A stretch of DNA of 64,000 bases from a virus (lineage: Duplodnaviria > Caudoviricetes). The stretch is taken from the IMG/VR virus record IMGVR_UViG_3300014208_000002, positions 96,001-160,000 of that record, one strand, 5' to 3'. Made by a program: the position numbers and the translations under genes. A model generated the notes under the pieces. The model saw only the letters and a program-made list of their open reading frames with translations, made no database searches and was not told where the DNA came from. Positions 1 to 64,000 of the stretch are shown here, piece after piece (within the stretch, counting starts at the first letter, position 1; the number at the start of each line of letters is the position of its first letter).

Positions 1-612
1 ATCATATCCAAGATAATGTGCATTAGGAATAGCAGAACAAATATCTTCTACAATATTTGCACCTACTCCGTGTTTTGAATTAAAGCTTACATCGTGATTT
101 CCCGAGATAGTGTAAAAAGGAATTGACTCTTTCTTCTTGCCTAATACACGAATAGCTTCATCTCTTTGTGCTTTGTATCCAATATGGGATAGTTCATATA
201 CATCACCGGGTCGCCCCATCATACCTTCTACAAGGTCACCAGGAGAAACTATCATATCTACTTTTTGTTTATGAAATTCTTCAATAGCTTGTTCAGTTAA
301 AGAAGAATCAGTATAGATTGATCCAAAATGAGGATCAGAAATAATACCAAGCTTTAATCGTTCTCCCTCAAAACTATGTTTGACTGAATTGTGAAGTGGC
401 GGACGCTCTCCCTTTGCGATATGAGAAAGTTCTTCCTCGCTAAATCGTGCCTTTAGCGCAAGAATATCATCAATCGCCCCGTACTGTTTCTTGTACTCTC
501 TCTTATAACGATTCCATGTTTCATCAGTTAGTCCAAACTTTTCTTTTGTTTCTTTTTCCCCATTTGCTAAACAAAAAAGCATAATTTCTGCTACTTTAGT
601 TTTACTTACCAT
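1..612 (-). CDS. Calcineurin-like metallophosphoesterase (partial, runs off window start)
   Basis: Hand translation from ATG at 612 with SD AGGAG gives MVSKTKVAEI..., with motifs IISDPHFG, PGDLVEG and ISGNHD (DxH/GD/GNHD). Not in the supplied ORF track. Confidence 0.85.
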   Translation of the reverse strand, partial: MVSKTKVAEIMLFCLANGEKETKEKFGLTDETWNRYKREYKKQYGAIDDILALKARFSEEELSHIAKGERPPLHNSVKHSFEGERLKLGIISDPHFGSIYTDSSLTEQAIEEFHKQKVDMIVSPGDLVEGMMGRPGDVYELSHIGYKAQRDEAIRVLGKKKESIPFYTISGNHDVSFNSKHGVGANIVEDICSAIPNAHYLGYD

Positions 613-653
613 TTGATTCTCCTATAGCTTTCTTAATCCTTTTAGTAAGAAAT

Positions 654-1340
654 TTAATGTCGTAATTTTAACTCATGAGTTTCATCTCTACCGTATATTA
701 TGTAGCCTTCCTGACACTTTGGACAATTAAAAAATATAGCATCCATTACTATCGCAGGAGAACGCTCTACAATAATTTTACATTTTGGACAGCGCATAGA
801 ATCAATATAGATTTTCATTTTTTGTATAAAGTCTTTAATTCCTTCCAATCTTCTCCCTACAATATAAGTAGTTCCTAAAAAAGCTTTTGAATGAATAAAG
901 TCAATATCTACTGTTCCAAAATGAGATTCATAATAATCAAAGAAAAAATAATTATCAGAGTCTTCTATTTTCCATAAAAATCTATTATGCTTTTCATCAT
1001 CTGATAAATCTGCTTTTGAAAAAGAGGATTTAAGAAACTCATCTATTTTATAAATAAGTTCATGACTCTCTTTTTTTCGTTTTGCTATTTTTTCTTCTAC
1101 TTCTTTTTTATACCTCTTAACTATAATTTCCAATTTTTCTAAATCTACATTTCCTCGTTCAGTAATATAAGTATAGCTAACAAACTCACAGCATTCAACA
1201 AAACAATCAAAAAAACCGTGCTGATTTGGATCATGACATTGACACAGACAAACCTTCTCACGCTTCGTTAATTTACGATAATCATGGAGAACATTTTGAT
1301 AACGAATGCTTAAAGTAGACTCATCTTGTGTCGTAGTCAT
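654..1340 (-). CDS. Hypothetical protein
   Basis: 228-aa ORF co-oriented in a tightly packed operon. Confidence 0.6.
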   Translation of the reverse strand: MTTTQDESTLSIRYQNVLHDYRKLTKREKVCLCQCHDPNQHGFFDCFVECCEFVSYTYITERGNVDLEKLEIIVKRYKKEVEEKIAKRKKESHELIYKIDEFLKSSFSKADLSDDEKHNRFLWKIEDSDNYFFFDYYESHFGTVDIDFIHSKAFLGTTYIVGRRLEGIKDFIQKMKIYIDSMRCPKCKIIVERSPAIVMDAIFFNCPKCQEGYIIYGRDETHELKLRH

Positions 1341-1346
1341 AATAAA

Positions 1347-1820
1347 TTATTCCTTTAGAATTTCCTCTGCTCTATACAAAAGATCCTTTGTAAAACCCTC
1401 TTCTCCATCTGTCTTCAAAAAATTATCTTTTTGCCATAGAAGCATATCACTATCATCATCTAAAATAACATATTTATACTGGTCAGAAAATTGAGTATTT
1501 TCTCTAATCCAAAAATCAATTTCTACTCCTCTCGGGAGAGAATATGAGTTTTTTTCCGATAGCCGTAATTTAGGTGTAAAACCAATTATTTGTTTAGGAT
1601 ATTTAAATCCTCTCATCAAAAATATCAGCTTCATGCTTTCAACATTTTCACTAAATCGCCAAGAAGAGGAAATTATAATTTCTAAATCAGGAAATCTTTC
1701 ACAGAGAAGATTTAAATTATTAACAGGGATAGGATCAAATTCACAGTGCTTATCTGATAAAAACTGTCCAAAAGTTATAGCTATGACCCCATCAATGTCT
1801 AAAAATAAAAACCTTCTCAT
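1347..1820 (-). CDS. HAD-superfamily phosphatase, Swiss-army-knife RNA-repair type
   Basis: FLDIDGV (motif I), IISSSWR and YVILDDDSDML motifs. Confidence 0.8.
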   Translation of the reverse strand: MRRFLFLDIDGVIAITFGQFLSDKHCEFDPIPVNNLNLLCERFPDLEIIISSSWRFSENVESMKLIFLMRGFKYPKQIIGFTPKLRLSEKNSYSLPRGVEIDFWIRENTQFSDQYKYVILDDDSDMLLWQKDNFLKTDGEEGFTKDLLYRAEEILKE

Positions 1821-1834
1821 ATTTATTCCTTTAT

Positions 1835-2047
1835 TTAAAATTGATCAGTCGCTACATTTCTTGCTCTTGCACAGTCTGATATACCTTGCTTTTCCTTCTT
1901 TATTTTCTCTTGGAGCTTTATAAGCTTTTGATATGCCTGACAAATTCTATGAGGACAATCTTTATCCCTACATGGACAAGCATCTTCCCAGTTTACAAGA
2001 TCAAGGCGAATAGCTTCAAGATATTTCTTCAGCTTCTTTATTTTCAT
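1835..2047 (-). CDS. Hypothetical protein (Cys-rich)
   Basis: 70-aa ORF with an upstream purine-rich RBS. Confidence 0.5.
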   Translation of the reverse strand: MKIKKLKKYLEAIRLDLVNWEDACPCRDKDCPHRICQAYQKLIKLQEKIKKEKQGISDCARARNVATDQF

Positions 2048-2210
2048 GCTTCGTAAGTCTCCCCATCTTCGTAGGTAACAAAAAGAATAAGTCCAAGTTC
2101 CTGATCCATTATAGGAACTGCCGTAAAAATATTATTCTTTGGGTTAGTCCTTTGCCAACTCTCAAGTGCCTCTGATGAACCGAATGTAGTAAACTTTACA
2201 AGCTTCTTTG

Positions 2211-2546
2211 TCATTTCTTTTCTCCTTTATCTTTGTTTGTTTTCTCAAGACTAATTAGTAGTTCCCAAAAAGTATCAAATGAATCTATATTAAAATTATC
2301 TTCTCCAACTGAACATTGTAAAGATTTTTTTCCAAATCCTGTTTCATATACAAACCACTCTACCCAAGTTTGAATTTCAGGTATGTCAAATTTTGTCTGC
2401 AATAATTCAATAATAATTTCTACTTCATGTGTCGTAATAAGAAAAAGTTGATTTACAACCTTTTCATTTAGTAGGTCCCAAAGAGAGGATAAATAAGTTT
2501 CTTCTTTTTGAAGACGCTGAAAATGCTTTTCTATTATTTCTTTCAT
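2211..2546 (-). CDS. Hypothetical protein
   Basis: 111-aa ORF overlapping the upstream stop codon. Confidence 0.55.
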   Translation of the reverse strand: MKEIIEKHFQRLQKEETYLSSLWDLLNEKVVNQLFLITTHEVEIIIELLQTKFDIPEIQTWVEWFVYETGFGKKSLQCSVGEDNFNIDSFDTFWELLISLEKTNKDKGEKK

Positions 2547-3118
2547 TTTATGTTTTCCACTATTGACATAACAATAGGTTTAGTAGGAGTTTCGCTTATT
2601 GGGGTTTCCAATCCTATATTCTCCGCAAAATACGCATCACCTTGATTATAGAAAGAAGGTTTATCTGACAGAGTTTTTCGCCATGCTTGAATATCTTCAT
2701 CATACTCATGATTATTTGTAATATAACCATCAAGAAAATTAAGAAAATCTATATAGGTATTATATTCAATCCCTACCCAATCGCCCCTATCATTATATCC
2801 ATACGACCCAATGCCCGCCATCCAAATTCTATCATAAGTTTCTTTATCATGAGTCAATATGAAAACAAAAATTGAATTCTGAAATTCACTACGCTCTCCA
2901 AAAATTTCAAAATCAGAAATAGTTATTTCCCCAGATTGAATCTCAGCAATAATAGGCTCTACAAAATGACCATTTTCACTCCACATATTTTCATCAGAGA
3001 TATAAAGCCAATTTTTATAAAGCGAAACAGAAGATTTCTTATCAGATGAATAAAGTGTTCCATCAGGAATAAATCCATCTTTACCAATAGCGAGTGTTCC
3101 CCAATTTGAAAGTGCCAT
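2543..3118 (-). CDS. Hypothetical protein
   Basis: 191-aa ORF, SD AGGAG. Confidence 0.6.
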   Translation of the reverse strand: MALSNWGTLAIGKDGFIPDGTLYSSDKKSSVSLYKNWLYISDENMWSENGHFVEPIIAEIQSGEITISDFEIFGERSEFQNSIFVFILTHDKETYDRIWMAGIGSYGYNDRGDWVGIEYNTYIDFLNFLDGYITNNHEYDEDIQAWRKTLSDKPSFYNQGDAYFAENIGLETPISETPTKPIVMSIVENIK

Positions 3119-3119
3119 T

Positions 3120-3341
3120 TTAGCTCTCCTTATATTTCCAATACCAAATATTTTCTATACATTCTACTCCAATACAATTCTTCGGAGGTTTTATTCCCGG
3201 CCAATTTTTATCTTCATCTATATCAGGTTGTCTCCAGACATACTTTCCCCAACGATTTTTATAAGGAATTAAATCATTAAGAGTAAATCCTGAAGTTGGG
3301 CTTGTATAGAGTTGAATACGAATCTTTCGGTAACCCTTCAT
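3120..3341 (-). CDS. Hypothetical protein
   Basis: 73-aa ORF in operon context. Confidence 0.5.
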   Translation of the reverse strand: MKGYRKIRIQLYTSPTSGFTLNDLIPYKNRWGKYVWRQPDIDEDKNWPGIKPPKNCIGVECIENIWYWKYKES

Positions 3342-3513
3342 AATATTTTTCCTTGAGCTTCTTTTTCTCTATAGTATTTTAGAAGTACTTCTATAGGGTC
3401 TTTACTATTTAATGCTTCAACAATCTCCTCTTGAGAATAAGGAGATAAATCCCAACCAATTTTTAGTTCAAGTATTTCTCTTTCCTTCGTCATATTGTTG
3501 TCCTCTTAAATAT

Positions 3514-3542
3514 ATTATACCGGGAAATTTATAAATGTTCAA
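3514..3542 (-). promoter_or_regulatory. Sigma70-like promoter
   Basis: TTGAAC-17 nt-TATAAT. Confidence 0.6.
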
Positions 3543-3544
3543 AT

Positions 3545-4666
3545 TTATTCTTGGGCCTTATAATTATATGTAGGTTTCATAGTTAAATCAATTGATAGTG
3601 TGTCAACGATATACTTCTTGATTTCATCTGGCTTTTTGTATGCCATGGGGCTTTCATCAATTGTATCAGCATTAACACAAGTAGAAAAAATGCCCTCCAT
3701 AGACTCCTTAAAATCTTCCATCTTTAGAGTTTCTTTAGCTACACGCCGACCCATGATTCGTCCAGCACCATGAGGAGCAGAGCAATTCCAATTATCATTA
3801 CCTTTACCTGTCCCGACGATAATGCCATCTCGCATATTCCAAGGAATAATAAGCCTGTCTCCCTTATATGCCGCTACAGCACCTTTGCGGATAATATTAT
3901 TCTTTACATCAACATAGTTATGAAGGGTTTCAATAGATTCAAGTTTATTATATTTTTCCTTAAAGAATTCTTCTACAACTGTCTTTAAGATAATCTTCCG
4001 AGAAAGACAAGCGAAGTCATACGCTACTTGAGAGGCGAAAATATAGTCTAGCATTGCCTGTCCAGTGATATATTCAAGTCCGTTCATTGAATCTTTAGAA
4101 TTTCCCATTTCCTTTTTAGCTATTCCCTGAAAGTAATTAGCTATCTTCAAACCGAAATTTCGTGAACCCGTATGAACGGTAAACCAATAATCTCCATTAT
4201 CATCAAGGTCAAGCTCCATGAAATGATTTCCGCCGCCGAGCGTTCCGACAGACTGGAGAACATAATCTATTTTTTGTTGGGTTTGATTTACAACTTTAGA
4301 AAGGGAGGATAGGTCTAACTCATCTACAAGCTTATGAGGAGCCTGTCTAATTGAGTGACCAGAGGGAATATTCTGACGAATGAACTTATCAAGATGTTCA
4401 AATTGAAGTCCTGGAGCCTTGCCAATCTTGACTGACGCTACGCCACAACAAATATCGACGCCCACCACATTCGGCACTATCTTGTCAGTAAATGTTGAAG
4501 TAAAACCAATAACTGATCCAGCCCCAGCATGAACATCACTCATGATACGAATCTTACTACCTTCAAAAGCCTTGCAATTTACGAAGGAGTAAATTTGAGA
4601 AATAGCGGTTTGTTCAACTTCATCATTGAAAACAATAGCCTCTGAATATTTTCCTTTTATTTCCAT
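3545..4666 (-). CDS. rtcB: RtcB RNA ligase
   Basis: Motifs MSDVHAG, VGVDICCG, GTLGGGNHFME, HTGSRNFG, HNY, APHGAGR and DESPMAYK. The likely start is MEIKG at 4666 (SD AAGGAAG); the track starts at 4684. Confidence 0.95.
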   Translation of the reverse strand: MEIKGKYSEAIVFNDEVEQTAISQIYSFVNCKAFEGSKIRIMSDVHAGAGSVIGFTSTFTDKIVPNVVGVDICCGVASVKIGKAPGLQFEHLDKFIRQNIPSGHSIRQAPHKLVDELDLSSLSKVVNQTQQKIDYVLQSVGTLGGGNHFMELDLDDNGDYWFTVHTGSRNFGLKIANYFQGIAKKEMGNSKDSMNGLEYITGQAMLDYIFASQVAYDFACLSRKIILKTVVEEFFKEKYNKLESIETLHNYVDVKNNIIRKGAVAAYKGDRLIIPWNMRDGIIVGTGKGNDNWNCSAPHGAGRIMGRRVAKETLKMEDFKESMEGIFSTCVNADTIDESPMAYKKPDEIKKYIVDTLSIDLTMKPTYNYKAQE

Positions 4667-4690
4667 TTTAAGACTTCCTTTCATAAACTT

Positions 4691-4778
4691 CGGAGAGTGA
4701 AGGATTTGAACCTTCGGGAAGCTTTCGCCTCCTACGGTTTAGCAAACCGTTGTCATCGACCAACTCGACCAACTCTCC
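4691..4778 (-). tRNA. tRNA-Ser(GCT)
   Basis: Cloverleaf; anticodon arm ACGGT-TTGCTAA-ACCGT; long variable arm; G73. Confidence 0.93.
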
Positions 4779-4786
4779 ATAGTAAA

Positions 4787-4815
4787 ATTATACAAATAAA
4801 AATCAATACTGTCAA
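4787..4815 (-). promoter_or_regulatory. Sigma70-like promoter for tRNA-Ser/rtcB
   Basis: Consensus TTGACA-17 nt-TATAAT. Confidence 0.8.
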
Positions 4816-4826
4816 TTTTTATTTTA

Positions 4827-4902
4827 TGACCCTGGAGGGAATCGAACCCCCGACCTGAAAATTAGAAGTTTCCTGCTCTAAATCCAACTGAGCTACAGGG
4901 CC
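4827..4902 (-). tRNA. tRNA-Arg(TCT)
   Basis: GGAAA-CTTCTAA-TTTTC anticodon arm; T-loop TTCGATT. Confidence 0.93.
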
Positions 4903-5011
4903 GGATATTACAAATTAAACAAAATGACTTAAAGCATCCTCATCAATAAACCAACCAATACTATTTAATAATTCTGCATGATATTTAGTAATCCCCCTAT
5001 TTACTAACTTA

Positions 5012-5740
5012 TCAATGTCTACAGAATATTTCACCTTTAGTCGGAAGTAATTCATTTTTCAGTGAATCATTTCCCGTCAATTCCATAAAGCGAGGAAGAG
5101 ACTCACACCAATCACAGAATGCGCCCCAATCGCCTTTTAATTTGTGTTGCCGCCTCTGCTTAAAAATCGTCTTTAGTTGCAAATAATTTGTAGTTACTGT
5201 CATCCACTTTTCAAAGCCCATAGGGAGATTAGAAACACATTCCATGAAGGATTTATAAATTCTATCAGATTGTTCTTTTGGAGTAAACTTAGTGCGCTCC
5301 TCAGAGTAATAATTTCCATCGTCCTCTGGCTTCATAGAAATAAGCTGATTATACCAGTCTATTCTCGAACTAATAAATGAAATAATTGTTGGACTAACAT
5401 ATTCATTAAACATTTCTTTGAATGCTACTGGGTCTTTTCCCATAGAAGTAAGCTTGTGCATTTTCGACTGGGAGGAAACAATTTGAGCGAAGTGATATCG
5501 CTGAAATTCAGGCGACCAGTATTCAGGATATTTAATATCAAAAGTAACAAGAATCCCTGAAAGGAAATTATCATGCCCGGAGCCTTGCGGTGCTTTACCG
5601 AGTTTATACCCACGATCTAATTCTTTATCAGAGGCACGAGAATAGCCAAGAGTATTTATTACGCCCACTGTCATAGGGTTTCCACTCGCAATAATAGCCC
5701 GATCCAGACCAGACACTTCCCAGTTCTTTACTTCAAGCAT
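5012..5740 (-). CDS. Divergent ThyX-like (flavin-dependent thymidylate synthase-like) protein
   Basis: GHDNFL, FQRYHF...SSQSKMH, LPMG and TTNYLQLKTIFKQRRQHKL..W..FC.W...LP resemble the phage ThyX-like family. The canonical RHRxxSxxxxSxR motif is altered. Confidence 0.55.
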   Translation of the reverse strand: MLEVKNWEVSGLDRAIIASGNPMTVGVINTLGYSRASDKELDRGYKLGKAPQGSGHDNFLSGILVTFDIKYPEYWSPEFQRYHFAQIVSSQSKMHKLTSMGKDPVAFKEMFNEYVSPTIISFISSRIDWYNQLISMKPEDDGNYYSEERTKFTPKEQSDRIYKSFMECVSNLPMGFEKWMTVTTNYLQLKTIFKQRRQHKLKGDWGAFCDWCESLPRFMELTGNDSLKNELLPTKGEIFCRH

Positions 5741-6053
5741 TTTCTTCCTCCCTATATTCTATATGCGGCCAATCTTTTTCATAAAGATTTAATTTCCATC
5801 CACAGCACGGACACTTAAAACTTTTTTGTGGAGGGTCAGTACAAAGAATAAGATTATCATTATTCTTTAAGGCATTTCCACAAAGAGTACAAGTAGGAAA
5901 TACTTTATAGGAATTTACTTTTACAGCCTTAATTGTAATTTTTTCCATTAAAAAATCTCCTTCATTAAAAATAATATTTACAGGTATACCCTTATAAACA
6001 CTAAAATCTTGAAAATAGGGGATTGTATTTCCTTCATGCGCTCGAAGCTTCAT
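5733..6053 (-). CDS. Hypothetical Zn-ribbon protein
   Basis: CTLC and CPCC motifs. Confidence 0.5.
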   Translation of the reverse strand: MKLRAHEGNTIPYFQDFSVYKGIPVNIIFNEGDFLMEKITIKAVKVNSYKVFPTCTLCGNALKNNDNLILCTDPPQKSFKCPCCGWKLNLYEKDWPHIEYREEENA

Positions 6054-6082
6054 ATTTGTTTTCCTTTATAAGAATAAAGCTT

Positions 6083-6174
6083 CGGAAACAGAAGGATTTG
6101 AACCCTCGAATCGACTCTTCGCCGATTTCCATATTTCAAGTATGGCGCATTCAACCGGACTCTGCCATGTTTCC
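6083..6174 (-). tRNA. tRNA-Ser(TGA)
   Basis: CCATA-CTTGAAA-TATGG; long variable arm; G73. Confidence 0.93.
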
Positions 6175-6441
6175 TTGTTGTCTATGATAGTAATTTTTTC
6201 TATACTCCTTATCATATTTTCTTCCTTTACCCCTATTTTTACTTTTAAAAGTATCTTATTATAAACCCTATTTTTCAAATTTGCAAGTACAAATTTTCAT
6301 TTCATCCATTCCTGGGCCAATTAACATTCCACCCCATTTACTACAAAAATGCCAGTGATTTTTAATTTCCTCTTCAGAAAGCTTTATCCTACCAGTAGTT
6401 ATGTCATGATATCGTTCAACATCATCTAAAAGGCTATCCAT

Positions 6442-6639
6442 TTAATTTGTCTCCTCTAAATCCTCATTATAAAATCTCAAAACAATCTTAGGTTTGGACA
6501 ATGCCACATGATAAATACGAGAATGATTAGGACTCGGCATTATTAAAACTATTCTCCCAACCCTATTATTATAAATACCCGAATTTTTTATTCTTACTTT
6601 ACTACCTATTTTTAATACTTGAGAAAGCATTGCCTCCAT
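6442..6639 (-). CDS. Small hypothetical protein (SH3/KOW-like)
   Basis: The start MEAMLSQ follows SD AGGAG; the longer track ORF overlaps tRNA-His. Confidence 0.45.
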   Translation of the reverse strand: MEAMLSQVLKIGSKVRIKNSGIYNNRVGRIVLIMPSPNHSRIYHVALSKPKIVLRFYNEDLEETN

Positions 6640-6669
6640 ATATTTTCTCCTTAAAAATTTTTTACATTT

Positions 6670-6742
6670 GGTGATCGGTGGGATTTGAACCCACGACCAG
6701 AAGTTCCACAAACTTCCGCTCTACCAACTGAGCTACGACCAC
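6670..6742 (-). tRNA. tRNA-His(GTG), no encoded G-1
   Basis: GAAGT-TTGTGGA-ACTTC; C73; the base at position -1 is T. Confidence 0.92.
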
Positions 6743-6744
6743 AA

Positions 6745-6826
6745 TGCAAGCGAGAGGACTCGAACCTCCACATCTTTCGATACGGCGGCCTAAACGCCGG
6801 GCGGCTCCCAATTACGCCACGCTTGC
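6745..6826 (-). tRNA. tRNA-Leu(TAG)
   Basis: CGGCG-TTTAGGC-CGCCG; variable arm; A73. Confidence 0.92.
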
Positions 6827-6831
6827 AAATG

Positions 6832-7305
6832 TTAATGAAAGAAAAAAGGAATCCTCCTACCTCGGGTTAAATGAACCCATTTATTTTCTTGTTTCTCCAT
6901 AAGGAAAAACTTGTCTACTTCTACATTGAAAAAAGGCTCATGCTTTGTGTAAATTGTATCTTTATAATCTACAGGAGAATTTATTATATCTTTCATACGG
7001 CAAAAAAGCAAGGTATTTATTAAAGAATTAAACATAATAAATAATTCAGCTTTTGATTCTGCTTTACGATAGGGAATATCTACAGTTGAATATCCTTGCC
7101 ACTCTCCTTGTTTTGTCCATACCTTTTTAATTTCTACTTCAACAGGGATTGTTTTATTATTCTTCTCCACTAAAAAATCCCAATCTTTATAAGCCTCTTT
7201 AGATGACAATAATTTGTACCCAAATTGTTCAAATAATAACTTACTTTCATTTATAGCCTTTTGATTATTTTCTTTGTATAGTTTTTTATCAAAAGGTTTA
7301 TACAC
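6832..7305 (-). CDS. Putative PD-(D/E)XK-fold nuclease
   Basis: WDFLVEK...VEVEIKK pattern. Confidence 0.45.
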   Translation of the reverse strand: MYKPFDKKLYKENNQKAINESKLLFEQFGYKLLSSKEAYKDWDFLVEKNNKTIPVEVEIKKVWTKQGEWQGYSTVDIPYRKAESKAELFIMFNSLINTLLFCRMKDIINSPVDYKDTIYTKHEPFFNVEVDKFFLMEKQENKWVHLTRGRRIPFFFH

Positions 7306-7476
7306 TTATTTTCCTGTTCTTAGTATTGCATCAGGAAAAAACGCTTTCATCATTTCTTCCTCTGTTCTACCTTCTAGGGGAAAATTCTTGTATGCCTTTT
7401 TACAAAATATACAATTTTCCACTGGGGATGTTGGATCAAAATTACACCAAGGATGATGAGTTTTTGGAAAATCCAT
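7306..7476 (-). CDS. Small hypothetical protein (56 aa, Cys/His)
   Basis: SD AAGGAG then MDFPKTHHPWCNF...; hand translated. Confidence 0.45.
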   Translation of the reverse strand: MDFPKTHHPWCNFDPTSPVENCIFCKKAYKNFPLEGRTEEEMMKAFFPDAILRTGK

Positions 7477-7491
7477 TTTATACTCCTTTTA

Positions 7492-7560
7492 TAGCAGGGG
7501 TAGGTTACGATCCTACTAAGAAAGGCTTATGAGACCTTCCCGCTTCCAAAGCTCCCTGCT
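7492..7560 (-). tRNA. Non-canonical 69-nt tRNA with CAT anticodon
   Basis: AGCAGGG/CCCTGCT acceptor stem; CTCATAA loop; GTAGG-ATCGTAA-CCTAC T arm; 3-nt D loop. Confidence 0.75.
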
Positions 7561-7569
7561 ATGAAATCC

Positions 7570-7644
7570 TGGAGCGTGTCGGATTTGAACCGACCGAAAT
7601 CTTCCTTGCAAAAGAAGCGACCACGCCAAGCAGTCCCACGCCCC
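7570..7644 (-). tRNA. tRNA-Ala(TGC)
   Basis: CTTCT-TTTGCAA-GGAAG; G3-U70 pair; A73. Confidence 0.9.
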
Positions 7645-7677
7645 AATATTTAATACTAATGCTAAAAATAGAATCTG

Positions 7678-8436
7678 TCAACTATATTTTTTATTCCACT
7701 CTTCGATTCTTTTTAAAAGTTCTTCATAAGTAATAGAAGACTTACTTCCTTTGGATGAATTCTCACTATGTAATAGTAATTTACAATTAGCTGGATGTTT
7801 TATTATTTTTGGATCAATCTTTTTTTCATAACCCTCTTTTACTGAAAACTGATGATCTCTGGAAACACCATATAAATTATTACCGTGATTAGAGGCGGAA
7901 TACCAACCATATTTTTCTATTAAAGAAAAATTAAACTCCTCTGAATATTTTTTTATACTGAAAGTAAATCTGCATTGATTACGATAAGAAATTAGGGAAT
8001 CATTCTTTTTTATCCTATTTTCTTGTAAACAAAGATCAGAACAATATTTTCTTTTTCCAATAAACTTATTACCACAATTTAAACAAACTTTTTCTTTTCT
8101 TGATTCAGGAAGTAATAAACCTCCTTTTATTCTGTTTTCATAAGCATCTTTTATCTTTTGTTTTGTTTTCTCATTCATTTCTCTTTTGTTGGCACAAGAC
8201 CTACTACAAAATAAATGTTTTTTCTTTCTCCAACTTGCTTCTGTCAAGGTAAGTTCAAAGATATTTCCACAACCCTCACAAGAAAGAATTTTAGTTATAT
8301 GTTTAGACATGGCTGATTGTCTAAGTCGTTCATAGCCTTCTTTAGAAAAAGGCTCTTTTTTATGCTTCCAACGAATATGATTCGCCCAAATTTTACCATT
8401 TTCAGTTAAAAAATTACATTCTTTACAAAGATACAT
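7678..8436 (-). CDS. HNH-type homing endonuclease with N-terminal Zn-finger repeats
   Basis: CxxC repeats, FCSRSC, C-terminal SRDH...HPANCKLLLHSENSSK. Confidence 0.7.
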   Translation of the reverse strand: MYLCKECNFLTENGKIWANHIRWKHKKEPFSKEGYERLRQSAMSKHITKILSCEGCGNIFELTLTEASWRKKKHLFCSRSCANKREMNEKTKQKIKDAYENRIKGGLLLPESRKEKVCLNCGNKFIGKRKYCSDLCLQENRIKKNDSLISYRNQCRFTFSIKKYSEEFNFSLIEKYGWYSASNHGNNLYGVSRDHQFSVKEGYEKKIDPKIIKHPANCKLLLHSENSSKGSKSSITYEELLKRIEEWNKKYS

Positions 8437-8514
8437 AAACTACTCTCCTACCTTTATTAGTAGGTGGAGTTTAAAAAACTCGGACTATAATTATTGTGAA
8501 TACTCCATAAAAAT

Positions 8515-8670
8515 AAAAAGCATAGAAACATTCTTTGGAAAAGCGGCAAACTTTCCACAAATACGCTCGGGGTAGCTTTTGCCGTCCAATACAGCTAATC
8601 ACTCTGTTGTTCCCCTAACCAAGCCTTTGGATCGACCTCGAAGAATGTTTCCTAGTCGTTCGATGCTTTA
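8515..8670 (-). ncRNA. Unidentified structured RNA (about 155 nt)
   Basis: Closing helices AAAGCAT/ATGCTTT and GAAACATTCTT/AAGAATGTTTC; possible 7-bp pseudoknot CGGCAAA/TTTGCCG. Confidence 0.5.
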
Positions 8671-8701
8671 ATCTAACTTTAATATACTATAAATCTATTA
8701 A

Positions 8702-9097
8702 TTATTCTATGTCTATAGTAGGAATAATTACTGAGGGTTTGAATATAATCCTATATTGTGCTGTAGAGATATTTCTTGGATGAATTTGTTCAGCAAAATA
8801 CGTTACATTATCAGATAATCCAAGAAAATGCTTTAGATAAGTTCCATCCTCAGTTTTTACTGTAAGCTCCAATTGATTCTCAATTTCATCAGGTTCTATT
8901 GAACAATAGCCTTCAACCACTAAAATATAAGCGCCGGTAATACCATTATAAAATACTACCCTACGAAATACTTCAAACTGATCTGCGGCGGTAGAGATGT
9001 TATAAGAGGCTATTGCCGCATCTGATTGACATTGAGTTGTAGACACTAACATTAGCAAACTTAGAATGACCAAAATAGAAATAATAATCTTCTTCAT
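8702..9097 (-). CDS. Exported/lipoprotein-like phage protein
   Basis: The start MKKIIISIL follows SD AGGAG; signal-peptide-like N-terminus with Cys. Confidence 0.6.
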   Translation of the reverse strand: MKKIIISILVILSLLMLVSTTQCQSDAAIASYNISTAADQFEVFRRVVFYNGITGAYILVVEGYCSIEPDEIENQLELTVKTEDGTYLKHFLGLSDNVTYFAEQIHPRNISTAQYRIIFKPSVIIPTIDIE

Positions 9098-9107
9098 ATT
9101 CTCTCCT

Positions 9108-9326
9108 TTATCCATCTTTGTACTGATGATTTCGATATCTCTTCCAACATCTAAAATCACCTACTTTATCATTTACATAAGTAAAAATTCTTTTTTGGTG
9201 TCTACCATCAAAACCTGAATAACCACATCCAAAATACTCATTATAATTATTTGGAATAATGAGATCTTTAATTTTCCATTCTCGATAAGATAAAAAAGAC
9301 TCCTGAATATCTTCGGCGTAGTACAT
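9108..9326 (-). CDS. Hypothetical protein
   Basis: SD GGAGG before MYYAED. Confidence 0.5.
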   Translation of the reverse strand: MYYAEDIQESFLSYREWKIKDLIIPNNYNEYFGCGYSGFDGRHQKRIFTYVNDKVGDFRCWKRYRNHQYKDG

Positions 9327-9372
9327 TGTGTACCTCCACCTAATGAAACTTCATAGTACCTCCTTATTTTTA

Positions 9373-9445
9373 CGCCCCTGGCCGGTGCCGACCCGACTAT
9401 CTCCGCAGTGACAGTGCGGCGACTCTGCTGTTTGTCTTCAGAGGC
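9373..9445 (-). tRNA. tRNA-Asp(GTC), non-canonical D and T loops
   Basis: CCGCA-CTGTCAC-TGCGG; acceptor GCCTCTG/CAGGGGC with G73; T loop GTCGGCA. Confidence 0.8.
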
Positions 9446-9449
9446 AAAA

Positions 9450-9695
9450 AATAGGCGCTGAAAATCCTAATCTGCCGACTAGGTAAACACTTACTTTTGG
9501 GATAAATCCCTCAGTACGCCGTGTGTTCTTTATTTTTCGGCTCTTTATCTCGTTGACTACCTTACTAGGGCAGAGCCGGGTGGGATTAAATCCTCCCAAT
9601 TTGCAACGCTGGTCATTATCCATCATACCAGATTCGGCGGACTAATTAACCCCTATCCAAATCCGGGGATTCGTTTAACGATACGAATATCGAGT
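9450..9695 (-). ncRNA. Unidentified structured RNA between tRNA-Tyr and tRNA-Asp
   Basis: GC-enriched with no convincing ORF; long-range helix TAGTCCGCCGA/TCGGCAGATTA plus several hairpins. Confidence 0.45.
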
Positions 9696-9698
9696 AAG

Positions 9699-9780
9699 TG
9701 GGTAGAGTAGGACTTGAACCTACGGTGTTTCTATGTGGGGCGTTTACAGCGCCTTGCCTTCGCCACTGGGCTACCTACCC
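9699..9780 (-). tRNA. tRNA-Tyr(GTA)
   Basis: GGCG-CTGTAAA-CGCC; variable arm; A73. Confidence 0.92.
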
Positions 9781-9999
9781 AAGAAAATAGAATCTATAAA
9801 AAGAAGAGTGCTGGTCTTCTCTTTATTTTTGTACTCCAGTCTGATTCAAATGCTGGCCGGTTTTACCCTGTTGTGTTTTTAACAATCAAACACACTTAAA
9901 AACGGGATAGATTACATTAACGCCCCCAACCTCCAAAATGGCGGGTTGAATACAGTAACCAACTGCCGCTTTTTTAGGATAAGCAGTAAATCCAGCTAT

Positions 10000-10072
10000 C
10001 GTCTCCAGTAGGTACTGCCCCTACCTCCACGGATTAACAGTCCGTACCCTCACTATGACGGGCCTTGGAGAC
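10000..10072 (-). tRNA. tRNA-Asn(GTT), non-canonical D and T loops
   Basis: ACGGA-CTGTTAA-TCCGT; GTCTCCA/TGGAGAC with G73; T loop GGCAGTA. Confidence 0.78.
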
Positions 10073-10263
10073 ACTTTCAAAGAACACGAGCGGTTATCAC
10101 CCAAGGTTTCCCCTGGTAGACTCCACATTGACACAGGGGAAACTATGAAGCCCCTGTTTTATGTCAAGTACGCTCTAGCCTCTATGTGCGCTTCTAAAAC
10201 TATAACCTTCTATAGTAAACCTTCTACCGACACGCAGGGTCAGTACGCACTAAGATTTATTTA

Positions 10264-10336
10264 TACGGGCTATAGGGCTTGAACCTATGACCTGAGCCAT
10301 GTAAAGACCCCGCTCTCCCAACTGAGCTAAACCCGC
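10264..10336 (-). tRNA. tRNA-Val(TAC)
   Basis: GGGTC-TTTACAT-GGCTC; canonical D and T arms. Confidence 0.9.
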
Positions 10337-10533
10337 ATAAAAGAGTGGATGGAAGTTTCCTTCCGCCTCCAGATGCCCGATCAAAGAATCCTTCTACGGC
10401 TTTATCCACTCACCAGTTTTTATATATCCTACTGTCATCGAATTGATCGCCTGATAAGGCTACGGAGCGATGAAACTCCTTCACAATTCCAGTAGATGCC
10501 ATTGCCGCAAGACTGGCTACGGTTGGTCTTTTC

Positions 10534-10607
10534 TAACCTCTTTGGGATTTGAACCCAATATGAATAGCTCCTTAAAACTATTCACTTCCCCATCCAGAAT
10601 AAAGGCT
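10534..10607 (-). ncRNA. tRNA-like element with extended anticodon arm
   Basis: AGCCTTT/AGAGGTT acceptor stem; canonical T arm TTGGG-TTCAAAT-CCCAA; 7-9-bp central stem; variable region of 2 nt or less. Confidence 0.55.
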
Positions 10608-10631
10608 GTTCCAAAACTCACTCTATACATT

Positions 10632-10660
10632 ATTATACCTGATCTTCTTCAAGGAGTCAA
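10632..10660 (-). promoter_or_regulatory. Sigma70-like promoter of the RNA cluster
   Basis: TTGACT-17 nt-TATAAT. Confidence 0.75.
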
Positions 10661-10823
10661 GTTTTTATTTCTTCTGTACCAATATTTTTTTCTACATATT
10701 CCCTAAGAAAAAGATTGACAAGTTGATTTAATGTAATGTCCCTTTTGTGGGCTTCAAACATAAGGGAGAAGAGAGCTTCATTTGGCAAGTCAATTTCAAT
10801 CTCTTCCATAATTTTTCTCCAAA

Positions 10824-10894
10824 AGCTCCCTTGGTGAGTCGAACACCAGTCTGAAGATTACAAGTCTACGGTAATACCGTTATACTAAGGGAGC
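10824..10894 (-). tRNA. tRNA-Thr(TGT)
   Basis: GTAGA-CTTGTAA-TCTTC; T loop TTCGACT. Confidence 0.9.
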
Positions 10895-10901
10895 AAATAT
10901 T

Positions 10902-11207
10902 CTAATCTAAAAATAACATTTCCTCTAACCTTTCTTTAGTAAGAAGCCCGATATGCCTTGCTTTCTCTTTTCCTCCTTTGAATACAATAAATGTAGGAAC
11001 CGAAGTTATCTGATACTCATTTTTTAGTAGCGAATTATTTATTGCATCCACCTTAGAGAATAGAACTGAATTATATTCCTTTTCCCATTCCAGCATCAAA
11101 GGTTCCATTTTCTTACACGGCGCACAAGTATGAGAATAAAAATCTACTACTGCTACAGTATCCTTATATATTGTAGTGCTAAATGTCTCATCTGTCAACT
11201 CTAACAT
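10902..11207 (-). CDS. trxA: Thioredoxin
   Basis: VVDFYSHTCAPCKKM (CxxC) and ITSVPT cis-Pro motif. The real start is MLELTDE; the track extension overlaps tRNA-Pro. Confidence 0.9.
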   Translation of the reverse strand: MLELTDETFSTTIYKDTVAVVDFYSHTCAPCKKMEPLMLEWEKEYNSVLFSKVDAINNSLLKNEYQITSVPTFIVFKGGKEKARHIGLLTKERLEEMLFLD

Positions 11208-11221
11208 TGTTTTTTTCTCCT

Positions 11222-11298
11222 TCTGTCTGGTAGGATTTGAACCTACGATGAATACTTGCTCCCAAAGCAAGCGGTTTCGACCTCTCACCCACAGACAG
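11222..11298 (-). tRNA. tRNA-Pro(TGG)
   Basis: CTTGC-TTTGGGA-GCAAG; C1-G72; A73. Confidence 0.9.
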
Positions 11299-11321
11299 TT
11301 ATATCTAAAATACTTAGTAGA

Positions 11322-11753
11322 TTATTTCTTCCAAGGTGGATTAGAAATAGGTGGATTAGAAAATAGATTTTCTTCAGCATAGTCTTTAGAAAATTTCTCT
11401 AACCATTTACGATACTTTATATAGTCCTTCTTTGAGAGAAAGAGATACACACCCTCATTTCTAATTTCCCAAGCATTGAAAGTATTTTGGGTATAGGGAT
11501 TATAATAACAAAGTGTGCTATCCGAAGAAAGTCTAATATATTTATCTTTTAGTTCTACCAAACTTAAAACTATGCCTTGAGCATCTTCAAGAGTTCCATT
11601 TGCCCAAGAATCATTTTTAATTTCAGATAGATGTAAAGTATAAGAAAAATTATTTACTCGGATTTTTACTAATTTGTTAGAAAGAATCCCAACTGCTATA
11701 AATAGCACTATCACAGATATACAAATTATAATATACTTCATATTCGCCTCCAA
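11322..11753 (-). CDS. Hypothetical membrane-anchored protein
   Basis: N-terminal hydrophobic helix. Confidence 0.55.
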   Translation of the reverse strand: MEANMKYIIICISVIVLFIAVGILSNKLVKIRVNNFSYTLHLSEIKNDSWANGTLEDAQGIVLSLVELKDKYIRLSSDSTLCYYNPYTQNTFNAWEIRNEGVYLFLSKKDYIKYRKWLEKFSKDYAEENLFSNPPISNPPWKK

Positions 11754-11761
11754 TAAAATTT

Positions 11762-12430
11762 CTACAACGGAAATTTAGATTCCGTAACAATAACCTTATC
11801 CTTTAGTATCGTCTCTCCTTTCACTAACCAAGATGTTCCAAAAGCATAAAGCATTATTGTCTCAAAAAATACTATAGCTCCATTATCTCCTGAAACAAAT
11901 TTAACATAGATAACATCTAATATGCAACAGGCAAAAATAACTATTCCACAGATACGATATATAAGATTTCTCTTTTCTTTCTCGGATGTCATCGGCTTAT
12001 TCGGTGTCGTTTTTGTAAACAGAAAGAAAGAATTAAAAGCCAAGGTAAGAAAAAATGTTCCTGCGCTAATCAAATGTATCATATTAGAAACTGCTGGATT
12101 CAATTGAAATATGCTAACCTTATCCCAAATTGTCGGGTCAAGCCTACAGGGAAATAATGCTATTCCAACTGCTGAAATAGATAAAATCCAAGACACTGCC
12201 CTATCTATTTTATCATATCCGCCGTAAGTAGACATGAACAAGCCCACACAAACAAGCAACCCAACAAAAAAGTCCCGAACATTAGTATGATAATAAGCAC
12301 TAATTGAGCCTTGAAGTTCTAATCCCCCAAAGAGCATCCCAAAGGCAACACACACTGTTGGTAGGAGTATCCCCAATATTCCAATCATTTTCCGAAGAGT
12401 AAGATAAGAAACTGAATATCTATCACCCAT
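11762..12430 (-). CDS. Multi-pass membrane protein (DUF998-like)
   Basis: About six hydrophobic segments; SISAYYHT motif. Confidence 0.6.
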   Translation of the reverse strand: MGDRYSVSYLTLRKMIGILGILLPTVCVAFGMLFGGLELQGSISAYYHTNVRDFFVGLLVCVGLFMSTYGGYDKIDRAVSWILSISAVGIALFPCRLDPTIWDKVSIFQLNPAVSNMIHLISAGTFFLTLAFNSFFLFTKTTPNKPMTSEKEKRNLIYRICGIVIFACCILDVIYVKFVSGDNGAIVFFETIMLYAFGTSWLVKGETILKDKVIVTESKFPL

Positions 12431-12448
12431 AACTTTCTCCTATTTAAT

Positions 12449-12685
12449 TTACTTGATATATTTATTTAATACTCTTGTAAGCTCTTCAGCGGTTTGAATT
12501 CGCTCGCTGAAAAGAATACTTCTGTCTTCTCTCACTGAACAAAAAACATCTGTATATTCATTATAGTATTCTATTTTTATAATAGTAGGTCCATTCAACA
12601 GCGTAATAAATTTTCCATCATTACCAATAGATTCTACGGAAAATCTATCATACGGAATTGCCCCGAGAAAATCTTCTAATAACAT
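12449..12685 (-). CDS. Hypothetical protein
   Basis: 78-aa ORF in operon. Confidence 0.45.
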   Translation of the reverse strand: MLLEDFLGAIPYDRFSVESIGNDGKFITLLNGPTIIKIEYYNEYTDVFCSVREDRSILFSERIQTAEELTRVLNKYIK

Positions 12686-13010
12686 AATACTTTTTACCTC
12701 ATAAATTCTTTTATTCTATATTTAGTTTAAAAACAACATAAAAAATAAGCTCTGCAAAAACACTAATAGCAATTCCACCTACAAATATTAAAATATACAC
12801 TAAAAACATATTTTTCTCCTCTTGAAAGAATTAGCTTTTGATAAAACCAAAAGCTATTTTCTAAAAAGCCAATGAAAAAAAGAAAAAATGAGAGTTATAG
12901 TGAATAAAAATCCTTGAGTTATTACAAAGTAAAACCCAAACCAATTAAGCCAGTCCCATGTACTTGTGTCCATAGTATTTTAGTAGGCAAAATAGAAAAA
13001 TCTTTACTTT

Positions 13011-13334
13011 CTATTCTTCGTCTTCTTTCCTTTCTCTGCTTATGTCATAACTACAGTCAATAAAAATTAACTCACATGCAGGAGGGAGATTAAAATAAAA
13101 AGATTGCCCCGATAATTCTACTGAAAATTCAGTAGAAGTTTTTGTCCCTGCTTCTTTTATCAAGTGAACAAACTCTTTAGCACCTTCCTCTGTTTTAAAA
13201 AAGAATTCTCTTCCAATATCTACAGACTTACCCTCTTTATCATAATAGCAAATGTCTAATGTTACCCTATAAAAAATTACTTTCGTAAACACTTTAATTT
13301 CTTCTGTTCCTTTTACTTTTCCAAAAATACCCAT
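13011..13334 (-). CDS. Hypothetical protein
   Basis: SD GGAGG; 107 aa. Confidence 0.55.
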   Translation of the reverse strand: MGIFGKVKGTEEIKVFTKVIFYRVTLDICYYDKEGKSVDIGREFFFKTEEGAKEFVHLIKEAGTKTSTEFSVELSGQSFYFNLPPACELIFIDCSYDISRERKEDEE

Positions 13335-13362
13335 CTTATTCCTCCTTAAAATTAAATCCTTA

Positions 13363-13447
13363 AAACCGGGACGGGACTTGAACCCGCATAGGTAAATACC
13401 CTTTACTGTTTTGCAGACAGCCTCCTAGCCAATTCGGACACCCGGTT
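13363..13447 (-). tRNA. tRNA-Cys(GCA) with long variable arm
   Basis: GCTGT-CTGCAAA-ACAGT; U73; 17-nt variable region. Confidence 0.88.
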
Positions 13448-13814
13448 ATGATTCGCCCCTTAATGCTTCAAGAATTCTTTTAACTTCCTCTAACTCTTTT
13501 TCTTTACCGGAATAATAACGCTCTAATAGAACCTTTTTTCTTTCTAATTCTCTGGTTTTAATTTTTATTATAGTTTCTTCCACCCTATCTGTTTGATCTA
13601 CGATTTCAGATATCTCTGCACTTAAAATAACCAACTTTGCAGTAGGAATATCAGGATACATATTTTTCCATCGAGTAATTTGAGAAAGAGCTTGTCCCTT
13701 CTTAATCCAAATTTTACCTTTTTCAAGTTCATCTACCCAATGCTTTCCACCCCCACCATAACCAGTAGAGCGAAGATATTTTCCGTCAGCGGATTGAACC
13801 ATATATAGAAACAT
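13446..13814 (-). CDS. Hypothetical protein
   Basis: SD AGGAG; 122 aa with C-terminal coiled coil. Confidence 0.55.
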   Translation of the reverse strand: MFLYMVQSADGKYLRSTGYGGGGKHWVDELEKGKIWIKKGQALSQITRWKNMYPDIPTAKLVILSAEISEIVDQTDRVEETIIKIKTRELERKKVLLERYYSGKEKELEEVKRILEALRGES

Positions 13815-13941
13815 ATTTATTCTCCTTTTATTTTCCTAAAGACCGTCGCCGATAAAAGTCCCATCGGTAATCACCCTCGGCAAGGCCCCTTGGGAAAAAT
13901 CATCATAACATACCTCCTTTATTTTTTAATTTCTGAAAAAG

Positions 13942-14019
13942 AGCGGATAGTGGGATTTGAACCCACGATGATATCCTACTTGGAAGGCAGGTGCAATCGA
14001 CCAACTATGCGATATCCGC
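13942..14019 (-). tRNA. tRNA-Gly(TCC)
   Basis: CCTGC-CTTCCAA-GTAGG; U73. Confidence 0.92.
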
Positions 14020-14028
14020 ATGAAAACT

Positions 14029-14100
14029 TGGGGAGGGGTGGACTCGAACCACCGAAGACGGATTTTCAGTCCGTTGCTTTACCTGTTAGGCTACATCCCC
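14029..14100 (-). tRNA. tRNA-Phe(GAA)
   Basis: ACGGA-CTGAAAA-TCCGT. Confidence 0.93.
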
Positions 14101-14118
14101 ATTTACTTTTATGAACCT

Positions 14119-14191
14119 TGCGAGGTCGAGGAGTTGAACCTCGGACATCCACCTTATCAGAGTGGCGCTCTACCAACTGAGCTAACCTCGC
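14119..14191 (-). tRNA. tRNA-Ile(GAT)
   Basis: CCACT-CTGATAA-GGTGG. Confidence 0.93.
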
Positions 14192-14198
14192 ATAAAAA

Positions 14199-14370
14199 GG
14201 AAGCATAGCACGCTGAGGTCAATTGCTTTCGCAATTTTCTATGGGATATTAAAGGGTCATGACTCCCTTCATAATTTTCCCTTCCCAATCTCACTACATA
14301 TGGTGTCTAGAACATAGTAGATTATTGACTGCTCAATCGTCCAAACTTAACTGGACGAGTCTATGCTTCC
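14199..14370 (-). ncRNA. Unidentified multi-stem RNA (172 nt)
   Basis: Perfect 10-bp closing stem GGAAGCATAG/CTATGCTTCC enclosing four hairpins, one with a GAAA tetraloop. Confidence 0.55.
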
Positions 14371-14450
14371 ATTTATTTTAGTAGTCATTATTCCCTCATG
14401 TTCACGGTGTTCATGCAACCGTGAACAGGGGGAATTTCGTGAACAATTAC

Positions 14451-14978
14451 CTACCGAGAAACATTCAGCTTCGGAACATTCAAAGGAAGTGGCGAATCAG
14501 AATAAATGTAACTTGCCCCTGCCCCTGCCCATTCTACTGCTATCCCCTCTGCGGTAAAGAAACGAATTCCAGGATTATTGTCTCCATAGGTTCCATCAAT
14601 ATCGGGAGCGGAAATTACTTCATAAGTAGCAGACAGTTCACTTCCATTCGTTGAATAAAGCTTTGTGTATGCTTCCTCCGGCATAAGATACGACCGAGTG
14701 CTTGCGGGCTTTCCATCTGCTACATAATATCCAATAATGTTTCCAAAGGAAATCAAATAGACATAAGTAACAATCGACGGCTTATCCCAACGCTCTGCCC
14801 ACTTTGCGATAGTGCGCTTTTCCTGAAAATAGGAAACTTCAGGAATAGGAACTATTGTCGCCGCCCTTTCTGCCATTGCACTCTGAGCTTTCTGTGCAAC
14901 TTGCCTAGCATTATCCGCTACCTCACAAGAGGAAAAAATTACAGAAAACAAAATCGCAAGAAAAATAAAACGCTTCAT
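14451..14978 (-). CDS. Putative lipoprotein
   Basis: Lipobox-like FSSC after a hydrophobic signal. Confidence 0.65.
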   Translation of the reverse strand: MKRFIFLAILFSVIFSSCEVADNARQVAQKAQSAMAERAATIVPIPEVSYFQEKRTIAKWAERWDKPSIVTYVYLISFGNIIGYYVADGKPASTRSYLMPEEAYTKLYSTNGSELSATYEVISAPDIDGTYGDNNPGIRFFTAEGIAVEWAGAGASYIYSDSPLPLNVPKLNVSR

Positions 14979-14982
14979 TTAG

Positions 14983-15360
14983 TTACTCCCTTCCGAGTTC
15001 AATTTGATAAGGAAGGTCATCTGCCTTCCACAAGTTCCGAGTAATCATCCTAGACTTAGAATTATACTCGGCAATAGCCCGATTAAGAACCATTGACATT
15101 CCAGGACGCTCGGACGCATCAGGAGGAAGAACCTCTATATTTGCCTCCTGTGCCTGAATCTGATTGTACTGGTCATAGAACCATTCATAGTTCTGAATGA
15201 CCGCCTTTGCATTTACCGTCTTCGTTATGAGCGAAAACGGAAAAATGTTTGCGAAGAAACTGATGACAAGATAGACAGCAACGATACCGAGAAAAATCCC
15301 AATACCCTTTGTCCACTTCTTACCAACTTCTTCCTCCAGCAAATCCCGAAACTCTCCCAT
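14983..15360 (-). CDS. Membrane-anchored protein
   Basis: Single TM helix; 4 nt from the lipoprotein gene. Confidence 0.6.
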   Translation of the reverse strand: MGEFRDLLEEEVGKKWTKGIGIFLGIVAVYLVISFFANIFPFSLITKTVNAKAVIQNYEWFYDQYNQIQAQEANIEVLPPDASERPGMSMVLNRAIAEYNSKSRMITRNLWKADDLPYQIELGRE

Positions 15361-15694
15361 TTACTGAGCCTCCTTATGCGTTTCCTGAAACCAACGAATT
15401 GATACATCAATAGTCTGCGCTACCTGTGAACGCATTCCTTCTCCACCTTTAAGAAGTAACGCTGAATGAATTTCTTGAGTAAACTTATCTATAAGTTCTT
15501 GATAGGTATAATCAGCAAGTTCTTTCATTTAACACTCCTTAACGCTTTCTTGAGAACAAAGCGATTGACTATTATCTCTCTACTCGGATTTGAGAGAGTG
15601 ATAGTTACTTCATCCCAACGACCACCTTTAGAAATTGTTATACTATTTTCGTAATCTGAGTTATTTGAATCATAAATAGCATCTATTAAAGTTT

Positions 15695-16216
15695 TCATTT
15701 TACTTTTCCTTTATGACAATTATACCATCCCCAGCAATCATCTCTATTCTTCTTGGCACACTCGGAAAGAGAGCCGCCCAAGTTTAGAAAATCTTTACAA
15801 GGCCCATGGTCTTTTAACCACTCACCAATCTTTGATCCCTGCTCGAAGTGTTGCAAGGGACAGTGAAGATCATAGATAGGAAGAGGAGACTTTCCTTTCT
15901 TCCATTCAGAATAGGAAACGCCGCCTTGGGAAAACTTAATTTCTCTGCTTGGATTTTCTTCATCCGCTTCAGTAGTAACATCTTCATCCGTAATACACAT
16001 TCCAGCGGAAGTTTTATAAACTCTCTTTACGCCTTTCTTATTTTTTCGTTCGATGAATTTAGTATAAGTATGCTTGATATGCTCTTTGCCTGTGCCTTTA
16101 CAAGTATAGCATATTACTGCCGCCTTACCTTTTTCGGCAAATCCTTGATAAAGTCCAGTACCACCACAGGAAGTACATTCTACATCGGCTTCCCAAATAA
16201 TCTTTTCCTTCGGCAT
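15695..16216 (-). CDS. Protein with a DnaJ-type Zn finger
   Basis: CTSCGGTG and CYTCKGTG repeats. Confidence 0.6.
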   Translation of the reverse strand: MPKEKIIWEADVECTSCGGTGLYQGFAEKGKAAVICYTCKGTGKEHIKHTYTKFIERKNKKGVKRVYKTSAGMCITDEDVTTEADEENPSREIKFSQGGVSYSEWKKGKSPLPIYDLHCPLQHFEQGSKIGEWLKDHGPCKDFLNLGGSLSECAKKNRDDCWGWYNCHKGKVK

Positions 16217-16226
16217 TTTAATCCTC

Positions 16227-16406
16227 CTAATTCTTTAAGCCATAGTATACAAGACCACAACTAGGACAAACGTTGAGTTCATCGGTCACAACGGTTATTC
16301 TTCTTACTGCATCAGAAGCATAATCATCACCATAATTTGAACAAACTTCAGTTACAATTTTAATTATCTTAAACTCCCCTACAAAATTACAGGATTTACA
16401 AATCAT
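16227..16406 (-). CDS. Small Zn-ribbon protein
   Basis: SD GGAGG; CKSC...CPSC. Confidence 0.45.
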   Translation of the reverse strand: MICKSCNFVGEFKIIKIVTEVCSNYGDDYASDAVRRITVVTDELNVCPSCGLVYYGLKN

Positions 16407-16431
16407 TTTAATCCTCCTTATATTCAAAAAA

Positions 16432-16514
16432 TGGCACTGATGGGAATCGAACCCATACGCTCATAGAGCGAGACATTTTAAGTGTCTTGTGGCTACCAAT
16501 TACACCACAGTGCC
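16432..16514 (-). tRNA. tRNA-Leu(TAA)
   Basis: AGACA-CTTAAAA-TGTCT; variable arm. Confidence 0.93.
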
Positions 16515-16527
16515 AAGAAAATATTTT

Positions 16528-24810: not shown

Positions 24811-25747
24811 TTATTGACTCCTCATTTTCAGGTTTTTTTATTTTCAAGGCTTCACACAAAATATCATCTACTCGTTCATAATCTAAATATGAAATTCGTA
24901 AAAGTGTATAACCGTTCTCCTCACACCAGAGACTTTTTAATTCGTCGTGGTATTTTGTGTATTCTAAACTTGACTTAAATGTTCCATTATCAAATGCTCG
25001 GGATTTAAAATGTTGTTCTCCATCATACTCAATTATCATATTATAGTCTGGAATAAAAAAATCAAAAGGAAGAGGCTTTTTATCCCGACAAGTTTTAAAC
25101 CGTTTTTCTTGTTCACAGTCTATACCATGTCTATCTAAAAAATCTCGAATCCTTTTTTCTCCATGAGAGTCTAAACACGAAGAACATCCTTGCCCTACTA
25201 AATGTTTAACTGGAGATTGAAAAAAAGACCCATGTTTATTACAAATAATCTCCACCTTTGTTGCACTTTCTATATATTGTACTTTTGAATAATCATATTT
25301 ATCTCCGTGAACCTCTTTTGCTTTTCTAATAAAAATTTCTGTATCATAAGCTCTTTTTTCACAACCTTTCTCTCTTCCACAAAAAGTACAACCATAAGTA
25401 CTTTGTAAATGCTGAAAAGGAGTCATAGAAAATTGACCATGAACAGGACATATAATATCAATTATATTTCTACAACCTACATACTTTACATAAGAATAAT
25501 CAAATGTATTCCCAAACTTATTTTTAGCCTTTTCTAAAAAGGATTCCTTACCTCGACTCGTATATTTTGAACATCTTGGACAACCAGAGCCATTAAGATG
25601 ATTATGCATACTTTGAGCAAAAATACCATGACAAGGGCAAATAATATCAACAATTCCTGTTATTTTAACACAATCTAAAAGTGCAGTATATAAATACTTA
25701 TTTTTATGTATCTTTTCTGCACGAGTTAAAAATACTTCTTTAATCAA
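24794..25747 (-). CDS. Homing endonuclease-like protein with DUF723-like repeats and a Vsr/DUF559-like nuclease
   Basis: Three YDYS..Y....V.IIC..HG.F repeats; C-terminal PFDFFI..IEYDGEQHF. Confidence 0.8.
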   Translation of the reverse strand: MIKEVFLTRAEKIHKNKYLYTALLDCVKITGIVDIICPCHGIFAQSMHNHLNGSGCPRCSKYTSRGKESFLEKAKNKFGNTFDYSYVKYVGCRNIIDIICPVHGQFSMTPFQHLQSTYGCTFCGREKGCEKRAYDTEIFIRKAKEVHGDKYDYSKVQYIESATKVEIICNKHGSFFQSPVKHLVGQGCSSCLDSHGEKRIRDFLDRHGIDCEQEKRFKTCRDKKPLPFDFFIPDYNMIIEYDGEQHFKSRAFDNGTFKSSLEYTKYHDELKSLWCEENGYTLLRISYLDYERVDDILCEALKIKKPENEESINEENI

Positions 25748-25748
25748 C

Positions 25749-26348
25749 CTATCTTTCCTCTTTCATTCTCTCTTCATAGTCATCGTAAATCTCATTTAAG
25801 AAAATACTCTTATTCAAGAAAGTAGTAAACAAAGCTTCTTTATTCGTTGCTTCACGATACTGCCGAAGAAAAATAGTGACGGGGGACCGCAACTTATACC
25901 TATAGCAACGATTTTCATTGAGATTGCGAATAAATAACTCATCCCGCATTGTAATAATTTTTTCTATCCGCCAAACTTCTTTACTTATTACTTCTTTCTT
26001 CGCATCCAAATAACTCATAGGGTCTTTTCCGCTTGTGGCAAATTCGTTTAGTTCCTCAGCGGAATACTCAACATATTCCTTTTTCGTTATTTGAAATTGA
26101 GGATAAAACTTTTCAAGAAGAATATCTTTTATATCTTTAATATTCTCCTTTACTGTCTTGGAAAAGTCAAACTTTGAAGAGAACAACAGATTTTTATTCT
26201 CTTCTGACTCATTCATGTAAATTGAAACGCCATTTGGGGTTAACATAAAAGACATAGGAATTGGTGCTTTGTGGGCAAAACTCGTAAATCGTTTATTAAA
26301 CTCCTTATGAAACTCTGGACCTGCGACCGAACTTTTTTCGACTAACAT
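25749..26348 (-). CDS. Hypothetical protein
   Basis: SD GAGGAG; 199 aa. Confidence 0.6.
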   Translation of the reverse strand: MLVEKSSVAGPEFHKEFNKRFTSFAHKAPIPMSFMLTPNGVSIYMNESEENKNLLFSSKFDFSKTVKENIKDIKDILLEKFYPQFQITKKEYVEYSAEELNEFATSGKDPMSYLDAKKEVISKEVWRIEKIITMRDELFIRNLNENRCYRYKLRSPVTIFLRQYREATNKEALFTTFLNKSIFLNEIYDDYEERMKEER

Positions 26349-26396
26349 AAAGTCTCCTCTTTATTTTGCAATCTATTTTGCAAACATTCATTAGAT

Positions 26397-27470
26397 TCAG
26401 TCCTCAGATAATAGGACTGCTACAACATGCAAGTTATTAGTAGCAGTTCCAACTATATTTATAAGTCTGTTTGGTTCTTGCTCAGGATTAAACTGAATCT
26501 TTATCTTCTCATCTGGCATTGCTTCAAGCGCCCGTGCCGTAAGTCCCCGCATTACCATAAAGGACTCTCCGACTATTTCTGGAGAGCAATCCTCTATAGG
26601 AATAGACCTTTTGGCTATTTCCGCACCTTTAGCTTCCAAAATAAGAATATTTTCTGTTTCTATCTTGAAACTAATGGGGTCTGTAGATAAATTGGATGTA
26701 AAAATCTTAAAAAAGCCCATTTGGTCGGATAATTCCTTTTTATTGACAGTAAAGGAAGTAGCATGATTATAGCCTTCTACCCAAAAAGGTTCATCAACTG
26801 GTGGGACTAGAAGACTCTCTACTGTTGGAGCCATAACCAAAAAATTATTATTATCAAAAGAAAGAAAGAAAGACTCCATATCTTCCTTATAAAGGAGGTT
26901 TACACCATAAGATTCAGCTATAAGTGCTATTCTTAAAACATAATCAGGCAATTTAATGCTTGGAAAGTCAACACTATGATTCGTTTCAAAAACTCGATAG
27001 CCATCACTGGAAATGATCCGCTTTTCCTTCATAGAAATTCCAGCATAGTTACTGTCAATATTATTTGTCCCGGTAAACTGTACCGCCAAACGAAGTGCTT
27101 CAAATACATCGCTTGCAATTGTTATTGTTGTATAGTCTGTTGTATCAAAATTAAGAAGATCAAAAGTCTCATTATAAGCAGTTAGCTTGAACTTATCCTC
27201 TCCATTGGCGAACTCCAAATTTTCATCAATTTCAAAAAAATCATAAGCTTGACAAATAGTCAGAAACTTTTCCATATCTACAAAAAAGTTATCTATCTTA
27301 TCCCCCTCATATTTAAATGCAAATCGTCCAGCGAGATTAGGGTTAATGAGGTAGCCAAAGGAGTCTTCAAAATTAAGATAAATACTTTTACTTTTTTGGT
27401 CATCATTGCTATGGAACTTCTCAATAATCTTGGAATACTTCTTAAAACTCTCAGTGTATAACTTCATCAA
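26397..27470 (-). CDS. DNA polymerase sliding clamp, beta (DnaN)-like
   Basis: 357 aa; ISSDGYRVF resembles the DnaN ATDGHRL motif; replication context. Confidence 0.65.
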   Translation of the reverse strand: MMKLYTESFKKYSKIIEKFHSNDDQKSKSIYLNFEDSFGYLINPNLAGRFAFKYEGDKIDNFFVDMEKFLTICQAYDFFEIDENLEFANGEDKFKLTAYNETFDLLNFDTTDYTTITIASDVFEALRLAVQFTGTNNIDSNYAGISMKEKRIISSDGYRVFETNHSVDFPSIKLPDYVLRIALIAESYGVNLLYKEDMESFFLSFDNNNFLVMAPTVESLLVPPVDEPFWVEGYNHATSFTVNKKELSDQMGFFKIFTSNLSTDPISFKIETENILILEAKGAEIAKRSIPIEDCSPEIVGESFMVMRGLTARALEAMPDEKIKIQFNPEQEPNRLINIVGTATNNLHVVAVLLSED

Positions 27471-27552
27471 TTTCTCCTTGGGAAGGTCTTATCATATAAT
27501 ATAACCTGAAAAAAGAGATAGTTCAAGTGGAAAAAGCTACTAATATGGCATA

Positions 27553-27966
27553 ATGTTGCCAATACAGCAAATTTTTATAAAACCAAGCACACCTAAATTA
27601 TGTGCCTACACAATAAATACCTCTCCCGATCTTCATTCAATGACTTATGAAGAAATGTATTTTTTTATTGCCCGGCTAGTCTCTCCAGAGGCGGCTAATA
27701 AGGCAAAAGAGCTTATTGATAAAAAAGAAGCCTTTTTTGTAGATATAGAAGAAAATAAAGTATATGAACTTTCTATAGATTATTATGCCGCTGAACAAGA
27801 AGCAAGAAAAATACTTACTAAAATAGATAAGAAAGTAATAGAAAACTTAGTATATAAATCACAAACTCCCGAGCAAAAAAATCCAGTATTAGGAATAGAC
27901 CTTCAGAATAGGATACAACGGTCAATTTTAGGAATAGGCGGAGATAATAATGAAAAGAATAGATGA
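27553..27966 (+). CDS. Hypothetical late protein
   Basis: TACTAATA motif at 27538 upstream. Confidence 0.55.
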   Translation: MLPIQQIFIKPSTPKLCAYTINTSPDLHSMTYEEMYFFIARLVSPEAANKAKELIDKKEAFFVDIEENKVYELSIDYYAAEQEARKILTKIDKKVIENLVYKSQTPEQKNPVLGIDLQNRIQRSILGIGGDNNEKNR

Positions 27967-30900
27967 AGCATTTTATGATACAAATACTAAAAGTTCTTTT
28001 ATCGGAGACTCTAATAAAATAAACGAAGCTCTTCATATAACTTGGTTAGGTCTTCTTTCTGTACGACAGATAACAGGAAATTCTTTTCGTATAAAAAAAT
28101 TACTTCGCTCTGATAAAGACCTAAATATAACAAGTATTACAGACGACAATAACGATCTAAGCCTTATTGTTAAATTAGCGAATGATGCTGGAATAGTAAA
28201 CAATATAACTGCTAAAAAAATGATTCTGTTTCTTAGAAGTTTAAAACTAAATCCTGATGACCCTATAGATGAAACAATTATTCGTGATTGGTTTGATGGG
28301 TATTCTAAAATATCTCTTCCTAATAATGTTAAAATAAGAGCCATACGAAAACAATTTGTAGATGGAAAAACCTTAGCCGATTGTATTTTTGATGTTTGGT
28401 CTTATTTAAGAATGAATAAAAAAGTTTTAGCTGATACCAATGTTTTTCAATTTGTAAAGCATACAATGTATTTCCCCCCCAAGGGTTCTATAATAGATAA
28501 AAAAGGTGGAAATGCTACAACTGCCGCTACCCCCGCTTCAACTCTTGTCTCTGCACCATCTTCTGCACAAGCCCCTATAAAAAGAGGTCGGGGACGACCA
28601 AGAAAAATTATTGATCCAAATCAAGTTATAGCACAAGTTAACATACAAACTTCTACAACAGTTAACACCCCGACTCAAACAACAGCAAATGATAAACTGG
28701 ATATAGATAAAATAAATGCATATATTCTGCAATTTGACTCATTAACAGGGTTTAAAAACTTACCAGACAAGAATCTAATAAATGATAGAAATTTTATTGC
28801 GTCTCGTTTTTTTAGTACTTATCATGTATCAACAATTTTATCATCGCTTTTTGACTTAATAAAAGAAGGTACAGGAGAATCAGATAGATCAAAAATAGTT
28901 GATTTCTTTCACGATGAATTAGAAGACCTCTTAAAAATGAATCTGGGACTTATCAATCATACGAATCTTCGCACAAGTTCTTTAGAACAACTTGTAAAAA
29001 TTATCTTTATATTATCAGGGTTTGATGATATAACAACAGACTTTTTTGAGAATAATATAAAAGAAATTTATAGCTCAATTAAAGCTACAAATGGAGCAGG
29101 AGAGAGTTTCCTTGATCAGACTGCTTATCATATTTGGAATACACCTATCTTAATAAAGTTTCTTATAAAAGATGAAATAGGTTCTTCTGTAAAAGACCTT
29201 TATTCTTTTGTTTATAAAATTTTTGGCAGTCAAATAAAATATATGAACGCTGTAAGCACAGAAGCAAAAGTTCAAGATATGAAATTATCTAATATGAGAA
29301 AGATAATGCCTTATATTGAACAAAAATTTGATATAGAAAAAATAATTAGTGATGAGTTTGTATCTTTTTCTTATAAAGGTGTTCCACAAAAGAGTAGTAG
29401 ACCTTCTTATTCATATCGTAGTAGACCAAGATCATCAAGAGTTAATTCTACTGAAACAAGATATCTTCCTTTCTTTGTTCTGGATTGTTTTATTGAAGAT
29501 AATATAATTACTGAAAAAGATGTTTATTTAACAGTAAAAAATAAATATGAAACTTCTGCGGAACGCTATAAATACATTGACTTACTCAATTACTTTGGAA
29601 AAAAGTATCGGGAAACATTAGATGTATCTTTAATGTCAGATGCAGAATATATTGATTTACAAAAACAAGAAAGTAATATGAATGCTTATGCTCGTTATCT
29701 TAAACTAATAGAACATAACAGAGAAAACCTATTAGACAATGATGAGTTTATTACAATATTGGAAAGTAATTCTTTTAATTCTTTATATGATGATATTCCT
29801 TTACTACTTTCAAAAGGCGAAGGTGTAAGTGCTTTAATAAAAAAAATATATTCTTACTATAGTCGTTATACTAAACTATTTTCTTTGATTCTTAAATATT
29901 TTATAAAAGAAAAAATACTTAATAATTATAATTTATACCCTACTAATTTTTGGGAATTATATGATTATCTTCCCAGTGATTTAGAAAAAGAAAATTTATT
30001 AAAAATGCTGTCTAATAAAGATAATATAAATAAAGCTCCTACTTTTATAACGCTTCTTATGATGGGCGTAGGAACCGGAAGAATAAAATATGATTATATA
30101 ACACAGTGGATAAAAGATAATTCTTTCTTTAAAGAAGGAAAGTTCTCTTATGGCTCCGAAATAGATAAAGATAGAAACGATGCTTTATCTCAAGCTGATT
30201 GGGATTCTAATAAAAAGTTTGGAAAAATATTCCTTATTGATTTTATTCTAAAAGAGGGAGATAATGCAGATAACTATTTTTCAAACGATAATTATTTTCT
30301 TTATCAATTATTAGACAACTATGTTGAATATGAAGAAAAAGATTGGATGCTTAGTAAAGAATTATCTAATCTGATGGTTGTGGAAAAAGACAAACTCAAT
30401 CAGTTTATTTTAGGAGATTACATCCCAACTGGTAATGCTCTATCGTATGTTTATAAGTCAGTTGTAAAATCTTTTATTCCAAAACAAAATATATTTGAGA
30501 TAATGTATAATAAAATAAAAAAGGATTTTTCTTCTTCTGCTTCATTGCAAAATTTTGATAGTCTTACCTATGTTAGAAATAAATCACAAACCTTTGATTT
30601 TTCATTCTCTGCATTTATGGACTTCCTTTCAAAAGTTGACCCAAAATTATTTTCTGAAATGGCTTTAGTCGCTCCTACTGCCCGTGATTTATTTTCAATA
30701 TTTCTTACTGGAGTTCCTGATTCCATAGAGCCTAAATTAAAAGAACATGCTGTTAATCTCCTATCTAAAGAAAATAATGATCCTTCTTATAGATGGCGAG
30801 GAGATAATATACAGAAAGTTCTTACTGATTGGTCTAAAGTTTATTATTATAAAGACATCGTTCTTTTATTTATTTCTAATACTAATTTCCGAGCGAGCAT

Positions 30901-32005
30901 AAAAAGCGCACGAAGAGTATGGAAGTTTATTGATACAGTGTTTACTTATATAACAGATAAAGATACATTCCAGGGAAATAAGCCTGTAGAAGACTTTCTT
31001 GAATGGTTTGAAAAAAACAATCGTAATAAGTTCTCTCTTCTCATGACACGAAAATTAGCTTATATGAAAGACTCTATCCAATTAACAAAGATTCTTGAAG
31101 ATAAACATAATCCTCTTCCATTAAGTGATAGTGTAAAATCTGACCCTAAATTAGTTCTCAAGTATCTTTCTGTAAATGACAGAACATTAGACCTTGATGA
31201 AACTAATTTTAAAGATTTACTTCCTCCAAAAGATAAGGGAGAAAATTTATTCACTTACATGGACAGGCTTACTAATGCTACTTCTGATATAGTAAAAGCA
31301 TATAATGATAAAATTCCTGATCCAAAAGTAATTCCTACAGATATATCGGACAAAGACCTCTATGAACTTTCACTTGATTTTAATCATAGGTATAATATAA
31401 AAAGACATGGTGATTTGGGATTTAAAATCTTAAAGGTTTTTGAGAGCAACCCCAGCAATAAACAAGAGTTTGAAGACTTCTATAAAGAACTTCAAGCCGC
31501 TGGTAAAAATCCCCTCATTGTTGCTGAACCTCTTTTTCATGGAACAGGAACATTGGCCGCTAATATGATTCTTAGATATTTTTTCCTTCCTTCTATTAGA
31601 GGAGACTCTGTAAAAGTATTTGGACAAAAAATAGGTTCAGGAGATAGTTTGGGTAATGGGGTTTATTTAGCTCCTGGATTAGATAAAGCATTAAGTTATA
31701 TGACAGATAATGCTCGTAATTATAATCAAGCGGCTGGAAATATAGGGTATATCCTTCAATGTAAAGCTATTCTCTATGATGAGGGAGTTGGCTTCAACCA
31801 AGCTAAAGGTTCTCAAAGTTGGAAAAGTAATGAGTATTGTATTCACACTGACCCTCCTACAAAAGCTGTACTCGTAGAAAAAGTATATTATGGTATGTCT
31901 ATACCAATTAGAGAGTTAGAAGATGAATGGGCAAAAAGAGGAATAACAACTCCTCCTGGAGCAAGTGCCTATGGCGACCTGTCAACCTTAAAAGCAGGAA
32001 GTTGA
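27950..32005 (+). CDS. 1351-aa protein with C-terminal PARP-like (H-Y-E) ADP-ribosyltransferase domain
   Basis: LFHGTG, LGNGVYLA, KALSY and NEYCI motifs; AT-hook KRGRGRPRK. Confidence 0.75.
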   Translation: MKRIDEAFYDTNTKSSFIGDSNKINEALHITWLGLLSVRQITGNSFRIKKLLRSDKDLNITSITDDNNDLSLIVKLANDAGIVNNITAKKMILFLRSLKLNPDDPIDETIIRDWFDGYSKISLPNNVKIRAIRKQFVDGKTLADCIFDVWSYLRMNKKVLADTNVFQFVKHTMYFPPKGSIIDKKGGNATTAATPASTLVSAPSSAQAPIKRGRGRPRKIIDPNQVIAQVNIQTSTTVNTPTQTTANDKLDIDKINAYILQFDSLTGFKNLPDKNLINDRNFIASRFFSTYHVSTILSSLFDLIKEGTGESDRSKIVDFFHDELEDLLKMNLGLINHTNLRTSSLEQLVKIIFILSGFDDITTDFFENNIKEIYSSIKATNGAGESFLDQTAYHIWNTPILIKFLIKDEIGSSVKDLYSFVYKIFGSQIKYMNAVSTEAKVQDMKLSNMRKIMPYIEQKFDIEKIISDEFVSFSYKGVPQKSSRPSYSYRSRPRSSRVNSTETRYLPFFVLDCFIEDNIITEKDVYLTVKNKYETSAERYKYIDLLNYFGKKYRETLDVSLMSDAEYIDLQKQESNMNAYARYLKLIEHNRENLLDNDEFITILESNSFNSLYDDIPLLLSKGEGVSALIKKIYSYYSRYTKLFSLILKYFIKEKILNNYNLYPTNFWELYDYLPSDLEKENLLKMLSNKDNINKAPTFITLLMMGVGTGRIKYDYITQWIKDNSFFKEGKFSYGSEIDKDRNDALSQADWDSNKKFGKIFLIDFILKEGDNADNYFSNDNYFLYQLLDNYVEYEEKDWMLSKELSNLMVVEKDKLNQFILGDYIPTGNALSYVYKSVVKSFIPKQNIFEIMYNKIKKDFSSSASLQNFDSLTYVRNKSQTFDFSFSAFMDFLSKVDPKLFSEMALVAPTARDLFSIFLTGVPDSIEPKLKEHAVNLLSKENNDPSYRWRGDNIQKVLTDWSKVYYYKDIVLLFISNTNFRASIKSARRVWKFIDTVFTYITDKDTFQGNKPVEDFLEWFEKNNRNKFSLLMTRKLAYMKDSIQLTKILEDKHNPLPLSDSVKSDPKLVLKYLSVNDRTLDLDETNFKDLLPPKDKGENLFTYMDRLTNATSDIVKAYNDKIPDPKVIPTDISDKDLYELSLDFNHRYNIKRHGDLGFKILKVFESNPSNKQEFEDFYKELQAAGKNPLIVAEPLFHGTGTLAANMILRYFFLPSIRGDSVKVFGQKIGSGDSLGNGVYLAPGLDKALSYMTDNARNYNQAAGNIGYILQCKAILYDEGVGFNQAKGSQSWKSNEYCIHTDPPTKAVLVEKVYYGMSIPIRELEDEWAKRGITTPPGASAYGDLSTLKAGS

Positions 32006-32048
32006 TAGGTAAGATGAATTCCGGTATATTAGATAAGAGGAGTAGTAC

Positions 32049-32417
32049 ATGAGAAAGATTTTAATAAAAGAACAAGATATAAACACATCTCCTGAAGTCT
32101 ATCAAAACCTTATGGTATATCAATTTAGAAACACTCAAGAAGTTCCTATTGCTGATGATACTTTTGTTTCCCTTAATGACTTTAACAAACAATCAGAAGA
32201 ATCGGGAATGACAAACCTTACTTGGGCTGAATTTGCAAGAGAGGGTATATTCGTTTATGTCAAGAATAATATTGGACTCTCTGATACTCTTATAGTATCC
32301 GATATAGATGAATTTATTTTTACCAATCCAGAGGGCTTGTGGAGTCAATATCAAACCATTACACTGAAGCCTCTTGGATACATTGAGAATATTGTTGAAG
32401 ATGATGGAGAAGAATAA
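32049..32417 (+). CDS. Hypothetical acidic protein
   Basis: SD GAGGAG; 122 aa. Confidence 0.6.
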   Translation: MRKILIKEQDINTSPEVYQNLMVYQFRNTQEVPIADDTFVSLNDFNKQSEESGMTNLTWAEFAREGIFVYVKNNIGLSDTLIVSDIDEFIFTNPEGLWSQYQTITLKPLGYIENIVEDDGEE

Positions 32418-32458
32418 CTTAATATTTTCTCTTAGAAAATAAGGATATAATATATAAG

Positions 32459-34411
32459 ATGCTAAATTATTTTCTCGTTGGTAATGAAAAATTATCTCGA
32501 TTCCAAGACTACTCAAATCAATTCCCCGAACAATATAGTTATATTATAAATGTTCTATTTAGGGACAAAAAACTCTATAAATCTATTGATAAATCCACAA
32601 AAACTATTCTATTCAATATCCTCGCCAACTTAAAGGAACGGGATAACCGCTACCAAATGACATTAGAATATAATGATTCCCTTGTTAGTAAAAACTATAA
32701 AATAGAAAAAGAAAATGAAAAAAAGCTTGAATCTCTAAAGCGGCCCAAGAAAGATGATGGAAAGAAACGATATAAGAAACATACACCGGAAAGTAAAAAA
32801 AATAAATTTATTGAAATGAAAAAAAGAATGATAAAACCTTTACTCAAGAAAAGAGTAGTTCCAAATAAAACTCTCTTTGTATATCTCTCAAGCGCCATGT
32901 ACACAAAGGAAATCCTTTCTAAAAATGAAATCCTCAATGATGTAATGAATACACATGGATTCTCGTATACTTCTTTAAAGAAAGCTATATCCATCCTTGA
33001 GTCAATGAACATGATAAAAATAGAAAAAGGCGGAAGGAAATTCTTTATACCCGGATTTGATGACTATGAAGAAAAACCAAGTAATATAAAGTATTCTATT
33101 CGACGAAATAAAGCTTATGCTTATGAAGATACCATATCCGAGATTGAATTACTCCCTATGAAGGACTGGAATATAGACTATTCCAGTTTTGAGGAAGGAA
33201 TACTTTTTCTTTCAGCTTTTCAATCTCTTAGCTTTAGAGAAAAAACTGATATTCAAAAAAGTAAAAAGGATTATGGTTGTTTTGTTGTAGATAAACTTCA
33301 TGATTTAGATGGAAATTTACTACCTCTTAATAATCATAAAAAAAAGATTGAAAAGGCAGATGAATATAGTGTATCTCCTGCGCCCTTTCTTTATAAGAAT
33401 AGGTTAAAAAGAATAAATAGTAATCTTCCAAACTTTTCTCATTACCAAAGAGGATTTATAAATTCTGTAGATTTTGGTGGGCGGTTTTATTCTCCTATGT
33501 CATTTATTAAAAATGAAGCTATTGAACCTCTTCTTAATAAGTTCAATATAGAAAAATTAGACTTTTCATCGTTTGGTCCTAATTGTTTGTACTTGCTTAC
33601 TACAGGGGAGAAATATAAAGGGGATATGTATTTGGATGTTATCAGAAATATAAATGCTATCCCCCAAAAATTACAGAAGTTCTATAGGCCAATTATGAAG
33701 AAAATGATGAGTTCCCATTTTGGGAACAATGGGAAGTCTAATTCTTGCCAGTCTATTAGAACTATGTTAATAGATAGTGGACTATACTACTCTGAAAAAT
33801 TTCTTAAAGATTTTGACCCGAGATACTTCCACGAAGGTAAATGGTTTGAGCCAAGAAAAGATGAAAAGATAAAACAGAAAAAATATCTTGAAGAAAATGG
33901 ATTTAAAGAGGAAATAAATTTAATTCCATTAACGATAGACGAAGTTATTAGCTCCTTTGAAAAAGTTCATTCAAAGATCAAGATTTTTTTCCACCATGAT
34001 ATATCTATAAAGATTCAGAATATAGAATCAGAAATAGCTGAAGAAATAATGATTGACATGAAAAATGATGGTTTATTTCCATTTAGTAGACACGACGCTT
34101 TTTATGTACCAAAAAGTTTAGTAAAAAAATATGAAAAGAAAATGGAAGAGTATTTGGTTCGGGTTTGTAAAAAATATTCTTTTTCTTTTGAGAATGAAAA
34201 TTCCCCTATACCTCCTCTTTGCATATTTAAGATTAAGAATTCTTCATCTAATTTTATAAAGAATGTGGGTAAGAAATTATTTTATAAATTATCTTATGTA
34301 AATAAAAATAATAAGTATATGTACTCAATTTTTCGTCTATTTAATAATACTGATAAGATGTTTAGTGGAATAATTATTAGAACAATTATTCCAGCCCCAT
34401 ATACAGGATAG
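32459..34411 (+). CDS. Family-A polymerase-superfamily-like protein with N-terminal helical/wHTH region
   Basis: DFGGRFY, LDFSSFGP (motif A), RPIMK..FG (motif B-like), IQNIESEI and RHDAFYV (motif C). Confidence 0.55.
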   Translation: MLNYFLVGNEKLSRFQDYSNQFPEQYSYIINVLFRDKKLYKSIDKSTKTILFNILANLKERDNRYQMTLEYNDSLVSKNYKIEKENEKKLESLKRPKKDDGKKRYKKHTPESKKNKFIEMKKRMIKPLLKKRVVPNKTLFVYLSSAMYTKEILSKNEILNDVMNTHGFSYTSLKKAISILESMNMIKIEKGGRKFFIPGFDDYEEKPSNIKYSIRRNKAYAYEDTISEIELLPMKDWNIDYSSFEEGILFLSAFQSLSFREKTDIQKSKKDYGCFVVDKLHDLDGNLLPLNNHKKKIEKADEYSVSPAPFLYKNRLKRINSNLPNFSHYQRGFINSVDFGGRFYSPMSFIKNEAIEPLLNKFNIEKLDFSSFGPNCLYLLTTGEKYKGDMYLDVIRNINAIPQKLQKFYRPIMKKMMSSHFGNNGKSNSCQSIRTMLIDSGLYYSEKFLKDFDPRYFHEGKWFEPRKDEKIKQKKYLEENGFKEEINLIPLTIDEVISSFEKVHSKIKIFFHHDISIKIQNIESEIAEEIMIDMKNDGLFPFSRHDAFYVPKSLVKKYEKKMEEYLVRVCKKYSFSFENENSPIPPLCIFKIKNSSSNFIKNVGKKLFYKLSYVNKNNKYMYSIFRLFNNTDKMFSGIIIRTIIPAPYTG

Positions 34412-34575
34412 TTAAACTTTTTTAAAGGAAATGAGACTAATTTTAGAATACTTTTTAGTTTTATAGGGAAGGTCTACTAATACAGTTGAGCTTTGGGGAA
34501 ACCCACACTATATTATAAATAGCCTAGTAAGGCAAAAACAAGCTATTCCGTAAAACCGGAAAAAAGGAGAACAGT

Positions 34576-42900: not shown

Positions 42901-45633
42901 ATGCGAGAGTTTAAGCTATCTGAATCATTTATTGAGGATTATAAGACAAAAACAGTAAATTGGGGGCCATTAGGGGAGTTTACCTATTTGAGGTGCGTAA
43001 CAGAGGAAACCCCTGTGCTATGTGCAGATTTTATTTGGCGTGAAGCAGGGAGTCTCAAAGAGGGTGATGAACTTATTGCTTTTGAAGAGGAAAGAACAAA
43101 AGGAAAAACCAGAAACTTATGTAAGGCTATTGTTACCAGTAATAAAATAGAAAAAGCAAAAGTAATGGGAATAGAATTAAAAAATGGAAAAATACTTTAT
43201 GCTACCCCTGAGCATCGCTGGCTTGTAAAAAAATCCCCTTCTTCTCATGCTATTGAATGGGTTTATACAAAAGATTTGGTTTCCCCTAATGATAGAACTC
43301 CAAAAGTAATGCCGATATGGAGCGAAACTTGGAAGGCTGATACCTCTTATGAGGCCGGATATTTAGCCGCCGCTTTTGATGGTGAAGGATGTTTAGATAA
43401 AACAACTGGAATTTGCTTTGTTCAATCAGAAAATGAAATGTTAATTAAAGTAGAGGAATATCTTAAAAAATTAAACATTGTATACTCAAAAAGTGAAAAG
43501 CCCTCTTATGTTTCCAAAACTTCCTTCAAAACAGGAAAAAAAATGTGGAAGTTATCAATCTATGGTAAAAGAAACTTAATGGAATTTATAGGAAAAATTC
43601 GTCCCCAAAGATTTATTAAGCTAATGCTTGATAATATCTTAAAAGATAAAGTTACTTTATTTCATACAGAATTTTCAGAAATTATAAAAGTATGGGATGC
43701 TGGTGAAAAAAATATAGCTGTTTTAAGCACTTCTTCAAAAACTCATATAACAGATGGTGTCCCAAGTCACAATACATATTCGAGGCGCATAGAAGAAGAA
43801 AATAGAAATGAAGCATGGTGGGAAACAGTAAAGAGAGTTGTAGAAGGAACTTTTAGTATTCAGAAAAGACATTGTGATAGCTTGAAGCTTTTTTGGAATA
43901 ACTCAAAAGCACAAAAATCCGCACAAACTATGTATGACAAGATTTTTAATTTTAAATTCCTTCCTCCTGGTCGTGGGCTGTGGATGATGGGTACAAAATT
44001 CGTAGAAGAGAAGGGAAGCGCCGCCTTAAATAATTGTGGATTTGTGTCTACAGAGGATATTGAAACTCGTGGCTCTTTTGCTTTTCAATGGACAATGGAT
44101 GCTTTAATGCTAGGGGTGGGTATCGGTTTCGACACAAAGGGCGCTGGAAAGCTAACAATTAAGCAACCTAAAGAAGATGGAGTTTTTATTATTCCTGATT
44201 CCCGAGAAGGATGGGTAGAGTCTTTATCATTGGTTTTAGATGGATTTTTTCATGGAAAACCTTTGCCTACTTTTGATTATTCACAAATTCGTAAGTATGG
44301 TGAACCAATAAAAGGTTTTGGTGGAGTAGCTTCTGGTCCAGGTCCATTACAAGATTTACACAATAGTTTGATTAAACTTCTTTCTTCTCGTATTGGAGAA
44401 AAATTAAAGTCTACAGATATTGTAGATATTATGGACATGATTGGGGTCTGTGTAGTGTCGGGCAATGTAAGGCGTTCGGCTTGTCTTGCTCTTGGAGACT
44501 ATGATGATACAGACTATGTTACAATGAAAGATTATAATCTTCATCCAGAGGAATTAAAAAGTCATCGTTGGGCATCCAACAATTCTGTTTTTGCTGAAGT
44601 TGGAAAAACAGACTATAAGAAATTTGTTAATTCTATTGCTTTGAATGGAGAACCGGGAATTGTTTGGTTAGAAAATATTCGCAAGTTTTCACGAACGATT
44701 GATTCTATTGATAATAAAGATTATCTCTCTGTTGGTGTAAATCCCTGCGCTGAACAATCACTTCATAATGCGGAGCTTTGCTGTTTGGTAGAAACTTTCC
44801 CCTCTCTTCATGACTCGTTTGAAGAGTATAAGGAAACAATTAAATATGCCTATCTTTATGCAAAGACAGTTACCCTTATTCCTACGCATTGGCCGGAGAC
44901 AAATGCGGTATTATTAAAAAATAGGCGAATTGGGCTATCTCAAACTGGAATTATTGAGGCGTTTGTAAAGCATGGAAGAAGAGATATGCTTGATTGGTGT
45001 AATAAATTATATGACTATGTTCAGTCTCTTGATAAAACTTATTCTGATTGGTTCTGTATTCCCCGTTCAATTAAAACTACAACGGTTAAACCCTCGGGCA
45101 CAACTGCTTTACTTCCTGGCGTAACACCGGGGATTCATTATCCGCACTCAGAGTTCTATATCCGAAGAGTAAGAGTAAATGCAAATAATCCTCTTGTAGA
45201 TATTATGATAAATGCAGGATATGAAGTAGAAGATGATGTTTACGGAAAAGTAGAACGAACGAAAGTAGTTAGCTTTCCTGTTAATGAGAAGTTTTTTGAT
45301 AAGTCAAAAAAAGATGCAAGTATTTGGGAGCAAGTAAAAAATGTTGTAGATTATCAAAGATTCTGGAGTGATAACTCTGTATCTGTTACCATTACTTTTA
45401 AGCAGGAAGAAGTAAGAGATATCGCAAAAGTTTTGGAAGCATATGAAGATTCTTTAAAAACAATTTCTTTTTTACCATTAAATGATTCTGGTTATGCACA
45501 AATGCCTTATGAAGAAATCACAAAGGAGAAGTACGAGGAAATGGTAAGTAAAATTACAAAGCCCGACTTTTCTTCTTTTACTCAAGCTCCTATAGGCTCA
45601 AAGTTTTGTGATAGCTCTTCTTGCGAAATATAA
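42901..45633 (+). CDS. nrdJ: Class II (B12-dependent) ribonucleotide reductase with intein
   Basis: TYSRR, PPGRGLW, NNC, VVSGNVRRSA, NPCAEQ, CCLVE, TVKPSG and C-terminal CDSSSC. Confidence 0.93.
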   Translation: MREFKLSESFIEDYKTKTVNWGPLGEFTYLRCVTEETPVLCADFIWREAGSLKEGDELIAFEEERTKGKTRNLCKAIVTSNKIEKAKVMGIELKNGKILYATPEHRWLVKKSPSSHAIEWVYTKDLVSPNDRTPKVMPIWSETWKADTSYEAGYLAAAFDGEGCLDKTTGICFVQSENEMLIKVEEYLKKLNIVYSKSEKPSYVSKTSFKTGKKMWKLSIYGKRNLMEFIGKIRPQRFIKLMLDNILKDKVTLFHTEFSEIIKVWDAGEKNIAVLSTSSKTHITDGVPSHNTYSRRIEEENRNEAWWETVKRVVEGTFSIQKRHCDSLKLFWNNSKAQKSAQTMYDKIFNFKFLPPGRGLWMMGTKFVEEKGSAALNNCGFVSTEDIETRGSFAFQWTMDALMLGVGIGFDTKGAGKLTIKQPKEDGVFIIPDSREGWVESLSLVLDGFFHGKPLPTFDYSQIRKYGEPIKGFGGVASGPGPLQDLHNSLIKLLSSRIGEKLKSTDIVDIMDMIGVCVVSGNVRRSACLALGDYDDTDYVTMKDYNLHPEELKSHRWASNNSVFAEVGKTDYKKFVNSIALNGEPGIVWLENIRKFSRTIDSIDNKDYLSVGVNPCAEQSLHNAELCCLVETFPSLHDSFEEYKETIKYAYLYAKTVTLIPTHWPETNAVLLKNRRIGLSQTGIIEAFVKHGRRDMLDWCNKLYDYVQSLDKTYSDWFCIPRSIKTTTVKPSGTTALLPGVTPGIHYPHSEFYIRRVRVNANNPLVDIMINAGYEVEDDVYGKVERTKVVSFPVNEKFFDKSKKDASIWEQVKNVVDYQRFWSDNSVSVTITFKQEEVRDIAKVLEAYEDSLKTISFLPLNDSGYAQMPYEEITKEKYEEMVSKITKPDFSSFTQAPIGSKFCDSSSCEI
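42994..43773 (+). mobile_element. Intein (260 aa) with LAGLIDADG-type domain in nrdJ
   Basis: C-VTEETPV start after YLR; TPEH block B; YLAAAFDGEG; SHN end followed by T of TYSR. Confidence 0.92.
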
Positions 45634-45651
45634 CCAATAAGGTATAAATAA

Positions 45652-45690
45652 AAAAATACCCGACAAGATTATCTCTTATCGGGTATACTG
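45652..45690. terminator. Hairpin between convergent genes
   Basis: ATACCCGA..TCGGGTAT stem flanked by an A-run. Confidence 0.55.
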
Positions 45691-45709
45691 CTTTGAAGAA
45701 GAGAAATTT

Positions 45710-45994
45710 CTAATCCTTCTCCTTCTTGGCCTTTGGGGGGACTTCCTTCACTGGGGCATCCAGAAAAGTTCCATCGACTTCATTCTTGAAGGCGGCGAAC
45801 TTTTCCTTCATGATCTGGTGGGCGTAGACGATGACTTCTTTCTTGCTGTCACCATTGGCGATCCTTCGCCTCTCTCCTGTGGTTCCATCCGTGTGAACGA
45901 CCTCCAGAGAAAGGATGTACTTCCCGAGCTTCCGCCCCCGCTTCACCACCTCGAAATCCGGGTTTTCTTCCATGTAGATCGTCTTCTGCACCAT
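45710..45994 (-). CDS. Small basic protein with GC-rich codons and its own promoter
   Basis: SD GGAGG-like AAGGAGG; TTGACT-17-TATATT at 46042-46070. Confidence 0.65.
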   Translation of the reverse strand: MVQKTIYMEENPDFEVVKRGRKLGKYILSLEVVHTDGTTGERRRIANGDSKKEVIVYAHQIMKEKFAAFKNEVDGTFLDAPVKEVPPKAKKEKD

Positions 45995-46176
45995 ATTATC
46001 CTCCTTGGATGTTTGGTAGCTCTTGATTCGTTCTAAACAAAAATATATACTAAAAACCTAAAATAGTCAATAGTTTTTATAAACTTTTTGCCCAAGCTAT
46101 CTTCTTTTATGATATATAAATACTAACTCTATATAGTATAAAGACTTATTTACTACAATAATTTATCTAAATTATC

Positions 46177-46205
46177 TTGACAAAATGTTTTCTTTCCATT
46201 AGTAT
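46177..46205 (+). promoter_or_regulatory. Sigma70-like promoter
   Basis: TTGACA-17 nt-TAGTAT. Confidence 0.6.
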
Positions 46206-46227
46206 AGAAAGTGAGAGGAGAAAAGAC

Positions 46228-46578
46228 ATGAAATGTAAACCGAGTGAGGAAATCACCCTTTACTTTGATGGTGAGACAGAGGATGAGGGGATAGAGCGCA
46301 CCTATACCGTAGAATATGATTACACATCTGAAACTCCCGATGTACCTTATCTCCGTAATGGTGATCCTGGGTATCCTGGTGATCCCGCCGAAGTAGAAAT
46401 AGAAGAAGTATATCTTGGTGGAGTAAAATTGACTCCTGAGCAATTAAAAGAGGAGTTTTGCTACGATGGAGTAAAAATGACACTTATTGATTGGCTTTAT
46501 GACTATGTTGAAAATAATTTTGAAGACTTCATTCCAGAAGATGATTGTGATGAGGATTACGATAGGGAGGAGTACTGA
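46228..46578 (+). CDS. Hypothetical acidic protein
   Basis: Start MKCKP after GAGGAG. Confidence 0.55.
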   Translation: MKCKPSEEITLYFDGETEDEGIERTYTVEYDYTSETPDVPYLRNGDPGYPGDPAEVEIEEVYLGGVKLTPEQLKEEFCYDGVKMTLIDWLYDYVENNFEDFIPEDDCDEDYDREEY

Positions 46579-46832
46579 AATGAAAATGGAACAGAAATAT
46601 ATTGCAGTTGATTTTCATCCAAAAGAAGTAGAAGCTATTATTGTTGAACATTGGGGAAGAAATCCTCAATTTTCTGACCCTGACAAACTTCGCACTTTGA
46701 CAAGGGTAGTTAATATTCTTCAAAAGTTATATTTTATGGAGGAAATTGATAAAGACAATTTCACCCTTGTGAGAGAGGCAATGTGTTTTTTTCATCATCA
46801 TGATGCAGTTGCGAATCTAAATCGTCTTCTTT

Positions 46833-47240
46833 TTGGGGGAGATAAATAATATGATCGTAAGCAATTATGAACATGGATATCATGACGAATTCGGAAGGAC
46901 TCATGTTCAAGTAAAAACTGATAGGGGTTATATGACCTTCAGCTATGATACTCTCATTCAGTATTATAAAGTAATGAAAAATAAATCGGAGTCTGTTGAA
47001 CATCCAGAACATCCTTATGTAGGATTATCCTATATAGGGACTAATGATAAAAAAATGACTGTTGAAAAAGTAATTCAGCATTTTGGTTTTGGGGACTATT
47101 GGGTAGTACTCGCCCATGATGAAAATAGAAGTAGTATTTGTTGGGTTCTTACAGAGTATGGAAATTCTTTTTATGAAAAAAGATTTCCTTTAGCTTCTGC
47201 GGCAGATTGGGAAAAGCAGTTGAAGGAGCAAGTGAAATGA
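46833..47240 (+). CDS. Hypothetical protein
   Basis: ORF in a small-gene run. Confidence 0.5.
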   Translation: MGEINNMIVSNYEHGYHDEFGRTHVQVKTDRGYMTFSYDTLIQYYKVMKNKSESVEHPEHPYVGLSYIGTNDKKMTVEKVIQHFGFGDYWVVLAHDENRSSICWVLTEYGNSFYEKRFPLASAADWEKQLKEQVK

Positions 47241-47665
47241 GTGATTTTATTTATGCCTATGTTCATACCGCTGAATCAATAGCTGAAAGTGCCGTTCAAG
47301 GAATTATTCGTTATAAAGAAGCTACCCTTGAATTTGAATTTCGTCTTGACCATACTTGCTATAATAAAGAAGGTGAAGATATTGGAAGAACTATTTATTG
47401 GAAAGTAAAATATATTTGTCGAGAAGGCGGGAGTTATGTTAAAGTTCTCTGGACCCCTTTCTCGTATAAAGACTATACTGAAGACTGGCAAGAAATAGCT
47501 GACCATGATTCTTGTTGGCGAGGATGTTGGAATGATATTTTGACCTATGCAAGGGAAGAGCTTATTGAAAAATATAATGCTATTGGAAATGAATCATGGT
47601 TTTTCAACTGTGAATATGTTAAAATGATAAAGGAAGAGGAACAAATAATGGAGGAAAAGATATGA
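47207..47665 (+). CDS. Hypothetical protein
   Basis: ORF in a small-gene run (likely start MSDF). Confidence 0.5.
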   Translation: MGKAVEGASEMSDFIYAYVHTAESIAESAVQGIIRYKEATLEFEFRLDHTCYNKEGEDIGRTIYWKVKYICREGGSYVKVLWTPFSYKDYTEDWQEIADHDSCWRGCWNDILTYAREELIEKYNAIGNESWFFNCEYVKMIKEEEQIMEEKI

Positions 47666-47895
47666 AGGCTTTTTTAAGGAAGTACTCTAGGGGTATTAGT
47701 GTCTATTCTGCTCTTTTTATATCTATACTTTTAGGGTGGCCTCTGCTTGGGACTGAAATTTTCTTTAAGGTCGTGCCTACTATTGTAGGACCATTGCCAG
47801 TATGCGTAGGTTTACTCATTGGTTTCCTACCTTTAATGATGCTTCTTCATCTCCTCATGTGGTGGGGAAGTAAAATAATGGATAGGAGTAATTGA
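47662..47895 (+). CDS. Small two-TM membrane protein
   Basis: Two hydrophobic segments. Confidence 0.5.
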   Translation: MKAFLRKYSRGISVYSALFISILLGWPLLGTEIFFKVVPTIVGPLPVCVGLLIGFLPLMMLLHLLMWWGSKIMDRSN

Positions 47896-48014
47896 AATGA
47901 CTTCATATGAAAAAGCCATTGAACACAATAATCATATAATAAAAAAGATTAAATCATTAAAGAGAGTCATTTAGCTTGGATTGAGGAATATAATGGATTG
48001 ATAGGAGAATCAAA

Positions 48015-48251
48015 ATGATAAGAGTAATAGTAGAAATAAATAAATGTAGTGACTGCCGCCACCAAGATAGCTCCGGGGGATTTACTCCTGGTGGTGCAAA
48101 ACCTGTATGTGATAATCCTCATACTATAGAGTTTTTTGTAAAAAAATATGGTGATAAGGACGGATTTGATTGGAAGTATAGAGTACTTCACGGTTGGAAT
48201 TGCGAACCACCTGAATGGTGTCCTTTGCGAATAGCTGGAGCAAAATATTAA
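48015..48251 (+). CDS. Small Cys-rich protein
   Basis: CSDC..C..PPEWCPL; SD AGGAG. Confidence 0.55.
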   Translation: MIRVIVEINKCSDCRHQDSSGGFTPGGAKPVCDNPHTIEFFVKKYGDKDGFDWKYRVLHGWNCEPPEWCPLRIAGAKY

Positions 48252-48257
48252 GGAAGG

Positions 48258-48671
48258 ATGAATATGACTAAACTTGAAAATGAATCCAGGCTGGCGATTA
48301 TAGTTTCATTAGAAATAATGAAGAGCTATGAAGGTACACTTGATGCTGTTTCCTCCCTTACCCCTATGATAGAGATAAGGAATAATCTTTATCGTACAAT
48401 GAACTTACTGGAACGAACCCTCCAAAAGCTTGATGAAGAAAAAAGAAAGTATGACATGGAATTGGCAGAAGCCAAAGAAAAAGAAGAAAAACTTAAAGCT
48501 ATGAAAGAAAAGATTGATTTTATCAATTCCGACCCCGATGCTATAAAGTTTTATAATCAGGGAATTCCCCCTACTTATTCAACAGGTATAAATGACTGTC
48601 TTACCTGTGGATATGGAAAACTGGATGAATGGGGTTTTTGGGAGTTTCCTTTAATTCTTATCAAGGAATAA
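48258..48671 (+). CDS. Hypothetical coiled-coil protein
   Basis: 137-aa ORF. Confidence 0.55.
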   Translation: MNMTKLENESRLAIIVSLEIMKSYEGTLDAVSSLTPMIEIRNNLYRTMNLLERTLQKLDEEKRKYDMELAEAKEKEEKLKAMKEKIDFINSDPDAIKFYNQGIPPTYSTGINDCLTCGYGKLDEWGFWEFPLILIKE

Positions 48672-48689
48672 ATTATTTACTAATATAAA

Positions 48690-49382
48690 ATGGAAGTATA
48701 TGGTGTTATTTATAAAACCACAAACATAATAAATGATAAAACTTATGTTGGTCAGACTACTAAAAAAGGAATTAAACTTGAAAGATATCTAGGAAGCGGA
48801 ACTTATTTAAATTATGCTATAGAAAAATATGGAAAAGAAAATTTTGAGAAAGAGATTCTTTGTGAATGTTTTTCAAGAGAACAGCTTAATAGAATAGAGC
48901 GACTTTTTATAAAATTATTACTCCCTGATTATAATATAGCTGATGGGGGGTATGGAGGGAATCTTGGAGAGGAAATAAATAAAAAAATAAGTGTTGCATT
49001 AAAAGGAAGACATATACCTGATATGACAAAAAGAAAAATGAGTGAATCCCAGAAAGGGAGAAAACAGACTAACGAAACTAGATATAAAATTGGTGAAGCA
49101 AGTAAAAGAAGACAAAATACTGATGAAGCCAAACAAAAAATGAGTAAAAGATTAAAGGGAAATAAATATAATTTAGGACATAATCACACTGATGAAGCAA
49201 AGAAAAAAATGAGTGAAGCGAAAAAAGTAAAGGTTATTTGTGTTGAAACTCAAGAAAGATTTGATTCTATAAAAGAAGCTTCTGAAAAATATAATATAAA
49301 TAGATCCCATATAGGATCTTGCTGTAAAGGAAAAAGAAAATCTGCTGGAAAGCTACATTGGCAATACAGAAAAAGGAAGTAA
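48690..49382 (+). CDS. GIY-YIG homing endonuclease with NUMOD3/NUMOD1 repeats
   Basis: GVIYKTTN..TYVGQT..YLGSG; HTDEAKKKMSEA; FDSIKEAS. Confidence 0.9.
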   Translation: MEVYGVIYKTTNIINDKTYVGQTTKKGIKLERYLGSGTYLNYAIEKYGKENFEKEILCECFSREQLNRIERLFIKLLLPDYNIADGGYGGNLGEEINKKISVALKGRHIPDMTKRKMSESQKGRKQTNETRYKIGEASKRRQNTDEAKQKMSKRLKGNKYNLGHNHTDEAKKKMSEAKKVKVICVETQERFDSIKEASEKYNINRSHIGSCCKGKRKSAGKLHWQYRKRK

Positions 49383-49410
49383 TATAGAATAATTTCTCTA
49401 CTAATATAAC

Positions 49411-49611
49411 ATGTATATTTTAAAAGAAGATTCAAACGGTATAGAAACCGTCAAAATTGGTGATGCAATTCTCGCAGGAAAATTTAAAAATAAAAGGTGT
49501 GTTGTTTCTGGTTTTGAATACGACGATAAGGGACAACCTCGTGTAATAACTGATAAGGGAAAGTTTAACCTTTACTCATTCCGATTAGAGAGGTTAATGC
49601 CGGAAAAATAA
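49411..49611 (+). CDS. Small late protein
   Basis: TACTAATA immediately upstream; KIGDAILAGKFKNK. Confidence 0.55.
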   Translation: MYILKEDSNGIETVKIGDAILAGKFKNKRCVVSGFEYDDKGQPRVITDKGKFNLYSFRLERLMPEK

Positions 49612-49612
49612 A

Positions 49613-51655
49613 ATGAATATAAAAACTGAAAATGACAAAAGTTTAATTATAGATGCCCTTGAAGGCGATGAATCTATTTTTCTTCGGGATGATTTTAAAG
49701 GAATAACTGGAGAAGAAGTTCGTTCAGCAGTAAGAGCGATTGTAAATAACCCCAGTCTCAATGAATCACAAAAAAACTATTTTCTTAAAAACTCGTGGAG
49801 GATATTATACTCTTCCCGTCCTCCATCCATAGAGGAATTTCTTACTCCTGAATGGATAGGTCCGACCGCTAATACTATTTTCCCCCACATAAGAAAAATT
49901 CTAACAGAGTTTTTTAATCCCTTTTCTGATAAGCGGCACTTAATTCTTGCAACAGGAATTGGAACCGGAAAGTCTTTCGCTACAGCAATTGCTTCCTTGT
50001 ACATCCTCACAAATGTAATTTTAATGAAAAACGCCAAGCAATTTTTTAATCTATCTCAGGCCGCAAGTATCGTAGGTCTGTTCGTTTCATTCTCTATGAA
50101 AAAAGCAAAGCAATTACTCGCCGCCCCTTTTCATCAGATTCTTACTTCCTCTCCAAAATTCGTCCGAGTGAAAATGCAAGAGCGCATTGAACCAAAACAA
50201 AAAGAAATTGGATATGATAAAATTGTTTGGTCATCTGCTTCTAAGATGGAAGGTATTGCAGAATTTTCAAATGATGTTCACTTACTTTTAGCCTCTGACC
50301 CTGCCAACCTATTAGGATTAAACTTACTTTTTTGTGCTATGTCAGAACTATCATTCTTTATTGATCGTGGTGTAAATCCTGAAGAAATATGGCGAATTTA
50401 TAATGATGCAAAAGGTCGTATATTCTCTCGTTTCTCAAATCGTTATTTTGCTACTACTATTATGGATAGCTCCCCTAACGATATTGACCTCCCTATTGAT
50501 AAGTATGTTTTCACCGGTGAAGCATATAAAGACCCTCTAAACTATATAGTTACTGGTCCTCATTGGGATTATCTTCCAAAAAAGTATGAAATATGGAATA
50601 AAACGAAAGAGACTTTTCCTATATTTAGGGGAAACTCAATGAAGTTACCCAAAATTTTATCAGAAGATGAACTTCCTAACTATTCTCCAGAAGATATTAT
50701 TCAAGTCCCAATAGATGTAAAAAGTTTATTTGTAAATGATATACAAAAATCTACAAAAGACTATGCTGGCTGGCCCGCTGGTGGAAATAATAAATTGATT
50801 GAAGAACCAGCTATTATTGAAGAAATGTTTGTGGATAATCTAATCAATATTGAAACTTATATTTTTGCTCCCGCTGATAAATCTCCAGAAAGACTTATTT
50901 GGGACCAGATAAAAGACATATTCTTTGTTTTGATTGACAAGAAATACTATTTTTATCGCTATTCTAATCTTCCTCGCTATCTTCATTTTGACTTATCTGA
51001 AACTGGAGACTTGACAGCGGTAAGTGCTTGTCATCTTGAATGTCTTCGTGGAGAAAATATTGTTGTTGTAGATTTTACAATTGTTATTTCTCCTGGAAAA
51101 GGGAGAATAAATTTAGATGCAATTTATGAATTCGTTCTTGATCTTACAAGGGAAGGACATTTGAATATAGCAAAAGTAACAGGCGACCGATATCAATCCT
51201 CTGCTCTTATTCAGAGACTAAAGAGAGATGGATATGAATCAGAAAATGTTTCTGTTGATATGGACACCGCTCCTTACTATATGCTTGCCAGCTTTATTAA
51301 AACAAAAAGAATTAAAGTAGGGAGAAATCTTATTCTTCGTGGAAATCTTCGTTCTTTAATTGAAACAAAAACTGAAAAAGGAAAAAAGAAAATAGATCAC
51401 ATGCTTGGCCCTGTTTCTTATGATTTATCTAATATAAACTGGAATACAAGTATCTTGGGAGTCAATGGAAAGGACTGTTCAGATGCAGTTTGTGGCGCAT
51501 TTTTTACTTGCATGAATGAGTCTCAGGGTGTACCATCAGCAGTATGGGACGAAGCCACTGAACGCACTGTAGGAAATAAGCGTCTTGGAAAAGAACTTAT
51601 GTTAAATAAGATAAAAAATGTTTATGGGTTGAATGTAATGAAAGTTAGTGGTTGA
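49613..51655 (+). CDS. terL: Terminase large subunit
   Basis: ATGIGTGKS Walker A, FCAMSE Walker B-like, MDSSP, LHFDLS nuclease motif, GDRYQS and GKDCSDA. Confidence 0.85.
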   Translation: MNIKTENDKSLIIDALEGDESIFLRDDFKGITGEEVRSAVRAIVNNPSLNESQKNYFLKNSWRILYSSRPPSIEEFLTPEWIGPTANTIFPHIRKILTEFFNPFSDKRHLILATGIGTGKSFATAIASLYILTNVILMKNAKQFFNLSQAASIVGLFVSFSMKKAKQLLAAPFHQILTSSPKFVRVKMQERIEPKQKEIGYDKIVWSSASKMEGIAEFSNDVHLLLASDPANLLGLNLLFCAMSELSFFIDRGVNPEEIWRIYNDAKGRIFSRFSNRYFATTIMDSSPNDIDLPIDKYVFTGEAYKDPLNYIVTGPHWDYLPKKYEIWNKTKETFPIFRGNSMKLPKILSEDELPNYSPEDIIQVPIDVKSLFVNDIQKSTKDYAGWPAGGNNKLIEEPAIIEEMFVDNLINIETYIFAPADKSPERLIWDQIKDIFFVLIDKKYYFYRYSNLPRYLHFDLSETGDLTAVSACHLECLRGENIVVVDFTIVISPGKGRINLDAIYEFVLDLTREGHLNIAKVTGDRYQSSALIQRLKRDGYESENVSVDMDTAPYYMLASFIKTKRIKVGRNLILRGNLRSLIETKTEKGKKKIDHMLGPVSYDLSNINWNTSILGVNGKDCSDAVCGAFFTCMNESQGVPSAVWDEATERTVGNKRLGKELMLNKIKNVYGLNVMKVSG

Positions 51656-51873
51656 ACTTTTAAGAGTTTTCAGGTATAATTATATACACAAGGAGAAAAT
51701 AAGGTGATCCGAGACGAAGAATATGATGGTTTTTATGCGGCAGAAAAGTTTAATCTTTCCAGCAACACATTTAATAATTTGTTGGATGAATTAGATGAAA
51801 AAAAAGATTTAGAAGAGGTTAAAGAAGACCTAAACTCTTCTGATATAGAGATTTACACCTACGAGGTAAAATA

Positions 51874-52479
51874 ATGCCCTATTGGATTAAAAACATTCCA
51901 TACTGCTTGAAAATGTTTTTTCAAAAACTATTTCGAGCTAACCATATATCTGATAATGAAATATGGAGTATGTATTCTTATATTGTTAAAAATACTCTTC
52001 CCCGTCTTCAAGCTTTTAAGAAAGCTAAAAGAGTAAGTTTTCAAGTTACCAGTGAAAATTATGATTATGCTGGAGCCTATGAAGAGGAGCGACAAAAATT
52101 AGAAATTCAAAGGTGGGAAACTGTTTTAGAAAAAATACTTTTTGCTTTTGAGTTTACTTATCAGGAAAACTTTTCTGGTAGAAAAGCTAAAAGAATAGAA
52201 AAGAAAATAAAAGAAAAGTATGGTGATTGGGATGCTAAAACCCCCGATAATAAAAGTTATCATTTTTGGAAAAGAAAAAATAATGAAATGTCAGAGTTAG
52301 TTTCTTCTCCTATTGAGCTTTCTAAAGAAGATATAGCAAGATATTCTAAAGAATATGGAAAAGATTGGGCGGAAAAAAATTGTTTCTATTATAATGTAGA
52401 GCTTCATAGCTCTTTACACACTATGGCTAATGAAGGTTTTGAGTTGTTTGGTAAATATTTTCAAGGGCTATGGGATTAG
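51874..52479 (+). CDS. Conserved phage hypothetical protein
   Basis: ..GFELFGKYFQGLWD C-terminus typical of a phage family. Confidence 0.6.
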   Translation: MPYWIKNIPYCLKMFFQKLFRANHISDNEIWSMYSYIVKNTLPRLQAFKKAKRVSFQVTSENYDYAGAYEEERQKLEIQRWETVLEKILFAFEFTYQENFSGRKAKRIEKKIKEKYGDWDAKTPDNKSYHFWKRKNNEMSELVSSPIELSKEDIARYSKEYGKDWAEKNCFYYNVELHSSLHTMANEGFELFGKYFQGLWD

Positions 52480-52482
52480 TTT

Positions 52483-52716
52483 GTGGAGCAAGAAATTTGT
52501 AGTACTCTAAACACCCTTTTTCCTCCTAATCGGGCACTCATTCGGATAGAAAAAGATAATCGTAAATTATATTTAAACGGATACTATACTAATATAGAAT
52601 GGTGTGATCCAAGAGTAATGGACCCTAATACTCCAGAAAATGAAGCCAGAGATATTTTAATTAAGATGATTGTGCGCTTACTTACTCCAAATATGACTAC
52701 TGAAAAAGGAACTTAA
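52483..52716 (+). CDS. Hypothetical protein
   Basis: 77-aa ORF. Confidence 0.45.
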   Translation: MEQEICSTLNTLFPPNRALIRIEKDNRKLYLNGYYTNIEWCDPRVMDPNTPENEARDILIKMIVRLLTPNMTTEKGT

Positions 52717-52739
52717 ATGATTTATTAAAAGGTTGTATT

Positions 52740-53171
52740 ATGGAAGAAATTAAAAACGAAATAGTTAGTAGTCAAAAAATAAAAATAGGCTATCAAGAGT
52801 ATACCATAGAACACCGACTTAATAAAATTATGGAAGGTAAGGATGAGTGTGAAGGCTTATATATTCCTATGGAGGCAAAGATTTTAATTGCTAGTTCTTT
52901 AGTTGGTGACGAAAAAGTTCAAACAATATTTCATGAAATTCTTCATGCCATGTCAGCAATATATCATATTGATTTATCAGAAAGACAAGTAGACCAAATA
53001 GCAACAGCTTTTGTAATTATGATGAGAGATAATCCTAATTTTTTAGAAAAATTATTCTCTCAAGGAGGATTAGATGGAAGAGAACACAGCACAGGACAAT
53101 CTAAAGCTAAACGAAAAAGTAGTAACTCAGGAAGAGTTCAACGCCCGAAAGGAACTGTTGGAAAAAAATAA
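52740..53171 (+). CDS. HExxH metallopeptidase-like protein
   Basis: TIFHEILHAM..ERQVDQIA. Confidence 0.6.
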   Translation: MEEIKNEIVSSQKIKIGYQEYTIEHRLNKIMEGKDECEGLYIPMEAKILIASSLVGDEKVQTIFHEILHAMSAIYHIDLSERQVDQIATAFVIMMRDNPNFLEKLFSQGGLDGREHSTGQSKAKRKSSNSGRVQRPKGTVGKK

Positions 53172-53274
53172 AGGGGTTACTGTTGTTGAAGTAAAGCCCG
53201 GAGAGTTCAAGTCTCGCCTTCAAGATTGATACTTTACCCTTTTCTTGTTATACTATAAGGGAGAGAGGATATAA

Positions 53275-53616
53275 ATGAAACTCAATTCTAAGGAAGCCTA
53301 CGAAAAAATACATTTACTTTCTGAGGTTGCTATTGAAGATGTAAAAGCAGTCTTTGAAGCTATATTAACTTCTTCTGTTTTAAACTATGCTGAAGGAGAA
53401 GCCACTTACCTTCCTGGCGTAGGAAAGCTTTCAATTCACTATGAAGGTGAGGAGTTTGTTAAAGAAGGAAAACAAGCCAAAATTTTTATTGAAATTGATC
53501 CAGATGATACTCTTAAAAAGAATATAGGACAAGTTGTTGACAAAGTTGAAACAGATGTTGAAAAGAAATACAAGTCAAAGATTAGAAGCATTTTAAATGA
53601 ACTTTTGGTTAAATAA
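53275..53616 (+). CDS. HU/IHF-like DNA-binding protein
   Basis: Two helices then GEATYLPGVGKLSI; upstream TTGATA-17-TATACT. Confidence 0.6.
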   Translation: MKLNSKEAYEKIHLLSEVAIEDVKAVFEAILTSSVLNYAEGEATYLPGVGKLSIHYEGEEFVKEGKQAKIFIEIDPDDTLKKNIGQVVDKVETDVEKKYKSKIRSILNELLVK

Positions 53617-53625
53617 GGATATATC

Positions 53626-54360
53626 TTGCTTAAATACATTGGGTGTAGAAAATGTAAAGGAGAAAAATATATTTACTCTCAAGATGACGGAGGGTATATT
53701 GCTACACCATGCGAATGTTGGAAAGAATTTGTTTCTAAAAAGAATCTTGAAATAAAATTATTACAAGCAAATCTCTCTGATAAAGACCTTTTATATTCTA
53801 TAGATACTTATGAAGGGATTAAATCAATAGATAGTATAAATAATATAAAGCTCTATGTAGAAAAGTTTGAAGAAAAGTTTTGTCATAATAGTCTTTTTTT
53901 CTATGGTGGAATGTCTACCCAGAAAACTACAGTAGCAAAATGGGTTGGAAAGGAGATTCTTCAAAAGAAATTAAAAGTTTATTATATTCTAATGAATGAT
54001 TTAATCAAAGCCTATTTGAATATAGGATTTGATTCTTCTAGTAATGAAGAGAACGAAGGAACAAAATTAGTTGATAAGATAAACTCCGTGGATTTACTTA
54101 TTGTTGATGAATCTTTTTCAAAAGATCGTAATACTATTTATAAATCTCGTTATCAAGTTCCTTTTATTGATTCCTTTCTGCGTACTCGTCTTGAAACAAA
54201 AAAGTTAGCAACTATATTTATATCCAATGATCCAATATCTTCCATTGATGTAGAAGTTTATAATGAGTATATCCAAGAGCTTGTCAAAAGAAATTGCACC
54301 AGTTTAGAGTTCCAAGATAAAGTAGGATCAACTCAAAATCCCGAGGATATTTTTAAATGA
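53626..54360 (+). CDS. DnaC/IstB-like helicase loader
   Basis: Zn motif CRKC..PCEC; degenerate Walker A YGGMSTQKT; LLIVDE; TIFISN; adjacent to helicase. Confidence 0.7.
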   Translation: MLKYIGCRKCKGEKYIYSQDDGGYIATPCECWKEFVSKKNLEIKLLQANLSDKDLLYSIDTYEGIKSIDSINNIKLYVEKFEEKFCHNSLFFYGGMSTQKTTVAKWVGKEILQKKLKVYYILMNDLIKAYLNIGFDSSSNEENEGTKLVDKINSVDLLIVDESFSKDRNTIYKSRYQVPFIDSFLRTRLETKKLATIFISNDPISSIDVEVYNEYIQELVKRNCTSLEFQDKVGSTQNPEDIFK

Positions 54361-55733
54361 GTAACCTTAATATAGCCTATGCTGAACATAGTATCCTATC
54401 CCATATTTTACATTATCCAAGTCAATTATTACAGGTAGAAGATAAATTCTTTGTATCGGAGCCAGCCAAAATAATTTTTGGTGCAATAAAGACTCTTCTT
54501 GAAAATAATGTAGAAATAAATAATCATAATATAGTTCTTGAAACTTCTCAAAAAGATGATAGTATTCGTGAAGACCACATTGAAAAAATAAGAAGCGTTG
54601 AAGCAGATGAAAATGCTTTTGATTTTCTATATAAAACATTACGAACAGCTAAGGCACAATATAATATCCAGAATGACTTAGCAGAAGGACTCCTTAAAGA
54701 ATCTGCCCGAAAAGAAATAAATATTGAAAGGGTAAAAGAATTTCGGGATGCTTTAACTGAAAACTTGGAAGAGATAGAGGGAAAAGATAAAGTACTTATT
54801 GATACGAGGACTTGGTTAGATTTATATGCCACTGATTTGAATAGAAGACGAAGCGGCTTATCTTTTTATTCCACTGGAGATGGTGAATTAGATTCTTTAC
54901 TTACTACAGCGTTTGAACCTGGATACTTTAATATACTTGCTGGACATTCTGGTATAGGCAAATCTTCTTTTGCACTTATGTTAAATAATAAGCAGTTGAA
55001 TAGACAAATACCTTCTCTTCGTATTTCAAACGAAATGACAGCAATCTCTGATATGGATAGGCTTATTGCCCAACGAAATAGAATTCCTATTAGATTATTA
55101 TATCCTCATCGTGGGGATGAAGAGGGTATCCCTGATCATATATTTCAAACGCTTGAACAAGAAAGAAATAAAATTGGAAAGGCAAAATTTTTCCGGTACG
55201 CATATCTCCCAAGTGGATCATTAGATGATGTTGAAATGCTAATAAAAAAAGCAAAAGCAGAAATGGGTGTTAAATATATTGCTGTAACAATAGACCTTCT
55301 AACAAAGCTTGATGATTTTAGTGGGGACAATAAGGCTTCACGCTATGAGGATAGTGTTAATAAGTTAGACACACTTGCAAAACGCACAAATAGTTCTATT
55401 CTTGGAATCGTACAACTCCGTAGACCCTCAGATAAGGTAATTGTAAAATGTGAAGAGGACTTGGAAAAGTTCCGACCTGAGATTCAGGAAATTAAAAATG
55501 CTGGTGCATTAGAGGAACGAGCAAGAATTGTCATGACAATCTTTAGGAAAAGGTTTTGGGCAGAGAAGTATTTTAAATCCGATCCTTTACTCGCCCCTCT
55601 TTTAGAAATCATTGATAATGTAGCAGAAATTGACATTTTAAAGCAGAATCTGGGTTTTGTTGGGGTACAGTCTAAGTATCTTTTTGATGGAGAGTGTGCT
55701 TCTTTTGCTAATTATGTAGAAAATAATGGTTGA
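54357..55733 (+). CDS. dnaB: Replicative helicase (DnaB-like)
   Basis: LAGHSGIGKS, SNEM, TIDLL, IVQLRR, IKNAGALEERA and LKQN. Confidence 0.85.
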   Translation: MSNLNIAYAEHSILSHILHYPSQLLQVEDKFFVSEPAKIIFGAIKTLLENNVEINNHNIVLETSQKDDSIREDHIEKIRSVEADENAFDFLYKTLRTAKAQYNIQNDLAEGLLKESARKEINIERVKEFRDALTENLEEIEGKDKVLIDTRTWLDLYATDLNRRRSGLSFYSTGDGELDSLLTTAFEPGYFNILAGHSGIGKSSFALMLNNKQLNRQIPSLRISNEMTAISDMDRLIAQRNRIPIRLLYPHRGDEEGIPDHIFQTLEQERNKIGKAKFFRYAYLPSGSLDDVEMLIKKAKAEMGVKYIAVTIDLLTKLDDFSGDNKASRYEDSVNKLDTLAKRTNSSILGIVQLRRPSDKVIVKCEEDLEKFRPEIQEIKNAGALEERARIVMTIFRKRFWAEKYFKSDPLLAPLLEIIDNVAEIDILKQNLGFVGVQSKYLFDGECASFANYVENNG

Positions 55734-55758
55734 CAATCTATCTTTTTTCTTTTATAGT
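55730..55758 (+). promoter_or_regulatory. Sigma70-like promoter
   Basis: TTGACA-17 nt-TATAGT. Confidence 0.65.
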
Positions 55759-55780
55759 ATAAATATAAGGGGGCCTAAAA

Positions 55781-56347
55781 ATGGGCAAAAGACAGAATGA
55801 AGAGTACATGCGAAGCTTGACTATCAGTCTTTCTCCTGCAAAGCTTTCCAGTTTTGCAGAAAGAGTGGTAGCCAAGTTGAATCCTTCCTTTCAACTTTCC
55901 AGCGATGTTCACTATGCATTCCAGCATCGAAATAATAAAATAAGTGTAAAAGTATCTCGTGCTTTTTTTAGTAAGAAAAAGGATATAAGTAATTATCTTG
56001 ACTATCTATCGGATTCTCTTGACTCTCGCTTGTATTCTCTAAAGGGAAAACAAAAAGACCTCTTGACTGGAAATTTCCTTTGCAACATTCAACAGATTAG
56101 GGAAAAGTTCACCGATGTTCTTTGGTATGGCGTCTTCTTTGAGGAGGGGCTTTATCTTTTTAAATCACCGATTAAGAAATTGAAGATTGCCAGCAAGCAT
56201 ATCAATTTTATGAACTATCAGCATATCGGGAGTAAAGACGAAGGACAATTTCATATAACCAGTAAGAATTTTTCTTATCACATTGAAAAAAATCTTACTA
56301 AAGTATTGACTTACGATGAACTATACTCTCTGGCGGAGGCAATGTAA
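55781..56347 (+). CDS. Hypothetical protein (possible nuclease)
   Basis: 188 aa with its own promoter. Confidence 0.55.
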   Translation: MGKRQNEEYMRSLTISLSPAKLSSFAERVVAKLNPSFQLSSDVHYAFQHRNNKISVKVSRAFFSKKKDISNYLDYLSDSLDSRLYSLKGKQKDLLTGNFLCNIQQIREKFTDVLWYGVFFEEGLYLFKSPIKKLKIASKHINFMNYQHIGSKDEGQFHITSKNFSYHIEKNLTKVLTYDELYSLAEAM

Positions 56348-56508
56348 ATTGAAACAAAAAGCTTTTCTCATAGCTGAAACTTTTGATATATCTAATCTTA
56401 ATACCTATTTGGACTCCGGGTGGTATGTAGCATCTACAACCGCCTTTATTGCTCCTGATAATGCTTCAGGGTCAGGACGGATTTTAGTTATTATACAAAA
56501 GGATTAAA

Positions 56509-56691
56509 ATGAGTTTTAGAGAGAGAAAAGAGGAAAGAAAAAAATTTTATAAAGAATTTATTGAGGGATGGAAATTAAGAAAATGCTACGCTTGTAATGG
56601 GTCAGGATACTATGATAGGGGTGGGCGAAAGTGTTCAGCCTGTGAAGGTACAGGAAAAGAAAGATATAAATCTGATAAGGAAAAAGAATGA
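56509..56691 (+). CDS. Small DnaJ-type Zn-finger protein
   Basis: CYACNGSG and CSACEGTG. Confidence 0.6.
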   Translation: MSFRERKEERKKFYKEFIEGWKLRKCYACNGSGYYDRGGRKCSACEGTGKERYKSDKEKE

Positions 56692-57266
56692 AAGGAAAAA
56701 ACTTCTCTGGAAACAATGCTTCGGGAAAGCGAAAGAAATCTGATTTCTATGAAACTCATTACAGTTTAACAAGACAAATTCTTGAAAGAGAAGATTTACC
56801 GGGAACTATTCTTGAACCGGCTTGTGGAAATAATGCTATTGTAAGTGTTCTATTAGAAAAGTATACTGGAATTACTCATTACGATTTATCTGGTGGAATG
56901 GACTTTCTAAAAGAATCAAATCCGTATGATACTATTATTACAAACCCCCCATATTCTCTTGCGTTTGAATTTATTCAAAAAGCAAAGGAAGTAGCGAAAC
57001 AAAAAATAATTATGCTCCTTCCTCTGTCCTACCTTCATGGAGTAGAGCGGTATAATAAGATATATCAGGATACTACTTTTCCTCTAAAGTGTGTTTATGT
57101 ATTTACTCGCTATCCTCTATTTGGGGAGCCACTAAGACAAGATGGGAAATATTCTACGGGCATGATTGTTTTCGGATGGTTTTGCTGGGAAAAGGGATAT
57201 GTAGGAGAACCAGCTATTCGTTGGATAAATAATCAAGAATTTATTTTAAGCAAGAAGGATAAATAG
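56688..57266 (+). CDS. DNA adenine methyltransferase
   Basis: ILEPACGNNAI and IITNPPY. Confidence 0.85.
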   Translation: MKGKNFSGNNASGKRKKSDFYETHYSLTRQILEREDLPGTILEPACGNNAIVSVLLEKYTGITHYDLSGGMDFLKESNPYDTIITNPPYSLAFEFIQKAKEVAKQKIIMLLPLSYLHGVERYNKIYQDTTFPLKCVYVFTRYPLFGEPLRQDGKYSTGMIVFGWFCWEKGYVGEPAIRWINNQEFILSKKDK

Positions 57267-57448
57267 CATGGAAGAAGCAAGTGAATTGGAATATCTTACT
57301 TGGTTTGCGCTAAACGCTGATTTTGGGCCAGCAGATAGTGATGTTAAAATAAAGCTTCAATATTACTTTGAAAGAGAAACAGGTAAAAAGGTTCCGAAAA
57401 CTTGGAAAATAGAGTAAAACTATTTTTAGAACTCAAAAAGGAGTCTAA

Positions 57449-57817
57449 ATGAAATCATTATCAGAATTATCAAAGAGCGAACTTGAGAGTTTGATAACGA
57501 ATAGTAATCTGAATGGAAAATCAATAAATATAAATGATCCCATTTTTGATTGCGCTACTTGTGGGGAAAAAGGCGCAAGCTACTATTATATTTGTGATAT
57601 GTGTCAAGAAGTTGATACAATAAGTAATAGACCAAAGTGTCGTGCGGAATTATTTTCGGCATTAGGAGAGACTAATCTACTAAAGACCTGTGAAGCGTAC
57701 TTAGATGAATGTGAAAACAAAGAAATAGATTCTGATACCGAGCATTTTATTTTTGAGGAAGTTATGGGTTTTATCTATGGTAAAGACATTTGGAGCTATG
57801 TCAACGGTTTAAAATAA
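57449..57817 (+). CDS. Hypothetical Zn-binding protein
   Basis: CATC..CDMC. Confidence 0.5.
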   Translation: MKSLSELSKSELESLITNSNLNGKSININDPIFDCATCGEKGASYYYICDMCQEVDTISNRPKCRAELFSALGETNLLKTCEAYLDECENKEIDSDTEHFIFEEVMGFIYGKDIWSYVNGLK

Positions 57818-57832
57818 AAAAGGAGAAATAAT

Positions 57833-58174
57833 ATGTATGGAACATTTATTTCAGTAGATGATATGAACAAGATTATTTTTGATAAAAGTCTTATGCATGT
57901 TCGTGGAGAAATGAAGGGAGAAATTTTTCATTGGACTCGGGTATATGCGGCATTAAAGGCTGTCAAGATAAATAAAGTATACCTTGTTATTCGTGATGAA
58001 GATGAAGGCATTTGCTATATGTATTTTAAGGATAATAACATCACTCAGTATTTTACTATTACTAATTTCAAGGTTGATATGTTTGACTTTATGAAGATAA
58101 ACATTATGACCGATACTTTATTTGATGAATTAGCTGTAAAAGCTAAAGTAGATTTATTGGAGAATAATGCATGA
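57833..58174 (+). CDS. Hypothetical protein
   Basis: SD AGGAG. Confidence 0.55.
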   Translation: MYGTFISVDDMNKIIFDKSLMHVRGEMKGEIFHWTRVYAALKAVKINKVYLVIRDEDEGICYMYFKDNNITQYFTITNFKVDMFDFMKINIMTDTLFDELAVKAKVDLLENNA

Positions 58175-58321
58175 AAAATGATATAGTAATGGTTATATCT
58201 AAATCAGCATTACCATATATTCTTGAAGAATTGCTTGAAGAGGTGATTGAACATAAACTTCTTATTAGAGTAATGGAAGATTCAGATTTTATTCTTTTTT
58301 GTAATGAGGGAGAAAAAATAA

Positions 58322-59296
58322 GTGGATAATCTCATTATCATAGGTGATCCTCATACCAGAGAGGAGAGTCCTTATAATATCGCAGTAGAAAAATTTACAG
58401 CCTGGATAGATAAACAACCGTGGAATAATCCAAACAATGTTGGATTATTTCTTGGAGACATTTTTCATAAGTATATGCCTACTCCTCCTGAAAATGATTT
58501 AGCAATTCATTTATTCAAGGATTGTCTTCACTTTAAAAAAATTATTATTCTTTGCGGAAACCATGATCGGAAACGAGATATAAACGCTCTGGAAGTATTT
58601 AATTCTTTTAAAAATGTTCAAGTAATCTATAAACCAACTATTGAAATGATAGAAAATATATCTTGTCTATTCCTTCCCCATTATGACCCTCATTATTATT
58701 CTGACTTGACTACTATGAAACAAGATTATATTAAAGATGGCCTTGTTTCTAAATTTCCCGGAATAGATTCTGTTGAATATGTTTTTGGACATTTTTCTAA
58801 CAGTAGTCTTTTTGGAGAAGAAATAGATACTTCTTGGCTTCCTGCTAAAAAAGTTTTAGGTCATGTTCATGTAGCTTCTTTAGGAAAGGATTTCATTGGA
58901 ACCCCCTATATTACCCGAAGTGATGAAAAAGGGCAGAAGGGCAGAGTTCTTTCAATAGACCTTTCTACTCAAAAAGAAGAATATATTCCCGTTCCAGTTT
59001 TTATGGACTATAAAACAATTAAGTACGGGGAACGCCTTGAAAACTCCGATATAACTTATTTCTTAGATATTGAAGATGCGCCAGACGAAGATAGTGCAAA
59101 GGCTTTTTATGAAGGATCATATATTCATAAAATTCGTGTAAAGGGAAAAGTAGAAAAAAAGGTATCAAATAAAGAAAACTCCTCGGAAAAAAAAGCTATA
59201 ACAGAATATGTAGAAGAGTTTTTTAAGCTCCATTGTACTCATGTAGAAAAACTAAAATTACGAATAAGAGAACTTACTAATAAAAAGGAGGTATAA
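58322..59296 (+). CDS. SbcD/Mre11 (gp47-like) recombination nuclease
   Basis: IGDPH, LGDIFH, CGNHD, FGHF, LGHVH and IGTP. Confidence 0.85.
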   Translation: MDNLIIIGDPHTREESPYNIAVEKFTAWIDKQPWNNPNNVGLFLGDIFHKYMPTPPENDLAIHLFKDCLHFKKIIILCGNHDRKRDINALEVFNSFKNVQVIYKPTIEMIENISCLFLPHYDPHYYSDLTTMKQDYIKDGLVSKFPGIDSVEYVFGHFSNSSLFGEEIDTSWLPAKKVLGHVHVASLGKDFIGTPYITRSDEKGQKGRVLSIDLSTQKEEYIPVPVFMDYKTIKYGERLENSDITYFLDIEDAPDEDSAKAFYEGSYIHKIRVKGKVEKKVSNKENSSEKKAITEYVEEFFKLHCTHVEKLKLRIRELTNKKEV

Positions 59297-59298
59297 AT

Positions 59299-59538
59299 AT
59301 GTTCTACGCATATAAATGTGAAAGTGAAACTTGTGAAAATATATTTGAAATTGAGTTACCTTTAGCCGATGAAAAGCCTACGATAGTAGAGTGTCCTTTA
59401 TGTAAGGGAGAAGCCCATAGGTATTGGAAAGGAAATGGGGTAGTTTTACCTGAAAATTTTCGTGCCGCAAATGGTGATCCCGGATGGACCTCCCGATATG
59501 GGAAGTTTCCTCCAGGAATAAAAGGAAAATATTTTTAA
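59299..59538 (+). CDS. FmdB-like Zn-ribbon protein
   Basis: YAYKCE..C..FEI..CPLCKG. Confidence 0.65.
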   Translation: MFYAYKCESETCENIFEIELPLADEKPTIVECPLCKGEAHRYWKGNGVVLPENFRAANGDPGWTSRYGKFPPGIKGKYF

Positions 59539-59589
59539 ATATAAGAAGATTAGAAAGGAGGCGCTACTAATATAAAAGAGGTAGAATCA

Positions 59590-60363
59590 ATGGAGAAAGA
59601 GATTCATATATTACGATATCAAAAATTTATTGAGTCTCGAAAAAATAGAATAATTCCTGAAAATGTATATACAGAAAAACATCATATTATTCCAAAATCT
59701 TTGGGAGGAAATAATTTCCCAGATAATTTGATAACCCTGACTGCACGAGAACATTTTATAGCACATTTGATTCTCTGGAAGGCTTACGGGGAGCCTATGA
59801 CTATTGCTTTTTGGATGATGCAACATAGATGTATTAAGACTTGTAAACACAGTTGTAAGATAACCTCAAGACAGTATGAAGTGTTAAAAAAAGATTTTTC
59901 TGAAAAAATTTCAGAAACTAATAGAAGTAGATTTTGTACAGAGGAAACTAAGAAAAAAATAAGTGAATCACATAAAGGCGAAAAATGTTATCTTTTTGGT
60001 AAGCATCTTTCCGAGGAAACAAGAAAGAAAATAGGTGAATGGGGAAAAAATAGGCATCCTTCTGAAGTAACATTAAAAAAAATGGGTAAAGCACAAAAAG
60101 GAAGGGTTCACTCTGAAGAATCAAAAAGAAAAATGAGTGAATCTAGGAAAGATAAGTATAGAGGAAAAAATCATCCTGGTGCCAAAAAAGTTATTTGCAT
60201 TGAAACTCAAGAAATTTTTGGTTGTATGCGAGATGCTTGTAATAAGTATAAAATATTTAATGATCAACTATCTGCGGTATGTAAAGGGGAGCGAGAAACA
60301 ATAGGTGGCTATCATTGGCAATATTATGATAATAAATACACAAAAGAGGAATTAAATGCCTAG
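59590..60363 (+). CDS. HNH homing endonuclease with NUMOD3/NUMOD1 repeats
   Basis: EKHHIIPKSLGG.N..NLITLTAREHFIAH; SEETRKKI repeats. Confidence 0.9.
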   Translation: MEKEIHILRYQKFIESRKNRIIPENVYTEKHHIIPKSLGGNNFPDNLITLTAREHFIAHLILWKAYGEPMTIAFWMMQHRCIKTCKHSCKITSRQYEVLKKDFSEKISETNRSRFCTEETKKKISESHKGEKCYLFGKHLSEETRKKIGEWGKNRHPSEVTLKKMGKAQKGRVHSEESKRKMSESRKDKYRGKNHPGAKKVICIETQEIFGCMRDACNKYKIFNDQLSAVCKGERETIGGYHWQYYDNKYTKEELNA

Positions 60364-62320
60364 CTTTACTGATAAATTAAAGAAAGTATTTGGAATTTCA
60401 ACGGCTACTGATAAAAAAAATACTCAAAAAACGATAATACGACCTGCGGACTATGATAGTGAAGCGGGTAAAACAAGAACCATTACCTTTCCAGATGATA
60501 TTGAGCGACTTTATAAACTTTGGCTTACAGACGCATTAGATTCTGGTAATTCCTTAAAAAATCGTCTTGATAGGGTTAAAGAGCTTTCATATGCTTACTA
60601 CAATTCTTCTATATTCTCAATTGCCACAAGGCTTTACTCAGATGAAACTCTTTCTGCTGATGAACAAGATCAAATTCTAAAGATTTCTGCTAAAAATCCT
60701 AAATTAGAAACCTATATTACAGAATTTTTTGAAAAGATAGGGATAACAAACTCAGTATTAAAGTCTCTTGCCTTTGATCTTTCTCTTTATGGTGACCATT
60801 TTTGGGTTTTAGCTACTGATGATAAAGAAGGTATAACCAAAATAACACCTATAGATATTACTACTATTAAAGATCGTATTGAATTTAATGCTATTCAAGT
60901 TGCTAAATTAGAAAATCAGTTCAGATATCAATCTCTTTTAAGTAAGGAACCACGACTTCAAGCCCTTGTACAAGTTCTTACTTCCGACCAAGCATCCCTT
61001 GACTATTCAAAATACTTTCAATCTTATCTTTTTGGTTACCAAACTGAAGGAGATTTATTTCTTCCCCCGTGGAATATTTTACACTTTAGAATCCTTACCC
61101 ATAGTTCAGAGTTTGTGCCTTTTGGACGACCAATTCTTATTAACTGCCTATCCCCATTTAAGCAACTTCAAACCTCTAAAAACCTTATGGCTATTGCTCG
61201 TGCAAATAATTTCCCAATTAAGATGTTCAAAGTTAAAGTAGCTGATTCCATGACCGCTATGGATCAATGGGATGTTGTTACCCAAGCCCGAGAACAGTAT
61301 GAAAATCTCATGGGAATTTCTAATAAAGAACAATTTTCTGTAAATGGTGCAGTATGGGTTCCTGAAGGTCTTATTACTATGGAATCCATAGAAATGAACT
61401 ATGATATGGATAAAATTGCTGATGTTGAAATGTTAAAAATGGATTTAGCTGATGGAACCGGAATTCCTGCTGATTATCTATCCTCTTCAGCAAGCTCTTG
61501 GGGAAAGTCTAATCAGTCCTTACTACAACAATCGAAGCTTTTTGCTCGTGGAGTATTTACAATACAAACTGCTATTATTGATGAACTTATTAGCCTTGTA
61601 AAACTACAACTCATTATGACAGAAGACTTTGACGAAGATGAAGAGTTTGAACTTTCTCTGAATTTTCCCGCTGAAGAGGGTGATTCTGATAAATTACGAC
61701 AAACCTCTGATTCTTTAGACACTGCAAAAACAATTATTGATAATCTTGGACAGGTTCTTGGCGTTGAAGAAGGGAATATGCCTATTGATGTAGTAAAGGA
61801 TATTTTAACTAAAATTTCTTTCCTCTCTTCAAATGAAATAAATAAATATCTAAAGTCTATTGAAGATGCTAAGAAGGAACAGGAAGCAAAAGCGGAAGCG
61901 GAAGCTAAAGAAAGAGCAGAGCAGAATTTTAAACTGGCCCAAATGCGAGGGAATGGAAAAGATGGTTCTGATGAAGAGGATGGCTCTAATGAAGATTTTG
62001 GAAGTGCCGAGGATGAATTTGACTATGATGCACAATCTGAAGATATGGAAGAGGCTGTCCGAGAAAAAATAAAGGAGAGATTGACAACCCAACTTATCCG
62101 GGAAGCCTATTTTAAGGCTAAAAGAAAATTAAATCTTCAAGAAGGAGTAATGCGAAATAGGCATTATGGGTCTTCTTGGAAAGTAATTGATGTGCAAAGA
62201 AAAACTCTTTATGAGATTATGAAAAAAAATAAGAAGAGTGGTAAGTTAATTGAAACCACCCCTTTAATAGAAGAAAAAGATATAGAATTAGACTATGAAC
62301 CTAATTTTGATAATAGTTAA
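60356..62320 (+). CDS. Portal protein (gp20-like)
   Basis: LSLYGDHF, PFGRPIL, RANNFP..FKV, DVE; upstream of prohead protease. Confidence 0.8.
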   Translation: MPSFTDKLKKVFGISTATDKKNTQKTIIRPADYDSEAGKTRTITFPDDIERLYKLWLTDALDSGNSLKNRLDRVKELSYAYYNSSIFSIATRLYSDETLSADEQDQILKISAKNPKLETYITEFFEKIGITNSVLKSLAFDLSLYGDHFWVLATDDKEGITKITPIDITTIKDRIEFNAIQVAKLENQFRYQSLLSKEPRLQALVQVLTSDQASLDYSKYFQSYLFGYQTEGDLFLPPWNILHFRILTHSSEFVPFGRPILINCLSPFKQLQTSKNLMAIARANNFPIKMFKVKVADSMTAMDQWDVVTQAREQYENLMGISNKEQFSVNGAVWVPEGLITMESIEMNYDMDKIADVEMLKMDLADGTGIPADYLSSSASSWGKSNQSLLQQSKLFARGVFTIQTAIIDELISLVKLQLIMTEDFDEDEEFELSLNFPAEEGDSDKLRQTSDSLDTAKTIIDNLGQVLGVEEGNMPIDVVKDILTKISFLSSNEINKYLKSIEDAKKEQEAKAEAEAKERAEQNFKLAQMRGNGKDGSDEEDGSNEDFGSAEDEFDYDAQSEDMEEAVREKIKERLTTQLIREAYFKAKRKLNLQEGVMRNRHYGSSWKVIDVQRKTLYEIMKKNKKSGKLIETTPLIEEKDIELDYEPNFDNS

Positions 62321-62373
62321 TAGTCAATATTTATAATTTTTATTACTAATAAAAGAGATAGAGGTAAATTATA

Positions 62374-63768
62374 ATGGCAAAACCAAATGATAAAGCTAAT
62401 CTTCAAAAAGAATGGAATAAGATTGTTGACTCCGAAAGATTTAAGTCCAATGTTGCCTTAAATATGGATATTAGTTTATCAGAAATTGATGATATAGGTA
62501 ATTTACTCCCGGACCCTTTTGAGCATTATAAGGATAATAGAAATGGCTCTGGCTATGTAATGAATGTAAAAGCAAAAGGCTATCCTGATAAGGACGATTT
62601 TGTTGAAAAAGCTTTAGAAGAGATTAAGTCAGAATTTCAGAAAAAAATGAAGTCTTCTTTTGATAAACTTGATAATGCCGATGAGCTTGAAGAACAATTC
62701 ATTGATGAATTAGAAGCTTGGTTTGATGGATATATGGAACATACTTTTTGGGATGATGTGGAGTTTGAAAAAGAAAACATTGAAATGACCGATGGCTGGG
62801 AAATGGTTGTTACTGGCCGTTCTGGTGGGTATTGGGGAGTAAGTGAGGATGCTCTTTCTACTGAGGATATTTTACCATCTGATAGGCTAATAAAAGAAAT
62901 AAAAGATAAATTTAATGACTGGTATGATGAAGAGGCAAGAGAGGACAATAATTTTGATGATGAAGATGATGATACTACTCAAATGGGTGATATTGATTCA
63001 ATGGAAGACGCTTTAGACTCCGCACTTTACTCTGCGGGTCGCTCAGGTGAATATAATGATGACAGATTTTGGACATTGACAAAAGTAGCTATTTCCAAGT
63101 TTAAGGATTTAAAAGAAAATATTGAAGGCATTATTTCTGACATGGAGAGTACCGAACGCCATGTAGAGCCTTTTATGGATCAAGAACTATATGCAGAATT
63201 TGATGCTTGGAAAAATATTGATTTTTCTTGGGATGCAAAAGCAGATAGACAAAATGATTTCAAGTTTGAAAAGAAAGACTTTGGAAAGAAAATCCTTATT
63301 ACTGAAGATACTCCTATCGGATTTGGTATTACACTAGAACGAGGGGATAAGATTCAGGTTTTGAAAGAAGCTAAACAAATAAAAGAAGCCGCACTTCCTG
63401 ATAAAGTTGAAGCAATTATTAAAAAGTATGAAGCTAAAGACTATTGGGAAGACAATATTATTATTGATAACAAAATAAAATTTTGGGTAAGTATTGGCTC
63501 TCCCGAAGAAGTAAAAGGTTTTTCTGGAAAAGCCACAGAAGCCTCTATTCGTGAAGTTATGGTAAAGGGTTTAGGAGAAGAGCGCAGAAATTGGATAGCA
63601 AAATCAGTTGAAAGAATAAATAAAAAGGACGAAAAAGATATTAAATCTTTTGTTCGTGGTACGCAACCCTTTATGAAAGAAGTATTTACAGCGATTACAG
63701 GATTAGAAACAAAAGGCATGAGTGATGCAAAATTAGACCCAATAATAAAGCAATGGTGTAATTCATAA
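62374..63768 (+). CDS. Acidic late protein, probably virion-internal
   Basis: TACTAATA upstream; between portal and protease; several LxE/IxE sites. Confidence 0.55.
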   Translation: MAKPNDKANLQKEWNKIVDSERFKSNVALNMDISLSEIDDIGNLLPDPFEHYKDNRNGSGYVMNVKAKGYPDKDDFVEKALEEIKSEFQKKMKSSFDKLDNADELEEQFIDELEAWFDGYMEHTFWDDVEFEKENIEMTDGWEMVVTGRSGGYWGVSEDALSTEDILPSDRLIKEIKDKFNDWYDEEAREDNNFDDEDDDTTQMGDIDSMEDALDSALYSAGRSGEYNDDRFWTLTKVAISKFKDLKENIEGIISDMESTERHVEPFMDQELYAEFDAWKNIDFSWDAKADRQNDFKFEKKDFGKKILITEDTPIGFGITLERGDKIQVLKEAKQIKEAALPDKVEAIIKKYEAKDYWEDNIIIDNKIKFWVSIGSPEEVKGFSGKATEASIREVMVKGLGEERRNWIAKSVERINKKDEKDIKSFVRGTQPFMKEVFTAITGLETKGMSDAKLDPIIKQWCNS

Positions 63769-63796
63769 TGAAAAATTAAAGATATGGAGATATAGT

Positions 63797-64000
63797 ATGG
63801 CAAGACAGCATTTAGTAGAGAATTTTTCAAAAGACTGGAAAGAGCCTCTAATTGTAACAAAACTTCCTCTTACTGAAAGCAACTCTTTAGTTGAATCTGA
63901 TGGAAAACAATATAAGGCTATTGAGGGCTATGAAGTACCAGTATGGAGACTTGGGGTAAAAAATCTCAATGAGAGGGTTTATTCTGAGGCTTTAGGACGA
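63797..64000 (+). CDS. Prohead protease (gp21-like), partial
   Basis: Hand translation MARQHLVEN...KNLNERVYSE; the N.N.RVY motif; follows portal. Confidence 0.7.
   Translation, partial: MARQHLVENFSKDWKEPLIVTKLPLTESNSLVESDGKQYKAIEGYEVPVWRLGVKNLNERVYSEALGR

Follow-up and report, generated by a model that had tools for sequence, protein, structure and literature searches.

A compact 69-nucleotide tRNA(CAU) gene of a groundwater phage belongs to a widespread family of phage tRNAs with initiator-like features

Genes for tRNA-Met are common in phages and are routinely annotated there. Elongator tRNAs normally carry a strong pair between positions 1 and 72, and the initiator tRNAs of eukaryotes and archaea have an A1-U72 pair together with A54, A58 and A60. 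In mammalian mitochondria a single tRNA-Met serves both initiation and elongation. Within the T loop of tRNAs in general, U54 and A58 are the usual sites of methylation. Among the determinants recognized by the bacterial methionyl-tRNA transformylase, an unpaired 1:72 is the major one and A73, G2-C71, C3-G70 and G4-C69 are minor ones (PMC9976931). tRNA-Pyl and mitochondrial tRNA-Ser(UCN) share a compact geometry in which a single base links the acceptor and D stems, the D loop is small, the anticodon stem has 6 bp and the variable loop has 3 nt (PMC7609411). tRNA-Pyl has the anticodon CUA and possesses neither G18/G19 nor the U54-U55-C56 motif (PMC7609411).

The window considered here is the whole 64,000-nt stretch of DNA that was analysed. 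It comes from groundwater metagenomes and covers bases 96001-160000 of a complete viral record, which is 200,726 bp long, has direct terminal repeats and shows a GC content of 34.7%. Read on the minus strand, window positions 7492-7560 form a 69-nt cloverleaf with the anticodon CAU, that is, a methionine-anticodon tRNA gene, in which tRNA position i corresponds to window position 7561-i (A1 at 7560, A73 at 7492). The acceptor stem consists of seven pairs including A1-U72 (5′ strand 7554-7560, 3′ strand 7493-7499), and a single A (A8, 7553) precedes the D arm (7542-7552), which has a 4-bp stem and a loop of three bases (U, G, G; 7546-7548) and is followed by one G (G26, 7541). The anticodon arm (7520-7540) carries the loop C32-U33-C34-A35-U36-A37-A38 (7527-7533, anticodon 7529-7531) on five core pairs, to which a possible G.U and a possible G-C would add up to a stem of at most seven. 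A 3-nt variable loop (7517-7519) leads to the T arm (7500-7516), with a 5-bp stem and the loop A54-U55-C56-G57-U58-A59-A60 (7505-7511); A73 is present (7492) and the CCA end is not encoded. This minus-strand reading agrees exactly with the segments, the A1-U72 pair and the A54/U58 T loop that had been listed in the preliminary description of the locus.

Several lines of evidence identify the element as a tRNA gene. ARAGORN calls a tRNA-Met(CAU) at 7491-7561, the extra base on each side being no more than a chance T/A complement, and the minimum-energy fold is the same cloverleaf (-28.4 kcal/mol, z = -3.1), with only one of 200 shuffled sequences folding as well. A contig from a second, independent groundwater study spans 7195-7772 with zero differences, so the tRNA sequence there is identical; among public sequencing runs, no RNA dataset was listed as carrying it. 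The Rfam tRNA model RF00005 gave no match to 7492-7560, either at its gathering threshold or at E ≤ 10. Together with the fit to the family model described below, the locus is a real methionine-anticodon tRNA gene and a member of a family of compact phage tRNAs.

Among the genes of the phage record are those for a terminase, a DnaB-type helicase, a ribonucleotide reductase and RtcB. Default ARAGORN finds 20 tRNA genes in the 200.7-kb genome, 19 of which fall within the window at 4690-20890, all on its minus strand; with non-canonical Asp, Asn and Glu candidates added under relaxed settings, the cluster (4690-21519, minus strand) comprises about 23 tRNA genes in all. Nearly every amino acid has one tRNA in the set, in most cases with U34, and 7492-7560 is the only tRNA of the genome with a CAU anticodon. 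A tRNA-Ala(UGC) gene on the same strand (7569-7645 by ARAGORN; 34.8 bits with the Rfam tRNA model at 7570-7644) lies about 8 nt upstream, and the two genes are probably co-transcribed. Just upstream of tRNA-Ala is a sigma-70-like promoter match (7653-7681, minus strand) with a perfect -35 hexamer, a 17-nt spacer and 10 of 12 positions overall, a consensus match only, as the total of such matches in the region is not above that in shuffles. On the other side, a 56-aa ORF (7306-7476, minus strand) preceded by a purine-rich ribosome-binding site begins 16 nt downstream of tRNA(CAU) and marks the 3′ limit of the intergenic tRNA pair. A long-variable-arm tRNA-Tyr, Shine-Dalgarno sites and sigma-70-like promoters all point to a bacterial setting, and the ORFs of the window read through under the standard code. 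The phage genome, when searched, was found to encode no transformylase, deformylase or TilS, so those of the host must be used. It does hold a separate UAU-anticodon tRNA that could cover AUA codons (17144-17225, minus strand); this gene is 82 nt long with a long class II-like variable arm, which is unusual for such an identity. Searches for synteny by way of the neighbouring RtcB and of the terminase returned few relatives, none of which has tRNAs nearby.

The preliminary description had likened the geometry to that of tRNA-Pyl, and in its short linker, its small D loop, the added length of its anticodon stem and its variable loop of 3 nt the tRNA does match the four features of the published definition (PMC7609411). 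However, tRNA(CAU) differs from tRNA-Pyl in its anticodon and in having the two D-loop guanosines (G18/G19) as well as U55 and C56, and nothing links it to pyrrolysine. As G18/G19 and their T-loop partners are kept, the closer likeness is to mammalian mitochondrial tRNA-Ser(UCN), a type I mt-tRNA with the same geometry in which these elements are retained (PMC7609411). The mitochondrial tRNA differs in anticodon, amino acid and evolutionary origin, the compact tRNAs being found in bacterial viruses, and unlike it the phage family looks, from its sequences, to be derived from an initiator tRNA. The geometry of tRNA-Pyl and mt-tRNA-Ser(UCN) has here arisen in a third setting.

The compact form is not confined to one genome. 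A pattern-based scan of viral contigs, seeded from relatives of 7492-7560, specified an initiator-like acceptor start, the following A-G, two D-loop guanosines, the anticodon loop and the same spacing, while leaving free positions 1, 72 and 73 and the entire 3′ half including the T loop. It returned at least 80 viral loci, and among the matches listed 57 contain a complete cloverleaf arranged in the same way; the contigs scanned carry at least 48 distinct CAU tRNAs of 69 nt with this layout, that of the window included. The compact phage tRNAs are thus a widespread family, defined by a length of 69-70 nt, a single A linker, a 4-bp D stem, a loop of three to four bases with two guanosines, a variable loop of 3-4 nt and a covarying sixth anticodon-stem pair, all of which are found in 7492-7560. 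A scan without acceptor constraints gave mostly canonical initiator tRNAs and few new compact members among the matches listed. The same phage loci yielded 514 distinct tRNAs with anticodons other than CAU, and just one of them has a 5′ core as short as this; compaction therefore goes with the CAU anticodon. The architecture had been put forward as unusual, and the compact layout is indeed real, yet it is no isolated oddity but the shared form of a large family of phage CAU tRNAs, and the homologues examined fold in the same compact way rather than canonically.

Members of the family are also found in cultured phages. When two family members were used as blastn queries, the same form was recovered from the Bacillus subtilis Herelleviridae phages Goe3, BSP36, BSP38 and about 15 more, where the compact tRNAs of the three named phages are annotated merely as tRNA-Met. 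These tRNAs (in vB_BsuM-Goe3, KY368640, 32240-32307) share the compact layout and the initiator-like acceptor stem, and differ from 7492-7560 in the pair U1-A72, in a D loop of four bases and in a T loop that is canonical (U54/A58). Blastn of 7492-7560 itself against 50,697 cultured phage genomes gave partial matches at chance level only. The tRNA-Met genes of PA5oct-like and T5-like phages, reached by blastn with two further members, are of canonical length and were set aside as not compact.

The common fold is supported by compensatory change. In an alignment of 51 members, 92.9% of the cells in the proposed helices can pair compared with 66.5% in shuffled alignments, none of 500 of which reaches the observed value; 17 of the 23 pairs change on both sides, all four helices covary, and the covariation score is 0.71 against 0.19, with every slid control collapsing. 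RNAalifold, run independently, arrived at the same compact cloverleaf, in which the anticodon stem has 6 bp and 1:72 stays open. A8 and the two D-loop guanosines are invariant. The sixth anticodon-stem pair (columns 23:41) forms in 43 of the 51 members and uses five standard pair types (CG 14, AU 12, UA 7, GC 5 and GU 5, with 8 unpaired), 7492-7560 having G.U. The 7-bp anticodon stem suggested previously can form in 7492-7560, but the conserved part amounts to six pairs, as the seventh forms in only 26 of the 51 and is not a family feature. A covariance model was built from 41 members of other viral contigs with canonical T loops, leaving out 7492-7560 and every member with A54. Run on the window, it matches 7492-7560 over its full length and with no insertions or deletions (68.4 bits, E = 6e-17), the next best match scoring 32 bits, and the Goe3 and BSP36 tRNAs, which were also left out, score 75.7 and 74.7 bits.

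The T loop of 7492-7560 departs from the rest of the phage's tRNAs, as all 19 others called by ARAGORN have U54/A58. A census of positions 54 and 58 in 390 ARAGORN tRNAs, from 77 loci chosen regardless of T loop, gave U/A 366, A/A 10, A/U 9, G/G 3, U/U 1 and C/A 1. U58 is accompanied by A54 in nine of ten cases, which makes the swap a coupled exchange at both positions of the 54-58 pair. A54/U58 was found in this census on phage Met, Asp, Glu, Ile, Lys and Thr tRNAs, and A54/A58 loops likewise occur on non-Met tRNAs (Asp, Glu, Ile, Lys and Thr). A54/U58 is accordingly a recurrent minority T-loop type of phage tRNAs, at about 2%, and A54 is no initiator mark in phages; the preliminary description had cited A54 together with A1-U72 as a mark of eukaryotic initiators. 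Within the compact family it is seen in 8 of 51 aligned members, the rest being canonical, and the swap is independent of compaction. From the sequence, the swap would remove the usual methylation targets U54 and A58 while U55 and C56 are kept, so that the elbow contacts can still form. The likeness of 7492-7560 to the eukaryotic cytoplasmic initiator, which extends to A1-U72, A54 and A60, is probably convergent, because A54 loops occur in non-initiator phage tRNAs; 7492-7560 also differs in having U58 rather than (m1)A, in missing the third G-C pair, in its compact core and in its bacterial setting.

A link between A54/U58 and CAU tRNAs in particular was considered and rejected. The first scan, with the CAU loop and T arm of 7492-7560 as its pattern, found 63 viral loci, mostly canonical-length CAU tRNAs with G1-C72, but CAU was part of that pattern and the census shows other identities. 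The same T arm with CAU was found, among 185,579 prokaryote species genomes, only in 13 Patescibacteria metagenome-assembled genomes, as canonical 74-nt tRNAs with G1-C72 next to an initiator gene. The compact pattern was found in none of 401 Patescibacteria genomes searched, and a Patescibacteria link was rejected on these two grounds. The contigs concerned (L067-L079) carry a conserved chromosomal pair of CAU tRNAs, one being the 74-nt tRNA with G1-C72 and the A54/U58 T arm and its partner an initiator with an A1xA72 mismatch and G at T-loop position 55. Three viral contigs (L038, L066 and L120) have A54 T loops on several tRNAs (Asn, Asp, Glu, Gln, Ile, Leu, Lys and Gly), and the occurrence of such loops on several identities in one phage implies that an altered elbow can be a trait of a whole tRNA set. 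On viral contig L087, ARAGORN calls a CUA-anticodon tRNA of the amber suppressor type, with an A54/U58-type T loop, beside a compact CAU tRNA.

Compared with bacterial tRNA-fMet (for example E. coli metZ/metY), 7492-7560 has CAU in the same 7-base loop, A73, G2-C71, C3-G70, a G-rich 5′ acceptor strand, G29-C41 and G30-C40, and a weak or absent 1:72 pair is seen across the compact family. The bacterial tRNA is about 77 nt long as against 69 nt, and it has U8 and a second linker base where the compact tRNA has A8 as its single linker; the 3-base D loop, the anticodon stem of 6-7 bp and the 3-nt variable loop also set the compact tRNA apart. Further differences specific to 7492-7560 are A1-U72 in place of C1xA72, C11-G24, U.G at 31-39 and the A54/U58 T loop. 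The initiator features are thereby only partly present. A1-U72 is a weak Watson-Crick pair, not an unpaired 1:72. Two of the three initiator G-C pairs are kept (29-41 and 30-40) next to U31.G39, which corrects the earlier statement that all three are absent. The elongator-type C11-G24 replaces the initiator purine 11:pyrimidine 24, and of the minor transformylase determinants A73, G2-C71 and C3-G70 are present while 4:69 is A-U.

Family-wide statistics are more consistently initiator-like. In the 51 aligned members, 1:72 is A-U in 14, U-A in 11, G.U in 3, G-C in one and a mismatch in 22, that is, weak or mismatched in 50. G2-C71, C3-G70 and A73 are retained in the alignment, although the constancy of G2 and C3 is not independent evidence, since both were set by the scan pattern. 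Among the matches listed, A73 is found in 38 of the 48 distinct 69-nt members, 30 of which encode CCA directly after it and so fix the register; at 30-40, 46 of the 48 have G-C or C-G, and the three loop-adjacent anticodon-stem pairs are all strong in nine and two of three in 27. A purine:pyrimidine pair at 11:24 (columns 10:19) occurs in 32 of the 51. The covariance model scores canonical initiator-type tRNAs, a set that includes a phage copy on contig L157, a Patescibacteria initiator and the PA5oct tRNA-Met, at 42-54 bits, whereas elongator-type CAU tRNAs reach 27-38 bits. On phage contig L157 a canonical initiator is accompanied by a compact copy whose acceptor stem is the same, and on contigs L041, L124 and L091 a compact copy stands beside a CAU tRNA with a strong 1:72 pair. 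On these sequence grounds the compact family is best read as a compact derivative of initiator tRNA. The canonical-length initiator of L157 lies at 11340-11411 and the compact 69-nt copy, which has an A54/U58 T loop, about 80 nt downstream at 11488-11556; the pair looks like a duplication caught between canonical and compact forms.

The identity of 7492-7560, which the preliminary description had left unclear between fMet, Met and lysidine-Ile, is less open in consequence, the 1:72 statistics of the family and the model scores pointing to an initiator-type tRNA-Met. We favour, with moderate confidence, the reading that it is a functional phage initiator-type tRNA-Met with a compact core. It would be transcribed together with the upstream tRNA-Ala and trimmed by host RNase P and 3′ nucleases, and its CCA end would be added by a host enzyme, as the gene encodes none. 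Recognized through A73 and the CAU anticodon, it would be charged with methionine by host MetRS. The weak 1:72 pair (A-U), together with G2-C71, C3-G70 and A73, would be expected to make it a substrate of host transformylase, and its main use would lie in the initiation of phage proteins.

The alternative that deserves most attention, possible though rather unlikely, is an elongator or dual-use tRNA-Met that supplies AUG decoding in a nearly self-sufficient phage set. The tRNA itself gives it some ground and tells against initiator use: A1-U72 forms a Watson-Crick pair where the classical initiator has the C1xA72 mismatch, C-G at 11:24 is of the elongator type and only two of three initiator G-C pairs are present. 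A further consideration is one of supply, as this is the sole CAU tRNA in a 200.7-kb genome whose nearly complete set has one tRNA per almost every amino acid, mostly with U34; elongator Met is otherwise missing, which favours elongator or dual use. The compact body, moreover, resembles a mitochondrial tRNA type (PMC7609411). The family speaks differently, for a 1:72 mismatch in 22 of 51 members and G-C in one only are not expected of elongators, the covariance model ranks canonical initiators above elongator-type CAU tRNAs, and several phages have a separate CAU tRNA with a strong 1:72 beside the compact one. The same family-wide weakness of 1:72 and closeness to initiators do not fit an EF-Tu-dependent elongator of another kind, tRNA-Ile2, in which host TilS would convert C34 to lysidine so that AUA is read as isoleucine. 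Here the CAU anticodon with A37/A38 and A73 is compatible, and AUA codons should be frequent in so AT-rich a genome (34.7% GC); nevertheless the phage encodes no TilS and already has a UAU-anticodon tRNA, albeit one whose long variable arm leaves its identity open, and this assignment is highly improbable.

The failure of the Rfam tRNA model on 7492-7560 and the presence of several other odd or broken tRNA-like genes in the same phage would suit a non-translating tRNA-like RNA, whether a processing signal, a pseudogene in decay or a decoy for host defences directed at tRNAs. This is very unlikely given that all stems are perfect, that G18/G19, U55/C56, U33 and A37 are kept, that the covariance model fits at full length without insertions or deletions (68 bits) and that the identical sequence recurs in a second groundwater study; the compensatory changes throughout the family, in addition, indicate selection on the fold. 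Least probable by far is a relative of tRNA-Pyl or another recoding tRNA with a dedicated synthetase. The one linker base, small D loop, long anticodon stem and 3-nt variable loop are held in common, but the anticodon is CAU and not CUA, the tRNA retains G18/G19 and U55/C56 where tRNA-Pyl has neither, the family clearly resembles initiators and the window's ORFs use the standard code. A tRNA-Pyl identity as such is effectively refuted by the anticodon and the loop features.

A broader and more speculative reading, which as a whole we consider unlikely, is that phages have evolved a compact initiator tRNA of their own, in which a shortened body like that of mitochondrial tRNAs is joined to the acceptor stem and anticodon arm of an initiator. 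Such a tRNA would work with host MetRS, transformylase and ribosome while escaping host factors that read the standard D/T elbow, be they tRNA-directed defence nucleases or the enzymes of U54/A58 modification and quality control; the A54/U58 swap would carry this escape one step further. In genomes with a sole CAU tRNA, like the present one, it may serve both initiation and elongation by analogy with mammalian mitochondria.

A literature search, from which subscription journals were mostly absent, returned no paper dealing with the 69-nt compact form, with the A54/U58 loop or with initiator tRNAs of phages. Some members escape standard tools: Rfam fails on 7492-7560, and in 7 of the 57 loci among the matches listed the compact tRNA was overlooked by ARAGORN at default settings. 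Phage tRNA inventories and analyses of codon compensation will as a result undercount Met/fMet tRNAs. The family also provides dozens of natural variants for working out how a 3-base D loop builds the elbow, and since members are found in cultured Bacillus subtilis phages, expression, formylation and defence evasion are directly testable. Compact natural initiator tRNAs may further be useful as scaffolds for orthogonal initiation.

Other genes of the cluster, all on the minus strand, are irregular as well. The tRNA-Cys gene (13363-13447, 85 nt) also has an unusual long class II-like variable arm. A tRNA-Asp(GUC) candidate (9373-9445) has good stems, a G54/G58 T loop and a D loop without G-G; it is missed by default ARAGORN and by Rfam, and its G54/G58 loop recurs in tRNAs of other phages. 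A tRNA-Asn(GUU) candidate (10000-10072), found only in the mitochondrial mode of ARAGORN, has perfect stems, a T loop starting G-G-C and again a D loop without G-G. A tRNA-Glu(UUC)-like gene (21449-21519) is defective in the T arm and the 3′ acceptor strand and scores 26.7 bits with Rfam, below threshold. A further tRNA-like gene (10534-10607) has a canonical T arm and an 8-base anticodon loop, in which relaxed ARAGORN reads a four-base anticodon.

An ORF on the same strand (7678-8436) encodes a 252-aa zinc-finger/HNH-like protein, P0001 (phrog_23051, phrog_1271). The DNA for its C-terminal part has 67-70% identity to genes of Erwinia, Cronobacter and Serratia jumbo phages and of Lak megaphages. 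As the homologue in GAP32 is located between tRNA-Met genes, P0001 is probably a homing endonuclease carried along in tRNA clusters.
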